A stretch of 64,000 nt of DNA, taken from an uncultured Gammaproteobacteria bacterium. GTDB lineage: Bacteria; Patescibacteriota; Patescibacteriia; JAHIZJ01. Positions 1 through 64,000 of this stretch are shown in pieces; the first letter of the stretch is position 1; the number at the start of each line of letters is the position of its first letter. The position numbers and the translations under genes were made by a program. The stretch spans positions 379,042 to 443,041 of the forward strand of contig CAYJKP010000001.1 in the NCBI GenBank assembly GCA_964371245.1. The letters run 5' to 3'. The notes beneath the pieces were generated by a model that saw only the letters and a program-made list of their open reading frames with translations, made no database searches and was not told the DNA's origin.

Positions 1-674
1 CACTCCATATCGCCATCGTGCCAGATGGCAACCGCCGGTGGGCAAAAGCACGTCATTTGCCCACGCTTTTTGGACACAAAAAAGGCGTCGACGTTTTTGA
101 AGACGTTTGTTACGCGGCCTTGGACCGCGGCGTGAAAACAATGACCTTCTGGGCCTTTTCGACGGAAAACTGGGAACGCTCCAAGCGCGAAGTCCAATAC
201 CTTTTGAAATTGTTTGAAGAGGTGTTTACCACCCGCCTGGAAAAAATCCATCGAGAAAATATTCGTCTGGTGGTTTCGGGCCGGACGTGGGAGTTTCCGA
301 AACGGCTCCAAGCCGCTATTCAAAATGCCGTTGAGAAAACAAAACAAAATACGCGCGGCATTGTCCACCTCTGTTTGAATTACGGCGGCCGGGCGGAGAT
401 TGTCGATACGGTCAAGAAAATCGTTAAGAATCATACTGCCCCGGACAAGATTACCGAAGACACAATCTCGAAAAACCTCTATGCGCCAGGATTACCCGAG
501 CCCGACCTGATCATCCGAACATCGGGTGAGCAGCGTTTGTCCGGCTATCTTCTCTGGGAGGCCGAGTATGCGGAATTCCTTTTCGTGAAAAAGCACTGGC
601 CGGATTTCAATCGGCAGGATCTCCAGGAGGCGATCGAGGAATACCAGCGTCGGCAGCGGCGGTTTGGATCGTGA
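1..674 (+). CDS. uppS: undecaprenyl diphosphate synthase (cis-prenyltransferase), 5' end off-window
   Basis: Translating in frame from base 3 gives HIAIVPDGNRRWA, the UppS N-terminal signature, so the ORF-track GTG at 18 is internal. RTSGEQRLS and EAEYAEF motifs are present downstream. Confidence 0.85.
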   Translation, partial: LHIAIVPDGNRRWAKARHLPTLFGHKKGVDVFEDVCYAALDRGVKTMTFWAFSTENWERSKREVQYLLKLFEEVFTTRLEKIHRENIRLVVSGRTWEFPKRLQAAIQNAVEKTKQNTRGIVHLCLNYGGRAEIVDTVKKIVKNHTAPDKITEDTISKNLYAPGLPEPDLIIRTSGEQRLSGYLLWEAEYAEFLFVKKHWPDFNRQDLQEAIEEYQRRQRRFGS

Positions 675-773
675 TGCTGAACGATACTTTATTGAGCGCC
701 GGCGGACAGAAACACGTCCGTTTTTTGATTTTGGCAAGCCCGTAAACATTGGAACGTCGCATAGTCATTAGCG

Positions 774-2078
774 TTGTGCTATGATGGGAATATGCCTGAT
801 TTATTCGACCAAAAAATGGAGCAGGAAATGGCCCGTGAAGCGCCCCTGGCTGATCGGATGCGGCCGCAGACGCTGGACGAAATCCTCGGCCAAGACGAGA
901 TCGTAGGCAAAGACAAAGTCCTGCGCCGCGCCATTGAAAATGATGAGCTTTTTTCAATGATCTTTTGGGGTCCGCCGGGCACGGGGAAAACGACCCTGGC
1001 CAGGATCATCGCGAAAATGACGAAGTCGATCTTTGTCCAGATTTCGGCCGTTACCGCCGGCATCGGCGACTTGCGCCAAATCGTAAAAAAGGCTTTTGAT
1101 GAGCGCAAATTCCACGGCCATCGGACGATCTTATTCGTCGATGAAATTCATCGCTGGAACAAAGCGCAGCAGGATTCGTTTTTGCCGCACGTGGAAAACG
1201 GCACGATCATTTTGATTGGCGCCACCACGGAAAATCCTTCATTTGAAGTCATCAGCCCGCTGTTATCGCGCTGCCGCGTGTATATATTGAAACGTTTACA
1301 AGGCGAGCACATCGGCCGGATATTGAAACAAGCGCTTCAAGATAAGAAGCGGGGATTGGGCAGTTATAAGGTGAAGATCGGAAAAAAGGCGCTCGATCTG
1401 ATTATTGACGCGTCGAACGGCGATGGCCGGACTGCCCTGAACGCGATTGAAATCGCCGTCAAAGGAACGCCGCCTGATAAGCAGGGCATTCGCCACATCC
1501 AAACCAAGACAATCGAAGAAGCGTTGCAGCATCGCTCGCTGCTCTATGACAAGAAAGGCGAGGAGCACTATAACGTTATTTCCGCCTTTATCAAGTCGCT
1601 GCGCGGCTCAAGCCCGGATGGGGCGGTCTACTGGCTGGCGCGGATGCTCGAGGCAGGGGAGGATCCGCGGTTCATCGTTCGGCGCATGGTAATTCTGGCC
1701 TCCGAGGATATTGGCAATGCCGACCCGATGGCGCTCGTGGTGGCGAACGCGGCCGCCCAGGCGGTCGAATTCGTCGGTTTGCCCGAGGCGCAATTAAATC
1801 TCGCCCAAGCCGTGGTTTACCTGGCGCTTGCCCCCAAATCCAATGCCTCCTATAAAGCTCTACTCGCGGCCAAAGCGGACGTGAAAAAAACCATGAACCA
1901 GCCCGTGCCGCTTCATTTGCGCAACGCCGTAACCGGACTCATGGAAGATATCGGCTACGGCAAAGATTATAAATATTCCCATGATTATACGCCCGTGGAA
2001 GGGAAACAAGAGTATCTACCGGATGCGTTGAAGGGAAAAAAATATTATATACCGAAAAAGAATAACACAAAGACATGA
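774..2078 (+). CDS. rarA: replication-associated recombination protein A (AAA+ ATPase RarA/MgsA)
   Basis: Walker A GPPGTGKTTLA, FVDEIHRWNK sensor region and the RarA C-terminal helical lid. True start is probably the Met at 792. Confidence 0.85.
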   Translation: MCYDGNMPDLFDQKMEQEMAREAPLADRMRPQTLDEILGQDEIVGKDKVLRRAIENDELFSMIFWGPPGTGKTTLARIIAKMTKSIFVQISAVTAGIGDLRQIVKKAFDERKFHGHRTILFVDEIHRWNKAQQDSFLPHVENGTIILIGATTENPSFEVISPLLSRCRVYILKRLQGEHIGRILKQALQDKKRGLGSYKVKIGKKALDLIIDASNGDGRTALNAIEIAVKGTPPDKQGIRHIQTKTIEEALQHRSLLYDKKGEEHYNVISAFIKSLRGSSPDGAVYWLARMLEAGEDPRFIVRRMVILASEDIGNADPMALVVANAAAQAVEFVGLPEAQLNLAQAVVYLALAPKSNASYKALLAAKADVKKTMNQPVPLHLRNAVTGLMEDIGYGKDYKYSHDYTPVEGKQEYLPDALKGKKYYIPKKNNTKT

Positions 2079-2959
2079 ATGTCGGCATGATGCTAGCGCT
2101 TGCCTCCGGTCTGTTATGGTCGGTGACGAACATTATTGATAAAACAGTTGTCTCGAAGCATTTCACGAACCAGAAACACATTTTCGTGCCGATGAGTGTT
2201 GTGTACGTGATTCTCGGGACAGGGGCGTGGCTTTATGGCCGAGAGGGGATTTCGCCGACTCATTGCCTGGTCGTAGTCTGTTCCGGCCTGTTGTATCTGG
2301 CGACGAATTATCTATATTTCACAGCGGCGAAGCGCGAGGAGATATCGCGTGTAGTGCCGTTGTTCGCAATCAGCTCGATCTTCGTCGCTCTTTTCGGCGC
2401 CATCTGGTTGGGAGAGATTTTCCATCTTCAAACGTATTTCGGCGTCGTAGCGATCGCTTTCGGCGCGGCGCTGATCATGCTTCGGACGACCATAAGGGAG
2501 CTGATGCGGAGTCATGTACTGGGTATCATGGCGGCGGCGGCACTGGCGAACGCGATCCACGCCATACTTGTAAAATATCTGCTGGGGTTTAATAATTACT
2601 GGACGGTGTTTGGCAGTATTACCCTCGTCAACGGACTATTTGGTCTTATTATTTTTTCTTCTCAGGTGCCGGTTGTTCTGCGACTGGCAAAATCACGGGG
2701 TTGGACTGGAGTAGGCTTGGTAGCATCGTCGGAAACGATCGGCATGTTGGCTTCGCTGCTCTTTACGTTTTCAGCTTCAGTTTGGTATGTAACCCTGGCG
2801 AACGCCGTGTCTCAGATCCAGTATTTGTTTCTTTTTCTAGGGACAATTGTCGTCAGTCGATACCGGCCGAGACTTTTCCAGGAGGCGGTTACGAAACGGA
2901 CGGCTTTGCAAAAAATTGTTGCTATCGCCGCTATTATCTGCGGTGTCGTCCTACTCTAA
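2075..2959 (+). CDS. DMT/EamA-family 10-TM permease
   Basis: Two ~140-aa hydrophobic repeats of 5 TM each, overlapping the rarA stop by ATGA. Confidence 0.6.
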   Translation: MNVGMMLALASGLLWSVTNIIDKTVVSKHFTNQKHIFVPMSVVYVILGTGAWLYGREGISPTHCLVVVCSGLLYLATNYLYFTAAKREEISRVVPLFAISSIFVALFGAIWLGEIFHLQTYFGVVAIAFGAALIMLRTTIRELMRSHVLGIMAAAALANAIHAILVKYLLGFNNYWTVFGSITLVNGLFGLIIFSSQVPVVLRLAKSRGWTGVGLVASSETIGMLASLLFTFSASVWYVTLANAVSQIQYLFLFLGTIVVSRYRPRLFQEAVTKRTALQKIVAIAAIICGVVLL

Positions 2960-3009
2960 CCAAGATATGAATTTACAACCACTCCGTTTTTTGCTATGGT
3001 GGAAGTACT

Positions 3010-3342
3010 ATGACCGACGAAAAATGGCAGGAAACAAAGGGTAAAATAAAGGATACGTTTGACGTGCTCGACGAACGCACCGAAGATCTCATTGACGAGC
3101 CGGGAACGGCTGAAACGATTGAGTTTGTCGGGCCGCTGGGACGGATGCGCTTAGAACGTATCACAAAGCCGGTTGTCATCGGAGAACGGGCGATTGGGGC
3201 GCGTCGGATTGGTTCCCAGAAGACGGTTCAAAAAGAATATTCACCCGACGAAAAAGTGCATTACATAAAAGCCTATAAATTCGACGAAGCGACCGAAGAA
3301 TGGGTGGAAATCGAAATTGAGCCAACCTTATATTCTACCTAA
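3010..3342 (+). CDS. hypothetical acidic soluble protein
   Basis: 110-aa ORF with a GGTGGAAG RBS and no recognizable motif. Confidence 0.45.
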   Translation: MTDEKWQETKGKIKDTFDVLDERTEDLIDEPGTAETIEFVGPLGRMRLERITKPVVIGERAIGARRIGSQKTVQKEYSPDEKVHYIKAYKFDEATEEWVEIEIEPTLYST

Positions 3343-3688
3343 TAATACGCCTATGTTGTTTCAAAGCGAAAAACCAAAAATGATACCGTATGGGATTTAT
3401 GCAGGTTTGCTCGAAGGCGTTTACATCGCGCTAGTGGGCTTGTTCATGATTAACGCAAATAAGTTATTTGGTTCTAACCAGGGGGATACGCCGGCGTCGT
3501 TTATTATCTTTCTCCTGTTATTTGTTTTTAGCGCCGGCTTGTCCGGCCTGATTGTTTTCAGCTATCCGGTTTTTCTCGTTACCCAAAGGAAGTTCCGGGA
3601 GGCAGTTCTGACGGTGTTGGTTACGCTCGTGACGCTCCTATTTCTATTTATCCTGTCATATCTATTGTTTGTCGTGGTGGTTTCATGA
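3317..3688 (+). CDS. hypothetical small membrane protein (3 TM)
   Basis: Hydrophobic 123-aa ORF; start is probably an internal Met (3353 or 3380). Confidence 0.4.
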   Translation: MSQPYILPNNTPMLFQSEKPKMIPYGIYAGLLEGVYIALVGLFMINANKLFGSNQGDTPASFIIFLLLFVFSAGLSGLIVFSYPVFLVTQRKFREAVLTVLVTLVTLLFLFILSYLLFVVVVS

Positions 3689-4257
3689 GACTCGGCACTA
3701 TCAGTAGCAAAAAGCGGCATTGGACGCGACAAACGAAAACTAAGGACAGGCAAGCCTCATTTGCCAGTCGAATACATCCGACAAATGTACGCAATTCGGG
3801 TCGTCGAATGGTCAATAAATTTTTTGATTCGACGTTTTTAGCGGTTCGACGCGTGGCCGTGGTAACATCGTCGTTTCAGCCGAAAAGGAAAATACATCAA
3901 AACTGCGAGCTGCTTGAACAAATAACTGAGCTGCTCGCCAGCCCGAGCGAGGTGGTGCGGCTTTCAGCTCTTCAGGCCTACCTCCAGCTGCCCCTGCCGT
4001 TGGCCGAGTATCGCACAATTGCATTCCACGGACTAACGATTGGCTTGCGGGATCAACAGCCGCGCGTCCGTCGGCAAGCCGTTGTTTTGCTGGGCCAGTT
4101 TATCGAGGTGTATGCGGATCATTGGGAACACGGCATTCCTTTGCTGAACGATTGTTGTCACGATTCGGCAACGTCAGTGGCGAAAAAGGCATATGAAATT
4201 ATACAGCAGCAACACGCCAAAAAAGCAAAAATACAGAAAACATATTTGGTGAGATAG
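3685..4257 (+). CDS. HEAT/PBS-lyase-repeat-like protein
   Basis: Repeats of the form VRLSALQAY...QQPRVRRQAVVLLGQ look like HEAT-like helical hairpins. Start is probably the Met at 3808. Confidence 0.4.
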   Translation: MRLGTISSKKRHWTRQTKTKDRQASFASRIHPTNVRNSGRRMVNKFFDSTFLAVRRVAVVTSSFQPKRKIHQNCELLEQITELLASPSEVVRLSALQAYLQLPLPLAEYRTIAFHGLTIGLRDQQPRVRRQAVVLLGQFIEVYADHWEHGIPLLNDCCHDSATSVAKKAYEIIQQQHAKKAKIQKTYLVR

Positions 4258-4261
4258 TTCA

Positions 4262-5134
4262 ATGCCGGAGTTACCCGAGGTTGAAACAGTTAAAAACGAC
4301 CTGAGACCGCTTCTGCTAAGGAAGCGGATTGTTGATATTGAGGTGCGCTTGCCAAAAATTGTGAAGGTCCCGGTCGCGCAATTCGTTCGACAGATCAAGC
4401 GTGCTCATATCCGCGACGTTCGACGACGCGCGAAAATTCTTTTAATCGATTTGGATAATGGTGCGACGATTTGTATTCATCTCAAGATGTCGGGTCAATT
4501 AATCCTCGCGTCGCGACGCGGCCTCGAGGGTGTCGGCGGACATCAGATTGTCGGTGGAACAGAACATTTACCGAATAAATACACACACGTGATATTTCGA
4601 TTGAGCGGGTCGCGCGTGCTGTATTTTAATGATTTGCGTCAATTCGGGTATCTTACTATCATGCGCACTGATGAATTAGATGCGTTTTTTTCAGAAAAAA
4701 AACTTGGACCCGAGCCATTCCAACGATCATTTAGTATTGATTATTTTACCGGCCAACTTCAACGAAAACGGAAGACGATGATAAAAACGGCGCTGCTCGA
4801 TCAGGCCATGGTTGTCGGGTTAGGCAACATTTATACCGACGAAGTTTTATTTGCCGCGCGGATCAAGCCGACTCGGCGGGTGCACAGCCTCCGTCAGGCC
4901 GAGAAACGCGCCATCTATGACCGGATTAAGTCGATCTTGCGTACCGCCATTCGTCTCCGCGGGACTACCTTTCGCCATTTCCGTGATGGGCGCGGGCAAC
5001 GTGGCAATATGCTCGAATATCTAATGGTTTACGGTCGTTCCGACCAGTTGTGTCGTCGATGCAAAAAAGGTACAATACAAAAGATCCGGCTGGGCAGCCG
5101 GTCGAGTAGCTACTGTCCCGTTTGTCAGCAGTAG
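4262..5134 (+). CDS. mutM: formamidopyrimidine-DNA glycosylase (Fpg/MutM)
   Basis: N-terminal MPELPEVE with catalytic Pro2 and Glu3, H2TH region, and a C-terminal zinc finger CRRC...CPVCQ. Confidence 0.9.
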   Translation: MPELPEVETVKNDLRPLLLRKRIVDIEVRLPKIVKVPVAQFVRQIKRAHIRDVRRRAKILLIDLDNGATICIHLKMSGQLILASRRGLEGVGGHQIVGGTEHLPNKYTHVIFRLSGSRVLYFNDLRQFGYLTIMRTDELDAFFSEKKLGPEPFQRSFSIDYFTGQLQRKRKTMIKTALLDQAMVVGLGNIYTDEVLFAARIKPTRRVHSLRQAEKRAIYDRIKSILRTAIRLRGTTFRHFRDGRGQRGNMLEYLMVYGRSDQLCRRCKKGTIQKIRLGSRSSSYCPVCQQ

Positions 5135-5137
5135 TAA

Positions 5138-5575
5138 TTAGAAGATGAACAGGAAATACAAGCAGCTGATGGCAACGCCGATCAATCCGCCGACAAACGC
5201 TTCCAGCGGGGTATGACCGACTTTTTCATCTAAACGATTGGGAAATTTCAAAGCCTCTGATTGCGGCAATTCGCGTACTAGCATATTCAACATCCGCCCG
5301 TGGGTGCCGAGATACCGCCGAAAACCGATGGCGTCACGGACGATGATGGCTGAGAGGATGAAGACAACGGCAAAGATAGGCGAGTCAATTCCTTCGCTGA
5401 TGCCGATGGCCGTGGTCAGCGAGGCGACAAAAGCCGTATGCGCTGAGGGCATGCCGCCATAGCGATTCAGCATGTGCCATTGGACATTGCCATGCCAGGA
5501 CGCCCGGACAAATTTAAACACCTGAGTAATTATTCCGGCCGTGAGCGAAGCTAATAATATTTTTGGTAAATCCAT
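5138..5575 (-). CDS. divergent PAP2-like (DUF212) membrane acid phosphatase-family protein
   Basis: GGMPSAHTA and GTHGRML phosphatase motifs in a 4-TM protein. Confidence 0.65.
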   Translation of the reverse strand: MDLPKILLASLTAGIITQVFKFVRASWHGNVQWHMLNRYGGMPSAHTAFVASLTTAIGISEGIDSPIFAVVFILSAIIVRDAIGFRRYLGTHGRMLNMLVRELPQSEALKFPNRLDEKVGHTPLEAFVGGLIGVAISCLYFLFIF

Positions 5576-5581
5576 CGTCGT

Positions 5582-6403
5582 ATGATCTATCTCTTTTCAG
5601 TGATCTTCGGGGTGATTCAAGGGCTAACTGAGTTTTTGCCCATTTCGAGTACCGCCCATCTCATTATCTTACATCGTCTTTGGCCGATTGAGGTGGCCTC
5701 GGATTTGGGCTATGATGTCGTTCTTCACGGCGGCACGTTGCTGGCCTTGTTGGCGTATTTCAGGAAAGACGTGGTTCGGTATCTGGCAGGATTTTTCAGA
5801 AGTTTTCGGCGCTGGGACCCGCGCCATGACCATGATCAGCGCCTTGCCTGGTTGATTATCATCGGATCAATACCAGCCGGACTGATTGGCTATGCGTTTG
5901 AGGCTAATATCGAGGAACAGTTGCGCTCGCTTTGGGTGATCGTGGCAACATTATTCGTCGGGGCGGTGTTGTTTTTCATCGTCGAACGCGTGAGTAGAAA
6001 GAATAGAGAAATTGAGACGATTGGCACGGGGACGGCGGTTATCGTCGGTCTGGCACAAGCCCTCGCGCTCATCCCCGGCATTTCCCGTTCCGGCATAACT
6101 ATTATAGCAGGTTTATTCGCTGGGTTGAAGCGAGCGGCCGCCGCCCGGTTCGCGTTTCTTCTCTCCATCCCCATTATTTTTGGCGCGGGATTAAAAAAAA
6201 TCCTTGAATTAGTACAACAAGGAGCTTTGGCTCAGCACCCGCTCGTTTACCTGGTTGGATTGATCGCCAGTATTATCAGCGGCTACCTTTGTATAAAATA
6301 TTTCTTGCGGTTTTTACAGAACCGCTCACTGATACCATTTGCGTATTACCGTCTTGTCCTGGGCGTCGGTTTGGCCATATTATTGCTTGCGGGCGTGTTA
6401 TGA
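5582..6403 (+). CDS. uppP: undecaprenyl-diphosphatase UppP/BacA
   Basis: GLTEFLPISSTAHL and PGISRSG signature motifs in an 8-TM protein. Confidence 0.9.
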   Translation: MIYLFSVIFGVIQGLTEFLPISSTAHLIILHRLWPIEVASDLGYDVVLHGGTLLALLAYFRKDVVRYLAGFFRSFRRWDPRHDHDQRLAWLIIIGSIPAGLIGYAFEANIEEQLRSLWVIVATLFVGAVLFFIVERVSRKNREIETIGTGTAVIVGLAQALALIPGISRSGITIIAGLFAGLKRAAAARFAFLLSIPIIFGAGLKKILELVQQGALAQHPLVYLVGLIASIISGYLCIKYFLRFLQNRSLIPFAYYRLVLGVGLAILLLAGVL

Positions 6404-7213
6404 CACAACCACAAAGACTGCGATAACGGCCACGACCGTGACAATTCTTTTCACGAAGGCAAGAAAGAGCCTCCGCTCGGTCAAAAAAGCCAGCAGGCTG
6501 ACGATAAGCAGGAAATACCCGCCCAGGACGGCCGCCAAGACAGCGGGGGACTTCGGTGCTGATTGCAACGTCGGCCGATCGCGCAGAATCGAGGCCGCTG
6601 ACGCGACATAGCCGGTATTTTCTTCTGGATTGAGATAGTTTGCGTCAACCAGTGTTTCGGATTTTTTCGGAAGCGTGGCGGCATTGACGAGGGTAGCGCT
6701 CGGCACAATGAAATCATTTCGGCTCCCGAATAGCTGGACCGTGACAGTGGTCATTTTTCCATCACGCATGGCGCTCGTGGTGGCAATACCGATTTCTTGA
6801 TAATCCGGGAACAGAATATTCTCGCGGTGGCTTGGACTGTCCATCCAGGCTTGAAATTCCGTACGGGCATCGCCGTAATTGATCGCCAGATTCTCGCCCG
6901 CAAAAATATAGGGATAACCGCTTGCTTCGAAGAAATACCACGGCTTTTTCCCATCGGGCGTATCGTGATCAAAATAGTTTTTTGCAAACATATCTTCAGC
7001 CTTGAGTTTCGCCGCGGCCACGAGCTGTTGATTAATAACCAGCGTATGCAAGTGGTTTTCAAGGCGCGCTTGGTTCGTGAGATAGACGAGGTCGAGCGTC
7101 GGTTGCGCCACTGTTGCCTGGGCCGTTGGCACAACGAAAAAAAGTAGGCCGAAAAGTCCTACTCCAATTGAGAAAATCTTGGCTGATGGCCAATAGCGCG
7201 AAATGTGAAGCAT
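6398..7213 (-). CDS. CAP/SCP/PR1-like domain protein with C-terminal TM anchor
   Basis: YFDHDTPDG...GENLA...SPSHRENIL CAP motifs after a signal peptide. Confidence 0.7.
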   Translation of the reverse strand: MLHISRYWPSAKIFSIGVGLFGLLFFVVPTAQATVAQPTLDLVYLTNQARLENHLHTLVINQQLVAAAKLKAEDMFAKNYFDHDTPDGKKPWYFFEASGYPYIFAGENLAINYGDARTEFQAWMDSPSHRENILFPDYQEIGIATTSAMRDGKMTTVTVQLFGSRNDFIVPSATLVNAATLPKKSETLVDANYLNPEENTGYVASAASILRDRPTLQSAPKSPAVLAAVLGGYFLLIVSLLAFLTERRLFLAFVKRIVTVVAVIAVFVVVS

Positions 7214-7271
7214 GTGTTTTTGTTTTTTGTTTCTATCATAAGTATAGCATATTTAATGGAAAAAATCAACC

Positions 7272-7922
7272 ATGAAGAAATTGATCGATGAATTGATCCG
7301 CGACGACTATCTGAAGACGCCGCGTATAATCGAAGCGTTTCGAAAAATCGATCGAACCGATTTTCTGCCATCCGCCGGAAAAAGCGCCGCGTCGCTTCGT
7401 GACGAGTCGGAGATTAATGCACCGTTGCCAACTGCCTTTGGCCAGACAATCTCTCAACCGCTGACCGTGGCGATAATGCTGGAACTGCTTCAGCCATCAG
7501 CCGGTGATCACGTACTCGATATCGGCAGCGGTTCCGGTTGGACCGCCTGTTTACTGGCCGCGCTGGTCGGAAAAAAAGGGCAGGTGACTAGTCTCGAACG
7601 CATACCCGAACTAAAAGCATTTGCTGAGGAAAATACGAGAAAGTATGCGTTTCCGCATATTACATACCTCGTTGCTGATGGTTGGCGTGGGTATGAGCCG
7701 AACGCGCCATACGACGTTATTCATGTGGCCGCTGCGGCGACCGAGGTACCGGGTGATTTGGTTCAGCAGTTACGGCCGGGTGGACGTCTCTGCCTTCCCG
7801 TTGGCTCAGTCGGACAGGACCTGGTGTTAATAACGAAGAAACCAGACGGTCAGACCACGGAAAAACGCTATCCCGGCTTTGTTTTTGTTCCGCTCGTGCG
7901 CGATGAGAAGAAGGAAAATTGA
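7272..7922 (+). CDS. pcm: protein-L-isoaspartate O-methyltransferase
   Basis: GQTISQP motif and the SAM-binding VLDIGSGSGW motif. Confidence 0.85.
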   Translation: MKKLIDELIRDDYLKTPRIIEAFRKIDRTDFLPSAGKSAASLRDESEINAPLPTAFGQTISQPLTVAIMLELLQPSAGDHVLDIGSGSGWTACLLAALVGKKGQVTSLERIPELKAFAEENTRKYAFPHITYLVADGWRGYEPNAPYDVIHVAAAATEVPGDLVQQLRPGGRLCLPVGSVGQDLVLITKKPDGQTTEKRYPGFVFVPLVRDEKKEN

Positions 7923-7928
7923 ATTACA

Positions 7929-7956
7929 TGACAAAATTAAAATATTTTGGTACAAT
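7929..7956 (+). promoter_or_regulatory. sigma70-like promoter (TGACAA-16-TACAAT), followed by a small hairpin with T-run at 7960..7986
   Basis: Near-consensus hexamers upstream of the nucleotidyltransferase gene. Confidence 0.5.
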
Positions 7957-8015
7957 ATAGGCGGGTATACTTGCCCGTTTTTTCAGACTAATTTCATTGT
8001 TATCGATTAGCGATT

Positions 8016-9101
8016 ATGAAAATCGTCATCCGCGCCGGTGGCAGCGGTACGCGCCTCTGGCCAATCTCGAGGCAGAAAAAGCCGAAACATTTCTTACCGC
8101 TGCTCGGCTCGCGCTCGCTCATGGAAGAGAAAGTCGACGAGCTGAGGCCATTACTGAACCGGTGGAGTGATTTGTATATTTCCGTATCGCGGCCATTCGT
8201 ACCATTGGTGCGGAAACTTGTACCGCGGCTGCCCGAAAAAAACATCATTGCCGAACCGTGCGGCCGGAACACTGGCCCGGCGATCGCTCTTGAAACAGCG
8301 ATTATTGAGGCAGCGGCGCGCGGTAAGGACGACCCAGTGATCGCCAGTCTGACGGTTGACGACGTTTTTTCCGAGGCTGGACGTTTTCGGGATGCGTTAC
8401 GCGCGTCGGAGAAATTTTTGCAGCATCACCCCTTGTGGATTGTCGCCATTGCCTCATCGGTCAAAAAGCCCGATCCGGGCTTGAGTTACATCGAGCGTGG
8501 CCGGACAATGACGCGCTACGGCGGCCAAGCGTTTTCCCGCTCGCTCCGGTGGATCGAGAAGCCGTCCGGCGTTCAATTGACGCGGCTTTTTAAAAACCCA
8601 AACGTGTACGCGCATACTGGTTTGTATGTCTGGAAGGCGTCCACGATACTCTCGCTATTTGAAAAGCACGAACCCAACGTCTACGCATTGAGCCGCCGTA
8701 TTCAACAGTATTACGGTCGTGCCGCCTTTACTCGAAGATTACAACAGTACTTTACCGCCATGCCGTCCCTGACCATCGAAGAAGCGGTGGCGCGGAAAGC
8801 AAAGAATATCGCCGTGGCCGCCGGTGACTTTGGCTGGAGCGACACGGGCAAATGGTATTTGGTCAAGGACCTCATCTCTGAGGGAAAAAATAATGTTACC
8901 CGGGGGCGCGTCGTCACTGTCGGCACTGAGGATTCGCTCATTTACAGTCCGCGCGGAAAAGTTGCCGGGATTGTCGGGGTGAGAGGACTGATCGTCGTCG
9001 ATACGGGTGACGCTTTGCTGGTTTGTCCAAAAGATCGCTCCGGCGACGTGAAAACGCTCGTTGACCGGCTGAAAGAATATAAATTAAACCGCTATCTCTA
9101 A
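8016..9101 (+). CDS. sugar-phosphate nucleotidyltransferase (mannose-1-phosphate guanylyltransferase-like)
   Basis: N-terminal IRAGGSGTRLWPIS motif and NTP_transferase fold. Confidence 0.7.
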   Translation: MKIVIRAGGSGTRLWPISRQKKPKHFLPLLGSRSLMEEKVDELRPLLNRWSDLYISVSRPFVPLVRKLVPRLPEKNIIAEPCGRNTGPAIALETAIIEAAARGKDDPVIASLTVDDVFSEAGRFRDALRASEKFLQHHPLWIVAIASSVKKPDPGLSYIERGRTMTRYGGQAFSRSLRWIEKPSGVQLTRLFKNPNVYAHTGLYVWKASTILSLFEKHEPNVYALSRRIQQYYGRAAFTRRLQQYFTAMPSLTIEEAVARKAKNIAVAAGDFGWSDTGKWYLVKDLISEGKNNVTRGRVVTVGTEDSLIYSPRGKVAGIVGVRGLIVVDTGDALLVCPKDRSGDVKTLVDRLKEYKLNRYL

Positions 9102-9102
9102 C

Positions 9103-10161
9103 ATGCGAGTTTTTACCATTATTATCATCATCCTGGCCGTGATCGTGGTCTTTGCGGGTTTGGGGTTTTTATATTTCACCAGCTTATTGAATGCACCTCA
9201 AACGGGAGCCAGCGTGAAAACCGTCACCTTTGAAATCACTTCGGGCCAGGGAGTGAAAGAAATAAGCAAAAACCTTCACACCGCCGGTCTTATCCGCAGC
9301 GCGACCGCCTTTGAATATTACGTCTGGATGGAGGGGGTTGGAAGCGACATCCAGGCCGGAAAATACGAGCTAAATACTGGCCAGAAAGCAAGTGCCATCA
9401 TCGAAAAGATAACCAAGGGCGACGTTACGGAAAACGAGGTGGAATTTCAAGTTCTTGAGGGATGGAGCATGGTTGATATCGCCGAACAGTATGGCGAGAC
9501 GTTTTCCAGCCTGCAAAACAAAAGCCTCTCGGCCTTAAAAGAGGACTTTTTGAAGGCGGCGGCCACGACCGATTCGCGGAAGCTCATACCCGGCGAAGCG
9601 TATTCATTCCTCTCCGACAAGCCAAAAACGGCCGGCCTGGAGGGGTATCTTTTTCCGGATACCTATCGGCTCTATGACACCGCCACACCCAGCCAGGTTG
9701 TCCAGAAGATGCTTGATAATTTTGGCGATAAGGTGACGGACGAGCTCCGTCAAAAAATCAGCGCGCAGGGTTTAACGCTTTTTCAGGGCGTCACCTTGGC
9801 TTCAATAATTGAGAAAGAGGTGCGGACCGATCAAGATAAAAAGATCGTGGCGGATTTATTCCTCCGGCGCATGGCTGCCGGCATACCGCTTCAGTCAGAC
9901 GCGACGGTCAATTATGTTACCGGCAAAAGCGCGCTCCAGCCGACGATCGACGACACGAAAACAGAGTCATTGTATAATACCTATCTACATCAAGGCCTGC
10001 CGCCCGGTCCGATCTGCAATCCGTCGTTGGCCAGCCTCGCCGCCGTGGCCAGTCCGCAGCCGAATGAGTATTTCTACTATTTGAACACGCCTGAGGGCGA
10101 GACGATATTTAGCAAAACGTTCGAAGAGCACAAGCTCAATAAAGCAAAATATCTTCAATGA
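9103..10161 (+). CDS. mltG: endolytic murein transglycosylase MltG (YceG family)
   Basis: N-terminal TM, LEGYLFPDTYRL motif and C-terminal GLPPGPICNP. Confidence 0.8.
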   Translation: MRVFTIIIIILAVIVVFAGLGFLYFTSLLNAPQTGASVKTVTFEITSGQGVKEISKNLHTAGLIRSATAFEYYVWMEGVGSDIQAGKYELNTGQKASAIIEKITKGDVTENEVEFQVLEGWSMVDIAEQYGETFSSLQNKSLSALKEDFLKAAATTDSRKLIPGEAYSFLSDKPKTAGLEGYLFPDTYRLYDTATPSQVVQKMLDNFGDKVTDELRQKISAQGLTLFQGVTLASIIEKEVRTDQDKKIVADLFLRRMAAGIPLQSDATVNYVTGKSALQPTIDDTKTESLYNTYLHQGLPPGPICNPSLASLAAVASPQPNEYFYYLNTPEGETIFSKTFEEHKLNKAKYLQ

Positions 10162-10850
10162 AAAAGACGCTGGTCATTTCGTTAGGCGGTTCAATCATCG
10201 CGCCCAAGCCAGGCTTTATTGATATCGCTTTTATTCGAAAGTTTCGCCGGTTAGTACTCGGGTATATTCAGAGAGAGAGGCGCCAAGTCATCATCGTCAC
10301 GGGCGGCGGCAAGCTCAATAAGGAATACAATCGGGCGGTGAAAGAAATCGTCCGCCCGCAGCCGATCGATCTGGATCGACTTGGCATCGCGGCAACCAGA
10401 TTTCACGCCGAGTTTCTCCGGGTGATTTTTGGGAAACAGGCGTATCAAGAAGTGCTTCTTAATCCGACCAAACGAATCCATACGAATCGGCCGGTTATTT
10501 GTGCGGCGGGCTGGAAGCCGGGCTGCTCAACGGACAAAGACGCGGTGCTGCTGGCAAAAACCTATCGCAGCCGCTCCGTATTAAATCTGACGAACATCGA
10601 TTTTGTGTATACGAAAGACCCGACGCGGTTTGCGAAGGCGAAGAAAATTACCGACACAACCTGGTCAGTCTATAGAAATATTATTCCGAAAAAATGGTCG
10701 CCGCGGCTCAGCACGCCCTTTGATCCGGTGGCCTCCCGGCTGGCCCAGCAGGAGCGATTAACCGTGGTGATAATAAACGGCCGGAAAATACAGGAAATTA
10801 GCCGGTTTATGACCAATCGAACATTCCAGGGAACAATAATACATCCCTAA
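10158..10850 (+). CDS. amino-acid-kinase fold protein, UMP kinase-like
   Basis: LVISLGGS N-terminus and VTGGG motif in 230 aa. Cannot be distinguished from isopentenyl-phosphate kinase by eye. Confidence 0.55.
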   Translation: MKKTLVISLGGSIIAPKPGFIDIAFIRKFRRLVLGYIQRERRQVIIVTGGGKLNKEYNRAVKEIVRPQPIDLDRLGIAATRFHAEFLRVIFGKQAYQEVLLNPTKRIHTNRPVICAAGWKPGCSTDKDAVLLAKTYRSRSVLNLTNIDFVYTKDPTRFAKAKKITDTTWSVYRNIIPKKWSPRLSTPFDPVASRLAQQERLTVVIINGRKIQEISRFMTNRTFQGTIIHP

Positions 10851-10910
10851 TCCGTCGTTCTGCCTGGAGGTCGGGGATAAATCACAGGATGATATGAATC
10901 CGGCGAGGAT

Positions 10911-10938
10911 TTGACAGACGATATCCTTCTGGTATACT
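10911..10938 (+). promoter_or_regulatory. sigma70-like promoter of the rplJ-rplL operon (TTGACA-16-TATACT)
   Basis: Consensus -35 and good -10, about 140 nt upstream of rplJ. Confidence 0.6.
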
Positions 10939-11076
10939 GTGGATATTACCGCAGACAGAGGGCCCCAGTACCCGAACGTACGTGAGTGGTGCTGGGTTAA
11001 TACACCAGCCTTCCGAGGTATAAATACATTTGTATTTTTTGTCTGCGGCCAGCAGATTTTTTTGTTAACAACCAAT
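10939..11076 (+). promoter_or_regulatory. ribosomal protein L10 leader (autoregulatory 5' UTR with attenuator hairpins plus U-runs at ~11028-11040 and 11042-11063)
   Basis: Structured leader between promoter and rplJ ATG. TCTGCggccaGCAGA followed by TTTTTTT sits immediately before the RBS. Confidence 0.55.
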
Positions 11077-11601
11077 ATGCCAAAAACACGTCAGAAAAAG
11101 GAACAAGACTCGAAACGCCTCGAAGAATTGTTACAAGGCAATAAACTTGCCGTTATTTCGACGTTTGAGGGTGTGAAAGTGAAAGATTCAAACGCCTTTC
11201 GGAAAGATCTCCGTGCCCAGCAGGCCGAGCTTTTGGTGACGAAAAAAACTATTCTGACGCGGGCCCTAAAAAACATACACTACGACGGTTTTGAGCCGGA
11301 AAAAGTGCAGGGGATGATGGGCATTGCCTTCAGTCAGGATGAAGTGACTGCCGCGAAACTGATAAAGACTTTTTCGAAAGATCGTAAGATTGTTTTTGTG
11401 GCTGGTTTTCTCGAGGGGAAATATTTGACCGCCCAGGAAATTGAAGCCTTAGCCGATCTTCCGTCGCGTGACATGCTCCTGGCTCGGACCGTTGGCGCCC
11501 TGAAATCACCGGTCAGCGGGTTTGTCCAGGTGTTACGCGGCACCTTGCAAGGCTTAGTGTACGCACTCAAGGGCATTGCTGATAAGAAGCCGGTTTCCTA
11601 A
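11077..11601 (+). CDS. rplJ: 50S ribosomal protein L10
   Basis: MPKTRQKKEQ...LAVISTFEGVKV; ORF-track N-terminal extension trimmed to the conserved start. Confidence 0.9.
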   Translation: MPKTRQKKEQDSKRLEELLQGNKLAVISTFEGVKVKDSNAFRKDLRAQQAELLVTKKTILTRALKNIHYDGFEPEKVQGMMGIAFSQDEVTAAKLIKTFSKDRKIVFVAGFLEGKYLTAQEIEALADLPSRDMLLARTVGALKSPVSGFVQVLRGTLQGLVYALKGIADKKPVS

Positions 11602-11640
11602 ACTTGTAATTTTGAATTAATAATTCTGAATTAAAACCCT

Positions 11641-12051
11641 ATGTCAGACGAACAAAAGAAAGAAGTCGAGGTTCCTGAAAAATTCAAGGATCTCATCGAA
11701 AAGATCGAGAAGATGAGCGTCCTGGAATTATCAGAACTCGTCAAAATCCTCGAGGATAAATTCGGCGTTTCGGCGGCCGCTCCAATGATGATGGCGGCTG
11801 GTCCAGCGGCTGGCGCGGCCGGTGCTGAGGCAGAAGAAAAGACTGCCTACAATGTTGAATTAACCTCGATCGGCTCAAACAAGATTGCCGTGATTAAGGT
11901 TGTCAAAGAATTGACTGGCGTCGGTTTGCAGGACGCGAAGAAGCTCGTCGAATCCGCTCCAACGATGGTGAAAGAAGACGTGGCCAAGGACCAAGCTGAG
12001 GAAATGAAGAAAAAGCTTGAGGAAGCCGGCGCGAGCGTGACGCTGAAATAA
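11641..12051 (+). CDS. rplL: 50S ribosomal protein L7/L12
   Basis: Ala-rich hinge and C-terminal domain [20 protein letters not shown]. Confidence 0.95.
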
Positions 12052-12076
12052 CTCTATACATCGTCCATATAAAAAA

Positions 12077-12107
12077 CCTCCAGCAAGTGCTGGAAGTTTT
12101 TTTATAG
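12077..12107 (+). terminator. intrinsic terminator after rplL
   Basis: CCTCCAGCA-agtg-CTGGAAG followed by TTTTTTTAT. Confidence 0.75.
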
Positions 12108-12196
12108 AATTTCAACTAACGTTTACGTGTATGCAATGTTTCAATATCGTATACACGCCGTTAGCTGATGTACTTGTGCCGTGCGTTTGTACTCGT

Positions 12197-12475
12197 CTAT
12201 TCCTTAACCTCATTCAACCGGTTTTTCACTCTCCTCAAATTGATGGTCATTTGAAGAAAGAACTTGCCTTCAGGGGATAAGCGCGTCTCGTGTTCCCGCA
12301 AGAAGGATTGTATTTCTTCCTCGCTTTGATCGAGGTTGTTAGTGAGCCCGGTGAGTTCCGACAATTCCTTTTGCGGCAGCCTTTCAAGCGCTTCTTGCCA
12401 GGTTCGTTGTGCAACATCAACCTCGAGGAGTGTTTGTTCTCTTTTGGAGAGCTGAGGCGCGCGTTCTCTATTCAT
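12197..12475 (-). CDS. hypothetical small helical protein
   Basis: 92-aa charged, coiled-coil-like ORF directly downstream of the 772-aa gene. Confidence 0.4.
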   Translation of the reverse strand: MNRERAPQLSKREQTLLEVDVAQRTWQEALERLPQKELSELTGLTNNLDQSEEEIQSFLREHETRLSPEGKFFLQMTINLRRVKNRLNEVKE

Positions 12476-12614
12476 GGTTATTAGAGTTTTTACGAATAAA
12501 TTAGAAATGGTACAAAAATTTCACCTAACGTTTGCGAATCATGTGCTTGTCCCGACGCATCGAAGCGCGGGTCAAGATGGCAGATAGACGCTATTGTGCG
12601 AAATATAAAATTGG

Positions 12615-14933
12615 CTATTCCGTTAAGTCAATCTGAAAGACGATCGTGCCGTTCAAGAGGTATGCTTTCTTATCTTTCGGCACAATCACCATATCCTTCA
12701 GTTGGTCAAATGTATCGGCGGTATATTGGTTTTTTAAACGGCCTTGTTTCGTGTATGAAATCAAGCGCTTGTTCACGGGGTCGAGGATGTAGAAATACCC
12801 GGTATTTTCATCTGTCCACACCTTGGCAGGGCTGGTGAGCGCCGGCTCAATCGTTTGGAGTTTAAAAGTCGCATCGAGATTTCCCTGGAAGAACTTCGAC
12901 AAATCGCCCGTTGATCGAGTAATGTAGACCGAGCCGTCAACGACGATGGACGTACCGTCTGTGACCGAAACGTCTTTTCCGTTCAGCCAGCCTTTGCCGG
13001 CGCCGTATCCTTTTCCGGCCTTGGTATACCGGAAGATCTGATCGTTTTTTGTATCGAGAAAATATAACCGATCGCCATAGACAGCCATGCCAACAAGTTG
13101 GCGGTCCTGGTTTTCGTATTGGATCGGCGCGGCCGTGAAGGTGTTGGTATTCGAATCAAATTGTATCAATGAATCGTCGGCCAGGGCGACCAGGCCATAC
13201 CGAGCGGTTACACCGGTGGCCAGGTGGGCGAGCTTATCTGACGCGTCTTTGTATGTCAGGATGGCGGTTTCATTTGTATCAATGTTTGTTTTGTACACGA
13301 GGGTTTCCGTGGTTGAGAAGACGGTCAGGTCCTTGCCAAATAGCCCAACGAAACCACCGGCCGTGGCATTTGTTTGATCAGCCGCGAGGTCAGTCAGGCG
13401 TTTCGGATCAGCGATCGTGGTGATATGCTTCGTTTTCTCGTTCAATGCGTTGATTTTCGTCTCGAGCCCAGCGATTTCACTCTTATATTGTTTGGCGCGT
13501 AGTTTTTGAGGGATAGACGCGATCAGGTCTTGGGCTTGCTTCAGGAGATCGCGCGCAGAATCATCGTTTCCATAAAGCAGGGCGGCATCGGCTTCTTCCT
13601 GTTTCTTATTGGCGTCAGTAAGGGCTTGCTGGTAGGTGGCTTGCTGTTTTTTCTGGTCGTCACGCTGACTGAGATAGATGACGCTTTGGGCAAAGATGAA
13701 AATGAAGAGAACCGCCACCACGAGGACAATCTTCCGTTGTTTTGTTAAACGCTGAAACAGGATAATGCGTTTTGAGGCCGCGGTCGTGGCGTTGGCCGGA
13801 AAATGCTCTAACCGTTGCTTGAGATTTTTACGGCCGCTAATCGCGTTTATTAACCAGCCAAACATCCGTCCGAGGCCGCGGAAAAGAAACTGAAGACCAG
13901 TGAATATCCGGCCAAGAACAAAAACGGTGCGCGACGGATAGCGGCTGCTTCGAGGCGGTTTCCAGCGATCGCGGACCGGCGCGTAATATTGCGTCGTTTG
14001 ATGGGACGCCGTCTGATCGCCTCGTTGCTTCGATCGGAAAATATTTTTCAGCCAGGGCTGGAGGCGAGAAAAAAACGACTGAATATTTTTTTGGGCAATC
14101 GTCCAAATTGAAGGCGAGAGCAGCTCGTTCGTCTGGTGTTCGCGGTCGATCAACGTATTCATCGATGCCTGTGACAACGCGCCCCCGACAATCGGCTGGG
14201 CGGCGTGGCTTTCGGTCATCACCCCGACTGTTTCCGGCACGAGACGGATCAGGAGCGCCCCAAAACCATGGGCACCGGCATTCGGGGCCAGTAGATTCTC
14301 GAGGCTCAAGACGGCTTGCTGGGTCGAGGTTGACTGGATGACGGCGCGGATCCGTTCGAGCGACAGGTAGTCAAGAATGCTCGGCGTACAGATAATCAGG
14401 GAATCGTTTTCATAGAGCTGCCCTGAAATGGTTTGCGAAAATATTTTCAGGGGGTTAATGCGGCCATCCACGCCCTTGGCCGCTTCGAGAATATTGACAA
14501 TCCGCTGGCGGTGGACCAGAAAGGCGTGCAAATTGCCGACTTGGGTAAAAAATAAATCCGAGCCTTTGAGGACGCCAATAACGGCGTTGAAATCATCAAG
14601 CCATTCGGTTGAAGAATGTTCTAGGTAACCACTGAGCAGCTCGTTGAGTTTTTTCAGCATTGACTCAAAAGCCAGCTCAATATTAGACTCGAGCTGCTGG
14701 TAGTAGATTGAACGCCCCTCGGTTTCAAGTGATTCGACAATTTTTTTTACCTGTTCATCACCGGGCGAAACTCGAACCACCATAAATAACTGGCCGAGTG
14801 ATTGTAATTCTTGAGGGGTTGGGCGGGAGATAAGTAAAGAAATAATTTCCCGCTCAGATCGTGGATCATGCAGAAGGAATGGGCTAAATTCAATTTTTGT
14901 CGTTGGCATATGAAAATTGAAAGCTCTCAACAT
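12615..14933 (-). CDS. hypothetical bitopic membrane protein: N-terminal cytoplasmic domain, 1 TM, coiled coil, C-terminal beta-propeller-like region
   Basis: 772-aa ORF with a TM segment near residue 390. The second half has repetitive YF.D/Y.T.KG-type strands. Confidence 0.6.
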   Translation of the reverse strand: MLRAFNFHMPTTKIEFSPFLLHDPRSEREIISLLISRPTPQELQSLGQLFMVVRVSPGDEQVKKIVESLETEGRSIYYQQLESNIELAFESMLKKLNELLSGYLEHSSTEWLDDFNAVIGVLKGSDLFFTQVGNLHAFLVHRQRIVNILEAAKGVDGRINPLKIFSQTISGQLYENDSLIICTPSILDYLSLERIRAVIQSTSTQQAVLSLENLLAPNAGAHGFGALLIRLVPETVGVMTESHAAQPIVGGALSQASMNTLIDREHQTNELLSPSIWTIAQKNIQSFFSRLQPWLKNIFRSKQRGDQTASHQTTQYYAPVRDRWKPPRSSRYPSRTVFVLGRIFTGLQFLFRGLGRMFGWLINAISGRKNLKQRLEHFPANATTAASKRIILFQRLTKQRKIVLVVAVLFIFIFAQSVIYLSQRDDQKKQQATYQQALTDANKKQEEADAALLYGNDDSARDLLKQAQDLIASIPQKLRAKQYKSEIAGLETKINALNEKTKHITTIADPKRLTDLAADQTNATAGGFVGLFGKDLTVFSTTETLVYKTNIDTNETAILTYKDASDKLAHLATGVTARYGLVALADDSLIQFDSNTNTFTAAPIQYENQDRQLVGMAVYGDRLYFLDTKNDQIFRYTKAGKGYGAGKGWLNGKDVSVTDGTSIVVDGSVYITRSTGDLSKFFQGNLDATFKLQTIEPALTSPAKVWTDENTGYFYILDPVNKRLISYTKQGRLKNQYTADTFDQLKDMVIVPKDKKAYLLNGTIVFQIDLTE

Positions 14934-15050
14934 CTATATTTATACAATATATCGCCCTAAAACGCAAGTCGCAACCAACTCCTTTACACTAGCGTCGGCG
15001 GCGTTTATAATACTGATAGAGGAGCATTATTTCTAAAAAAAGGATCTGGC

Positions 15051-15623
15051 ATGCTTGAACAATTATTTGGTTCAGCTACACGAGTGAAACTGCTGCGTCT
15101 TTTTTATGCTAATCCAGAGCAATCATATTTCGTACGGGAGCTGACTCGGAAAATACGACAGCGGATCAACGGCGTCCGGCAAGAATTAAAGAATTTAGAA
15201 AATATTGGGATCGTCGAACAAGTCGATAGAAACAATAAAAAATATTATACTCTCCGAAAAGATTTTCCGTTGTTCCACGAACTCAAACTCCTCATGATCA
15301 AAGCGCAAATACTTTTGGAGAACGATTTTGCTCGGGCGGTCAAGGATATCGGCCAAGTAAAGTATCTTGCCTTAACCGGGCAGTTTATCGGTCGTAAGGA
15401 TATCGCCACCGACCTCCTCTTAATCGGAAAGGTTAATCGCGTTAAGTTCAATCGCTTGTTGAAAAAATTTCAAGAGTATTTTGACCACGACATAAACTAT
15501 ACCTTGATGACCATGAAGGAATACGAATATCGGCGCCAGTTAACCGATCGTTTTCTCTTTAACGTTTTGGAAAACAAAAAAATAATCGTGGTCGATCATT
15601 TACCAAAGCCGAAATCAAATTGA
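15051..15623 (+). CDS. winged-helix (ArsR/MarR-like) transcriptional regulator
   Basis: N-terminal TRVKLLRLFYANPEQSYFVRELTRKI HTH region. Confidence 0.55.
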   Translation: MLEQLFGSATRVKLLRLFYANPEQSYFVRELTRKIRQRINGVRQELKNLENIGIVEQVDRNNKKYYTLRKDFPLFHELKLLMIKAQILLENDFARAVKDIGQVKYLALTGQFIGRKDIATDLLLIGKVNRVKFNRLLKKFQEYFDHDINYTLMTMKEYEYRRQLTDRFLFNVLENKKIIVVDHLPKPKSN

Positions 15624-15626
15624 TTT

Positions 15627-16805
15627 ATGGAACGTTTCGTTTCCTATCATAATCGACGCGGCCAGAAGCTGGTTGGCGTGTTTCATCAACCAGACAATTA
15701 TAAAACTCGGGCCGCCGTGTTGGTTTGCCACGGTTTTAACGATCGAAAAGAAAGAGATTACCTAAAGAATATTTGTGTCGAGGCTTCGCGACGCGGACTG
15801 GCCGCACTGCGCTTTGATTTTAGTGGACAGGGCAAATCGGATGGTCAATTCGATCAGATTACCTACACGCGTTATCTCCAAGACGTCTCGGCAAGTCTGG
15901 ACTTCTTGTCACGACAGGGGATAACACGCGTTGGTATCGTTGGACATAGCATGGGCGGGGCGCTGGCCGCCCTCACGGCGCGTCGAGATCGTCGCGTTGC
16001 CGCCTTAGTCGGCCTCGCACCAGTCGCCCGGATATATGAAACGCACACGCGTCGCTGGCGCGATCAATATAAGGCGGGTCAGGCGAAATATTTGTTTCTA
16101 CGCGATATCCGTAATCCAAAACTGATAATCAAAATCGGCCTGGGATTTTTACGCGACGCGAAGCGTCACGATCTGATCCGGGAAGCCCGACAGATTACTC
16201 AGCCCACATTATTAATTATCGGTAATAAAGATACGCGAGTTTTTAGCAAAGAAGTCCAAGCCTTATATCGGAAACTGGGTAGCGTTCAGAAGAAGTTTCT
16301 CCGGCTCGACGAGTGCGATCACGTATTCTCCGGACACGAGAAAGAGATTGCGTCATTAACGGTCGACTGGTTCGTTCGCTACTTATTCACGCGGTTATAT
16401 ATTGACACGTCCGAAATGAACGTTATTCGTTTAGCGTTGCTAAAAAATGGACGGATCATAACCTTTACGAAAAAAATAGCCTTTGATCAACGCGACACGC
16501 TTCTCAGGTTGATCTCAGGGTTTATCGCTAAACATAAAATAGGCGCACATCAGCTCGATGCGATAGTAGTGAATCGCGGGCCCGGACCATTTACCGCCCT
16601 GCGAGTAGGCATTACAGTTGCGAATACGCTTGGGCTTGCCGGTAACTTTCCAGTAATTGGAATTCGCACAGAAAAGGCGACACAGCAAACGGCCGAGATC
16701 GAAGCCATGCTTTTTTCCGAGCCGACGACGAATGATTTTGTTCGTCCCTGGTACGACAAGAAGCCAAATATAACAAAACCGAAACCGCGGCTGAAGCATT
16801 CATAG
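15627..16805 (+). CDS. tsaB: alpha/beta-hydrolase fused in frame to tRNA t6A-complex protein TsaB (YeaZ-like)
   Basis: Residues 1-~260 carry HGFNDRKE, the GHSMGG nucleophile elbow and a CDH triad. Residues ~264-392 start MNVIRLALL and carry TsaB/Kae1-inactive-paralog motifs. An internal in-frame ATG at 16416 could also start a separate TsaB. Confidence 0.7.
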   Translation: MERFVSYHNRRGQKLVGVFHQPDNYKTRAAVLVCHGFNDRKERDYLKNICVEASRRGLAALRFDFSGQGKSDGQFDQITYTRYLQDVSASLDFLSRQGITRVGIVGHSMGGALAALTARRDRRVAALVGLAPVARIYETHTRRWRDQYKAGQAKYLFLRDIRNPKLIIKIGLGFLRDAKRHDLIREARQITQPTLLIIGNKDTRVFSKEVQALYRKLGSVQKKFLRLDECDHVFSGHEKEIASLTVDWFVRYLFTRLYIDTSEMNVIRLALLKNGRIITFTKKIAFDQRDTLLRLISGFIAKHKIGAHQLDAIVVNRGPGPFTALRVGITVANTLGLAGNFPVIGIRTEKATQQTAEIEAMLFSEPTTNDFVRPWYDKKPNITKPKPRLKHS

Positions 16806-16837
16806 TCGGTTGGTAAAACGGAAAATAGAAAACCCGC

Positions 16838-16866
16838 TTGCCATAAGTTGCAAATAATTTTATAAT
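16838..16866 (+). promoter_or_regulatory. sigma70-like promoter (TTGCCA-17-TATAAT) for hpf
   Basis: Consensus -10 with 17-nt spacing, 25 nt upstream of the RBS. Confidence 0.6.
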
Positions 16867-16891
16867 TATCACCGAAAACAGAGAAACAACC

Positions 16892-17236
16892 ATGCGCGTT
16901 ATTATTTCTGGAAAAAATTTCTCGCTTACTCCCTCACTCAAAGAGTACACTGAGAAAAAAGTATTGAAGCTGATGAAGTTTTCGCCGTCAATTGAACAGG
17001 CGAGAATCGAACTTGATGTCGATCATAATCAGCGTTCCGGGAACATCAATCGCGTAGAAATTTGGCTATTATTACAAAAAAAGACGCTCCAAATCGGAAT
17101 AAAAGCAAACGATATGCGCGCGGCGATCGATCAAGCGATCGACAAACTGGAAATACAACTTGTGCGTTTGAAAGAAAAACGGCAAGCAAAAATCCGACGC
17201 GCGCCGCGCCTGACCGACGTTTTGCGGCGTGACTAA
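16892..17236 (+). CDS. hpf: ribosome hibernation promoting factor / RaiA (YfiA family)
   Basis: MRVIISGKNFSLTPSLKEY...IDQAIDKLEIQL S30AE-family signature. Confidence 0.85.
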   Translation: MRVIISGKNFSLTPSLKEYTEKKVLKLMKFSPSIEQARIELDVDHNQRSGNINRVEIWLLLQKKTLQIGIKANDMRAAIDQAIDKLEIQLVRLKEKRQAKIRRAPRLTDVLRRD

Positions 17237-17338
17237 CTTATCCACATATTCACTGTCTAATGCGCAACGGAAGGAACCTCCGATCCCTCAGCCGTTGCCA
17301 GACAAGGAGTCATCACCATCAATCAAGTCAAACCGGCG

Positions 17339-18841
17339 GTGAACGGTAGCAAGGCTTCTGAGAGAACAATCAAACCAGACCGGATCGAAAAACCGCCCGA
17401 GGTTATCCAACCTCAAACGAAGAATGGCAACGGCCTCATTGAGCTTGAGCAGCCGATGAATCTTCAATTGCTTAAGCGCCATAAAAAGTTTTGGCGGCTG
17501 GGCTCGAAAGATTACCATTCCGAATATTTTGATATCAACCGGGAAGGAAATTTGATCGTCAAAGAGGGCAACTATCAGTATCACATTAAAGATATTGTTC
17601 AAAAATTCGGGACCTCTTTGCAAATCCTTTTCCCGTTTATTATCAAAGACCGACTCGAAAACGTAATTGATCTCTTCAACCTCCTGATCAAGTATTACCG
17701 CTACCGGGGCAAGTTCTTCTACCATTTTCCCATGAAGGTGAATCAGAACAAGGAAGTTCTGCTCTCCATGGTGTCCGAGGGCGCGAATCTCGAAACGGCG
17801 TCGTATAACGAATTATGGTTGGTGAAAAAATTATGGGAGCAGAACAGCTTTCTGCCGAGCATCCGCGTGATCTGCAATGGACCAAAAACAGAGGATTACC
17901 TGAATTTGATCGAAGAACTTCAGGGCAAGAATCTGAACATTATTCCGGTCATTGAAGACATGAGTGAGCTCAATTTTTTTAGCAAGTACAAAGGTGATAT
18001 CGGCGTACGGGTTGATCTCGACGTCTCGGTCAGCTCGCACTGGGACAAGAAGATTGACCGCTACGGCCTACTGGCCGATGAGCTTATCAAGCTCGGAAAA
18101 ATCCGTAATTTAAAAATGCTCCATTATCACATTGGTTCGCAGATAGAATTACAGGAAGACATGATCGCCCCGGTGAAAAAGTGCATGAAACTGTTTGTCG
18201 AAATGAAAAAAAAGAATCCGTCGCTCGATACGCTGGATATCGGCGGCGGGATGCCGATACCGTATGACTTGAAGAAGAGGTTTGGTTTTGAGGGTGTGGC
18301 TCGGCGGATGATCAGATTGCTGCAATCGATGGCCGATAAAGCAGAAATTCCACACCCGAACATCGTCTGCGAATGGGGACGCTATGTGGTCGCGCCCGCT
18401 CAAATCACGATTTTCCGGGTGATGGGTGAAAAAGACATCCCGCGCGGTAATGCTCGCAAATGGCAAATCGTCGACGGCAGCTTTATGAACGATTTACCCG
18501 ATACGTGGACGCTGCATCAAAAATGGCACGTCGTGCCGGTTAATCACTTAAATTTTTCGAAACGGCACCTCGTGCGAGCCTGGCTGGCTGGCTCGAGTTG
18601 CGACTCGGACGACAAATACATTGCTCACGGCAACTACGTACTGCTGCCGGATCTCGAATATTTAGACGAGGGCGATACGCAATACATTGCTTTTCTTTGC
18701 ACCGGCGCCTATCAGGATTCGCTTTCCTGCAACCATTGCCTGCTGTCTTCACCAGCAAAAATCGTCGCTCGAAACGGCGAGTTGAAAATTAATATCCGGC
18801 GGCAGACGCCCGAAGACATTTCAAAACTTTTTGGCTGGTAA
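17339..18841 (+). CDS. PLP-dependent Orn/DAP/Arg decarboxylase family-2 enzyme (arginine decarboxylase-like)
   Basis: HYHIGSQ motif, a CxGxYxD-type C-terminal region and TIM-barrel N-terminus. Start is possibly the Met at 17456. Confidence 0.6.
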   Translation: MNGSKASERTIKPDRIEKPPEVIQPQTKNGNGLIELEQPMNLQLLKRHKKFWRLGSKDYHSEYFDINREGNLIVKEGNYQYHIKDIVQKFGTSLQILFPFIIKDRLENVIDLFNLLIKYYRYRGKFFYHFPMKVNQNKEVLLSMVSEGANLETASYNELWLVKKLWEQNSFLPSIRVICNGPKTEDYLNLIEELQGKNLNIIPVIEDMSELNFFSKYKGDIGVRVDLDVSVSSHWDKKIDRYGLLADELIKLGKIRNLKMLHYHIGSQIELQEDMIAPVKKCMKLFVEMKKKNPSLDTLDIGGGMPIPYDLKKRFGFEGVARRMIRLLQSMADKAEIPHPNIVCEWGRYVVAPAQITIFRVMGEKDIPRGNARKWQIVDGSFMNDLPDTWTLHQKWHVVPVNHLNFSKRHLVRAWLAGSSCDSDDKYIAHGNYVLLPDLEYLDEGDTQYIAFLCTGAYQDSLSCNHCLLSSPAKIVARNGELKINIRRQTPEDISKLFGW

Positions 18842-19063
18842 TAAATACATGGTACGCTGCTCGTATTCGAAAGAAGGGGAGGGAAGCCGAGCCTTTGTTC
18901 GCATCAGCCCGAACCGGCTGAGTCGCTCAATCTGGAAAAGCTGCCTGATGCCGACGAACTTAGTCCGATTCCGAGTTTGAAGCGCCGAATTTTCTAGCGG
19001 CCAAACTCGCGTATCAATTAGCGATCAACATCCTTCGACAAAATAATCAATAAGAACAATCAC
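18842..19063 (+). promoter_or_regulatory. long structured intergenic leader; candidate riboswitch (weak TPP-like CUGAG/AUCUGGA elements)
   Basis: 220-nt untranslated region with several hairpins before a small substrate-capture-like membrane protein. Confidence 0.25.
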
Positions 19064-19603
19064 ATGTCTATAACCCAAGCACTTACACATCCAACAATTC
19101 GACTGACACCACTTCGTTGGGCGTTATTCAGCGCTACCTTTTCGGCGTTGGCCATTGTTACGCCGGTTATTGCCCATCAATTTCATCTGGCCGGGCCAAC
19201 ATTTTTACCGATGCACCTTTTTGTTTTTGTGGCCGCACTCCTTTTTGGTTGGCGGGTCGGGCTCACCGTCGGCGTACTATCACCGCTGCTCAGCCATGCG
19301 ATTACCGGCTTGCCCATCGCCAGTCTTTTGCCACTCGTGACGGCTGAGCTTATTGTCTATGGTGTAGTTGCCGGGTGGCTGAAGGAAAAAATGAACATGC
19401 CTGTCTGGCTTGCCTTGCTCGCCGCGATGGTGGCTGGTCGGCTCGCTCTCTTGCCAATGGCTGCAATCGTCGGTCCAATGACGCCAGTCGCCTATGTCGC
19501 TCAGGTAATTCGGATTGGCTGGCCGGGTATCGTCATCCAGATCGCCCTGATTCCTTGGATGATCTCGTTACTCCGGCCTTACCTACAGAGGAATCTGGAA
19601 TGA
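19064..19603 (+). CDS. small 5-6 TM membrane protein, possibly an ECF-transporter S-component-like substrate-capture protein
   Basis: 179-aa hydrophobic protein with Gly/Pro-rich TM helices. Confidence 0.5.
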   Translation: MSITQALTHPTIRLTPLRWALFSATFSALAIVTPVIAHQFHLAGPTFLPMHLFVFVAALLFGWRVGLTVGVLSPLLSHAITGLPIASLLPLVTAELIVYGVVAGWLKEKMNMPVWLALLAAMVAGRLALLPMAAIVGPMTPVAYVAQVIRIGWPGIVIQIALIPWMISLLRPYLQRNLE

Positions 19604-20022
19604 CAAAAGCGAAATCAGCGCTGGAACAATTTAAGGCCGGACCGTGGTCCATCACGATTGTGAAGCGCGAACGCATTCTTTTTCGTTCCAACATGAGCGG
19701 GATCAGTCCGTTGCTGCAAGCGGTGCATCAACTGGGAAAAGAGCTTGACCGGGCTGATATTTATGATAAAGTCATTGGACGAGCGGCCGCCTTTCTGGTT
19801 GTTTCAACGGGTATCCGGCGGGTCTATACGCCGGTGATCAGCCAGCCAGCCTTGGAGATTTTGCGTCGTAACCACCGGCCGGTAAGCTATCTGAAACGGG
19901 TTGACCGGATTCTCGATCGTAATTTGCGAGATCTCTGTCCGATGGAAAAGCTGTCGCTCGATGCTGATACGCCGGAACAGTTTATTAGATTAGTTTCACG
20001 TGCCTATGGCCTTCCTGGCTAA
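19600..20022 (+). CDS. hypothetical protein (DUF1893-like?)
   Basis: ATG at 19600 overlaps the upstream stop. The ORF-track N-terminal extension overlaps the membrane gene in another frame, so it was trimmed. Confidence 0.45.
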
Positions 20023-22756
20023 AATCTTTGGTGATGCCAATAAGCGGATAGTTGAAAAACTACAGTCGGAAATCGCTCGATTGAGCGAGCGTGAGCCGGA
20101 GTTGCAAAAATTATCTGACTCAGACATCATCGCCAAAACAGAAGAACTGAAAGCCGCCCTGGCGAACGGAAAGTCGCCGGATGATATTATGCCGGAGGCT
20201 TTTGCATTGGTTCGGGAGGCGTCGCGTCGCCGTACGGGTATGCGTCATTTTGACGTCCAATTGATTGGCGGACTCGTCCTCCATCGGGGAAAAATAGCGG
20301 AAATGCGGACCGGTGAAGGAAAAACCCTTGTCGCCACTTTGGCTCTGTATCTCAATGCCCTGGCTGGCAAGGGCGCCCACCTGGTGACCGTCAACGATTA
20401 TTTGGCGCGCCGCGATACGGTCTGGATGGGACTAATTTATCATGCCCTTGGAATGAAAGTCGGCTGTATCCAGCACGAGGCGGCCTTTCTGTTTGATCCT
20501 GAGTTTAAAGCCGAGCAGGAAAGCTATAATTTTTTACGACCGGTTACGCGGAAAGAGGCCTATCAGGCTGATATCACCTACGGGACAAACAACGAATTTG
20601 GCTTTGATTACCTGCGCGACAATATGGCTGGACGGAAAGAGGATAAAGTCCAGCGGCCGCTCTATTACGCGATTGTCGATGAAGTCGACAGTATTTTGAT
20701 TGACGAAGCCCGGACGCCGCTGATCATTTCTTCGCCGGCCGAAGAATCAACTGACCTGTATTATAAGTTTGCAAAACTCATCCCGCAATTGAAAGAAAAC
20801 GAGGATTTTAATATCGATGAAAAGATGCGTTCGGCGACGCTGACCGATGCTGGCGTAGTGAAAATGGAACAATGGCTCGGACTCGACAACCTTTACGTTA
20901 TCGGCGGCTTGGAATTGATCCATCACATTGAACAGGCGCTTCGGGCGCAGACGCTCTATAAAAAAGACAAGGATTACGTCGTAAAAGACGGTGAAGTGAT
21001 CATCGTCGATGAATTCACCGGCCGGCTCATGCCCGGGCGGCGCTATTCGGAAGGCTTGCATCAAGCGATAGAGGCCAAGGAGGGCGTGAAGATTCAGCAA
21101 GAAAGCCGGACCATGGCGACGATCACGTTCCAGAACTATTTCCGCATGTACAAGAAGCTTGCCGGTATGACTGGAACGGCAGCCACCGAAGCCGAGGAAT
21201 TTTCGAAAATCTACACCCTCGATGTTGTCATTGTCCCGACCAATAAGGATATGATCCGGAAGGACCAGAATGATTTGATTTATAAAAACGAACAGGCGAA
21301 GTATCAGGCGGTCATGGAGGACATCAAGAATAATCAAGCGCAGGGCCGTCCGGTTCTCGTTGGAACGATCTCTATTGAAAAGAATGAGATACTGAGCGAA
21401 CTTCTCGAACGAAATGGCGTTCCTCACCAAGTGTTGAACGCAAAACAGCACGAGAAAGAAGCGAAGATTATTACCCAGGCCGGCCGGCTCGGCGCCGTCA
21501 CCATCGCGACAAACATGGCTGGTCGCGGCGTCGATATTGTCTTGGGCGGTAATCCACCCGAACCAGGGGAGGCAAAAAAGGTGCGAGAACTCGGCGGGTT
21601 GTACGTCATCGGGACGGAACGCCACGAGTCGCGGCGGATTGACAACCAGCTGCGCGGACGTTCTGGTCGGCAGGGTGATCCGGGTGCGTCGCGATTTTTT
21701 GTTTCGCTGGAGGATGATCTCATGCGGATCTTCGGCTCGGACCGGCTGAAAAGCGTCATGGAACGGCTCGGCGTCCCGGATGACATGCCGATCGAGAATC
21801 GGATGATCTCCTCGTCCATCGAATCGGCCCAGAAAAAGGTTGAGGGCTATAATTTTGATATCCGGAAACGGCTCGTCGAATTTGACGATGTCATTAACAA
21901 ACATCGCGAAGTTATTTATAAAAAACGTGACGACATACTCGAGGCGGCCGAACATGAGGGAGCACTGCGAGAAAAAATACGGGAAATGGTCAACGCTGAA
22001 GTGGAACAAGTTATTTCCTTCCATACCGCCGATGAAAACAGCCAAAACTGGAACCTCAAAGAAGTCAGTGAGGTGCTCAATACCATATTTCCGTCCCGGC
22101 CTGATATTTTGAAACGGCTGCAGGAAATAGTTGAAAGCGCCCGCGACAAGCTCCATCTGGCCCAGGTACGGACCGAAATAATCAATTATTGCAACGACCT
22201 GGCTCACGAAACAATCCAGCAAATGGAGCAGCGGGTGAATAATCCGCAATTAATGCATGAAATCAGACGCGGCGTTCTTTTGCGCAGTATTGATCTGCTT
22301 TGGGTTGAGCATTTGGAACAAATGGATTATCTCCGGAAGGGGATTGGCTTGCGCGGTTACGGCCAGCGCGATCCGCTGATTGAGTATAAGAAAGAAGCCT
22401 ATGACATGTTCTCGCAGCTGATCAGCAGTATTCAGAACCAAGTCGTTCATACGATCTTCAAAATCGGCCAGGTCAAGCAAGAGAATGCTCCCGAGACGAC
22501 GGCGCCGGTAATTGAAATGGGACCCTCTAAAACCATGGAAGAAGGACGCGGTCAATTCCAGCAGATCCAAGCCCCACCGCCGGGCGAAAAGGGCGGATCT
22601 GAAAATGATGACGCGACAATAACAAAACCGGGTCCGATCCCTGGCACCATTATAAAAGCGGGCAGGCTGCGGATGAAAGACGGCACTAAAATCGGCCGAA
22701 ACGATCCTTGTCCGTGCGGCTCAGGAAAGAAGTTCAAGAAGTGCCATGGAAAATGA
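20000..22756 (+). CDS. secA: preprotein translocase ATPase SecA
   Basis: DEAD-motor motifs MRTGEGKT and [18 protein letters not shown], the [25 protein letters not shown] motif, and a C-terminal zinc finger [14 protein letters not shown]. Confidence 0.97.
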
Positions 22757-22771
22757 AAATAAGTAACAATA

Positions 22772-23191
22772 ATGGCAAGTAAAAAATGCCTCGGCATTGA
22801 TCACATTCAGATCGGAGTAAAGAATATTAGCCAGTCGGGTCCATTTTATGATCAGTTGCTTAAATATTTCGGTTTCAAGGTTTTATCGACAAGAAAAAAT
22901 TATCGCAACTGGCACAACGGCGGACGCAATACATTCAGCATTAAACAGGTTGCGGCAAAACATGCCCGGATTAAATATCACCGAAAACAAATCGGCTTGA
23001 ATCATATCGCTTTTCGGGCGACAACCAAATCGCAAATCAATGCATTTTATAAAGACTTTTTGGTAAAGCACAATATTCCTGTCTTATATGGCGGCCCAAA
23101 AAGCTATCCGGAATATTATGAAGATTATTACGCCGTTTATTTTGAAGACCCGGATAGAATCAAGCTGGAATATATGTGGTTTAGACGATAG
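22772..23191 (+). CDS. VOC/glyoxalase/bleomycin-resistance fold protein
   Basis: LGIDHIQIGV...LNHIAF pattern of the paired beta-alpha-beta-beta-beta fold. Confidence 0.6.
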   Translation: MASKKCLGIDHIQIGVKNISQSGPFYDQLLKYFGFKVLSTRKNYRNWHNGGRNTFSIKQVAAKHARIKYHRKQIGLNHIAFRATTKSQINAFYKDFLVKHNIPVLYGGPKSYPEYYEDYYAVYFEDPDRIKLEYMWFRR

Positions 23192-23205
23192 AATCGAGCG
23201 TTGTC

Positions 23206-23739
23206 ATGGGAAATAGCGATCAAGATATGTCGAATTACTATATTTCAACAAAAGAGCATCCCTATCATCTTTCCGTTGGCGCGATCGTAGTAAATGATCG
23301 AGGTGAAGTTCTTTGCCACCATTTTCATTCAATTGATGTGCCGGGTACTACGTTTAAAGACCTATATTTACTCATTCGAGAGTCACTTGATCCTAACGAA
23401 ACGCTGGAGGCCGCGGTGCATCGGGGTTTACTTGAAGAAGCGGGCGTTGAAGCGGCTGTCCAAATGTTCATCGGATCGATTGTCAGCCAGTTTAATCGGG
23501 AGGATATTATTGCCCAGAAAACAACACTCTATTTCTTATGTAAGTTAATAAAATTCGATATCGTAAGGCGCGATAAATCTGATCCCGAGGCTGGGAGCGA
23601 GATAACCTTTCTTCCGATTGACTCCTTGATTGATAAAATGAAGTCACAATATGATCGTTATAAAAGGTCAGACTTTGATGAAACGTACATATTAGAAGAG
23701 ACCAAGAAATATTTAGGACGTCACGGGAGACGGCAATGA
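23206..23739 (+). CDS. NUDIX hydrolase
   Basis: Nudix box REx2EExGV (LLEEAGVEA). Confidence 0.7.
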   Translation: MGNSDQDMSNYYISTKEHPYHLSVGAIVVNDRGEVLCHHFHSIDVPGTTFKDLYLLIRESLDPNETLEAAVHRGLLEEAGVEAAVQMFIGSIVSQFNREDIIAQKTTLYFLCKLIKFDIVRRDKSDPEAGSEITFLPIDSLIDKMKSQYDRYKRSDFDETYILEETKKYLGRHGRRQ

Positions 23740-24188
23740 ACGAAATAAAAAACAATCTGGTGCTTGAGCTACACATCCCTGATTTCGCTAAAGCCAGGGA
23801 TTTTTATTCGTTGTTTGGTTTTACCCAGCTGAACTACGACCCGACCTCGGGCGGCGGCAGCGATCTCGGATATATGGTGTTAAAGCGATCCGACACGATC
23901 GGCGATACATACATCAATTTTTACGGGGACTCAGAGAAAGTTGCCCAACATGGCTTTTTTGAGGATATACCGGCCACAACGCCGCGCGGGTATGAGGTTG
24001 AAATAACAATTCCGGTTTCAAACGTTGAAGGATTGTGGGCGTCGGTCAAAGATATTGTGCCGCCGGAACAGCTCGCGCAGCCGTTAACGCTCAAGCGTTG
24101 GGGGAAAAAGGACTTTCGCGTGGCTGATCCATTCGGCTTTTATGTCCGATTTACCGAGCTCTTCGATTGGTTCAAGACTGGACGATAA
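23736..24188 (+). CDS. VOC/glyoxalase-fold protein
   Basis: LELHIPDFAKARDFYSLFGF N-terminus typical of bleomycin-resistance-like proteins. Confidence 0.55.
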   Translation: MNEIKNNLVLELHIPDFAKARDFYSLFGFTQLNYDPTSGGGSDLGYMVLKRSDTIGDTYINFYGDSEKVAQHGFFEDIPATTPRGYEVEITIPVSNVEGLWASVKDIVPPEQLAQPLTLKRWGKKDFRVADPFGFYVRFTELFDWFKTGR

Positions 24189-24277
24189 TAGAAATTTAGG
24201 CTATACTTTATTCCTAATTCGCAATCGATAAACCACCGGGATTGCCTGGTGATTTTCGGTATAATACGCGTTTGGCC

Positions 24278-24781
24278 ATGTCTAAGAATTCTATAAAAAA
24301 AGTAATCATCGTTGACGAGAACGATCACGAAATCGGCGCGAAAAAACGCACGGAAATGACGGCGGAGGATATGTACCGCGTGGCCGCGCTTTGGATAACC
24401 GATGTGCGCGGCGGCATTCTGTTGGCGAAACGGAGCAATGAAAAATCACACGACCCGGGCAAATGGGGGCCGGCCGTGGCCGGTACGGTTGAGGCTGGTG
24501 AAACCTACGATGACAATATCATAAAGGAAACCGAAGAGGAGCTGGGCATTAAGCTTGAGAATCTACGGCAAGGACCGAAAATTGAAATTTATGGCGAGTA
24601 CCACTATTTCTGCCAGTGGTACTTCATGCAAATAGATAAACCGCTGAAGAAATACCGCCTGCAAAAATCAGAAGTTGCTGAAGTGCGCTGGTTTAAAAAG
24701 GAAGAACTCATCCAGGAGCTAAAAAACCAGCCCGAGTTATTTTTACCGAGCATGGCTCAATTTATCAATTCTTTCTTTTGA
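24278..24781 (+). CDS. NUDIX hydrolase (IDI-like)
   Basis: Nudix box GTVEAGETYDDNIIKETEEELGI. Start taken at MSKNSIKK. Confidence 0.7.
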   Translation: MSKNSIKKVIIVDENDHEIGAKKRTEMTAEDMYRVAALWITDVRGGILLAKRSNEKSHDPGKWGPAVAGTVEAGETYDDNIIKETEEELGIKLENLRQGPKIEIYGEYHYFCQWYFMQIDKPLKKYRLQKSEVAEVRWFKKEELIQELKNQPELFLPSMAQFINSFF

Positions 24782-24808
24782 AGCCACTGTTATTTACGAA
24801 ACCAAAAT

Positions 24809-25321
24809 ATGCCGGCCGAAAAAATAAGCCTGAGCGATGCCAAGCCAAACAAACTCTTCTATTTCGTCGCCAACGTCGTGATCTATCGCGAGAGTGACGG
24901 CCGCTGCCTGATCTTAAAGCGCGCGCAGACTGAAAAAGTTCATCCGGGCAAATACTGCGTACCGGGCGGGAAGCTCGAATGGGAACAATTTGATCTCAAT
25001 AATCCGACTCGCCGGAATGGTGACGTTTTGGATTATGAGAACGCGGTGGAAGAGCTGCTGAAGCGCGAAGCGCGGGAAGAAGCCGGTGTTGAAATTGAAC
25101 CAACGATTCGGTATATTAATAGCGTGGCGTTTGTCCGGCCAGACGGCATCCCAGTCGCCTTGGTCAAGTTTGCAGCCAAATATGTGAGCGGTGAGGTAAA
25201 ACTTGAGGCTGGAGCATTTGAAGACTTCGCCTGGGTAAATGCGGATGAGGTAGAAAAATTCGATTGCATTCTTGGCTTACCCGAAGAAATCAGGCAGACA
25301 ACAAAAACATTTCTGAAATAA
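24809..25321 (+). CDS. NUDIX hydrolase
   Basis: Nudix box GGKLEWEQ...REAREEAGVEIE. Confidence 0.7.
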   Translation: MPAEKISLSDAKPNKLFYFVANVVIYRESDGRCLILKRAQTEKVHPGKYCVPGGKLEWEQFDLNNPTRRNGDVLDYENAVEELLKREAREEAGVEIEPTIRYINSVAFVRPDGIPVALVKFAAKYVSGEVKLEAGAFEDFAWVNADEVEKFDCILGLPEEIRQTTKTFLK

Positions 25322-25325
25322 TTGA

Positions 25326-26054
25326 ATGTCAGTAACGTTCAATATTCTAAAAAATCATCCCGAAGTCATCTGCGGTATCACTGAACAGTCTGATGGTTCA
25401 ATGGGGTATACGACGCCGGGTGAGACAAAAAAGTATCAGCTAGCGAATCGGGAGCGCTATTTTACAGATCACGACCTGCCGATAAAACGGTTGTATCTGC
25501 CGCTCATGAAACACGGGACGGATATTACGGTTCTCGAACAATACAAAAACGTCAGTCCGGCGATCGCTGATGGCGTCGTCACGCATCTGTCTGGCGTCGT
25601 GCTGGGCATCACGAATGCGGACTGCTTTCCAATTTTTGCGTACGATCCGATACAACACGTGATCGGATTGGCGCATGCGGGCTGGCGCGGCGTCGTTGGG
25701 AATGTTGCGGCCAACCTGATCGTCACTATGACAACGAAATTCCGCTGCTTGAAAGGGGATATCCATGTCGGTATCGGGCCGGGCATACGGAAGTGCCATT
25801 TTGAAATCGACGCGAACGCCTTACCACGCTATATCGCGTATTCCGAGTTTGTGTATGGACGCGATAAAAAGATCTTTGTCTCGCTTGATGATATTCTGCA
25901 TCGGCAATTGCTCTATGCCGGTATAAAACGCGAACACATTGAATTGTCGCAACAATGCACCTATTGTATGGCAGAAACATATTTCTCTAATCGTCGCGAT
26001 AAGCCGAAGAGGCTCGAGACAATGATTTCGTATATTTATCGCCGGACGGATTGA
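25326..26054 (+). CDS. pgeF: peptidoglycan editing factor PgeF / YfiH (DUF152, Cu-oxidase_4)
   Basis: NADCFPI, HAGWRG and CTYC conserved motifs. Confidence 0.8.
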   Translation: MSVTFNILKNHPEVICGITEQSDGSMGYTTPGETKKYQLANRERYFTDHDLPIKRLYLPLMKHGTDITVLEQYKNVSPAIADGVVTHLSGVVLGITNADCFPIFAYDPIQHVIGLAHAGWRGVVGNVAANLIVTMTTKFRCLKGDIHVGIGPGIRKCHFEIDANALPRYIAYSEFVYGRDKKIFVSLDDILHRQLLYAGIKREHIELSQQCTYCMAETYFSNRRDKPKRLETMISYIYRRTD

Positions 26055-26114
26055 TAAATTCAAATTGAATCATACAGCGCGTATCAACGCGCCTCTTTTG
26101 TTTGGCTAAGAGGA

Positions 26115-26143
26115 TTGACAAGGGCATGAAAATGTGCTAATAT
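26115..26143 (+). promoter_or_regulatory. sigma70-like promoter (TTGACA-17-TAATAT)
   Basis: Consensus -35 and near-consensus -10. Confidence 0.65.
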
Positions 26144-26302
26144 TACGGTAGAGGAAATCAAAACAAACACAAAAAGGGGCTAGACGTATTTCTAGCCTCA
26201 GGGCCCAAGAGAGGCCCGCTGGGACTGTAGCGCCTAGCCCCCATTTCCCCTGATTTCCTCCGCAGTCCCACGTTGGTTTACATAAAACAAAAACAAAAAA
26301 CA
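26144..26302 (+). promoter_or_regulatory. structured GC-rich 5' leader (nested hairpins GGCTAG..CTAGCC and GGGCC..GGCCC) upstream of the FG-GAP/LDT gene
   Basis: ~160-nt UTR with local GC elevation and several perfect inverted repeats. Confidence 0.4.
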
Positions 26303-27736
26303 ATGTCGAAAACATTCAAAACCATTTTTGGTTTCAGCGTTGGTTTATTCGCCGCTGTTTTTTTATTTTCACGTCCGGCTCTCGCTGAACCCTCGCGGGC
26401 GCCGCTTTTACGGATCGTCAATCCAGGCACGATGCAAACGGAACGCGAGTTCTATGCCTTTGATGAAAATTTCAAAGGCGGCGGAACGGTTGCGGTTGGC
26501 GATCTTGGTGGCGATGGCATGAAGGAAATTGTTGTTGGTGCCGGACCCGGCGGGGGACCACAAGTGCGTATCTTACGACTCGACGGTACGGAGATCAGAA
26601 ATTTCTTTGTTTATGGTGAAGACTTCCGAGGTGGTTTGCGCGTGGCGGTCGGCGATTTAAATGGCGACGGCCGTGACGAAATTATTACCGGGACGGGCGA
26701 AGGTGGCGGACCGCAGATACGCGTTTTTGACGGTTATGGAAGGGAAAAGTTTACAGCTGGTTTTTTTGCCTTTGCGGAAGACTACCGCGGCGGCGTACAA
26801 GTGGCGGCCTGCGACGTCGATGGCAACGGGTTAAAAGAGATACTTGTTGGCAGCGGACGGAACAGCCAGGCGCACGTTCGGGTGTTTAATCGATTTGGCG
26901 TTTCTACCGGCGTTGAATTTCGTCCATTCGGCGATAAAGAAATAAACGGTGTTTCACTCGGCTGCGCCAACATTGACGGCGGGGAGAAAGAAGAGGTTGT
27001 TATTGGCGCGAATGGCCGTGAGTCGTCGATTGTAAAAGTATATAGCTCCGAGAACGCGACAACCGCACAAAGTGAGTTCTTAGCTTTTCCGAGCTCGTTC
27101 CAAGGTGGCGTAAATGTCGCCGGGGGCGATATCGATGGCGATACGTATGATGAAATCGTTGTCAGCGCCAATTCCGGCGGCGGTCCACATGTCCGCGGTT
27201 TTGAGGCAGACGGACGCGAACTGCCACTGAATTATTTCGCCTATGAGACGGACTTTCGTGGCGGCGTCAATATTGCGCTTGGAAACGTCCTCGGAAGTCC
27301 GAAGGCTGAAGTCATTACGCTGCCGGACCGGCTCCTGTCAGAAGGACGGACTGACCTGCCAAAATATATCGAGATCGATTTGGCAAAACAAATCTTTAGG
27401 CTATTTATAGACGGTTATAAAGTCGCCGAGTTTCCGGTCTCAAGCGGCAAGTCAGGTATGGACACACCGAAGGGCGAATTCAAGGTACTAAGCAAAGCGC
27501 GCGTAGCATATTCCAGCAAGTATGGACTTTGGATGCCGAACTTCATGCTGTTCACGAGGCAAGGTCACGGTATTCATGGATTGCCGTTCTGGAAGTTACG
27601 CGGTGGTGGTGTTATTTATGAGGGCGAAATCCATTTAGGGCGCAAAGTATCGCACGGCTGCGTCCGTTTGCCAGTGCCCGGATCATATGAAGTGTTTGAT
27701 AAGATCGACGTCGGCACGCCAATCTTCATCCACTAA
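26303..27736 (+). CDS. secreted FG-GAP-repeat beta-propeller protein fused to an L,D-transpeptidase (YkuD) catalytic domain
   Basis: Signal peptide, six or more FG-GAP-like repeats (VGDLxGDGxxEIV...GGGPQVR). The C-terminus carries HGxxxxxxxxxSHGCVRL with the catalytic Cys. Confidence 0.8.
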   Translation: MSKTFKTIFGFSVGLFAAVFLFSRPALAEPSRAPLLRIVNPGTMQTEREFYAFDENFKGGGTVAVGDLGGDGMKEIVVGAGPGGGPQVRILRLDGTEIRNFFVYGEDFRGGLRVAVGDLNGDGRDEIITGTGEGGGPQIRVFDGYGREKFTAGFFAFAEDYRGGVQVAACDVDGNGLKEILVGSGRNSQAHVRVFNRFGVSTGVEFRPFGDKEINGVSLGCANIDGGEKEEVVIGANGRESSIVKVYSSENATTAQSEFLAFPSSFQGGVNVAGGDIDGDTYDEIVVSANSGGGPHVRGFEADGRELPLNYFAYETDFRGGVNIALGNVLGSPKAEVITLPDRLLSEGRTDLPKYIEIDLAKQIFRLFIDGYKVAEFPVSSGKSGMDTPKGEFKVLSKARVAYSSKYGLWMPNFMLFTRQGHGIHGLPFWKLRGGGVIYEGEIHLGRKVSHGCVRLPVPGSYEVFDKIDVGTPIFIH

Positions 27737-27852
27737 AAATATCGATATACTTTACCAGGGCGGCGACACAGCCGTCTTTTGGTTTCCATTGACAAAATAT
27801 GAAAATATGCTAGGCTAGCAGGTTCTTTGTTAGGTTATCCACGGAGCAAACA

Positions 27853-28857
27853 TTGTCGGAAACGGCAATACGGCATAGCTTGGGACTGGTCCAACAGAAA
27901 GAGGTGAGTCAGATGGCTGCAACTGAAAGCAACTGGCAGATCGTCTACCGAAACGCGCCGTTGTTGTATCACTCCGTCCACGACCCTCGCGGAAAGGGAG
28001 CGGCGAGGAACCAGCGCGTGAATTCAATCACCCGGGCCGACGTCTTTGACCCGGACTGGCTGACTGTCGCGGACAATCCGGCGCTGGCTGAGAAGCGCGA
28101 TTTCCCGGCCTGGCTCTATTACGAGGTTGTGGCCGGCCGGCAACGGTACCTGTACCTCTTCTTCGAAGTCTATCACCCGATAGACGACAAAGGGCTGCCC
28201 CTCGGTCTGGGCAGCCATCCGCAGGACTTGGAGTGGGTCTGCCAGGTCTATGACCGCGAGCAGAATACCGTCGTCGCGGCCATCACGCTGTTCCATGATA
28301 TGTGGTACTGGGGCTATCGGAAGGACGCCGGTGTGCTGCCGCGGTCGAACATTCTGACCATGCGGCCACTGCATATCGACGCACCGACCCAGCGCCCCAC
28401 CATCCACATCCAGGACGGCGGACACGGAATCCGGCTATTCGATCCGAAGAAGCCGCGGGAGCCATGGCTCATCTTCGTGCCGCACACGACGACGGCTGAT
28501 GTCCCGGCTGAGATCCCATGGTTCACCAAGGGCGGCATCACGCCCTGGAAGACGGTCCGGTATCGACTCGTGAGTATGTCGCAACCCGGCGGTCTCCTGG
28601 CTCATCGGGATGATCTGAACGTGTTCCGGACTACCAATCGGCAACAGCGGCTCGCGGCTAGGGCGAATGGCAAGATCGTCGCCAGTCCGGCCACGCCGGT
28701 TTGGAGCACGGGCCTGGCGACCGAACTTGTTCGGACGCGAGTAGCCGGCGTGGATCGTTGGCTCGCACCCATCGTTATCAACCCGAACAGGATCGTTGTT
28801 CAGGCATTCAAAGGCATCGCGCGGGAGGCGATTGTCGAGAACCCGTTTCTCGTCTAA
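27853..28857 (+). CDS. hypothetical protein encoded in a GC-rich (~62%) island
   Basis: 334-aa ORF with clean codon structure, its own promoter-like TTGACA upstream and a strong terminator downstream. No recognizable family. Confidence 0.6.
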   Translation: MSETAIRHSLGLVQQKEVSQMAATESNWQIVYRNAPLLYHSVHDPRGKGAARNQRVNSITRADVFDPDWLTVADNPALAEKRDFPAWLYYEVVAGRQRYLYLFFEVYHPIDDKGLPLGLGSHPQDLEWVCQVYDREQNTVVAAITLFHDMWYWGYRKDAGVLPRSNILTMRPLHIDAPTQRPTIHIQDGGHGIRLFDPKKPREPWLIFVPHTTTADVPAEIPWFTKGGITPWKTVRYRLVSMSQPGGLLAHRDDLNVFRTTNRQQRLAARANGKIVASPATPVWSTGLATELVRTRVAGVDRWLAPIVINPNRIVVQAFKGIAREAIVENPFLV

Positions 28858-28861
28858 GCGT

Positions 28862-28906
28862 GGGGGCAGCGAACACAACCGTGTTCGGACGCCCCCTTTT
28901 TCTTTT
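28862..28906 (+). terminator. intrinsic terminator
   Basis: GGGGGCAGCGAACACAACCGTGTTCGGACGCCCCC followed by TTTTTCTTTT. Confidence 0.8.
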
Positions 28907-28957
28907 CAAAAAGTATATATTCGTGTATCATAGGTATGTTAATACTTTTCGAGAATT

Positions 28958-29497
28958 ATGGAACAATCACAAACAAGCAATAAATTTAGTTCACGGACAA
29001 TCTGGGGCATTATTATCGTCGGCGTCGGCGTCGTCTTTCTTTTACGAGAGATGGGCGTAAATATAAACCTCGGTGATTTTTGGCCGGCAGTTCTGATTGT
29101 GCCGGGCTTGGCGTTTTGGGCGCTGTTTTTTTCAAAGCGCGGTCAAAGGGGGATTGAAGGCGTCTTAATCCCAGGCACGATCCTCGTCCTCTACGGCGGA
29201 TTCTTCCTTTTTGAAACATTGGTCGACTGGAAATACACGAGCGAAACCGCTTTCTTTTATACACTCGCGGTCGGGCTGGCATTTTTCGCTGCTCATTATT
29301 TGGGCAATCGTTCGCGTGGATTTCTCGTGCCGGCCTGGATATTGACAGGTGTAAGCGCGCTCCAGTTTTTCTCAACAACGCTTACCTGGGATTTCATGTG
29401 GTCGGTCGTCTTGATCATCGTCGGGTTATGGGTGTTGTTAAAGCGGAAGAAACAAGCACCAGACAATCAACCCGACCAAAATGTTGACAAAAAGTAA
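28958..29497 (+). CDS. membrane protein with LiaF/LiaI-like N-terminal TM module (DUF5668-like)
   Basis: 4-5 TM helices. The WPAVLIVPGLAFW motif resembles the 45710 paralog. Confidence 0.5.
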   Translation: MEQSQTSNKFSSRTIWGIIIVGVGVVFLLREMGVNINLGDFWPAVLIVPGLAFWALFFSKRGQRGIEGVLIPGTILVLYGGFFLFETLVDWKYTSETAFFYTLAVGLAFFAAHYLGNRSRGFLVPAWILTGVSALQFFSTTLTWDFMWSVVLIIVGLWVLLKRKKQAPDNQPDQNVDKK

Positions 29498-29513
29498 TAC
29501 ACGTATTGTCCCA

Positions 29514-29541
29514 TTGACATATTAGGAGTATCCAGTATAAT
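29514..29541 (+). promoter_or_regulatory. sigma70-like promoter (TTGACA-16-TATAAT) of the giant adhesin gene
   Basis: Perfect hexamers. Confidence 0.7.
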
Positions 29542-29606
29542 ACCAAAACTGACCTGTGATACCCAACGCCTATGACGGGAAAACAACTAATATACGCTAA
29601 TATTAG

Positions 29607-29631
29607 CTAACCAACTACTGGTTAGTTTTTG
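29607..29631 (+). promoter_or_regulatory. leader hairpin plus U-run (possible attenuator) in the 5' UTR of the adhesin gene
   Basis: CTAACCAactacTGGTTAG followed by TTTTTG, about 65 nt before the RBS AAGGAG. Confidence 0.45.
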
Positions 29632-29694
29632 TTTATATATCAATTGTGGCAATTTAAAGAGATAGCTTACTCATTTAAAGAAGGAGACAATAAA

Positions 29695-32600
29695 ATGAAG
29701 ACTGAAAAATTAGCAAGCCAGCGTTCGTTAAAAAATAAAATATCAAAAGTATTTAATATAGTTGCACAAACGAGCCTGGTTTTTTACTATACGCTCGGGC
29801 CGGCGATGCTATTGGCGCCGCAAAAGGCAGCCGCTGCGACCGTTGGAAATGACGTATCAAAAGTTACAGCCAATACAGCAGTTGTGCCGGCGTCGCTACT
29901 GGCAGATACTGGCTATCAACTGCCGACAGATACTCATTCGCCTAATGAGTGGGGCGAGGGTTCTCTCGGTGATGCCAGCAATGCACTCACGGATAACGGT
30001 CAGTATGCCCAAGACGATGACGAAGGCAATGAGCAAGGTTATCAAGATTTCGGTTTTTCCATTCCAGCGGGCTCTACCATCCGGGGTATCAGTGTCAAAG
30101 CGGAAGCTAAGTCATCGGACGTCAGTGGATGCGTGCTGCAGATGAAACTGTCATGGAATAACGGAAGTAACTACACAAGCAACTGGAAGACAGACGCCCT
30201 GACCGGAACAGATGCGATCCTCGATTTTGGCGGTTCAGCCGATGACTGGGGTCGAAACTGGTCACCGGCAAATTTTACTGATGCAAACTTTGTCGTAAAA
30301 ATGGCCTATGACGATTTAGGTCCAGGAAATACTTGTCAAAGCTCAACAGTATCAGTTGATTATCTTCAGGCAAAGGTTGATTTCATGCCGCCAGCTGTGC
30401 CGCTGCCAAACCCGGTTCTTCCAAGTTCATGCGGCCTCGATATGGGTCTTGTGATCGATAGTTCAGGCAGTATTGACTCGACCGAACTCGGGCAGATGAA
30501 GACGGCGTTCAATGCATTTGTTGACGCCTTTTTACCCGGAACACCGACCCAGATGAGCGTGGTCGAGTTCGATACAAATGTTATTCCGCCAACGCTCGGG
30601 TTCACGGATAATGTTACTAATATAAAAAACCGGATCAACACATCGTCCAGTGGTGGTTATACGAACTGGGAAGATGCGCTAGTTGAATCGCATAGCCTCT
30701 TTCCAAATCGAGCTGCGAAACCAGACTTACTGGTGTTTGCCTCGGATGGGAATCCGAATACGATCGGAACAACGCCGCCGTCGGATGGCGGCGGGGCGAC
30801 CGAAACAGTTGCGGTCAATGCAGCAGTTGCGGCAGCCAATGCCGCGAAGACCGACGGTATTCGAGTACTTGCATTAGGCATTGGTAATGATCTTGATATA
30901 AACAACCTGAAAGCCATTTCCGGAACAAATGTGAATACCGGAATAACGTCTGATGTGATAACTTCGGATTTCGAAACGTTGGCCGAGGATCTGGCGGAAT
31001 ATGCTCATACGCTTTGCGGTGGTAAAATTCTTGTCCAAAAACAATTTGATACGAATGGCGATGGAGTGCCAGAGCTTGATGGTTCAGTGCCCGATCCACT
31101 TCTTAGTGGATGGACGTTTGACGTCAATGGTTCGCCCTCGAATCCCGATGCCCAAACTACAACGAACACCGGATCGCTTGAATTTTCTGTTCAGAACGGA
31201 ACATATTCGGTAATAGAAACAAACCTGAAACCTGACACCGCGCTGTCGAGCGCCCAGTGCGTAAAGGGTACAACGCCAGTCGGTATATACGATCCTATCA
31301 CCCGAACGATATCAGGTTTAACAATGAATACCGATGAGACAATCAGTTGTCGCTTTGTAAATTCTACGACCGTCGGCGCCCTTCGAGTTACCAAGGTAGT
31401 AAATGGCGGACCGGCTGAACCGGATGATTTCGGCTTTCGTATTGTCGGCTGGCAGGGCGAGTATGAATATCCAGCGAGCGGACAAAATTTTGTCGAATTT
31501 GATAATCTTGTAACCGGCCCGTATTCAGTCGAAGAAACAACGGAACCGAACTACGTTCTCAGCTCAGATTGTGAAAACGTCAATGTCACGGCGGGCCAAA
31601 CGACCGAGTGCACGATGACGAATACCTATCACGAGCCCGAACCACTGACGATTGTGGCGCGCAAAATCGTGTGCGACAATGAGTCCGACCTTCCTGACTG
31701 GGGCGTGAACAGCCCGGCCGGGCCTGATGTTACGGCGGCCACTGCCCAGGATTGGATAAACATACATCCTTCTTGCCATTTCGCGTCAGACTGGCGGTTT
31801 CAATGGTCGTATGACGGCGTTCAGAATCCCGGCGATAACACGGGCGAATCAAGCTCGCCGGATTGGCATACCTTTGGACCGACTGATGATACCGGCCTGG
31901 CTTCAACAACGATCAGCGATTTGCAAGGCACGCCAAAAATCTGGGTGCGTGAAGCCTGGCAAAGTGAGTATATCCCGTTTGCCTCGGTCATTAACACGAA
32001 CGAACCGCAGTATAGCGCTGAGTTTTATTGCCATACCGACGTGCTGAACTTCGACAACTGGGAATGGATCGGCAATCCCGAGCTTGAACACACCTATTAT
32101 TGCATAGCGTTTAACGTTCGACAGACCGGCGAGGTGACGTTTGAGAAGCAGGTCGTCGGCGAAGGTGATCCGAATGATTGGACGTTTACCGTTAATGGAC
32201 ACACCTACGCGAACGGCGAAACAGTAAGTTTGCCGACCGGCGTATATACCGTGATTGAAAATGGCCCTGATGGGTATACAAATACCGGCGTTGCAGGCAT
32301 TTGCTCCCAAGACGCCACTCGGGCGAGCGCTGTTGGCGCCAGGATGAATGTGACCACCGAAGGCGGTACCTGCACGTTTATCAATGAACAGGATACCGGA
32401 ACAATTGTTGTTCATAAAAATGTTCTCGATCCCGAGAATAACGAAACGGCAGACAATCATACATTTGCGGTTCAGGTTGACGGAGCTGACCAGAAATCAG
32501 TCAGCGAATCGACCAATGCTACCTATGACAATGTTCCGGTGGGCGAATATGTGATCACCGAAGTACCGGACGGAGATTATGACCTGGTATCAATCACGAA

Positions 32601-34944
32601 CAACGGCTATATCAAAGTGAAGAGCGGACAGACTACAGACGTCTATGTGGTGAACAAGCAGAAATATGCCCACCTGACCGTCTTCAAAGACGTTCTCACT
32701 TGGGATAAACAGCCAGTTGATGACAACACCGTATTTACCGCGCACGTCGTTGATGAAAATCAAGGGTTTGATAAACAGATAGAGATTTCTGAGAATGCCC
32801 CTGTTCAACTCGATCAGCTTATTCCAGGCACGTATAAAATCAGCGAAATCGTTGATGAGAACTATTACCTGTTGAATGGGTATGAACCGTCGGACATAGT
32901 CACGCTGGGTTCAAACGGAAAAGCCGAGGTGACTGTATATAACCTCCAGAACCATCATGAAGTCACGCTTGAAAAGACCGACGAACCCGATGCGGTCCAA
33001 GCTGGCGGTTTGCTCACCTACACGTTGAATTGGGAAAATACCGGTACCGCGCCCGTCAACGGATTAACCATTACAGACACTGTGCCGACAGATACTACCT
33101 ATAGTATCTGTACCGGCGGCGAAACCTGCGGTGTGTCGGGCGGAATCGTAACTTGGGATCTCGGCACGCAATACCCGGGCGCGAAAGGCAGTGTTACGCT
33201 CACGGTACTGGTCAATACGCCATTGCGCGACGGCACAATAATTTATAACAACGAAGCCTCGATATTCTCGAAAGAAACGAAACCAGTATATGCTTCAGCA
33301 GAAACAACGGTAAAGTCTGACTTCAATGTAATTCTGACGAAATCAGCCATCGATCTAACTAATCCCGGAACGAAAATCGACTATACCCTGAACTGGTCGG
33401 TCAGCGGTAATTCACCGATCGACAGCCTCGAGATCACTGATCCGATTCCAACCAATACCACATTCGTGGCAGCTTCTGACAGCGGGACTGAAGCCGGCGG
33501 AACAGTAACGTGGGATTTGGGCGTGCATAATCCCGGCGATAGCGGTTTCGTTACGGTGACCGTTCAGGCTGCCTGGCCATTGGCCGATGGGACGGAGATC
33601 ATGAATACCGCCAGATTCTGCGGCCAGGCTGAAAGTTCGGATACACCTGAATTCGCGAAACTGAGCGATGACCAGAATGTCATCGAACACTGCACGACCG
33701 CTGACAAAACAACCACCATCACGTCGTCACCGATATTAACCGTGGTTAAATCAGACACACCGGACCCGGTACTCGCTGGTAGCGAGTTAACGTATGAAAT
33801 TGCCTGGTCAGTCAGCGGCAACAGTCCGGCGACAAATGTCGTGATAACGGATGTCTTACCAGCTGATACAACCTTTGTTTCAGCTGATAGTGGTAGCTAT
33901 GATGTTGCCACTCGGACGGTAACCTGGGCACTGGGAAATAAAGTACCGCCAGATTCCGGCACAGTCATGTTAAAAGTTACTGTGGCTGGAACCGTGCTTG
34001 ACGGTACGAATATCGCAAATACCGTAACCATAGATAGCACAGAAAACGTTCCGGTGACAGACAGCGAAAATACGTTGGTCACAAATGTTCCAATCCTCAC
34101 CCTGACCAAAACCGTTGACGCGACCAAGGCCGTGAATCCGGGCGATGAAGTAAACTACACGGTTACGGTGAAAAATACTGGATACGCGACTGCCAAGAAT
34201 CTCGCTTTGAACGATGTCATGCCAACTGAGCTGTATTACTCAGATGTTCTCGGCTCAAGCCGGACGTTCGTCTCAGGCGGCGACCTGGCGATCGGCGATA
34301 CGCTGACCTTCACCTATCCGGTGACCGTTAAAACCGGCACCGCCGATGGTGATTACGTCAATACGGCGACGCTGACTGCGGATAACTATAAGACCTTGAC
34401 CGCTCAGGCGACAATTGCGGTTACACAGGGAACGGTGAAAGGTGAGACAGCCGTGCCGAAACTGGTGATCGAGAAATCGGTCGATGTATCATTTGCGAAT
34501 CCGGGCGATACGGTAACCTACACCGTGAAGATTTCGAACACCGGCGAAGCGCCAGCCGATCAATTGGTATTAGGCGACATTCTCCCAGCCGGATTCAGTT
34601 TCGTCGAAACCGGCGGTACGACCCGGAGTTGGGATCTCGGCACGCTCGCGCAAGGGAAGAGCGTCACGGTAACCTATGAGGTGGATATCGCAACATCGGT
34701 TGCAGCCGGAACATACGATAATATCGCCACGGCCAGCGCTGACAATGCCGACCCGGTTACAGCCAAGAAAAAACTCGAGGTGAAATCAGTCGAAGTAAAA
34801 GGCGCGGAAGCCGGTCCGGAATTGCCTCAGACAGGCGCCGGCTTGATGGACTACATCATCTTCGGTAGCGCCTTGATAACACTGGCCGGCTCGGCTCTTG
34901 GTCTTCGGCGCAGTGTTCGAGCCACAAAAGTAAAACGGTCATAA
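29695..34944 (+). CDS. giant cell-surface protein: signal peptide, vWA (MIDAS) domain, multiple DUF11/Ig-like repeats, C-terminal LPXTG sortase signal
   Basis: MIDAS DSSGS...SDGNPN. More than 10 repeats with the T(I/V)TDxxPxxTT(F/Y)...GxVTWxLG DUF11 signature. C-terminus LPQTG, then a hydrophobic stretch and RRSVRATKVKRS. Confidence 0.9.
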   Translation: MKTEKLASQRSLKNKISKVFNIVAQTSLVFYYTLGPAMLLAPQKAAAATVGNDVSKVTANTAVVPASLLADTGYQLPTDTHSPNEWGEGSLGDASNALTDNGQYAQDDDEGNEQGYQDFGFSIPAGSTIRGISVKAEAKSSDVSGCVLQMKLSWNNGSNYTSNWKTDALTGTDAILDFGGSADDWGRNWSPANFTDANFVVKMAYDDLGPGNTCQSSTVSVDYLQAKVDFMPPAVPLPNPVLPSSCGLDMGLVIDSSGSIDSTELGQMKTAFNAFVDAFLPGTPTQMSVVEFDTNVIPPTLGFTDNVTNIKNRINTSSSGGYTNWEDALVESHSLFPNRAAKPDLLVFASDGNPNTIGTTPPSDGGGATETVAVNAAVAAANAAKTDGIRVLALGIGNDLDINNLKAISGTNVNTGITSDVITSDFETLAEDLAEYAHTLCGGKILVQKQFDTNGDGVPELDGSVPDPLLSGWTFDVNGSPSNPDAQTTTNTGSLEFSVQNGTYSVIETNLKPDTALSSAQCVKGTTPVGIYDPITRTISGLTMNTDETISCRFVNSTTVGALRVTKVVNGGPAEPDDFGFRIVGWQGEYEYPASGQNFVEFDNLVTGPYSVEETTEPNYVLSSDCENVNVTAGQTTECTMTNTYHEPEPLTIVARKIVCDNESDLPDWGVNSPAGPDVTAATAQDWINIHPSCHFASDWRFQWSYDGVQNPGDNTGESSSPDWHTFGPTDDTGLASTTISDLQGTPKIWVREAWQSEYIPFASVINTNEPQYSAEFYCHTDVLNFDNWEWIGNPELEHTYYCIAFNVRQTGEVTFEKQVVGEGDPNDWTFTVNGHTYANGETVSLPTGVYTVIENGPDGYTNTGVAGICSQDATRASAVGARMNVTTEGGTCTFINEQDTGTIVVHKNVLDPENNETADNHTFAVQVDGADQKSVSESTNATYDNVPVGEYVITEVPDGDYDLVSITNNGYIKVKSGQTTDVYVVNKQKYAHLTVFKDVLTWDKQPVDDNTVFTAHVVDENQGFDKQIEISENAPVQLDQLIPGTYKISEIVDENYYLLNGYEPSDIVTLGSNGKAEVTVYNLQNHHEVTLEKTDEPDAVQAGGLLTYTLNWENTGTAPVNGLTITDTVPTDTTYSICTGGETCGVSGGIVTWDLGTQYPGAKGSVTLTVLVNTPLRDGTIIYNNEASIFSKETKPVYASAETTVKSDFNVILTKSAIDLTNPGTKIDYTLNWSVSGNSPIDSLEITDPIPTNTTFVAASDSGTEAGGTVTWDLGVHNPGDSGFVTVTVQAAWPLADGTEIMNTARFCGQAESSDTPEFAKLSDDQNVIEHCTTADKTTTITSSPILTVVKSDTPDPVLAGSELTYEIAWSVSGNSPATNVVITDVLPADTTFVSADSGSYDVATRTVTWALGNKVPPDSGTVMLKVTVAGTVLDGTNIANTVTIDSTENVPVTDSENTLVTNVPILTLTKTVDATKAVNPGDEVNYTVTVKNTGYATAKNLALNDVMPTELYYSDVLGSSRTFVSGGDLAIGDTLTFTYPVTVKTGTADGDYVNTATLTADNYKTLTAQATIAVTQGTVKGETAVPKLVIEKSVDVSFANPGDTVTYTVKISNTGEAPADQLVLGDILPAGFSFVETGGTTRSWDLGTLAQGKSVTVTYEVDIATSVAAGTYDNIATASADNADPVTAKKKLEVKSVEVKGAEAGPELPQTGAGLMDYIIFGSALITLAGSALGLRRSVRATKVKRS

Positions 34945-34953
34945 TACGACTGC

Positions 34954-35532
34954 ATGTCGGATAATACGAAGCGGCTGGTTTCTTCACGAGCCAGCCGCCT
35001 TCTGAAAATAGTATTTATCGTTCTGGCCGTTCTCGCGGCTGTGGTTGTAATTTATCCGTTATATCCGGCCGTTCAGTACCAGGTTGGTTGGGTGCGCCGA
35101 GCGGATCGTTTGCCCTCACTGCAAAATTCCGAGCCACCTGCAGAGAATCGGCTCGTCATACCGAAGATCGGGGTGGATACGCAGATAGTTGAGGGTAAGA
35201 CCGAAGCAACGCTGTATAAGGGCGTTTGGCGCGTTCCAAGCGGTTCTACGCCGGATGTTGGGAGCAATACCGTCTTGACAGGCCATCGTTTTCAGTACCG
35301 GCCGCCGAATAACACAACCTTTTATTTGCTGGATAAGTTGACGGTCGGGGATGAAGTGATTGTCTTTTGGAACCAAGTAAAGTATCAATACAAAGTTACG
35401 GAAACGAAAGTCGTCGCGAATAACGACTTCTCGATCCAATCAGCCACGAGCGATCCACGGCTCACGCTCTACACCTGCACGCCGTTATTCTCAACCACGA
35501 AACGACTGGTTGTGATCGCGTCGCCGATATAA
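34954..35532 (+). CDS. sortase (class E/D-like transpeptidase)
   Basis: N-terminal TM anchor, catalytic His in LTGHR, Cys in TLYTCTP (TLXTC motif) and a conserved Arg. Confidence 0.85.
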   Translation: MSDNTKRLVSSRASRLLKIVFIVLAVLAAVVVIYPLYPAVQYQVGWVRRADRLPSLQNSEPPAENRLVIPKIGVDTQIVEGKTEATLYKGVWRVPSGSTPDVGSNTVLTGHRFQYRPPNNTTFYLLDKLTVGDEVIVFWNQVKYQYKVTETKVVANNDFSIQSATSDPRLTLYTCTPLFSTTKRLVVIASPI

Positions 35533-35639
35533 CAATACGGCACTCCCTGATCAAGCATGCTGTTATTCGCTCTTATCCCTTAGAGGCAAGTGGGTTGACG
35601 ATAATATAGAATGTGTTTAAATGACAGTATATAAGGAAC

Positions 35640-36050
35640 ATGGATAATACTGAAAAATATCTAAGTTTTGAAGAAACCTGCGGAAAGCCCCTCAAGTCAT
35701 ATTTTGCGATAGATGGCGAAAAACGCAATGTAGAAATATGTACGAAAAAAAAGGCCGTACATAACAGTTCTCACCCGCTCGAAGAAAGTCCAACTGTTTT
35801 TTATAATTTAAAAAATGTACTTTTATATCCTGATTATACTAGAACTTCAAAATCAAAGAATTCTTTATCAAAAAAACATATAGAAACCGCCAAAGAGGTA
35901 AAAGAATACACAAAAAAGAATTTTATTGAAAAGTTAAATCTACCTGGTGGATATGAACGAGGTGATGCGACGCTTATAGTTAAATATGGTGATAAAGATA
36001 CTGGTAAGAATTATACCTTGACTTACAGGATTAATTCTCCATCATCATGA
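35640..36050 (+). CDS. hypothetical protein (AT-rich cassette gene 1)
   Basis: 136-aa Lys/Tyr/Asn-rich ORF in a ~32% GC segment. Confidence 0.5.
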   Translation: MDNTEKYLSFEETCGKPLKSYFAIDGEKRNVEICTKKKAVHNSSHPLEESPTVFYNLKNVLLYPDYTRTSKSKNSLSKKHIETAKEVKEYTKKNFIEKLNLPGGYERGDATLIVKYGDKDTGKNYTLTYRINSPSS

Positions 36051-36319
36051 AATACCCTAATTTTAATGATTGGTTCATTTCATATGATCCTTATACAGAC
36101 TTTTTTCAAATGTATGACGAGAGTATTTTAAAGAGTTATAAGGAAGACTTGGTGTTGAAAAAAAATGGTCATGCAAGACTATATTTTAGCAAAAGATCTC
36201 CCAAGCTGTTATTGATAGAGGTCGATGGGGTATATGATAAATTTAAAAAAGATATAAACAGTATGACAAAAAAGCAGGTTGTCGGTTTGATAAAACCATT
36301 AATTAATTCATTTATTTAA
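36047..36319 (+). CDS. hypothetical protein (AT-rich cassette gene 2)
   Basis: ATGA start/stop overlap with gene 1 suggests translational coupling. Confidence 0.5.
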   Translation: MKYPNFNDWFISYDPYTDFFQMYDESILKSYKEDLVLKKNGHARLYFSKRSPKLLLIEVDGVYDKFKKDINSMTKKQVVGLIKPLINSFI

Positions 36320-36323
36320 TTTT

Positions 36324-36587
36324 ATGGCAGAAAATCAGCAACAAAAAATTACAATTATTAGCAAGCCCATTGGAATAGCATCAGATGGCAACGCAATAAA
36401 TGTACAAGAAAATGGAAATGTTGAATTAATATTTTTCCAAATTGTTCAGAAACTAGAACATGAGCTTCAGGTACAGGGAGTTGCAAATATTCGAATGAAT
36501 ATTGGTCAATTAGAGCAATTTATGCGTATATGTAATCAGGCCATTTCTGAATATAAGAAAAAACAGGAAGATAAAAAAAGTGCATAA
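36324..36587 (+). CDS. hypothetical protein (AT-rich cassette gene 3)
   Basis: Starts 4 nt after gene 2. Acidic/helical C-terminus. Confidence 0.5.
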   Translation: MAENQQQKITIISKPIGIASDGNAINVQENGNVELIFFQIVQKLEHELQVQGVANIRMNIGQLEQFMRICNQAISEYKKKQEDKKSA

Positions 36588-36695
36588 ATTCTATAATCTT
36601 CTCGACAATGCTATCCAATCACTCGCATTAGTAAAAGCTGGAAAATCTGTCCGTTCCGGTGGTTATACAAATTAAGAAAGTTTTTATGAATTATT

Positions 36696-36724
36696 ACGAC
36701 GGCAATATAGGTGCCGTCGTTTTA
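36696..36724 (+). terminator. hairpin terminator after the AT-rich cassette
   Basis: ACGACGGCA-atatagg-TGCCGTCGT followed by TTT. Confidence 0.5.
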
Positions 36725-36790
36725 GCATTGACAAAAAGACAAATTTATAGTATCCTTTACTGTTGAGCAATTACTTTGTACAATACAGGT

Positions 36791-38269
36791 ATGGCCGAGA
36801 AATTGTATAAAAATATCCAGCTGATCCACGAACGCGGGTCGCAGTATTTCAAGCACTACTTCATCCCGCACGACGGCAATCGGCATCAGCCCGGGATTCT
36901 CCACCCGAATCTTTTGCGTGCCTACAGCGTGATTGTCATTGCGGTGAAAATATTTCTCACCGGTTTTTTGTTTCTGTCATATCCCAGCCCGGGCGAATTC
37001 GCGTCAGTCACGGCCAGCCAGATTATCGAATTGACCAATGTTGAACGGAAAAACAGCGGTTTAGTGGCCTTACAGAGCAATGGCAAGCTCGCCCAGGCGG
37101 CGGCCCGAAAAGCGCAAGACATGATTGACCGCGGCTATTTTGACCATACCGGACCGGACGGCTCGCGGCCATGGACGTGGATTTCAAAGGCCGGCTATAG
37201 CTATCTCTATGCCGGCGAAAACTTGGCCAAGGATTTTTCCAGCGCCAAGAGCACGATGAACGCGTTGATGAACAGCGCCAGCCACCGGAAAAATATCCTG
37301 AACGATAAATACAAAGACATCGGCGTCGCGGTCGTAAACGGTAATTTTCAAGGCAAGGATACGATGATTATGGTTCAGTTCTTCGGTTCGGTCGTCGAAA
37401 CCGCGCCGGTCAAGGCGATCGCGCAGCCGTCGAATCCGACCACTCAGCCAAGCCAACCGAGTGCACCGCCTCAGACGAACCAAACTTCTCCGCCAGCACC
37501 CAAACCCGCTGAAACGTATATCGCGTCATATGTCACGCAGAGCGCGGAATCAATCGAGCTCGCCAGCGGCGTGGCAACGTCAATTTGGGCGGAATTTAAA
37601 AATACCGGCACAGCCACCTGGCGAAATACCGGCGACCATTTTATTGCCGTCAACGTTACGAATCCAGCCGGGCGATCAAGCCCATTTACTACCAAAGACT
37701 GGGTCGAGCCATACCGTCCGCTGATCATGAAATCGGCCGAGGTGAAGCCCCAGCAAGCCGAACGTTTTGAATTTACCGTGCAGGCGCCGACGAAGCCCGG
37801 GAAGTATTCGGAAAGTTTCGCCCTGGTGGCTGAAAACCTTGCCTGGATCGACGGTGGCGTCTTTACCATGCCGATTACCGTGATCGCGCCGCCCGACTCG
37901 AAACCGGCCGCAACCACGCCGCCAACAAAACCCATAACCAAACCCAGCACGCCAACTGAGCCGGCCACTGTTGTTTCCAACGACGTTCCAACAGCCGTGA
38001 GTCCGATTGCGATATCATTTACCCAGACGGCTACGACCGTAAAAAATACCAGCTCAACCGACCGGGTCATATCGTATACGCAGATATTCTTCCTGGTGCT
38101 GGTCGCGTTCCTGGTGCTTGCCCTCTTGCTGAATGTTTTCATTAAGATCCGCGTCCAGCATGTTCCGACAATCCTGCGGACGCTGTTGGTCATTATCTTG
38201 GCAGTGCTCGTCTATGCGACGCGTTTCCATTTCCTTGAGTCGCTTGGCAAATATATAAATATCTTCTAA
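36791..38269 (+). CDS. CAP/SCP-domain protein with N-terminal TM, Pro/Thr-rich linker, Ig-like module and C-terminal TM
   Basis: GYFDHTGPDG...GENLA...SASHRKNIL CAP motifs. Confidence 0.7.
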   Translation: MAEKLYKNIQLIHERGSQYFKHYFIPHDGNRHQPGILHPNLLRAYSVIVIAVKIFLTGFLFLSYPSPGEFASVTASQIIELTNVERKNSGLVALQSNGKLAQAAARKAQDMIDRGYFDHTGPDGSRPWTWISKAGYSYLYAGENLAKDFSSAKSTMNALMNSASHRKNILNDKYKDIGVAVVNGNFQGKDTMIMVQFFGSVVETAPVKAIAQPSNPTTQPSQPSAPPQTNQTSPPAPKPAETYIASYVTQSAESIELASGVATSIWAEFKNTGTATWRNTGDHFIAVNVTNPAGRSSPFTTKDWVEPYRPLIMKSAEVKPQQAERFEFTVQAPTKPGKYSESFALVAENLAWIDGGVFTMPITVIAPPDSKPAATTPPTKPITKPSTPTEPATVVSNDVPTAVSPIAISFTQTATTVKNTSSTDRVISYTQIFFLVLVAFLVLALLLNVFIKIRVQHVPTILRTLLVIILAVLVYATRFHFLESLGKYINIF

Positions 38270-38307
38270 ACTGAAAAAAAGCGGCAGGTGAGACCGACGC
38301 GGTTTGT

Positions 38308-39780
38308 GTGTTGCATAAATCCCAGATAACCAGCCTTTGTTTCATTGGTTTATTGACGGGCGTATTGGTGCGCTCGTTTTATAGTTGGCCGCAAAGCCTG
38401 ACGCTGGTTGTGGCCAGCTTGTCGTTTGCCATTATTTTATTGAAAAGTCGATATGGCCTGGCCGCGATGGTGTTTATAATTGCGGCAAGTTTTGGCGCAA
38501 CCTATTATGCGTACCGATTGCCGTCGTCATCGCCCGGCAATATTGAATATTACAATGATTCCAAGGTTGAAATTATCGGACGTGTTCAAACCGAGGTGGA
38601 CCGTCGGACGACCGGGCAGACAATCGTTTTATCTGTTACCAACGCTCTGGCACCGGTACATCGGGAAATGCGGGGGAGGGTATTGCTCAAACTGCCGCTC
38701 TATCCAGAAATAGCGTATGGCGAAATCATGCGCGTAACGTGTCAATTGGAGAAACCCGAGCCGTTCAACGATTTTGCCTATGACCGGTATTTAGCGGTGG
38801 CGCATATTTATACCATCTGCAATTGGCCGAAAATTATCGAGCGACGTTCTCAGAACGAAATCTCATTTAGCGGAACCGTCCTCGCAGTAAAAAAGAAATT
38901 CCTCAATCGTTTAAACGCTATCATGCCCGAACCGCAGGCTTCGCTGTTGGCCGGTTTACTTGTTGGGTCGCGTCAGGGAATACCAGACGATATTAATGAG
39001 GATTTTAAGCGCACCGGGCTATCACATATTATTGCCATCTCCGGCTATAACATCACGATCATTGCGACCTGTATTCTAGGCATGACCAAGAGGCTGATTG
39101 GGCGAAAGAGAAGCTTCTGGTTTGTTGTCGGTGTGCTTGGCGTTTTTGTCATCCTCACCGGTGCTCAGGCATCTGTTGTCCGGGCAGCCGTTATGGGCAT
39201 AACTGTATTATTATCTCGTTACCTCGGCCGACAGACCGACCTCAGTGTCATTATTCTGTTGGCAGCGGGGGTAATGGTGTTGATTAACCCGCTGGTGTTA
39301 GCGTTTGACATTGGGTTTCAGCTGTCATTTTTGGCGACGATCGGACTTGTCTATCTAAGTCAAAAAATGGATCGGTTTTTCGGCTGGGTGCCCGAATCTT
39401 TTTCAATGCGCGAATCAGTTCGCTCAACGCTCTCTGCCACAATTATGACGTTGCCATTGCTGATTTATTATTTCGGACGCGTCTCTATAATCTCGCCGCT
39501 GGCCAATTGTATAATATTGCCGATCATTCCATTGGTGATGGCGACTGGGTTTATTGCGGTTGTCGTGGGTCTGATCTGGAACCAACTGGGTCTGTGGCTG
39601 AGCGTCTTTCCCTGGTTTGGACTTGACTATATGATCCGGGCTATCCGACTCCTGGCTCAATTTCGGTATGCCTCAATGGAAAGCATTCAAATACCACCGA
39701 GCATGGTTTGGTTTGCCTACGGATTTATAATCATCGGAGCGTTACTCAAGTGCTTTCGAACGAAAAATAAACGAATATGA
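38308..39780 (+). CDS. comEC: DNA internalization channel ComEC/Rec2 (DUF4131 + competence membrane domain only)
   Basis: N-terminal DUF4131-like OB region, then a polytopic competence domain (GLSHIIAISGYNITII). Confidence 0.8.
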   Translation: MLHKSQITSLCFIGLLTGVLVRSFYSWPQSLTLVVASLSFAIILLKSRYGLAAMVFIIAASFGATYYAYRLPSSSPGNIEYYNDSKVEIIGRVQTEVDRRTTGQTIVLSVTNALAPVHREMRGRVLLKLPLYPEIAYGEIMRVTCQLEKPEPFNDFAYDRYLAVAHIYTICNWPKIIERRSQNEISFSGTVLAVKKKFLNRLNAIMPEPQASLLAGLLVGSRQGIPDDINEDFKRTGLSHIIAISGYNITIIATCILGMTKRLIGRKRSFWFVVGVLGVFVILTGAQASVVRAAVMGITVLLSRYLGRQTDLSVIILLAAGVMVLINPLVLAFDIGFQLSFLATIGLVYLSQKMDRFFGWVPESFSMRESVRSTLSATIMTLPLLIYYFGRVSIISPLANCIILPIIPLVMATGFIAVVVGLIWNQLGLWLSVFPWFGLDYMIRAIRLLAQFRYASMESIQIPPSMVWFAYGFIIIGALLKCFRTKNKRI

Positions 39781-40694
39781 AACATCGGCGCAACCTGAAA
39801 AAAATATATTTTCTCATTATCCTGGCTGTCGTGGCGATCGGCGTACGACAATTCGCCAGTCTGCCGGCGAAGCCAGAAGCAATATTCTTCGACGTCGGCC
39901 AGGGCGATGCTACGCTTATAAACGGTCCACAAAACACACAAATCGTGATTGACGGCGGACCGGACGATACCGTGGTAAAAAAGCTCGGCCAATATCTTCC
40001 CGTCAACGATCGGACGATCGAAATGGTTCTCGTCAGCCACCCGGATAGCGATCATCTCACGGGATTAATCGAACTGGCCCGGCGCTATGCCATCACCTAT
40101 GTCATCCAGCCGGCGTTTACGGCCGAATCGCCAATGATCGAAGAATGGCGCGCTGTCCTCAAGGAAAAGAACATTTCAGTCATCGAGGCTGCTGCCGGGA
40201 TGAATTTCACTTTTCCGAGCCAAGGCCAGCTAGAAATCTTCTCGCCAAAAAAGGGCGTTGTGTATAAAGATACGAATGCTCAGTCGATAATCTGTGTTTA
40301 TCGGTTAGCTGACATAAAATTACTTTTTCTTGGCGATACGACGCCTGAGTCACAAGACGCCCTTCTTGGAATAAAGGAACTTGAGAATGTCCAATACATT
40401 AAAATATCCCACCACGGTAGCGAAAAATCATATTCAAATAGTTTAATCGACATGATTGATCCAAGCGTGGCGATTATCCAGGTCGGGGCGGATAATCGGT
40501 TCGGCCACCCTTCGCTATCAGTCATCAAGCAGCTGAATGAAAGAAACATCACCCTGCGAAGGACTGACCAGGAAGGCGATATCGTTGTTCCGTTGACCGC
40601 TGACACTGACATACAAAATAGCGCTCCAATATTTGAAAAAATTCTATTTGTATGGTATAATCTAGTTAGAAACATTAAATCGTTGCTAACATGA
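39777..40694 (+). CDS. metallo-beta-lactamase-fold protein corresponding to the ComEC C-terminal nuclease domain, encoded separately
   Basis: DVGQGDATLI, VSHPDSDHLTG and ISHHGS MBL motifs; start overlaps the comEC stop (ATGA). Confidence 0.75.
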   Translation: MKHRRNLKKIYFLIILAVVAIGVRQFASLPAKPEAIFFDVGQGDATLINGPQNTQIVIDGGPDDTVVKKLGQYLPVNDRTIEMVLVSHPDSDHLTGLIELARRYAITYVIQPAFTAESPMIEEWRAVLKEKNISVIEAAAGMNFTFPSQGQLEIFSPKKGVVYKDTNAQSIICVYRLADIKLLFLGDTTPESQDALLGIKELENVQYIKISHHGSEKSYSNSLIDMIDPSVAIIQVGADNRFGHPSLSVIKQLNERNITLRRTDQEGDIVVPLTADTDIQNSAPIFEKILFVWYNLVRNIKSLLT

Positions 40695-43600
40695 AAAAAA
40701 TAACATTCGTCTTTTTAGCTCTCGTTGGGAGTTTTTTTATTACGCGAAACGTCCAGGCGGCGTACGGCGATACCACAACGTATCTCGGGAGGCCGTATGC
40801 CGGCGACGGGAGTCCGGCGGTCAGCGCCTATCTCGATTTTCCTGAAGATGTAACGGCTGACGCGAACGGTAATTTTTATATCGCCGACACCGCCAATCAC
40901 GTGATTCGAAAAATCGACACGGCCGGTAAAATCCATACCGTGGCCGGAACGGGCTCGTATGGGTCAGCCAATGGCGCTGCGAATATGGCGGAATTCGCCC
41001 TGCCGCGGGGAGTCGCCATTGACAGCAAAAAAAATATTTATGTGGCCGATTCGGGGAATAATCTTATCCGAAAGATCAATGCCTATGGCGTTGTTTCGAC
41101 GCTGGTCAGTTCGGGCTTGAACAATCCGCAGGGCGTGCTTGTTTACGGCGACGACCTCTATATCGCCGATACGGGCAATAATGCGATCAAGACGGTATCA
41201 ACCAGCGGCGGCATATTGCGCGTTCTCACGAACGACTTGAATGCTCCCAAGAAAATCGCAATCGATGGTAACGGAACATATATCTATGTAGCCGATTATG
41301 GCAGCCATAAAGTAAAGCGCGTTACCCGAAGCACGGGTAAGGTGGTAGCGATAGCCGGATCCGGGCAAGCGGCCTATGCCGAGGGAACGGGCAGCGCGGC
41401 GTCATTTCAAAATCTTTGGGGCGTCGCGTATGCCGCCGGAAAACTGTATATTAGCGACGGGGACGGCTTAAACGACAAATTGCGGCAAATTGACTTGTCA
41501 AACAATAAGACAAGCTTGTTGGCCCGCGATCTGGTTATGGCGTCGATAAATTATCCCAGCGGCCTGGTGGTTTATGGAAGTAGTGTCTATATTGCGAATT
41601 CAGGCATCGGCACTATCCAGAAGTTTAATCTCGCTGATCCATCCCATCAAAACTCGCTCTTTGCTGGTATCGAGCGTTTTGGCAATCGAAACGGCGCCGC
41701 AGTAGACGCGCTGTTCGGACGACCCTGCGATATTATTTTGAGTCCGGATCGGAAATGGCTGTATCTCGCTGAAAATAATAAGATCCGGAAAATAAACTAC
41801 GCCACAAAAACTACCAGCGCTTTGATTGGTAACAGCGTCGACAATTACAAAGATGAGACTGGTAGCAAGGCGCGCTTCAGCAATGTTACCGCGTTGGCCA
41901 TTGAATCAACCGGCAAAACTCTCTACGCCGTCGACCGCTGGAATAACCGGATCCGAAAGGTCGACATCGCCACCCAAACATCCTCGCTGGTTTCCGGCGG
42001 CGGACTGGCGCCGACCGACGGCGATGACAACAACGGCTACCGCGAAGGCGTCAAAGAGGCGGCCCGATTCAACCATCCGGCCGGTATCGCGATATCGCCC
42101 AACGACAAATATTTATATGTTACCGATTCGGGCAACAACCGGGTCCGCCGGGTAACGATCGCGACCGGCGCAACGAAGCTGGTCGCCGGCTCCGGCCAAG
42201 CCGGGTTTGCTGATGGGAAGGGGAGCCAGGCTAAGTTCAACAAACCGTATGGCTTAGCGATCAGCGCTGACGGCGCCTATTTGTTTCTGGCGGATACCAA
42301 TAATCACGCGATTCGCCGTATTACCGTGGCGGATGGCACTGTCATAACCGTGGCCGGCACGGGTTCGGCCGGTTACCGCGATGCCATCGGGACCGAATCG
42401 ATGTTCTCATATCCCGAGTACGTCAATCTCGACTCAGCCGGCAACATCTATGTGAGCGAAGTCGGCTCACAGCGAATTCGGATTATCGAAACGAACACGT
42501 ATATCACAAAATTAGTCGCCGGGTCGGGGGTGCGCGGCTATGAAAACGGCTCGCGCAGCGTGGCCCGCTTTAATAATCCCAAGGGCTTTCTTGTCGATAA
42601 AAAGAAAAATGTTATTATCGCCACCGATTCGTTTAACGATGTTTTGCGGCAGATAAATATTTCCGGCTCAGCCCCCTATACCTACAGCGCGCCGGCGCTT
42701 TCAAGCGTTCAACCTGACGTGGTGTCACCGAATTGGGATACGGGCAGCGGCTTGCGCATTAAGATAACCGGTACAAATTTCCGTAATGGGGCGACGGTTT
42801 GGTTCGGTACGTTGATGGCAACGAAAACATATGTCGTCAGTTCAACTGAACTGGTGGCAGAATTGCCGCTCGATCAGATGGCTGCCGGCCGGTACGATAT
42901 TCTGGTTAAAAATTCCGATGGCCAACCGTCACTGTTGGTCGCTCAATTCGGCCTGATGAATGACAGCGGCACGGTTCCGGATATTATCTTTTCAGCAGAT
43001 TTTGGCAGCAGCTTTTATGCCTATAGTCCGACTCTCCGCGGGGGCTTCAATATCGCGGTCGGCAATGTCGTCGGCGACGGAAAAGATGAGATTATAACCG
43101 GAACAGGCAGCGGCCTTAGTCCACAGGTGCGCGTTTTTGATGGTGAGGGTGCGGTCGTCGGTCAGTTTTTTGCCTACGACCAGGCGCTGCGGACCGGTGT
43201 CCGTGTCGCCTCATGTGATCTTGACGGTAATGGACGCGATGAAATTGTCACGGTGCCAGGACCCGGCGGACGACCGCATGTTCGGATTTTTGACGCTTAT
43301 GGAAATGTTCGCGTCGGCAGCGGGTTCTTCGCGCTTGACGGGAAGTTCATGGGTGGCGCAAACCTTGCCTGCGGTGACGTTAACGGTGACGGAAAAGGAG
43401 AAATTATCGTCGCCGCCGGAGCGGGTGGCGGGCCGCACATCACGATTCATCGGGCGGACGGACGCATGATCGGAAATTTCATGGCCTATGGCCTTAATTT
43501 CCGTGGCGGCATACGGGTGGCCACGGCCGAGCTGAATACCGACGGTAAGATGGAGATTATTACCGGGCCGGAACGCGGTGGCCCGCATCTCGAAATGTTC

Positions 43601-43942
43601 ACCGGGACAGGACACCAGATTAATCCAGGAGTATTCGCGTTTGATAAGAATTTTGGCGGTGGTTTGGCGGTGACGACCGGCGATACCAATGGCGACGGTC
43701 GCAGCGAGATGATTGTCACGCCGGGTCCGGAAGCCGCATCGTTAGTCAAGATTTACAAAGACTTTGGTTTAAACATTGTTTCGAGCTTCTATTTATACGA
43801 CCGAAGTTTTGTCGGGGCGTCAAATATTGCCGCCGGTGACATCAATGGCGACGGCCTGGCTGAAATTGTTGGCATCGCCCGATCAAACGGGACGTCGCGT
43901 GTCGTCATATTTGACGGCCTGGGCAATGAACTCGACGGCTAA
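40691..43942 (+). CDS. giant secreted protein: ~3 NHL-repeat beta-propellers, IPT/TIG domain, C-terminal FG-GAP repeats
   Basis: Repeated YIADTANHVIRKI / YVADSGNNLIRKI NHL signatures, an IPT-like segment (RIKITGTNFRNGATVWFG), then FG-GAP repeats (VGDGKDEIITG...SPQVRVFDG). Confidence 0.85.
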   Translation: MKKITFVFLALVGSFFITRNVQAAYGDTTTYLGRPYAGDGSPAVSAYLDFPEDVTADANGNFYIADTANHVIRKIDTAGKIHTVAGTGSYGSANGAANMAEFALPRGVAIDSKKNIYVADSGNNLIRKINAYGVVSTLVSSGLNNPQGVLVYGDDLYIADTGNNAIKTVSTSGGILRVLTNDLNAPKKIAIDGNGTYIYVADYGSHKVKRVTRSTGKVVAIAGSGQAAYAEGTGSAASFQNLWGVAYAAGKLYISDGDGLNDKLRQIDLSNNKTSLLARDLVMASINYPSGLVVYGSSVYIANSGIGTIQKFNLADPSHQNSLFAGIERFGNRNGAAVDALFGRPCDIILSPDRKWLYLAENNKIRKINYATKTTSALIGNSVDNYKDETGSKARFSNVTALAIESTGKTLYAVDRWNNRIRKVDIATQTSSLVSGGGLAPTDGDDNNGYREGVKEAARFNHPAGIAISPNDKYLYVTDSGNNRVRRVTIATGATKLVAGSGQAGFADGKGSQAKFNKPYGLAISADGAYLFLADTNNHAIRRITVADGTVITVAGTGSAGYRDAIGTESMFSYPEYVNLDSAGNIYVSEVGSQRIRIIETNTYITKLVAGSGVRGYENGSRSVARFNNPKGFLVDKKKNVIIATDSFNDVLRQINISGSAPYTYSAPALSSVQPDVVSPNWDTGSGLRIKITGTNFRNGATVWFGTLMATKTYVVSSTELVAELPLDQMAAGRYDILVKNSDGQPSLLVAQFGLMNDSGTVPDIIFSADFGSSFYAYSPTLRGGFNIAVGNVVGDGKDEIITGTGSGLSPQVRVFDGEGAVVGQFFAYDQALRTGVRVASCDLDGNGRDEIVTVPGPGGRPHVRIFDAYGNVRVGSGFFALDGKFMGGANLACGDVNGDGKGEIIVAAGAGGGPHITIHRADGRMIGNFMAYGLNFRGGIRVATAELNTDGKMEIITGPERGGPHLEMFTGTGHQINPGVFAFDKNFGGGLAVTTGDTNGDGRSEMIVTPGPEAASLVKIYKDFGLNIVSSFYLYDRSFVGASNIAAGDINGDGLAEIVGIARSNGTSRVVIFDGLGNELDG

Positions 43943-43955
43943 CGCGGTAAAAATA

Positions 43956-43980
43956 AAAAACCGTCTCAAACGGTTTTTTA
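43956..43980. terminator. bidirectional intrinsic terminator between the NHL gene and tRNA-Asp
   Basis: AAAAAACCGTCTCAAACGGTTTTTT, palindromic with A/T runs on both sides. Confidence 0.7.
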
Positions 43981-43987
43981 ATTGTAA

Positions 43988-44064
43988 TGGCGGAGCGGAC
44001 GGGACTCGAACCCGCGACCTCTGCCGTGACAGGGCAGCGTTCTAACCAACTGAACTACCGCTCC
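43988..44064 (-). tRNA. tRNA-Asp (GTC)
   Basis: Reverse complement GGAGCGGTAGTTCAGTTGGTTAGAACGCTGCCCTGTCACGGCAGAGGTCGCGGGTTCGAGTCCCGTCCGCTCCGCCA. 7-bp acceptor stem, anticodon loop CTGTCAC, T-loop GGTTCGAGTCC, encoded CCA. Confidence 0.95.
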
Positions 44065-44134
44065 AAAATCAAGAGATAAAAAAAGACACATCTATCATAT
44101 TGGTTTTCCTGGGCATTGTCAAGAAATAATACGT

Positions 44135-44524
44135 ATGAAAACGAAACTTATTGTCTGGTTGCCGCCGATTATCTGGGCTGTATTTGTTTTTCTGCTCTCG
44201 TCGCTCCCAAGCGTTACCGTTGAGGCGCTCGGGACGTGGGACTATTTCTTCCGAAAAATATGGCACATGATCGAATACGCCGTCTTAGCAGTGTTATTCG
44301 CCAGACTTGGAATATGCAAAAAGCTACCCAATCGGGAGGTCTATATTATCAGCATCATCGGCGCGTTTTGCTATGCGCTAACTGATGAATGGCACCAAAC
44401 ATTTGTAGTTGGTCGGGTTGGCACGCCCATTGATGTTGGCATTGACACGCTGGGCGCGATCGCCGGCGTTATGCTCTATGCTCGAATCAAAAGGTCAAAA
44501 GGGATAAGCACCGGGTTTAAATAG
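44135..44524 (+). CDS. VanZ-like membrane protein
   Basis: 4 TM with the conserved DEWHQ motif. Confidence 0.7.
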   Translation: MKTKLIVWLPPIIWAVFVFLLSSLPSVTVEALGTWDYFFRKIWHMIEYAVLAVLFARLGICKKLPNREVYIISIIGAFCYALTDEWHQTFVVGRVGTPIDVGIDTLGAIAGVMLYARIKRSKGISTGFK

Positions 44525-44759
44525 TTTTTTCCGGCTCCTTTTTTGCAAGTTTTTCTTTGATTTTTCCTAGTCTTGACGTCACTATGACGGCCACCACGGT
44601 GACAGCCACGGCATAGACGAACAGCGATATAATACCGCCCGCCTTACCGAAGATTTCCTTAAAAAGCGTTTGGATTGCCTCATTCCAAGCTAATGCGGCA
44701 ACGAGACCGAAAGCCGAAGTGGCTAATGTAACCATTTGGTCAAATACTTGTTTACTCAT
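44517..44759 (-). CDS. hypothetical small membrane protein
   Basis: 80-aa ORF with 2 TM. Confidence 0.45.
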   Translation of the reverse strand: MSKQVFDQMVTLATSAFGLVAALAWNEAIQTLFKEIFGKAGGIISLFVYAVAVTVVAVIVTSRLGKIKEKLAKKEPEKTI

Positions 44760-44930
44760 AGGTTCGTAGTTAGTGGTTAATCTGCCTCAATATAGATTAG
44801 CAAAGATTGTTGTCGGAAGCCAGCAACGAAAAAAACAGACGATCAACACTGGACAATCGAATTCAGTTGTGATAGTGTGTCCGGTGTTCACGTTCGTCGG
44901 TTGGTTATTGCTTATCGCCAGGAGGGGTTG

Positions 44931-45299
44931 ATGGAGCAAGCGACGACATCGTCCTTTTTCCTTGGGCATCTGATTCAGGGCGCGCACCTGACAGAAGCTG
45001 ATGGCAGCGCTGACAAACTGTTTGTGCTGCTGACGTACCGCACCCGGATGCGTCCACATCATGGGCAGGATCTTGAGGTAGCGATGATGGCGCTGGCGGC
45101 GGCTCGTCAGATCGGCCATTCGGTTGATGAGCTGTCGAATTGGATCCGACGCATGTGCGAACGGGTGCTGGCCAATCCGGACGCGATCGCCGAGGTGAGT
45201 TCCATTTTCGAACAGACGCCGATGACGGGCAACGAGACCGAACTGCTCGATTGGTTCCGCCAGGCGCTCGCCCGGGTACAAGGTCTTTCGCGCTGCTAG
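44931..45299 (+). CDS. hypothetical protein in a GC-rich (~60%) segment
   Basis: AGGAGG RBS 5 nt before the ATG at 44931, followed by a terminator. The overlapping minus ORF 44787..45281 is Arg/His-rich, typical of antisense. Confidence 0.5.
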   Translation: MEQATTSSFFLGHLIQGAHLTEADGSADKLFVLLTYRTRMRPHHGQDLEVAMMALAAARQIGHSVDELSNWIRRMCERVLANPDAIAEVSSIFEQTPMTGNETELLDWFRQALARVQGLSRC

Positions 45300-45303
45300 T
45301 TTG

Positions 45304-45340
45304 GCTCTCGCATCAGTCCGATGCTTGAGCTGTTTTTTTT
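45304..45340 (+). terminator. intrinsic terminator
   Basis: Hairpin GCTCTCGCATC..GATGCTTGAGC followed by TGTTTTTTTT. Confidence 0.65.
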
Positions 45341-45376
45341 ACCAAAACATGGTATAGTAAAAGTCGAGGAATATAT

Positions 45377-45673
45377 ATGAACCAACCAATACCGCTATTT
45401 CATTGGTTCCAGGCCGCCCTTGAATATGCCATACCTGTTTATTTGGCTGTCATTGTTGTATGCATCTTTGTCAAAAAAGCCAGAAAATACGACATCATTG
45501 TGACGCTCGGAGCGATCATCCTGATTGGTGCATCATTGTTTCGACTCATGGCCTGGGGACGGACAATCGTTAATACGGATCGGTCGCTGCATTATCTGAC
45601 GTTGATTGTGGGGTTATTGTTACTTACTAAGCTGTACGAAAAAGCGAAGAGCCAAAATAAACCATGGATCTAA
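45377..45673 (+). CDS. hypothetical small membrane protein (3 TM)
   Basis: 98-aa hydrophobic ORF. Confidence 0.45.
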   Translation: MNQPIPLFHWFQAALEYAIPVYLAVIVVCIFVKKARKYDIIVTLGAIILIGASLFRLMAWGRTIVNTDRSLHYLTLIVGLLLLTKLYEKAKSQNKPWI

Positions 45674-45709
45674 ACAACACGTATTTAATAAGAGTATCCA
45701 TTTGAAAAT

Positions 45710-46096
45710 ATGTTTATTGCGCTCATCCTCGTTGCCTTCGGCGCGACGTTACTACTAAAGAATATCGGTGTTATCACGGGCGGGATTTGGCATATCCTCT
45801 GGCCTCTTTTTATCATCATTTTCGGCTTGACGATAATATTCAAACAACGTCGTCGAAAACATTGGTGGGATTTTTTTGAAAATCGTACCACGGAAGATTG
45901 GGAACAATGGGGAAAAGGCTTAGGACAGCATTTTGAGGAATGGGGTCGGCGAGTCGAGCGTTCCTATCGTGGACATCCTGATGAATGGGAAAATGAAATT
46001 GGCCAGCGAATAGAACGAAAAATAAAAAGCTATTTCGAACGAACAAACTCGGCAAAGGGACAAAATCAAAACAACGACCCGGGAAAGACTCAATAA
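45710..46096 (+). CDS. LiaF/LiaI-like TM-module protein with charged Trp/Glu-rich tail
   Basis: The WPLFIIIFGLTIIF motif is a paralog of the 28958 gene. Confidence 0.5.
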   Translation: MFIALILVAFGATLLLKNIGVITGGIWHILWPLFIIIFGLTIIFKQRRRKHWWDFFENRTTEDWEQWGKGLGQHFEEWGRRVERSYRGHPDEWENEIGQRIERKIKSYFERTNSAKGQNQNNDPGKTQ

Positions 46097-46107
46097 TCAT
46101 ACGCACG

Positions 46108-46377
46108 ATGATTAATTTTCATGACATCCCAGTGTGTCAAAGCTGCAGTATGCCACTGGCAAAAACTGAAGATTTCGGCACGAATACAGACGGCAGCGCC
46201 AACAGCGACTACTGTATAAATTGCTTTTCTGGGGGCGCATTCCGGCAAGCGAACATGACGAAGGACGAAATGGTTGATCAGGTAACAGAATTATTGGCGC
46301 AAACGGAAAAAGCACCGATTGAACAGGTGCGTCTCGCCGTAGACCGTCGGATTCGAAATCTCCGTCGTTGGCAATAA
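46108..46377 (+). CDS. zinc-ribbon domain protein (Zn_ribbon_2-like)
   Basis: CQSCSMPL...DGSANSDYCINCF, a four-Cys pattern. Confidence 0.6.
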   Translation: MINFHDIPVCQSCSMPLAKTEDFGTNTDGSANSDYCINCFSGGAFRQANMTKDEMVDQVTELLAQTEKAPIEQVRLAVDRRIRNLRRWQ

Positions 46378-46400
46378 AACTTCGGGCGTCTATTCTATTA

Positions 46401-47360
46401 ATGGAAACTGAATCAATACTCAGACATTATCATGTCGGTACCGTAACCTCGGTCGTTCCGCTGAGTGTTGGTGCGATACACGAAACATATAAAATTGCGA
46501 CCGAAACCGGCATCTATATCGCACGAATTTTTGAGACCGAAAAAATTGAATCGGCCATCGCGTTTGAATTGACGGTATTGCAGTACCTCGCGAAAAATAA
46601 TTTCATCGCCCCGAAGCCGATTGAAACGATTGATGGACGGTTATATGATCGCGAAAAAAATTATTTTGCACTCTATGATTATATCCCGGGCCACGCCCTG
46701 AAGGGTCCGGAACTGTCAATCGATCATGTCCACTCAGTCGGCGAGACGCTTGGTTGGTTTCATGAGCTTCTGTCGAATTATCATGTACCAGAAACAAAAC
46801 CAAGGCTTGATTGGCAAACAATCTGGACAAAGTGTGAGCAGGCCGAAAAGGCGACCCATCGCACTGAGACGAATGAAACGTTTAGTCGAATACAAAAAGC
46901 GCTTCTTGAATCGCGCCTGCCGGAAAGCTTGCCAACCGGTATTGTCCACGGCGACCTGCATGATCAAAATGTTGTTTTTCGCCATGGCCACGTCTCTGGT
47001 GTGCTTGACTTCGACCAATGCACATATGGAACGATCATCGCTGACGTCGCCACCGAAATTGTCTGGTGGTGCTTTCGCGATACCTCATACCACGCCCATC
47101 TGGCCCAAGCGTTTTTAAAAGGGTATCAGAGCCAGCGAACGATTACTACGGAAGAAATCCAATCCCTCTGGTTAGCGTTAAAATTTGCGATTACACGTTT
47201 AGAGCTTATTGCCCTTGAACGGGATCAGCGGTCACGAGAACAATTTGAAACCTATGCTTCCAGAAGCGATAAAATAACGCCACAATATTTTCAAGCAATC
47301 TATTCGTATATCATTGAAAAAAAAGAACGCATCGTTGATTCATTATCGTTTTTGTTATGA
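46401..47360 (+). CDS. aminoglycoside/choline-kinase-type phosphotransferase (APH family)
   Basis: IVHGDLHDQNVVF catalytic loop and DFD motif of protein-kinase-like phosphotransferases. Confidence 0.7.
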   Translation: METESILRHYHVGTVTSVVPLSVGAIHETYKIATETGIYIARIFETEKIESAIAFELTVLQYLAKNNFIAPKPIETIDGRLYDREKNYFALYDYIPGHALKGPELSIDHVHSVGETLGWFHELLSNYHVPETKPRLDWQTIWTKCEQAEKATHRTETNETFSRIQKALLESRLPESLPTGIVHGDLHDQNVVFRHGHVSGVLDFDQCTYGTIIADVATEIVWWCFRDTSYHAHLAQAFLKGYQSQRTITTEEIQSLWLALKFAITRLELIALERDQRSREQFETYASRSDKITPQYFQAIYSYIIEKKERIVDSLSFLL

Positions 47361-47503
47361 CGCAACGATGTAAAAAATGTCAGAAAAAATATGAAGACGG
47401 CAGCGACGGCTTTTGCCGCCATTGTCTAAATGGTGAACAGAAGAAAATTCTCGGTCGCTGGAACAACCTCGGTAGTGAAAAGCCAAAGGGGAAAACCGTT
47501 TGA
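47357..47503 (+). CDS. 48-aa CxxC...CxxC zinc-ribbon mini-protein (not in the ORF track)
   Basis: MTQRCKKCQKKYEDGSDGFCRHCLNG..., ATGA-coupled to the upstream kinase gene. Confidence 0.4.
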   Translation: MTQRCKKCQKKYEDGSDGFCRHCLNGEQKKILGRWNNLGSEKPKGKTV

Positions 47504-47546
47504 TTTTTTTAATAAAATATGCTATAATGTAAATAGGAAAACAAAA

Positions 47547-48686
47547 ATGAAAGATAAAAGCCTATATCGGTCAATAGCGATTGTCATCGGTACGGCAATC
47601 GGTGCTGGTATTTTTGCCTTACCATATGCCTTTATGAAAGCCGGGTATTTCGCCGGGATTTTTTATTTGATTGCCCTCGGCATTATTTCCCTTGTGCTCC
47701 TTAAGGCCTACGGTGAAGTGGTCTTACGCACGAATGAGCGGTCGCAAATTATTGGCTATGTTCAGCGTTATCTCGGTCCCTGGGGCAGGGGAATATCCCT
47801 GATTTCATTTCTTTTTGGAATTACTGGTGCACTCATCGCCTATACACTTCAAATTGGGCGGTTTTTAGAGATACTGATCGGCGATCGGCTTGGCGGCAAC
47901 GCTTTTATTTACGGTCTGTGTTTTTACGGCATTGCGAGCCTCATCATTCTTATTGGTTTACGGCTCGTTGCCAGGTTTGAGCAATACTTAGTGACGCTCC
48001 TCATTCTCTTGGTGGCGTTTATTATTTTAGTTGGTTTGCCGAAAGTAAACGTAACAAACCTATTCACGCTGGATGCGACAAGTTTGTTTTTACCCTACGG
48101 TGTTGTTTTGTTTGCCTTAAGTGCGGCGTCAGCGATTCCTGATTCCATTGACGCACTGCCGGACCGAAAAAAACTATCAAAAGTTCTTACGATCGGTTTA
48201 CTCGTTCCGCTCATCGTCTACACGCTTTTTACGCTGGTGGTTGTCGGGATCAGCGGCGCCTTTACTGACGAAGCGGCCATCCCCGGACTGACGCCCATGC
48301 TTGGACAAGGCATTGTCGCTGTTGGCGCGCTTCTTGGAATTATGACCATGACAACAGCTTTCCTTAGCCTTGGTCTTGTTATCCGTGAGATTTATCAATT
48401 TGATTTAAAATTTCCAAAAGCATTAGCCTGGCTTGCCGGTTTAACGCCGCCGATTATTGTCTATCTCTTTCATCTGACCAGTTTCATCTCAATTATTAGT
48501 TTAGTCGGTGGTGTCATGGGTGGTTTCGATGGTATTTTGATCATTCTCATGTGGCGGAAGGCAAAGAAGTATGGCAATCGCCAACCGGAATGCACGATCG
48601 ATATCCCAAACTGGTTACAAGGCGTTATGATTTTGATATTTGCGCTCGGAATCGTCTACGAGATGTATTTTAATGTGTTGCATTAG
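47547..48686 (+). CDS. amino-acid permease (aromatic/hydroxy amino acid HAAAP-like, 11 TM)
   Basis: N-terminal SIAIVIGTAIGAGIFALPYAF motif typical of the Trp/Tyr permease family. Confidence 0.65.
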   Translation: MKDKSLYRSIAIVIGTAIGAGIFALPYAFMKAGYFAGIFYLIALGIISLVLLKAYGEVVLRTNERSQIIGYVQRYLGPWGRGISLISFLFGITGALIAYTLQIGRFLEILIGDRLGGNAFIYGLCFYGIASLIILIGLRLVARFEQYLVTLLILLVAFIILVGLPKVNVTNLFTLDATSLFLPYGVVLFALSAASAIPDSIDALPDRKKLSKVLTIGLLVPLIVYTLFTLVVVGISGAFTDEAAIPGLTPMLGQGIVAVGALLGIMTMTTAFLSLGLVIREIYQFDLKFPKALAWLAGLTPPIIVYLFHLTSFISIISLVGGVMGGFDGILIILMWRKAKKYGNRQPECTIDIPNWLQGVMILIFALGIVYEMYFNVLH

Positions 48687-48711
48687 GTAAATACAATAGA
48701 AGACAAACGAT

Positions 48712-48745
48712 CAATGAACAATATATTTGTTCATTGTTTTCGTTT
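48712..48745 (+). terminator. intrinsic terminator (part of a 40-nt near-palindrome)
   Basis: CAATGAACAAtatatTTGTTCATTG followed by TTTTCGTTT. Confidence 0.75.
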
Positions 48746-48905
48746 CCCTTGACAAAAAAGAAAATAATATATCGAAATAAATGATAGAAAGAAGAATTAT
48801 CTGCATGATTAGCGCAAGTTGCGAAAATTAAGACACGTTATCCACTTGACGTTACGAAGCGATGGGATGATGGTGAAATCACATACTTATTTGACGGGAG
48901 GGATT

Positions 48906-49088
48906 ATGACAAGCCGAGACACGCTCCTGAGAGTTCTTGACCAGCAGGTCGAGAATCTCTACATTATCAAGCGTCCAAGGCAACATCCCTGTCCAGCCTG
49001 CGGTGCGCTGACATTCCATCTCTGGGTGTGTCGCAACTGCCTGAACCGACAGGCAGAAGAATATTTCAAAAAACGGCACGCTGCTTAG
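48906..49088 (+). CDS. small CPxC..CRNC zinc-finger protein
   Basis: GGGAGGG RBS before the Met at 48906; its stop overlaps the dinB stop region. Confidence 0.4.
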   Translation: MTSRDTLLRVLDQQVENLYIIKRPRQHPCPACGALTFHLWVCRNCLNRQAEEYFKKRHAA

Positions 49089-50377
49089 GACAAAAGCGGG
49101 TCAACCTCAAGGCGGTTGAGCTCAACTGCTTGGGCTGGTTGTGTCTTCCGGAAGCCGATCCGATCGGGCGCGTTTCGATCAGTTTCCCACATGCTACCCA
49201 AATAAATTGTAAACTCACCATAGACGTCGTTTATTTCATCTAGGGCGTTTGACAGCGCCGTATTTTTTTTCTCAGATGAAGACCAGAGCGAGAGCTGGTG
49301 TGAATGCGGTACGAGCCGAAAAGCCGTCACCGCCAGCATGCTGATGGGACGGCCGGCGAAGGAGCGACGGAAGATGGCCATCACTTGGTGAAAGATGTTG
49401 GCGGTGTCAGCGATTGGATACGGCAGAGTTTGGTGGCCGCTAAAGCCTCCACCCGTGCTGTAGCTCCAATAGACGCTGATGCCGCGGGCGACGCGTTTTT
49501 GCTGGCGCAGGCGACGGCCGACTTTTTCGCACAGCTTCATAAAAATTTTACGGTGATAGGCGGGATCGGCAGTTTTGATCGGAACACAGTATGAGTGGCC
49601 GATCGATTTTGGCTCAGTGGGCTGTTGAACGCCGCCCAGCTCGAGGCCGTGAAGGTTGGCCCAGAGATAATACCCGGGCTTGCCCAAAGATTGCAGAAGG
49701 TTGGCAACCGGATAGCGATACAGCTGGCCGGGCGTGAAGATGCCGAGGGCGTTCAGCCGCGCTTCCAAACGGTGGTTAATGCCCCAGATGTCCGTAAGCG
49801 ATATGCGTTCGTAAAAATCAAACAGATCATCCCTTGAAAGCGGCAAAACGCTCTGTGGGCCAGTGTAATCAGAAGCGAGCTTGGCCAGAAAGCGGGTGAA
49901 GGAGAGGCCGATTGATGAACGCAACCATTCGCCGACCTCGGTAGTAATTTCGTGTTGAATGCGAGACGCTAAACGGCCGGCTTCAGACAAGCCCGAAACA
50001 TGGCCGGTTAGATCGAGAAACGCCTCGTCAATGCTGTATGGCTCAACATCATTCGTATACCGTTTTAAAATAGTGAATATCTTTTCGGTCGTCGAGCGGT
50101 ACTTGGCCGGGTCATTTTGGATCAGAATAACCTTTGGGTAGAGCTGGCGAGCGTCGCGGACGCGGCAGCCGGTTTTAATGCCGACCTTTTTTGCTTCGAT
50201 CGACGAGGCAATAATACAGCCATTCTCACTCAGATAGGCGCAGACGCCGACCGGCTTGCCGCGCAAAAACGGATTTGCCTGCTGCTCAACCGAGGCGAAA
50301 TAGCTGTTCATGTCGATGTGGAGGATGATTTTTTTTGTATTTTGTTCTAACATAAGCCATTTAAATAATCTTTCCAC
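49085..50377 (-). CDS. dinB: Y-family DNA polymerase IV
   Basis: ILHIDMNSYFASVE and SIDEAFLDLTG catalytic motifs. Start is probably the Met at 50353. Confidence 0.88.
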   Translation of the reverse strand: MERLFKWLMLEQNTKKIILHIDMNSYFASVEQQANPFLRGKPVGVCAYLSENGCIIASSIEAKKVGIKTGCRVRDARQLYPKVILIQNDPAKYRSTTEKIFTILKRYTNDVEPYSIDEAFLDLTGHVSGLSEAGRLASRIQHEITTEVGEWLRSSIGLSFTRFLAKLASDYTGPQSVLPLSRDDLFDFYERISLTDIWGINHRLEARLNALGIFTPGQLYRYPVANLLQSLGKPGYYLWANLHGLELGGVQQPTEPKSIGHSYCVPIKTADPAYHRKIFMKLCEKVGRRLRQQKRVARGISVYWSYSTGGGFSGHQTLPYPIADTANIFHQVMAIFRRSFAGRPISMLAVTAFRLVPHSHQLSLWSSSEKKNTALSNALDEINDVYGEFTIYLGSMWETDRNAPDRIGFRKTQPAQAVELNRLEVDPLLS

Positions 50378-51332
50378 ACCTTATGCAGTCCTGTTTCTTG
50401 ACAGGCAAATAGGGCATGGTAGTATGAAAGTCTGCGTTTTTGACAATTCGTGTGTGAGAGAGGAGCGGGGAGAGCGCCGTGTTCTGCCCAGTCGTAAAAG
50501 CCCGGACTCCTGTCTGCGCCGGCGAATGTCGGCAGGACGGGCTCCGGTGCACTTGGCACTGGGCCACGCGCTCAAGAAGAACTTCGCTACGGTCTAGCGA
50601 GATCTTGCGTCAGGGTAAGCCTCCGGGGAAATGCGGCGTCTGTCGCGTTCCGGCCGGTCTATCCAAAGGCTGATCCGACACTTTCTGGCCAACACTAGTC
50701 GGATTGGAAGCGCTTTTCTCGGGTCGCGGGAGACGGCCGTCAGTGGTTCGTAAGCGGGGAGAACCTGCGCCACCGATTGCGTCGTCGTTCATGTCGATAC
50801 CGCGCCATCTACGCTTCCACCCTGTAGTACGTTCGCTTCTCTCTCACACTTTCGTTCTCTTCGTCTCTCCGCCACCTCCGTGGGGGAGGAAATCCTCGGC
50901 TGGACCCGGACTGCTGGTCGAGGTGGCTGCATGGCTGAGTGTTGGACGGGGCTCCACCAGGAGCTTCATACGCCGCAACGGCCTTCCGTTGGACGTTCAG
51001 CGCTTACGCGCATGGCCTACGTTCAGTCCGAAACCACCAGTGCGTCTAGCCTTTACCGGCTAGCGCGGGGCCCAATCCCATCAGGGAGCGGGCTCTTTTT
51101 CTTTGCAAAGAGCCAACAAATAATAAAGCCAACGGACATCGTAGAGCTATGTTTTTATCAAAGCCAATGATGGCGGGGTCTCGTTCTATTATCCTTTGCT
51201 GATTCTACAAGGCTTGCGCCGAAAACAAAGATTTTCGGCTACGATATTGGTTGCGTGCAGGCGGGCCGTTGTTATTTTCATGATTGTCCAACTACACGGC
51301 ATTAAACTCGTCGTTTTTATCCACACATTTTC

Positions 51333-51360
51333 TTGACACTGTGGCAGGGCGTGATATCCT
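51333..51360 (+). promoter_or_regulatory. sigma70-like promoter (TTGACA-16-TATCCT with upstream TG)
   Basis: Perfect -35 hexamer inside the GC-rich segment, facing a downstream terminator. Confidence 0.45.
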
Positions 51361-51366
51361 GAAAGC

Positions 51367-51662
51367 CTGTACCATGAAAGGATAAAACCGAGAGCGAGGA
51401 GGGAGAGCGTCGCCGAGAGAGCCGACGCCGCATTCCGGTTCTGATAGGGGACCATCGCTGATACGCGCACCTGCAGCCCGTCCGCGGCGGCGTTTTCCAG
51501 AAACTGACCGTTCCCGAGTCTTTCTGGAGACTGACCGTGTCAGAAGCCACCTGACAACCAAAGCCCTTCGGCTGGTTGTCCTTCGCCGTCCGTCTGACGC
51601 CCCCTCCTCCATTGTTTCTCTCGTTTCTATCCCTTGCCCGGCTCTTCGGAGTGCGGGTTTTT
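51367..51662 (+). ncRNA. candidate ~300-nt structured sRNA (promoter-to-terminator unit on the plus strand)
   Basis: Region bounded by the promoter and an intrinsic terminator. Contains hairpins GCGTCG..CGACGC, AGTCTttctggAGACT, CAACCAaaGCC(CTTCGG)GCTGGTTG and a direct repeat ACTGACCGT x2. Confidence 0.4.
51637..51662 (+). terminator. intrinsic terminator with UUCG tetraloop
   Basis: CCCGgCTC-TTCG-GAGtgCGGG followed by TTTTTAATTT. Confidence 0.65.
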
Positions 51663-51920
51663 AATTTGATCCATCCGTGTAGAGATCCTCTAGTTTCCAA
51701 GCAAGCGCGGAAGGGGAAAACGACAGAACGAATGTGTTTGAACTGTCTGATACGGAAAAGAAAAAAACAAGCTCGCGGCCGACCCGGTTCGTATGAACGA
51801 GGTTCAGCCTTTTCACGGTGTATCGCTTCCGTCCCCAGGTGAAGGCATGAGGCGTGATTTTCCGCCCGACAAAGGAAGCCAGAACGTGAACCGGTTCGTT
51901 TATCTTTTCATACATAAAGC

Positions 51921-51952
51921 AATTCAAAATTCAAAATGTAAAATTAAAAATT
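51921..51952 (+). repeat. AT-rich heptad-periodic repeat copy a (AATTCAAAATTCAAAATGTAAAATTAAAAATT)
   Basis: 7-nt periodic AATTnAA units; related copies at 51982, 52687 and 53136. Confidence 0.75.
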
Positions 51953-51958
51953 GAGGAA

Positions 51959-51975
51959 GCCCGCCCAGAGCGGGC
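51959..51975 (-). terminator. lexA terminator hairpin, centre of a ~95-bp AT-rich palindromic element
   Basis: GCCCGCCcagaGCGGGC; on the minus strand it is followed by TTCCTCAATTTTTAATTTT. Confidence 0.65.
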
Positions 51976-51981
51976 ACAATC

Positions 51982-52016
51982 ATTTTGCATTTTGAATTAT
52001 TAATTTTGAATTTCAT
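51982..52016 (-). repeat. AT-rich repeat copy b, inverted relative to a
   Basis: ATTTTGCATTTTGAATTATTAATTTTGAATTTC is the reverse complement of the a/c family. Confidence 0.75.
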
Positions 52017-52020
52017 CATT

Positions 52021-52677
52021 CTATTTCGCCGGCTGAAAGTTTCTGGTGTACGTCTTATAATTCTGCCAGTTGTGCTCGAACGTCCGAAAGATCGCCCGGA
52101 CAATGCCCTGGATGGCCGGGTTCTTCGCGTAAATCGGTTTCATCTTTGCGTTGGCTGGCTGGAGCCGAATGCGGTCGCGTTCGCGGTAGTAGCGTTTTAG
52201 GGTGGCATAGGTGTTGTCGAGCAGCGCCACGACGACGTCACCGTTCCGCGGGTAGAAGCTCCGCTCGACGATCACAAAGTCGCCGTCGAGAATGCCATCG
52301 TCAATCATTGATTCGCCTTTGACTTTCAGAACGTAGGAGTTTTCGTCGCGTACGATCTCGGCCGGGACGGTAATTGTTTCCCGCTCTTCGATTGCCTCGA
52401 TCGGCGCACCAGCCGTAATCAAGCCGGCCAGGGGCAACTCAATCGCTTTTTTGAAGCGGGCCACGCGGGTCGGTTCGAGCGAACGGGCCTTGCCGGCGTC
52501 GGCCTTAAGAAACCCTTTGTCCTCCAGGCCGCGGATATGCTCGGCGATGGTAGCGGGGGAGGAGAGGCCAAGGTGGTCGGCGATTTCCCGATAGCTAGGA
52601 GAAAAATCGTTGATCTTAATGAACTCGACGACGAAGTCGAGAATTTCTTTTTGTTTTTTGGTAAGGCGTTCGGTCAT
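52021..52677 (-). CDS. lexA: SOS repressor LexA
   Basis: N-terminal winged HTH (SPSYREIADHLGLSSPATIAEHI), Ala-Gly cleavage site region (LAGLITAGAPIEA), Ser (GESM) and Lys (VALLDNTYATLKRY) of the S24 peptidase dyad. Confidence 0.92.
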   Translation of the reverse strand: MTERLTKKQKEILDFVVEFIKINDFSPSYREIADHLGLSSPATIAEHIRGLEDKGFLKADAGKARSLEPTRVARFKKAIELPLAGLITAGAPIEAIEERETITVPAEIVRDENSYVLKVKGESMIDDGILDGDFVIVERSFYPRNGDVVVALLDNTYATLKRYYRERDRIRLQPANAKMKPIYAKNPAIQGIVRAIFRTFEHNWQNYKTYTRNFQPAK

Positions 52678-52686
52678 ATGGTTGGA

Positions 52687-52727
52687 AATTAAGAATTAAT
52701 AATTCAAAATTTAAAATGCAAAATTAT
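52687..52727 (+). repeat. AT-rich repeat copy c, located in the lexA promoter region
   Basis: AATTAAGAATTAATAATTCAAAATTTAAAATGCAAAATTAT. Confidence 0.75.
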
Positions 52728-52753
52728 GGAATACGGAATTAAAGGACAGTGGT

Positions 52754-53101
52754 TCACTCTTTTGATTTGAGTATGATGGTTGCGATAATTTTTGAAAGCT
52801 CATCATTTTCCATCGCTATGTTTTTTATTTGGGAATGCTTGATACCAGACAGCGATCCCAATACAGTCAACCAATATTCAGTTTCTCTGGCAGAGCGCAA
52901 GGCAATGCTCATATAGCGCCGGAACTCTTTCTTTGTTGCACCGTGTTGTGCCTCAACAATATTTGCCCCGATTGAACACCCTGAACGCATAACTTGGCTC
53001 CTGACGGCTCTTGATTCCGGTGTTAGAGTGACCGATTGAAGAAAATGGGCGAGGGTGATGCTAAATTGCAGTGCCCGCTGATGAATAGTAACAGTAGCCA
53101 T
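52754..53101 (-). CDS. four-helix-bundle protein (23S rRNA intervening-sequence protein / Avd-like, PF05635 family)
   Basis: ALQFSITLAHFLQ...SQVMRSGCSIGANIVEAQ...FRRYMSIALRSARETEYWL motifs. Start trimmed to MATVTIH. Confidence 0.75.
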   Translation of the reverse strand: MATVTIHQRALQFSITLAHFLQSVTLTPESRAVRSQVMRSGCSIGANIVEAQHGATKKEFRRYMSIALRSARETEYWLTVLGSLSGIKHSQIKNIAMENDELSKIIATIILKSKE

Positions 53102-53135
53102 AAAAATCTTTTCTGTTCCTTGCCGCCTTCCTTCC

Positions 53136-53160
53136 TTTTGAATTTTACATTTTGAATTTC
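53136..53160 (-). repeat. AT-rich repeat copy d, inverted, immediately upstream of the four-helix-bundle gene
   Basis: TTTTGAATTTTACATTTTGAATTTC; with copy c it brackets the 4HB gene. Confidence 0.75.
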
Positions 53161-53245
53161 TAGCCATTTTCATTATACCGAACAAAAACCGAACGTCAAG
53201 GGGTAGTTATCCACAAAGGTAAAAAACCGCTAATTATGGAAGTTT

Positions 53246-53273
53246 TCAAAACAAAAAGCACCGAGAAGGGTGC
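53246..53273 (-). terminator. intrinsic terminator of the 53310 gene
   Basis: On the minus strand, AGCACCcttctcGGTGCT followed by TTTTTGTTTT. Confidence 0.6.
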
Positions 53274-53309
53274 TTACGATGAAGGGTGCTAGCGATAGTT
53301 GGGACGCGT

Positions 53310-53687
53310 TTACCCGCGAGAGTGATGTTCCAGAGTGTGTTGTTGGTAGGCATGCCGCACCCAATGGAATAGGCCGAAGGAAACAAGGCCAGGGAGAAAG
53401 AGCACGAGGAGGCAGAAAAGCAGCGGCGTAAAGGTCTGTGACCCGAGGGAGGACGAAAGCTCCATGATCATCGATTGCGCTGTTTCCTGCAGAACGAACG
53501 TTGCCACGACCGTGAACGCCATCCAGCCGAACAGCAGAAGCCAGGGCGTGGCGGACCCATCGGGGCGGTGAATGAAGTGCCAGAGAGCCGATACAGCAAG
53601 TATCAGAGCGATGGCGTTACAGATCCAGAACGCGATCGCGGGACCGACGAGACGTTTCATGGGTACCTCCTCTTGAACAAGCCGCAC
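53310..53687 (-). CDS. hypothetical 4-TM membrane protein (GC-rich)
   Basis: 125-aa ORF with a probable start at MKRLVG (53660). GC ~58%. Confidence 0.5.
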   Translation of the reverse strand: MRLVQEEVPMKRLVGPAIAFWICNAIALILAVSALWHFIHRPDGSATPWLLLFGWMAFTVVATFVLQETAQSMIMELSSSLGSQTFTPLLFCLLVLFLPGLVSFGLFHWVRHAYQQHTLEHHSRG

Positions 53688-53963
53688 TCCATCGGTATCC
53701 TACAGGGTTTATTATTTTTTGGCTAGATAGAGGAATGCATGAATATTGAATTCTCGCTAGACAAAAATCAGTAGATATGCTATAATTATACTATGAAAAT
53801 AAATATCAAAAGAAATTCACAACGGTTTAGAGTATGTAATCCCGCCCAGCGAGCTGAGTGGGTTTTTATTATGCCAACGCTACATTCAAAAGATGACCTG
53901 TCGAAACAGCAGCGCTGGTATGAAAAGATAATCATGCGGTTTGGCATTCATGCCTAAATAGAC

Positions 53964-56390
53964 ATGTGGAAACCGTTTACCAGTAGTTTAACGCGCCGGG
54001 TAATATTCCAAGTGTCGCTGTCAGCGACTGTTATGCTTGGAGCATTGATTTACGTTTCACTATCAAACACCTCGGCGAGTTTGAAAAAAGAAATACAACT
54101 GCGCGTCAATCAGCAAGGGGAAGCATTATCCCTTATTTTTAATAATAGCCTTGAGAGACTCTATTTTGATACTGATTCTTTTGCCCAGCGAACAGCCATC
54201 AAAAACGGAAGCCAAACATTAAGCAATCAACCTGACCTGACAACCATCGGCAACCTAGCGGAATATACGTCGCTGAAAGAAGCGCTTATCGATGAACAGA
54301 GTGCGCGAGACGCAAGTTTTATCGCCATTGTCAACGCCAAAGGGCAAATATTGGCCGCGAGTACGAACGCCCAAACGGGTAAAAAATTATCAATCAATGG
54401 ATATGTTGATGAGGTATTGAAGAGTGGACTCTCGGTTAAATCTTTCGAAATTATTCCCAGTACCGAATTAACCCTTCTGAGCCCAGAATTATTAGAACAG
54501 GCGAGGGTTGATCGTCGCACGACCGAATACCAAAAAACAGGCTGGCGCGATAAAAAAGCTGAAACGGACGGTTTGTTCATGACGGCGGTATCTGTGATAA
54601 AGAAAGACAACACGGTAATTGGCGCTGTCGTCAGCGGTATCCTAATGAATAACGACATGGCGCTTCTTGAGAGCGTCACCAAAAAAAGCGGCGGCATCGC
54701 CACAATCTATTTATACGACGCTCGGATAGCGACAACACAAACGGATCAAGATCGGAACGAAACAGCCAAGGGTACGCTCGCCTCGGAAGACGTTGTGAAT
54801 GCCGTTTACGTTTCACAAAATGATTTTTCGGGCCGGTCTTTTGAAGTGAATGACTGGTATCTGATGTCGTATATTCCGTTACGCGATAGCAACAACGAGG
54901 TCGTTGGGAGCATCGCTCGGGGCATCATAGAATCAGAAATACAAAAAAATATTTCGGGGTTGCAATGGCGGTATGTCATTATGGGAGGAATAGCCGTAAT
55001 GATCGTTTTTATTGTCACGAGTATCATCACTCGGCAAATCGTCAATTCATTGAAAAAGTTGGCAGCGAACGCCTATCGGATCAGCCGCGGTAATCTGGAT
55101 ATCGACATCAAGGCGCCGGATCGTGACGATGAAATCGGCGATCTGACGCACAGCTTCATTATCATGAAGGATAAACTCCTAGAATATTACACGAAACTTG
55201 AAGATCTGGTCGCACAACGGACACAGGAGCTGCGTCAAAAAGTGAAAGATCTTGAACACGCTCAGCATTCAATCGAACGAGAAAAAAACAAATCAGAATC
55301 AATCCTAGCAAATGTCGGCGATGGCGTCATGGCGTTGGATGAGAATCTTACCTTTATTGCGTGTAACGAAGCGGCCGTTGAATTATTCGGCTATACAAAC
55401 ACTGACGTTATTGGAAAACAGCTTGATGACATTATTGTTCTAAAAAGCCTGAAGCTTGCCAATGCGAATAAAGAGTACTCGCCCATCATGGAGTCCATAA
55501 AAACCGGTCAGATCATCGTAACCGGAACCGGTGAATACGCGATCGTAAACAAGGCAAAAAAAGAAATACCCGTCACCATTACGGCGGCGCCGCTCATTGA
55601 CGCGCACGGGGTTATTAAGGGCGGCGTTGTCGTGCTCCGGGATGTGACAAAAGAGCAGGAAATTGATAAAATGAAGTCAGAATTCGTCTCGGTCGCCTCG
55701 CACCAACTGCGGACGCCGTTATCGGCCTCAAAGTGGTTCTTGGAGATGTTGCTCGATGGTGACGCCGGCAAGCTCAATGATGAGCAACGGGAGTACCTTG
55801 ACCATACCTATAAATCGAATGAACGGATGATCGCGTTGGTCAACGACCTGCTCAATGTTTCTCGGATTGAATCCGGCACAATCGCCATCGAACCGACCAG
55901 CACCGATATGGATGGCATGGTCAAAAGCGTTCTCTTTGAACTGACTCCGCTGATCAAACAGAAAAATATCAAAACAGTTTTTAAGGCATTGCCCGGCGGC
56001 ACGCCGAAGATTAAAATCGATTCAAAGCTTATTCGCCAGGTCTTTCAAAATCTTCTTTCAAATGCAGTGAAATATACGCCGGAGAGCGGAACGACAGGCG
56101 TGCGAATCACAAAAGCAGGCAAGTATCTCCAATTTGAAATTTTTGATTCCGGCGTCGGCATACCAAAAGTACAGCAGTCAAAGGTGTTTAAGAAATTTTT
56201 CCGGGCCGACAATGTGATTACGCTCCAGACGGAAGGCACCGGGCTAGGACTCTATGTGGCGAAATCAGTCGTTGACGCCTCTGGCGGTAAAATCTGGTTT
56301 ACGTCCAACGAAGGACAGGGGACGAGCTTTTTCTTCACGCTCCCCTTGGCCGGCAGCAAGCGGCGCGAAGGCGAAAAAACATTAATCTAA
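53964..56390 (+). CDS. sensor histidine kinase: periplasmic double-Cache-like sensor, HAMP, PAS, HisKA, HATPase_c
   Basis: Two TM flank a ~290-aa extracytoplasmic domain. HAMP (IGDLTHSFIIM), PAS (ILANVGDGVMALD), H-box SHQLRTPL, G-box GTGLGLYV. Confidence 0.88.
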   Translation: MWKPFTSSLTRRVIFQVSLSATVMLGALIYVSLSNTSASLKKEIQLRVNQQGEALSLIFNNSLERLYFDTDSFAQRTAIKNGSQTLSNQPDLTTIGNLAEYTSLKEALIDEQSARDASFIAIVNAKGQILAASTNAQTGKKLSINGYVDEVLKSGLSVKSFEIIPSTELTLLSPELLEQARVDRRTTEYQKTGWRDKKAETDGLFMTAVSVIKKDNTVIGAVVSGILMNNDMALLESVTKKSGGIATIYLYDARIATTQTDQDRNETAKGTLASEDVVNAVYVSQNDFSGRSFEVNDWYLMSYIPLRDSNNEVVGSIARGIIESEIQKNISGLQWRYVIMGGIAVMIVFIVTSIITRQIVNSLKKLAANAYRISRGNLDIDIKAPDRDDEIGDLTHSFIIMKDKLLEYYTKLEDLVAQRTQELRQKVKDLEHAQHSIEREKNKSESILANVGDGVMALDENLTFIACNEAAVELFGYTNTDVIGKQLDDIIVLKSLKLANANKEYSPIMESIKTGQIIVTGTGEYAIVNKAKKEIPVTITAAPLIDAHGVIKGGVVVLRDVTKEQEIDKMKSEFVSVASHQLRTPLSASKWFLEMLLDGDAGKLNDEQREYLDHTYKSNERMIALVNDLLNVSRIESGTIAIEPTSTDMDGMVKSVLFELTPLIKQKNIKTVFKALPGGTPKIKIDSKLIRQVFQNLLSNAVKYTPESGTTGVRITKAGKYLQFEIFDSGVGIPKVQQSKVFKKFFRADNVITLQTEGTGLGLYVAKSVVDASGGKIWFTSNEGQGTSFFFTLPLAGSKRREGEKTLI

Positions 56391-56397
56391 CAATACT

Positions 56398-56778
56398 ATG
56401 ACGACTCAACCTATTACCGTACTGGTGGTCGAGGATGAGGACATTATTAGCAAGGCGCTGCAAACAAAACTTGAAAAGAACAATTTTAGCATTCGAGTAG
56501 CTCGGGAAGGTGAAGCGGGCTTGGCCTTGGCGGCTTCAGCGAAGCCAGACGTTATTCTTGTAGATTTATTGATGCCAAAGGTAAGCGGTTTTGAATTTTT
56601 ACGACGGTTGAAAGAAAACAGCGATCTAAAAAGTATCCCGGCGATTGTCTTAACGAATCTTGATGACACGAGCTACCAGAAAAAGGCCATGGACTTAGGC
56701 GCGGCTGAATATCTCGTGAAAACCCGGACCAATCTGGACGAATTGAAGAACAAAATTCACGAATACGCTAAACGCTAA
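56398..56778 (+). CDS. single-domain response regulator (CheY-like receiver)
   Basis: VEDED...D(54)LLMP...K receiver motifs; no output domain. Confidence 0.85.
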   Translation: MTTQPITVLVVEDEDIISKALQTKLEKNNFSIRVAREGEAGLALAASAKPDVILVDLLMPKVSGFEFLRRLKENSDLKSIPAIVLTNLDDTSYQKKAMDLGAAEYLVKTRTNLDELKNKIHEYAKR

Positions 56779-56782
56779 GACA

Positions 56783-57148
56783 ATGGCGAAGATACTCGTG
56801 GTTGAGGACGAGATATTTTTATCTGAAGCCTTAACGGATAAGCTTCGGAAATCGAAATATACCGTTGAGGCGGCGATGGACGGTGAGCAGGCCTTGATAA
56901 AGGTTGGCTCGTTTAAACCCGAGCTGATCCTGCTCGATATTCGGATGCCGAAAAAGGACGGTTTTTCAGTAATCCGAGAATTAAAGAACAGTCCAACCAC
57001 AAAAGATATTCCCGTTATTATGCTTTCAAATTTTGGAGAAGCAAACGAGGTTACGAAAGCAAAATCGCTTGGTGCGCAGGATTATTTCGTCAAGGCAAAT
57101 CTTAAATTAGTCGATTTGTGCACGAAGATAAAAAATCTACTCGGCTAA
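56783..57148 (+). CDS. single-domain response regulator (CheY-like receiver)
   Basis: VEDE...LDIRMPKKDG...K receiver motifs; no output domain. Confidence 0.85.
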   Translation: MAKILVVEDEIFLSEALTDKLRKSKYTVEAAMDGEQALIKVGSFKPELILLDIRMPKKDGFSVIRELKNSPTTKDIPVIMLSNFGEANEVTKAKSLGAQDYFVKANLKLVDLCTKIKNLLG

Positions 57149-57175
57149 CGCGTCATTATTTTTAAATTATCGTCA

Positions 57176-58090
57176 ATGTCATACAGATCGCTCGATCGAG
57201 TGCTGGGGGATATCCAAAAGTTCAAATATCAAGGCGCCACAGCGGTTGCCCGGGCAACGCTCAACGCCTATTGCGACTTTGGTATTCACTTGCAGCTGAA
57301 ACGTACCGCCAATTGGCTGGCCCAAATGAAGGCGGCGCGCAACTACCTCCGGCAGAATAATCGGCCGACCGAGCCACTGGCCCAGAATGGCCTACTTTTC
57401 GTTTGGGACCGCATCCGGCGCCAACCGACAAAATTCATTCTCAAAAAATCAACCGCTGAATTTCTCCTCTTGCTGACGCAAACCCAAGAACGCATCAGTC
57501 TTCTTGGCCGGGCCCTCATTCAAACGGGTGATAAAGTCTACACCCATTGTCATTCGTCAACCGTCGAGCAGCTTCTCGTTAAAACGCACGAAAAAAAGAA
57601 ATTTCAAGTCTTTGCCTCTGAAACGCGGCCGCTGTATCAGGGACACATTACTGCGAAGAAATTACGAGTGAATAAGATACCGGTTACGATTGTCGTTGAT
57701 GGCGCCGGTCCGTTTCTGGTCAGCGAAGCCTCAGGCAAAGAACTCATGATGGATTCGGTCGTCATCGGCGCCGACGTTATTTACGCCGATGGATCAATAA
57801 TTAACAAAATTGGGAGTTATGGCGTAACGCTGGCAGCCGCCGAGCAAGGCGTGCCCGTTTATATCGTTTGCAGCCTGTTAAAATACAGCCAGGCAACCGT
57901 TGTACCGATCGAATGTCGTCCGGCAAAAGAAGTATGGTCAGGCGCGCCAGCGGGTATTGAGATCATTAATTTCGCTTTTGACTGCGTACCGGCGAAAAAT
58001 ATTACCCGGCTCGTGACCGAATTCGGCTTGATCGTGCCGCGTCAGGTTCGGGCGTATGTAAGAAAGTATTATCCCTGGCTGAAACGATGA
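57176..58090 (+). CDS. ribose-1,5-bisphosphate isomerase (e2b2 / eIF-2B alpha-beta-delta family)
   Basis: eIF-2B-like fold motifs (THCHSSTVE, GADVIYADGSIINKIG) and synteny with RuBisCO and AMP phosphorylase. Confidence 0.75.
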   Translation: MSYRSLDRVLGDIQKFKYQGATAVARATLNAYCDFGIHLQLKRTANWLAQMKAARNYLRQNNRPTEPLAQNGLLFVWDRIRRQPTKFILKKSTAEFLLLLTQTQERISLLGRALIQTGDKVYTHCHSSTVEQLLVKTHEKKKFQVFASETRPLYQGHITAKKLRVNKIPVTIVVDGAGPFLVSEASGKELMMDSVVIGADVIYADGSIINKIGSYGVTLAAAEQGVPVYIVCSLLKYSQATVVPIECRPAKEVWSGAPAGIEIINFAFDCVPAKNITRLVTEFGLIVPRQVRAYVRKYYPWLKR

Positions 58091-59328
58091 GAAACGGTTA
58101 TCTCAAACAAAATTATCTCGCGCTCGGAAAACGCATAATCGTGGCGAAACACATCATCGCGACGTTTCGGATCGAATCAACATTGCCCTTGCGTGACAGC
58201 GCTCAAATCGTCGCCGGCGAATCATCGATTGGAACCTGGACAACCATTAAGACAATGAAGGCGGCAACGTTTCACCGTCTTTCTGCAAAAGTAATTCGTC
58301 TATTGCCAAAAGACAAGCTTGTACAGATTGCGTATCCTCTCGAGCTGTTCGAACCAGGAAACATACCGCAACTTTTATCGAGCATCGCTGGAAACATTTT
58401 TTCAATGAAGATCATTGACAAACTTCGCCTCGAGGATTTAAAAATGCCAGCAGCATATTTACATTCATTCCTTGGACCGGCGTATGGTATAGCCGGCGTT
58501 CGACGCTTGCTTAACGTAAGAGAACGGCCACTCATCGGGGCAATCATGAAGCCGAAAATGGGTTTGTCGTGGCGTGAACATGCGAAATATGCCGCTGAGT
58601 GTTTTCTCGGCGGCGCTGATCTCGTCAAGGACGATGAAAATTTAACTGATCAGACGTTTAATCCGTTTGAAAAAAGAGTTCGAGAGACGCTTCGACTGAC
58701 CAAGAAAATTGAAAAGGAAACCGGTGAGCGTAAAATGTGTGCGTTTAATATTACCGCACCAGCCGACGAGATGATTCGGCGGGCGCGCTTCATAAAGCGG
58801 TCTGGTGGCACCTGTGCGATGGTGGATATTATAACAGCGGGTTTCGCTGGCGTTCAAGCCGTGCGTCAGGCAAAGACCGGTCTGGTTATTCATGGGCATC
58901 GAGCCATGCATTCGGCTATGACCCGCGATCCAAAACATGGTATTTCAATGCTCGTGATAGCAAAATTGGCGCGCCTGGCCGGTATTGATCAACTCCATAC
59001 CGGTACGGTCGTTGGAAAAATGGAAGGTTCAGCGCGCGAGACAGTCGCTATTAATTCCTTTTTGAAATCAGCCTGGGGGAACATAAAACCGGTCATGCCA
59101 ATCGCCTCGGGCGGGCTCCACCCGCGGCTGGTGCCAAAATTATGTGATATTATTGGGCAGGACGTGATCATCAACTTTGGCGGCGGCATTCATGGCCATT
59201 CCGATGGAACGCAAGCTGGCGCTCGCGCGGTCAGACAGGCGGTTGAGGCAGTTGCGTCGCACCAACGCTTGACCGATTACGCGAAAACACATTTCGATTT
59301 ACAAAAGGCGCTACGCAACTGGAAATAA
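58087..59328 (+). CDS. rbcL: RuBisCO large subunit, form II/III-like
   Basis: Active-site motifs GGADLVKDDEN, GLVIHGHRAMH and FGGGIHGHS; ~413 aa as in archaeal/CPR type III enzymes. Confidence 0.9.
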   Translation: MRNGYLKQNYLALGKRIIVAKHIIATFRIESTLPLRDSAQIVAGESSIGTWTTIKTMKAATFHRLSAKVIRLLPKDKLVQIAYPLELFEPGNIPQLLSSIAGNIFSMKIIDKLRLEDLKMPAAYLHSFLGPAYGIAGVRRLLNVRERPLIGAIMKPKMGLSWREHAKYAAECFLGGADLVKDDENLTDQTFNPFEKRVRETLRLTKKIEKETGERKMCAFNITAPADEMIRRARFIKRSGGTCAMVDIITAGFAGVQAVRQAKTGLVIHGHRAMHSAMTRDPKHGISMLVIAKLARLAGIDQLHTGTVVGKMEGSARETVAINSFLKSAWGNIKPVMPIASGGLHPRLVPKLCDIIGQDVIINFGGGIHGHSDGTQAGARAVRQAVEAVASHQRLTDYAKTHFDLQKALRNWK

Positions 59329-59335
59329 TGTACCC

Positions 59336-60829
59336 ATGCCGTTTTTCTTAAAAAGCAAAAAACTCGATTTCAAAGCAGAGGGAACGCTGGTCGCCGTGTT
59401 GCGCGAGTCAGAAGCGCGCAATTTTGGGGTTCAACCGGGCGATGATTTGGAAATACGGTGGGGCAAGCGCCGGATCATTGCCGAAGCCGATTTTACGAAT
59501 TCAAAAGTGCGGCCGGGCGAAATCGGACTGTTTCGTGAGATCTGGGAGGAATACCCGCTGCGCCAGCGTGAGATCGTGCAGGTAAAAGTACTCTCACGTC
59601 CCGCTTCGATCCAAGCCATTATAAAAAAGCTGCTTGGCAAAAGACTGTCATACAAGGAAATACATTCGATCATAAAAGATATTGTTGATCGCCGGCTCGG
59701 CCAAAGTGAAATCAGTTATTTCATCGCCAGCAGTTTCGCCCGGCATTATTCAGACGAAGAACTGTATTACCTGACGAAGGCAATGGCTGAAACGGGCGAG
59801 CAATTGAAGTTTTCGGGAAAAGTCGTCGATAAACATTCTGTGGGCGGATTGGCTGGGAATCGCACCTCCATGATCGTCGTGCCGATTGTCGCCTCGACCG
59901 GCCTAGTGATACCAAAAACCTCGTCACGCGCGGTCACCTCAGCCGCTGGCACAGCCGATACGATGGAGGTCTTGGCGCCTGTTGAGCATACCGTTCGGCG
60001 GATAACGAACTTTGTGAAGAAAAATAATTGTTGCTTGGTCTGGGGCGGTGAATTAAACGTCGCGCCCGCGGACGATCGAATTATCCGGGCGTCGCATCCG
60101 CTCGGTATCGAGCCCTACAATAAGATGATTGTCAGCATCATGGCCAAGAAAGTCGCCATGGGGATCAAGTATTTGATCATCGATATGCCGGTTGGGCCGA
60201 CCACGAAGATCCCGAATGTTAAGTTGGCCTGGGAGGTCGAGCGGAAATTCCTCTATCTCGGGAAACGATTTGGCATGAAAATAAAAGTCATGATGCGTGA
60301 AGCGCGAGAACCAGTCGGCCGCGGCGTCGGTCCGGCCTTGGAAGCGCGCGATGTTCTGCGCGTTTTGCAACGGCATCCCTTGCGGCCGCGTGACCTGGAA
60401 CGGAAGTCGATCGCGCTAGCCGGCGAACTCTTAGAATTGTGCGGTAAGTGCCGAGCCGGAAAAGGCCGAACGGTTGCCTATCAAATTTTAGATTCTGGTC
60501 GTGCCTGGAAAAAGATGCAAAAGATTATCGAGCTTCAAGGCGGGAATCCGAATATAAAAGCCGACCGCGTAACCTTGGGTGCGTATAAAAAAAGATATTA
60601 TGCCGCCCGGAGCGGAACGTTAGAAGATATCGATGATGCGGTGATTGATGATGTTGCCCGCTTCCTTGGCGCGCCCGAAGAAAAACTTGCCGGGCTGCAT
60701 TTGCATCAGCGCATCGGAAACAAAATCAAAAAAGGCGATCCAACGTACACAATTTACGCGCAAAGCACCGAGCGACTCCAGCTGGCGATCCAAGCCCTGC
60801 GTAAAATAAAAATATTCACCATCCGATAA
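59336..60829 (+). CDS. AMP phosphorylase (thymidine-phosphorylase family, DeoA-like)
   Basis: DKHSVGG...SSRAVTSAAGTADTME glycosyl-transferase family-3 motifs, with the N-terminal extra domain typical of AMPpase. Confidence 0.8.
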   Translation: MPFFLKSKKLDFKAEGTLVAVLRESEARNFGVQPGDDLEIRWGKRRIIAEADFTNSKVRPGEIGLFREIWEEYPLRQREIVQVKVLSRPASIQAIIKKLLGKRLSYKEIHSIIKDIVDRRLGQSEISYFIASSFARHYSDEELYYLTKAMAETGEQLKFSGKVVDKHSVGGLAGNRTSMIVVPIVASTGLVIPKTSSRAVTSAAGTADTMEVLAPVEHTVRRITNFVKKNNCCLVWGGELNVAPADDRIIRASHPLGIEPYNKMIVSIMAKKVAMGIKYLIIDMPVGPTTKIPNVKLAWEVERKFLYLGKRFGMKIKVMMREAREPVGRGVGPALEARDVLRVLQRHPLRPRDLERKSIALAGELLELCGKCRAGKGRTVAYQILDSGRAWKKMQKIIELQGGNPNIKADRVTLGAYKKRYYAARSGTLEDIDDAVIDDVARFLGAPEEKLAGLHLHQRIGNKIKKGDPTYTIYAQSTERLQLAIQALRKIKIFTIR

Positions 60830-60991
60830 ATGGACCAAAAGCTTGATTCGCGATCACTTGAACTCGAACGCCGAAAACATCGGAGTCGTTTGATGTATAT
60901 CGCCGGAATCGGTTGCCTGGCACTGCTCGTGATCCTCGTCGCGTTAGTGGTTATATTTTTTAATTTGATTGTCGAAGTGCTATCGAAATAA
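60830..60991 (+). CDS. 53-aa single-TM mini-protein (not in the ORF track)
   Basis: ATG overlaps the upstream TAA (ATAAATGG); charged N-terminus then a TM helix. Confidence 0.3.
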   Translation: MDQKLDSRSLELERRKHRSRLMYIAGIGCLALLVILVALVVIFFNLIVEVLSK

Positions 60992-61010
60992 CGAGATAAA
61001 TTCTGAGTTC

Positions 61011-61985
61011 ATGGAAAATATTCATAATACACCGCTCGTATCAGTTATCATCCCGGTCTATAACGCCGAAAAATTTATTGGTCAGACAATAACGGCGCTC
61101 TTACAACAATCCTATAGCAATATCGAGCTGCTTATTATCGATGACGCCTCAACTGATCGAACCGTAGAGGCCATTGAAAAATATCAGGCCCGTGATCGGC
61201 GCATTAAAATTTACAAACATGCGCAAAACACGGGCCAGGTGGTCAGCCGCAATGAAGCGCTACGCACAGCCACTGGAAAATATGTTGCCATCAACGACCA
61301 TGACGATATCTCGCTGCCGAACCGGTTCCGTGACCAGGTGGCGTATTTGGAAAGTCATCCTGATATATTTCTTGTTGCTTCGATCGCAGACCGGATTGAT
61401 GACTCTGGACATGTTGTTGATTCTGTTAGACCGCCGTTGGATCACGAAACCATTGCGCAACAATTGTTGCAAAGAAATATTTTCATTCACTCAAGCGTGA
61501 TGTACCGCAATGATCCGGGAAATATTTTTTACCGACCGAAAATGCACTTTGTCGATGATTACGATTTACTGTTGCGACTGCTGACGCAAAAGAAGAAGTT
61601 TGCATGCCTGCCGCAGACCCTTATCCAATATCGTTCCGGAGCCAATACGCAGACGCTGCGTAATTTAGGAAAAGTGGAAATGTTTGCAGAAAAAGCGCGT
61701 CAGTTTTATCGCGAAAGACAAGAAAACGGACAGGATACGTATGAATCATTCCAGTCTGAGGCCATCCTTGCGCTGGATCCGGAAAACACTGATAATCCAA
61801 CGATCCTGCGGGGAGAAATACAGTCGGCCTTTCGGCTGAACCGATTTTCGAGAGTACGGATAATGTGTCGAAGATTTTTCAAGAAAAACGGATTATTCAA
61901 TAAAATGCTGCTCTATTACATTGCCAGCTATTTTCCGAAATTCGCCATTTCGGGTTTGAGAAAAAGAAAAGGAACGAAAAGCTAG
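61011..61985 (+). CDS. family-2 glycosyltransferase
   Basis: VSVIIPVYNAEKFI...DDASTD...D-D motifs of GT-A fold GT2. Start taken at MENIHN. Confidence 0.8.
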   Translation: MENIHNTPLVSVIIPVYNAEKFIGQTITALLQQSYSNIELLIIDDASTDRTVEAIEKYQARDRRIKIYKHAQNTGQVVSRNEALRTATGKYVAINDHDDISLPNRFRDQVAYLESHPDIFLVASIADRIDDSGHVVDSVRPPLDHETIAQQLLQRNIFIHSSVMYRNDPGNIFYRPKMHFVDDYDLLLRLLTQKKKFACLPQTLIQYRSGANTQTLRNLGKVEMFAEKARQFYRERQENGQDTYESFQSEAILALDPENTDNPTILRGEIQSAFRLNRFSRVRIMCRRFFKKNGLFNKMLLYYIASYFPKFAISGLRKRKGTKS

Positions 61986-62175
61986 AACTCGAGAGAATTG
62001 GCCAATATATTGTTCGTAATCGTCTTGTAATTCATAAGAAAATAAACTAAAGTAAACAGACTCTTAAGTCTGTTCTTTTGTCGTTACGAAGCCTTGACAA
62101 GATTAAACTAGTATGCTAGTATATTATGTTTTTAAGACAATTTAGCTATTAAATTTAGTTTGTTAACAGAACACT

Positions 62176-63090
62176 ATGAATTATTTAGCGAAGATCAAGC
62201 AAAATTGGCTAATGATAACGCTTGTATCGGTTACGACGCTGGCCTTAGCCGTGATATTTACGTTTGTACAGCCGTTCGAATACCGGTCGTCTTTTTCATT
62301 GCTTGTCATTGAAAAGGATCCGAATCTCGACGCGTATTCTGCGGCCAAATCAGCTGAACGTTTGAGCGTTTCGCTTGGCCAAATGATTTACACAACCTCG
62401 TTTTACGATAAGGTTGTGAATTCAGGCTACCTGAGTTCCGATATAAAATTTCCGCAAGACGAAATCAAGCGTCGCGAGCAATGGAAACGGCAGATTGAAA
62501 CCCGCGTTTCACCGGATATCGGAGTAATAAAGATGGCGGTATATAATCAAAACCGTTCTCAAGCGGAAAGCCTGTCTAATGCCATCGCCATGGTCTTGTC
62601 TGAGAATGGCACTGAGTATCTCGGCGGCGGAAATTCAATCGTCTTGAAAATCGTTGATTATCCGACCACGAGCAATCAACCGGTCCGGCCGAACATCGCC
62701 TTGAATCTGGCCGCCGGTATCTTACTTGGATTGGGTGGCTCAATCGGCTACTCGGTGCTTCTCGCCATGCGATCAAAAAATCAAGAAACGGTTCCGTTGA
62801 CTTCCAACAGTACACCTTCTGAAGTGGTACCTGAACAACCGTTCGAACAGCCACTGCCGGTTGAGAATAATTTCATGTTTCAAGAATATGTACCAAAATC
62901 ACAACCGCTCGAACCGATAAACGAAATCACTCCAGAAACCGTTCGACAGAGCAAGCCGATTGCGCCGAATGAAGATACAGGCAATACGAAAATTCGAACG
63001 ATCTACGACCATCTGAAGGATACGCCGGAAACGGTTCCAGGACAACCGGTTTGGAACGGTCCAGAAGAAGAATTTCAAAATTTCGAATAA
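62176..63090 (+). CDS. Wzz/YveK-type polysaccharide chain-length determinant N-terminal domain protein
   Basis: N-terminal TM, Wzz domain, second TM (GILLGLGGSIGYSVLL), Pro/Glu-rich tail. Confidence 0.65.
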   Translation: MNYLAKIKQNWLMITLVSVTTLALAVIFTFVQPFEYRSSFSLLVIEKDPNLDAYSAAKSAERLSVSLGQMIYTTSFYDKVVNSGYLSSDIKFPQDEIKRREQWKRQIETRVSPDIGVIKMAVYNQNRSQAESLSNAIAMVLSENGTEYLGGGNSIVLKIVDYPTTSNQPVRPNIALNLAAGILLGLGGSIGYSVLLAMRSKNQETVPLTSNSTPSEVVPEQPFEQPLPVENNFMFQEYVPKSQPLEPINEITPETVRQSKPIAPNEDTGNTKIRTIYDHLKDTPETVPGQPVWNGPEEEFQNFE

Positions 63091-63299
63091 GGCAAACCTC
63101 GCAAGAGGTCTTGCCACGTTTAGGACGATGCGAATCGTACTGGACGTGTGAGCTCTCTTGCAAGTGGTAGGAAGCGACAGCGCAAGCTCACTGATGCAAA
63201 TTGACATTTTATCTACGGATCCAAGTCACTGGTTCTACAGATAGAGCTAACCAAACGGCATACACAGTCTCACGGTTTGAAAAGGGGAGGATTCGGTCA

Positions 63300-64000
63300 T
63301 GAAGCAGCTCACGGTTCTGTTGTTCGTCTGCGCGCTGGTCTTTTCGGCCAATGCGCTGGCTCAGTGCACTCAGCCCCCGGTGGGCACCGTTATCAACCTG
63401 AAGACCGTGAGCTTGCCGAATGGCAGGAACACGGTTGACGTGGGCGTTCTGGTGAACGACCGCGTGGTCAGGATACCGGTGCCCAAGGCCACAGACTTCT
63501 GCGTCGAACAGACCGGAAAGGACGCCTTCTGGGTGAAGTACCGGGTCTTGGCCTACTGCGACTCGACCAACTGGGTCGCCGTCCAGGATACCAAGCTCGA
63601 GCTGAAACGCTCGGAGAAGCAGCCGGAACCTATCCGGTTGCCGCCCACCAGAGTCGTCAAGCCGGGTGAAGGCTGGAAAACCCTCTCGAAGGAGCTGGGA
63701 GTTCCGGCCGACACTCTTCGCGCCTGGAATGGCCTTGAACGACGGCACGTTTTGCCTGGCGAGCACATCTTCACTGCTGCGCCGGCTGATAAGACCGTCA
63801 TCAGGCGATGGGAGTTTCTCAAGGGAGCCCCGGCGAAGAAAAAGCTAATCAAGCAGATCGAGGACCCGAGGGTACCCGTCCCGGAGTACGTGAAGAATGA
63901 GTGGAAGAGCTTGATCGAGGCATCGCGCCCCGACACCGTTCGCATGTACAGCACGCCGGAACATCCACTCTTCCACGACTTCATCTGCTACGGCGATGAC
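63300..64000 (+). CDS. secreted LysM-domain protein, 3' end off-window, GC-rich (~60%)
   Basis: GGGGAGGA RBS, signal peptide MKQLTVLLFVCALVFSANALA, LysM-like segment GEGWKTLSKELGVPADTLRAWNGL. No stop before the window end, so absent from the ORF track. Confidence 0.55.

Follow-up and report, generated by a model that had tools for sequence, protein, structure and literature searches.

Stems of more than 20 bp suffice for RNase III. In the 23S rRNA intervening sequence (IVS) of Coxiella a 28-bp stem is cut by RNase III, and GACAGAT heptamers lie 5′ of the S23p ORF (PMC4990558). ORFs for four-helix-bundle (4HB) proteins have also been found in 16S and 23S rRNA insertions of CPR bacteria, whose 23S rRNA genes additionally carry short ORF-less insertions at known IVS sites (PMC11270868). 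Genes of the same family (23S_rRNA_IVP) are wedged in cas operons, where they have been read as having a candidate CRISPR-associated function, and a GxxRxxxSxxxNxxE motif has been reported for the family (PMC3936711).

Across bacteria in general, simple-sequence repeats with heptamer units are over-represented (PMC4692102). Known arrays include the cyanobacterial STRRs, GGGAATC in Xanthomonas, TAACTGA in Beggiatoaceae and TTTTGAA in Nostoc (PMC4692102, PMC4679880, 10.1101/2022.06.06.494920). In Nostoc, according to a preprint, TTTTGAA/TTCAAAA arrays near the LexA-regulated genes recF and recO alter reporter expression, and a not-yet-named binding partner has been postulated (10.1101/2022.06.06.494920). 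The papers on heptamer arrays treat them as free-standing repeats with G-quadruplex, translational or promoter effects, and the 4HB gene is unmentioned in them. Likewise, no paper linking 4HB/PF05635 genes to heptamer repeats was found in literature searches.

Avd, a protein of DGRs, binds nucleic acid and reverse transcriptase. It is homologous to PF05635 (PMC10053308). In the 64,000-nt stretch of DNA analysed here (the window), a PF05635 4HB gene lies within long imperfect heptad inverted repeats, and the locus is on balance probably a resident insertion cassette of IVS type. As in the 23S IVS of Coxiella and Leptospira, the PF05635 ORF is placed in the loop of a long inverted-repeat stem (PMC4990558), and as in Coxiella, where the unit is GACAGAT, tandem heptamers stand beside the ORF. 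The 23S IVS likewise lies inside a transcribed unit and in the same orientation. Unlike the 23S IVS, however, the host transcript here is an SOS-operon mRNA leader or spacer, not rRNA helix 25 or 45; Rfam gave no rRNA in the window, and the element sits between a promoter and lexA, not in a 23S or 16S helix. A further difference from Coxiella is that the IVS ORF there is decaying and apparently untranslated, whereas a dN/dS of 0.28 (window versus the related locus L011) indicates that the 4HB protein here is under purifying selection.

The SOS operon and its four-helix-bundle gene

All genes at the locus, from the promoter to dinB, are on the minus strand, in the order SOS-type promoter, arm d, 4HB gene, arm c, lexA, arm b, GC hairpin, arm a, orf84 and dinB, and arms are present in every spacer of the operon. 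The lexA gene (52021–52677) encodes LexA DNA-binding and Peptidase_S24 domains (TIGR00498, E=2.7e-54). The distal SOS-operon gene is dinB (49085–50377; DNA polymerase IV, with IMS and IMS_C domains), and between the two lies a conserved small gene, orf84 (51661–51915), for which no match was found in Pfam or PADLOC. By tblastn, orf84 occupies the same position in relatives L011, L013, L017, L024, L026, L038, L042 and L044, and the gene order lexA-orf84-dinB is conserved among related loci. Ten contigs with identical LexA (L001–L010; 99.8–100 % identity) were counted as one organism; contig breaks near the locus in these contigs do not match the positions of the repeats.

The operon has a sigma-70-type promoter, TTGACG-16 nt-TATAAT (53172–53199, minus strand), with 11 of 12 consensus matches. 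It is the top-scoring site in 51600–53500 and the sole strong minus-strand promoter, and it is placed upstream of arm d. The promoter spacer holds GTTCGGTTTTTGTTC (53180–53194, minus strand), a GTTC-N7-GTTC direct repeat that is a putative LexA operator and has a single exact copy within the 64-kb window. Of 55 related loci, 40 have a box of this form ahead of lexA, where it overlaps promoter elements; the distance from box to lexA ATG is mostly 3–60 nt, and 440–710 nt where a cassette intervenes. The segment with promoter and box is identical to that of L011 at 39/39 positions and to that of L013 at 25/29, and L017–L019 and L022–L024 have the promoter layout of the window. The sequence-only reading had arm c overlapping the lexA promoter. 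This did not hold: arm c contains no minus-strand promoter, and the lexA promoter with its GTTC-N7-GTTC box lies upstream of d.

The 4HB gene (52754–53101, minus strand) is flanked by arms c and d and belongs to the 23S rRNA IVS protein/Avd-like family, as had been proposed, although the ORF has 115 codons and not the 116 first given. Its 115-aa product matches PF05635 (E=7e-21, 74.9 bits, cut-off 33.8) and TIGR02436 (E=1.5e-24, 86.3 bits, cut-off 24), with PDB 2RLD as the nearest solved chain (E=1.4e-15). Residues Q36, R39, S43, N47, E50 and E73 are invariant in a 13-sequence alignment (A1), and thus the R..S...N..E helix motif is present. This alignment was too divergent for pattern design, for which an 8-sequence alignment was used instead. 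An exact-protein look-up, with a query of 116 residues that included one codon upstream of the ATG, returned no record, and the protein had no PADLOC match.

The protein resembles DGR Avd (PDB 4DWL; PMC10053308) in being a homologous small 4HB of the same CDD family, with a structural alignment to 2GSC, and the role of Avd as a partner in nucleic-acid transactions is counted as a likeness. Unlike DGR Avd, it stands alone with heptad arms in an SOS operon, with no reverse transcriptase nearby. The precomputed Pfam lists for L001, L011 and L013 show no gene with an RVT domain in the 10 kb to each side, and no template/variable repeat pair was found near the 4HB gene, where the heptad arms were the only repeats detected. 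The adjacent reverse transcriptase and template/variable pair expected for the DGR role of Avd are absent from the locus. A scan of viral contigs for 4HB relatives, intended as a DGR-Avd contrast set, found none.

Heptad arms, their pairing and their conservation

Four copies of an AATTnAA-type heptad repeat had been described from the sequence, and all four are present, with a period of 7 in each by Tandem Repeats Finder (3.4–5.9 units per arm). Relative to the minus-strand transcript, arm d (53118–53160; mRNA sequence AAAUUCAAAAUGUAAAAUUCAAAAGGAAGGAAGG) is the A/purine-rich 5′ arm and pairs with the U/pyrimidine-rich 3′ arm c (52686–52747, repeat copy on the plus strand), to which it is complementary. 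Arm b (51982–52014), the A-rich arm of an ORF-less palindrome 3′ of lexA, pairs with the U-rich arm a (51921–51952, repeat copy on the plus strand). The repeat copies within arms d and c span 53122–53160 (minus strand) and 52686–52731 (plus strand). Arm c ends 8 nt ahead of the lexA ATG, and arm a 6 nt ahead of the orf84 ATG. As intergenic tandem 7-nt units in at least three copies, the four arms are of STRR type, and they share with bacterial heptamer arrays a location near start codons. The Nostoc arrays have the same heptad as here (TTCAAAA/TTTTGAA) and are near LexA-regulated repair genes, and the 70–75 convergent inverted pairs of the Xanthomonas arrays are a likeness to the inverted arms. 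Unlike those free-standing arrays, the arrays here come as paired arms, either around a 4HB gene or in an ORF-less derivative of such a unit.

A pattern suited to further arm copies is AATTNAAAATGYAAAATT. A 25-nt copy (≤3 mismatches) has two occurrences at the locus and none in 100 shuffles, and the 12-mer AAAATTCAAAAT (≤1 mismatch) occurs 11 times in 64 kb against 1.6 expected, with 10 of the 11 at this locus. The best-matching arm pairs in the window are nested, a/d with 84 % identity over 38 nt and b/c with 88 % over 34 nt; the sequence-only reading had not recorded this.

Strong duplexes between d and c are predicted in all three orthologous loci (the window, L011 and L013); their energies are −26.7, −32.1 and −36.4 kcal/mol, and their z values lie near −5. 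That of the window (−26.7 kcal/mol, z −4.7) makes the long enclosing stem of an IVS-type inverted repeat. In the minimum-energy structure of the full transcript, d pairs with a and c with b; this nested pairing was rejected as the conserved structure, since d:a pairing is strong in the window only and weak in L011 and L013. The predicted pairings conserved among the orthologous loci are d/c, around the 4HB gene, and b/a, in the ORF-less palindrome, in agreement with the pairing scheme first drawn. When the d-4HB-c segment is folded as one RNA, as had been suggested, arm d does pair with arm c, but the segment as a whole is no more stable than shuffles (z −0.6). The b-hairpin-a fold has −29.2 kcal/mol (z −2.5). 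In L015, a paralogous decayed copy, arm complementarity is weak (z −0.7). Mismatches between arms, read on the sense strand, comprise 23 G•U and 24 A•C beside 94 transversions; G•U is not in excess, and there is thus no positive signature of selection at the RNA rather than the DNA level.

The tip of the b/a palindrome is a GC hairpin, GCCCGC-loop-GCGGGC (51957–51975, by folding). Together with arms a and b it makes 94 bp, close to the ~95-bp palindrome around a 17-nt GC hairpin that had been reported. Its assignment as the lexA terminator was not borne out. The terminator scan does not call a/b, in which only 4 of the 8 nt that follow the stem are U, and the combination of GC hairpin and immediate U-run that marks an intrinsic terminator is lacking. 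At the hairpin position L013 has a different GC hairpin and L011 none, and orf84 follows 6 nt past arm a. The conserved operon continues beyond a/b into orf84 and dinB, so that a/b is not a canonical terminator; partial termination may occur there. The palindrome shares its inverted ends with the ORF-bearing cassette (a/d 84 %, b/c 88 %), as a MITE-like derivative does.

The loci L011 and L013, with 4HB proteins 89 % and 66 % identical to that of the window, retain promoter and box, d, 4HB gene, c, lexA, b/a and orf84. When the window is compared with L013, identity at third codon positions is 0.41–0.44, i.e. synonymous sites are saturated, yet stretches of 27, 17 and 13 nt in the arms match without a difference. 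The 27-nt block of arm d is unchanged in L013 despite this saturation, and the arm c blocks CCATAATTTTGCATTTT and TTAATTCTTAATT are kept. Conservation of whole arms against L013 is just moderately above that of low-complexity shuffles, and the argument therefore rests on the exact shared blocks, by which parts of the arms appear conserved between the two loci. The cassette is vertically inherited in the lineage of the window, in which no second filled copy was seen, and the case for mobility thus rests on other clades.

Site states among relatives and 4HB genes elsewhere

The sequence-only reading had seen an empty copy beside a filled one and had suggested a mobile or processable cassette, and the sites of relatives agree with this. 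The position 3′ of lexA, taken in the window by the a/b palindrome, holds a filled 4HB cassette in L035, L039 and L028. The site between promoter and lexA is empty in L028 and filled in L035. L017 (LexA 83 % identical) is without a cassette and L013 (LexA 86 %) has one, and at least five states of one spacer are found in a clade with LexA 89–98 % identical. ORF-less palindromes retain arms and inner motifs similar to those of filled cassettes; ORF-less/filled pairs occur also in L040, L042 and L035, and one ORF-less copy is nested within a filled copy. As judged from these contigs, close relatives are polymorphic for filled, empty and ORF-less sites. A search for target-site duplications and more copies had been proposed; the insertion in L035 has TATG at both junctions, a possible 4-nt target duplication in one case, and no further copies of the four AT-rich heptad repeats were found elsewhere in the 64-kb window.

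The elements resemble MITE and REP palindromes in their inverted ends, ORF-bearing and ORF-less versions, nesting, presence or absence among relatives and intergenic location. They differ from these in that there is no transposase, the ends are tandem heptads that differ between copies, and there is no high-copy identical family in 64 kb.

At the other lexA loci every 4HB gene has heptad-periodic flanks, and the heptad is specific to the cassette. In 8 of 13 cases the strongest pairing of a 5′ flank is with the 3′ flank of the same cassette. Between L035 (AATGCCA/TGGCATT) and L039 (AATTACA/TGTAATT) the heptad differs on both arms, and the upstream 4HB genes of the two loci are ~60 % identical, judged by eye. 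A heptad array in L039 adjoins a run of N.

A metagenome survey sample comprised 71 4HB genes with 150-nt flanks. Period-7 arrays make up 6.9 % and 9.4 % of these flanks against 0.28 % far away, a 25- to 33-fold enrichment; among periods of 5 to 10, enrichment at them was confined to 7. Of the 71 genes 33 have an array, whereas among 79 other intergenic segments 5 do (odds ratio 12.9, p=1e-8). Positional and intergenic controls were used; neighbouring ORFs, the first control, were dropped because they share the 4HB flanks. A clear inverted repeat was found in 35/78 cases in the survey, compared with 1.7 % of cross-locus pairs. Relative to the ORF, 5′ arms are purine-rich (0.64) and 3′ arms pyrimidine-rich (0.37), and co-orientation with neighbours was seen in 109/132. 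Three-frame stop codons were considered as an explanation of the 5′ arms and not adopted; they are enriched (17/26, against 33 % in shuffles), but the window's own arms do not share this feature.

Heptad-periodic inverted arms at 4HB genes occur in named genomes as well, in Nostoc, Bernardetia, Treponema and Anabaena. In Nostoc punctiforme, NPUN_RS34315 has GGTCGGA/TCCGACC arms. In Anabaena cylindrica, AAAAGTA arrays lie around a 4HB gene between cas2 and cas1, so that the same protein family is inserted between operon genes as in the SOS operon; the study of cas operons (PMC3936711) did not describe the flanking heptad arms, and hence not the cassette nature either. The arm heptad varies in sequence between cassettes while the design is constant, and comparison across these genomes indicates that the design of gene plus heptad arms is family-wide across bacterial phyla. 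IVS-like inverted repeats around a 4HB ORF outside rRNA, as first described for the window, are thus upheld by the d:c duplex in three orthologous loci and by recurrence of the design in Patescibacteria, metagenomes and named genomes.

Competing explanations and significance

If the locus is such a cassette, a/b would be an ORF-less derivative of the same cassette type, one spacer further on. The filled cassette, between a LexA-controlled promoter and lexA, would be transcribed as the first part of the SOS operon mRNA. In this mRNA the arms on the 5′ side (purine-rich) and the 3′ side (pyrimidine-rich) could pair into a stem of ~35–45 bp whose loop holds the 4HB ORF, and b/a could fold into a hairpin of ~40 bp. 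RNase III would be expected to cut these stems as it does in the 23S rRNA IVS of Coxiella and Leptospira; excision is established for the IVS and is extended to the cassette by analogy. Once cut, the transcript would lose the cassette, and the leader that remains on lexA would be very short, much as in the leaderless-looking lexA of relatives without a cassette. Excision from the transcript is proposed as the reason why cassettes are tolerated in transcribed spacers, operons and rRNA. A search of the 64 kb and L001, a minor part of the genome, gave no signature of an RNase III gene.

An unlikely reading, though one compatible with the cassette explanation, takes the heptad arrays as candidate protein-binding sites, most simply for the flanked 4HB protein as a pentameric Avd-like bundle. 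The 4HB gene would be autoregulated between its own sites, a/b would be a trans target modulating lexA, orf84 and dinB, and the inverted symmetry would be an arrangement of sites, not an RNA stem. Conservation of the arm sequence itself, with its 27-nt block identical in L013, fits this reading, as do the construction of ORF-less a/b from the same heptads as the d/c arms, the lack of G•U bias in arm mismatches and the binding of nucleic acid by Avd. Nostoc heptamer arrays, too, reportedly affect reporter expression, with a partner postulated (10.1101/2022.06.06.494920). However, the strict 5′-purine/3′-pyrimidine polarity and the co-orientation (109/132) argue for a strand-specific, transcript-level role, and the IVS precedent is one of RNA processing (PMC4990558). 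That the locus is a DNA transposon-like element is rather improbable. The arms would then be its TIRs, with the filled form an autonomous or marker copy and a/b a MITE-like derivative, both moved at the DNA level by an enzyme encoded elsewhere, and any RNA stem would be incidental. Filled and empty sites with the possible TATG duplication, ORF-less derivatives that keep their ends (one nested in another copy), the five or more states of one spacer among close relatives and a mismatch spectrum symmetric at the DNA level are what such an element might leave. Against it, neither a transposase fold nor a catalytic motif is recognised in the 115-aa helical bundle, and the neighbourhood holds no transposase; arm sequences differ between cassettes at constant design, unlike transposase-specific TIRs; and the window's copy is stably inherited. 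To our knowledge, heptad tandem structure is not among the features of known TIRs.

It is very unlikely that a/b is simply the intrinsic terminator of lexA and c an array that regulates its promoter, the repeats then being local cis-regulatory DNA of lexA without relation to the 4HB gene. The A-rich arm, GC hairpin and U-rich arm of a/b do look like an extended bidirectional terminator, and arms in every operon spacer would suit local cis-regulation. The negative terminator scan, the absence of the GC hairpin from L011, the continuation of the operon into orf84 and dinB, the conserved promoter and box upstream of d with no minus-strand promoter in c, and the same arm design around 4HB genes in unrelated contexts all count against it. 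Scarcely credible is neutral replication slippage in AT-rich spacers, with symmetry and 4HB adjacency coincidental. Heptamer repeats are indeed over-represented in bacteria (PMC4692102), and 7 is the commonest tandem period in the related genomes. Nevertheless, slippage is contradicted by the 25- to 33-fold enrichment at 4HB flanks with its odds ratio of 12.9 against other intergenic DNA, the specificity of own over cross-locus complementarity, the constant polarity and the conserved arm blocks despite saturated synonymous sites.

Beyond the cassette at this locus, stand-alone PF05635 4HB genes and STRR-type heptamer arrays could, as a tentative and still doubtful proposal, be the halves of one widespread undescribed element class. 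On this proposal, such elements would have self-complementary heptad arms and ORF-less derivatives, would colonise transcribed spacers, operons and rRNA, and would be removed or regulated at the RNA level. The heptad arrays would have their missing partner in the 4HB protein, which would recognise or maintain them, and the elements of these Patescibacteria would favour the SOS operon, placing an Avd-like protein under LexA control beside DNA polymerase IV.

The IVS and heptamer arrays were already known separately; what the present comparison adds is a proposed tie between rRNA IVS protein genes and the heptamer repeats of bacteria. A unit of gene plus heptad arms would merge three old puzzles into one testable problem: the role of the rRNA ‘intervening sequence’ protein, standing since the 1990s; how heptamer repeats arose in bacteria and what they do there (cyanobacterial STRR, Xanthomonas, Beggiatoaceae); and the 4HB genes wedged in unrelated operons (cas loci, rRNA genes and here the SOS operon). 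It offers a concrete object for studies of RNase III cleavage, of 4HB-arm binding and of insertion and loss. For Patescibacteria it predicts GTTC-N7-GTTC as the SOS operator and the lexA-orf84-dinB operon as a cassette hotspot. In annotation, the unit would account for a class of intergenic palindromes and probably for some assembly breaks, such as that in L039, where the array is next to the N run.

Heptad repeats and the SOS-type operon

Four AT-rich heptad repeats surround lexA in the window: copies a (51921–51952, plus strand), b (51982–52014, minus strand), c (52686–52731, plus strand) and d (53122–53160, minus strand), all where the sequence-only reading had placed them. Each has a period of 7 with 3.4–5.9 units (Tandem Repeats Finder). 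A 25-mer allowing three or fewer mismatches occurs twice at the locus, compared with 0 of 100 shuffles, and 10 of the 11 near-matches to AAAATTCAAAAT fall at lexA, against a whole-window expectation of 1.6. The repeats are far above chance and, within the 64 kb, limited to this locus. Copies a and b lie around a 17-nt GC hairpin, forming a 94-bp palindrome. The sole look-alike elsewhere in the window is a two-heptad mini-palindrome in the rplJ–rplL spacer (11607–11634, TTTTGAATTAATAATTCTGAATTAA); rplL has no preceding Shine-Dalgarno sequence.

All features of the locus, from promoter through dinB, are carried by the minus strand. A near-consensus promoter (TTGACG-16-TATAAT, 53199–53172), with a GTTCGGTTTTTGTTC box inside its spacer (53194–53180), is followed by A-rich arm d (53160–53118), the four-helix-bundle (4HB) gene (53101–52754), U-rich arm c (52747–52686, ending 8 nt upstream of the lexA ATG) and lexA (52677–52021). 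Arm b, the GC hairpin and arm a (52014–51921) come next, then the small gene orf84 (51915–51661), an ORF-poor stretch of ~1.3 kb (51660–50378) and dinB (50377–49085). The ORF between c and d has 115 codons and matches PF05635 (E=7e-21) and TIGR02436 (E=1.5e-24); the nearest solved structure to its product is 2RLD. A RuBisCO, IF-2B and PYNP cluster is located near the locus.

The promoter matches at 11 of 12 positions and is the only strong minus-strand promoter of the locus. A promoter scan found no minus-strand promoter in arm c, and a terminator scan made no call at the a/b palindrome. A LexA scan of species-representative genomes returned 80 loci. Of 55 Patescibacteria-type loci, 40 have a GTTC-N7-GTTC box in the lexA promoter, in two flavours (GTTCGGTTTTTGTTCGG and GTTCTATTTTTGTTCTAT). 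The box lies mostly 3–60 nt from the lexA ATG and is shifted to 440–710 nt where a cassette, that is, a 4HB gene between heptad arms, intervenes. Just 3 nt separate its end from the ATG in five loci, suggesting that lexA is leaderless there. Alphaproteobacterial LexA boxes are of the GTTC-N7-GTTC type, and here the motif is, judging by its conservation, probably the SOS operator of this Patescibacteria group. The gene order lexA-orf84-dinB is also conserved among relatives. Together with the position of promoter and box, this places the window's 4HB gene first in an SOS-type operon, with a/b internal to it and arm c distinct from the lexA promoter. The proposals that copy c overlaps the lexA promoter and that a/b is the lexA terminator were both wrong; the sole strong promoter is upstream of d.

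Several other features of the region were apparent. Many related genomes keep the 84-aa orf84 between lexA and dinB; it has no match in Pfam or PADLOC, and may be an uncharacterised SOS-operon component. The 1.28 kb between orf84 and dinB (50378–51660) is without a convincing ORF, yet is ~91% identical to the orthologous locus L011, on par with neighbouring genes; the 180-aa ORF call made in this stretch of L011, rich in Arg, seems spurious, and in a second orthologous locus, L013, the position is taken by a different 185-aa gene with a secreted-looking product. Just 5′ of the SOS promoter, a 16-nt tandem duplication (GAAGGGTGCTTACGAT x2, 53265–53296) overlaps a terminator-like hairpin (53256–53275), which probably marks where the 125-aa membrane-protein gene before it ends. 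Additionally, an AT-rich island lies around 35800–36400 (GC 0.35 over 36001–37000 vs ~0.49 for the window).

Arm pairing and constraint

Inside the window, the closest arm matches belong to nested pairs (a/d 84%, b/c 88%), and folding the full 1.26-kb transcript to minimum energy gives this nested pairing. When the d-4HB-c segment is folded by itself, arms d and c pair and enclose the 4HB ORF; b-hairpin-a by itself folds at -29.2 kcal/mol (z -2.5). L011 and L013 have 4HB proteins 89% and 66% identical to that of the window, and LexA proteins 99.5% and 86% identical. The d:c duplex amounts to -26.7, -32.1 and -36.4 kcal/mol in the window, L011 and L013, respectively (z -4.7 to -5.6), whereas d:a, at -29.5 in the window, reaches just -16 and -14 in these relatives. 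On this basis, nested pairing was rejected as the conserved structure. As d:c is kept, strong in all three loci, the conserved pairing is the one first proposed, d with c and b with a.

Synonymous sites are saturated between the window and L013 (third-position identity 0.41–0.44, pS ~0.8). Exact blocks common to the two span 27 nt in arm d (AAAATGTAAAATTCAAAAGGAAGGAAG) and 17 and 13 nt in arm c; whole-arm identity, at 84–85%, is just moderately over low-complexity shuffles. The 4HB gene has a dN/dS of 0.28 against L011. A paralogous, decayed copy in another setting (L015, between rfbC and pfkB) is still preceded by an A-rich array and followed by a T-rich one. By these sequence comparisons, the cassette of this lineage is old and under constraint. 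In one low-coverage contig from the same species (L009, 1458–1469, equivalent to window 52782–52812), a ~20-nt deletion in the 4HB 3′ end yields a 147-aa ORF call, through either strain variation or faulty assembly.

Cassettes in other lexA operons and beyond

Ten 4HB genes turned up when 64 Patescibacteria lexA loci were scanned with an HMM. Each of the ten is within 1 kb of lexA (122 kb of sequence), with none in the remaining 214 kb of flanks. All three spacers of the operon are used: promoter|lexA in the window, L011, L013, L035, L039 and L040; lexA|orf84, the site of the ORF-less a/b palindrome in the window, in L035, L028 and L039; and orf84|dinB in L038, L044 and L026. At least seven of the ten appear to be independent insertions. 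Inverted period-7 arrays are present on both flanks of every one, and the heptad varies by cassette (AATGCCA/TGGCATT, ACATACA/TGTACGT, AATTACA/TGTAATT, CCAGGAC-CATGTAC, CATGTAG/CTACATG). For 8 of 13 cassettes the best partner of the 5′ flank is the cassette's own 3′ flank; the exceptions are mostly orthologues, decayed copies or mis-set flanks. Between the upstream cassettes of L035 and L039, whose 4HB proteins are ~60% identical as estimated by eye, the same two heptad positions differ in both arms, and the change is therefore two-sided. An assembly gap (run of N, L039 4130–4230) lies inside the CCAGGAC/CATGTAC array of the cassette downstream of lexA; heptad arrays probably break short-read assemblies.

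The same spacers occur filled, empty and ORF-less in relatives, which supports the suggestion that an empty cassette sits next to a filled one. In L028 the box abuts lexA with no cassette in between (GTTCTA-TATG-CTCC), and L035, with a LexA 97% identical, reads GTTCTATAC-TATG-[~570 nt cassette]-TATG-CTCC. Likewise, in L017 (LexA 83% identical to the window) a 55-nt leader and no cassette lies between promoter and lexA, and L013 (86%) has the cassette. The ORF-less palindromes of L042 and L040 keep the arms, the sequence just inside the 5′ arm of the filled L035 cassette (GAGGCC...GGCAT), and a short GC hairpin ahead of the 3′ arm, positioned as in L035. Their cores are homologous, and their heptads differ in both arms. 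In L040 (2300–3000) the ORF-less palindrome is nested in a filled cassette with a frameshifted 4HB gene, both with AATGCCA-type arms. Across L028, L035, L039, L040, L042 and L054 (LexA 89–98% identical) the promoter|lexA spacer takes at least five states: empty, two filled with different heptads, ORF-less and degenerate. At 98% LexA identity, L039 has a filled spacer with AATTACA arms and L042 an ORF-less one with TTCAAAA arms. ORF-less heptad palindromes are found in many other lexA leaders.

A metagenome scan with a 4HB alignment gave 80 loci, 30–45% identical to the window protein, including 71 genes with complete flanks. Strong period-7 arrays occur in 19 upstream and 23 downstream flanks of these 71; periods of 5, 6, 8, 9 and 10 give 0–1. 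Such arrays cover 6.9% of the 150 nt upstream and 9.4% downstream, falling to 0.28% beyond 300 nt; overall coverage is 8.1% vs 1.4% in other non-ORF DNA of the same contigs. An array is present at 33 of 71 4HB genes vs 5 of 79 intergenic segments (odds ratio 12.9, p=1e-8). With seven cassettes from Patescibacteria loci added, 35 of 78 have a clear inverted repeat, vs 1.7% of cross-locus pairs. The 5′ arms are purine-rich (mean 0.64, none <=0.4) and the 3′ arms pyrimidine-rich (purine mean 0.37, none >=0.6). Arrays are ~35 nt long, ~15 nt from the ATG or stop, and neighbouring genes are co-oriented with the 4HB gene in 109 of 132 cases. All three sense frames are stopped in 17 of 26 upstream arrays (vs 33% in shuffles), because 7 = 1 mod 3 when the heptad unit contains a stop; such stops, absent from the window's own arms, may insulate the cassette from upstream translation.

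In named genomes, 4HB genes are flanked by GGTCGGA/TCCGACC on Nostoc punctiforme pNPUN01, by TAGTGAT x17/ATCACTA upstream of recF in Bernardetia sp., by GAAAGNG/CCGCTCT in Treponema saccharophilum, and by AAAAGTA arrays between cas2 and cas1 in Anabaena cylindrica. Nostoc accounts for 14 of 22 plasmid records with a 4HB match. The proposal of a cassette outside rRNA resembling an rRNA intervening sequence (IVS) is thus supported and extends from lexA to metagenomes and named genomes.

Relation to rRNA intervening sequences and possible processing

In the Coxiella 23S IVS, a 28-bp stem cleaved by RNase III holds a 4HB (S23p) ORF in its loop, and tandem GACAGAT heptamers lie immediately 5′ of the ORF (PMC4990558). 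The window cassette is alike in its ORF within stem-forming arms and its heptamers beside the ORF. 4HB ORFs are also carried by insertions in CPR 16S and 23S rRNA (PMC11270868) and found between cas genes (PMC3936711), and Avd of DGRs is a structural homologue (PMC10053308). Heptamer arrays have been described as free-standing repeats in Xanthomonas, Nostoc and Beggiatoaceae, with 70–75 convergent inverted pairs in Xanthomonas (PMC4692102, PMC4679880). In Nostoc, a preprint places TTTTGAA/TTCAAAA arrays close to the LexA-regulated genes recF and recO and proposes that they have an unidentified binding partner (10.1101/2022.06.06.494920). Within incomplete literature coverage, no paper tying 4HB genes to heptamer arrays was found.

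The finding is real: a 4HB gene with self-complementary heptad arms, together with ORF-less derivatives, forms a conserved unit in a LexA-type operon. By analogy with IVS elements, the arms probably pair in the RNA as a stem that RNase III would cleave. Removal of the cassette in this way would give lexA a very short leader, much as in cassette-free relatives, whose lexA looks leaderless; it would also account for the tolerance of cassettes in rRNA, operon spacers and leaders. Counting against an RNase III stem, sense-strand arm mismatches have no excess of G•U over A•C (23 vs 24). In a live but less favoured alternative, compatible with RNase III cleavage of the arms, the heptads would be binding sites for the 4HB protein itself.

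In two further lexA loci (L018 and L019, LexA 74% identical), a GC-rich non-heptad hairpin (CAGTGGCGTATAGTCTGG...CTAGACTACACGCCACTGG) lies between the SOS promoter and lexA; a leader hairpin thus recurs even without heptads.
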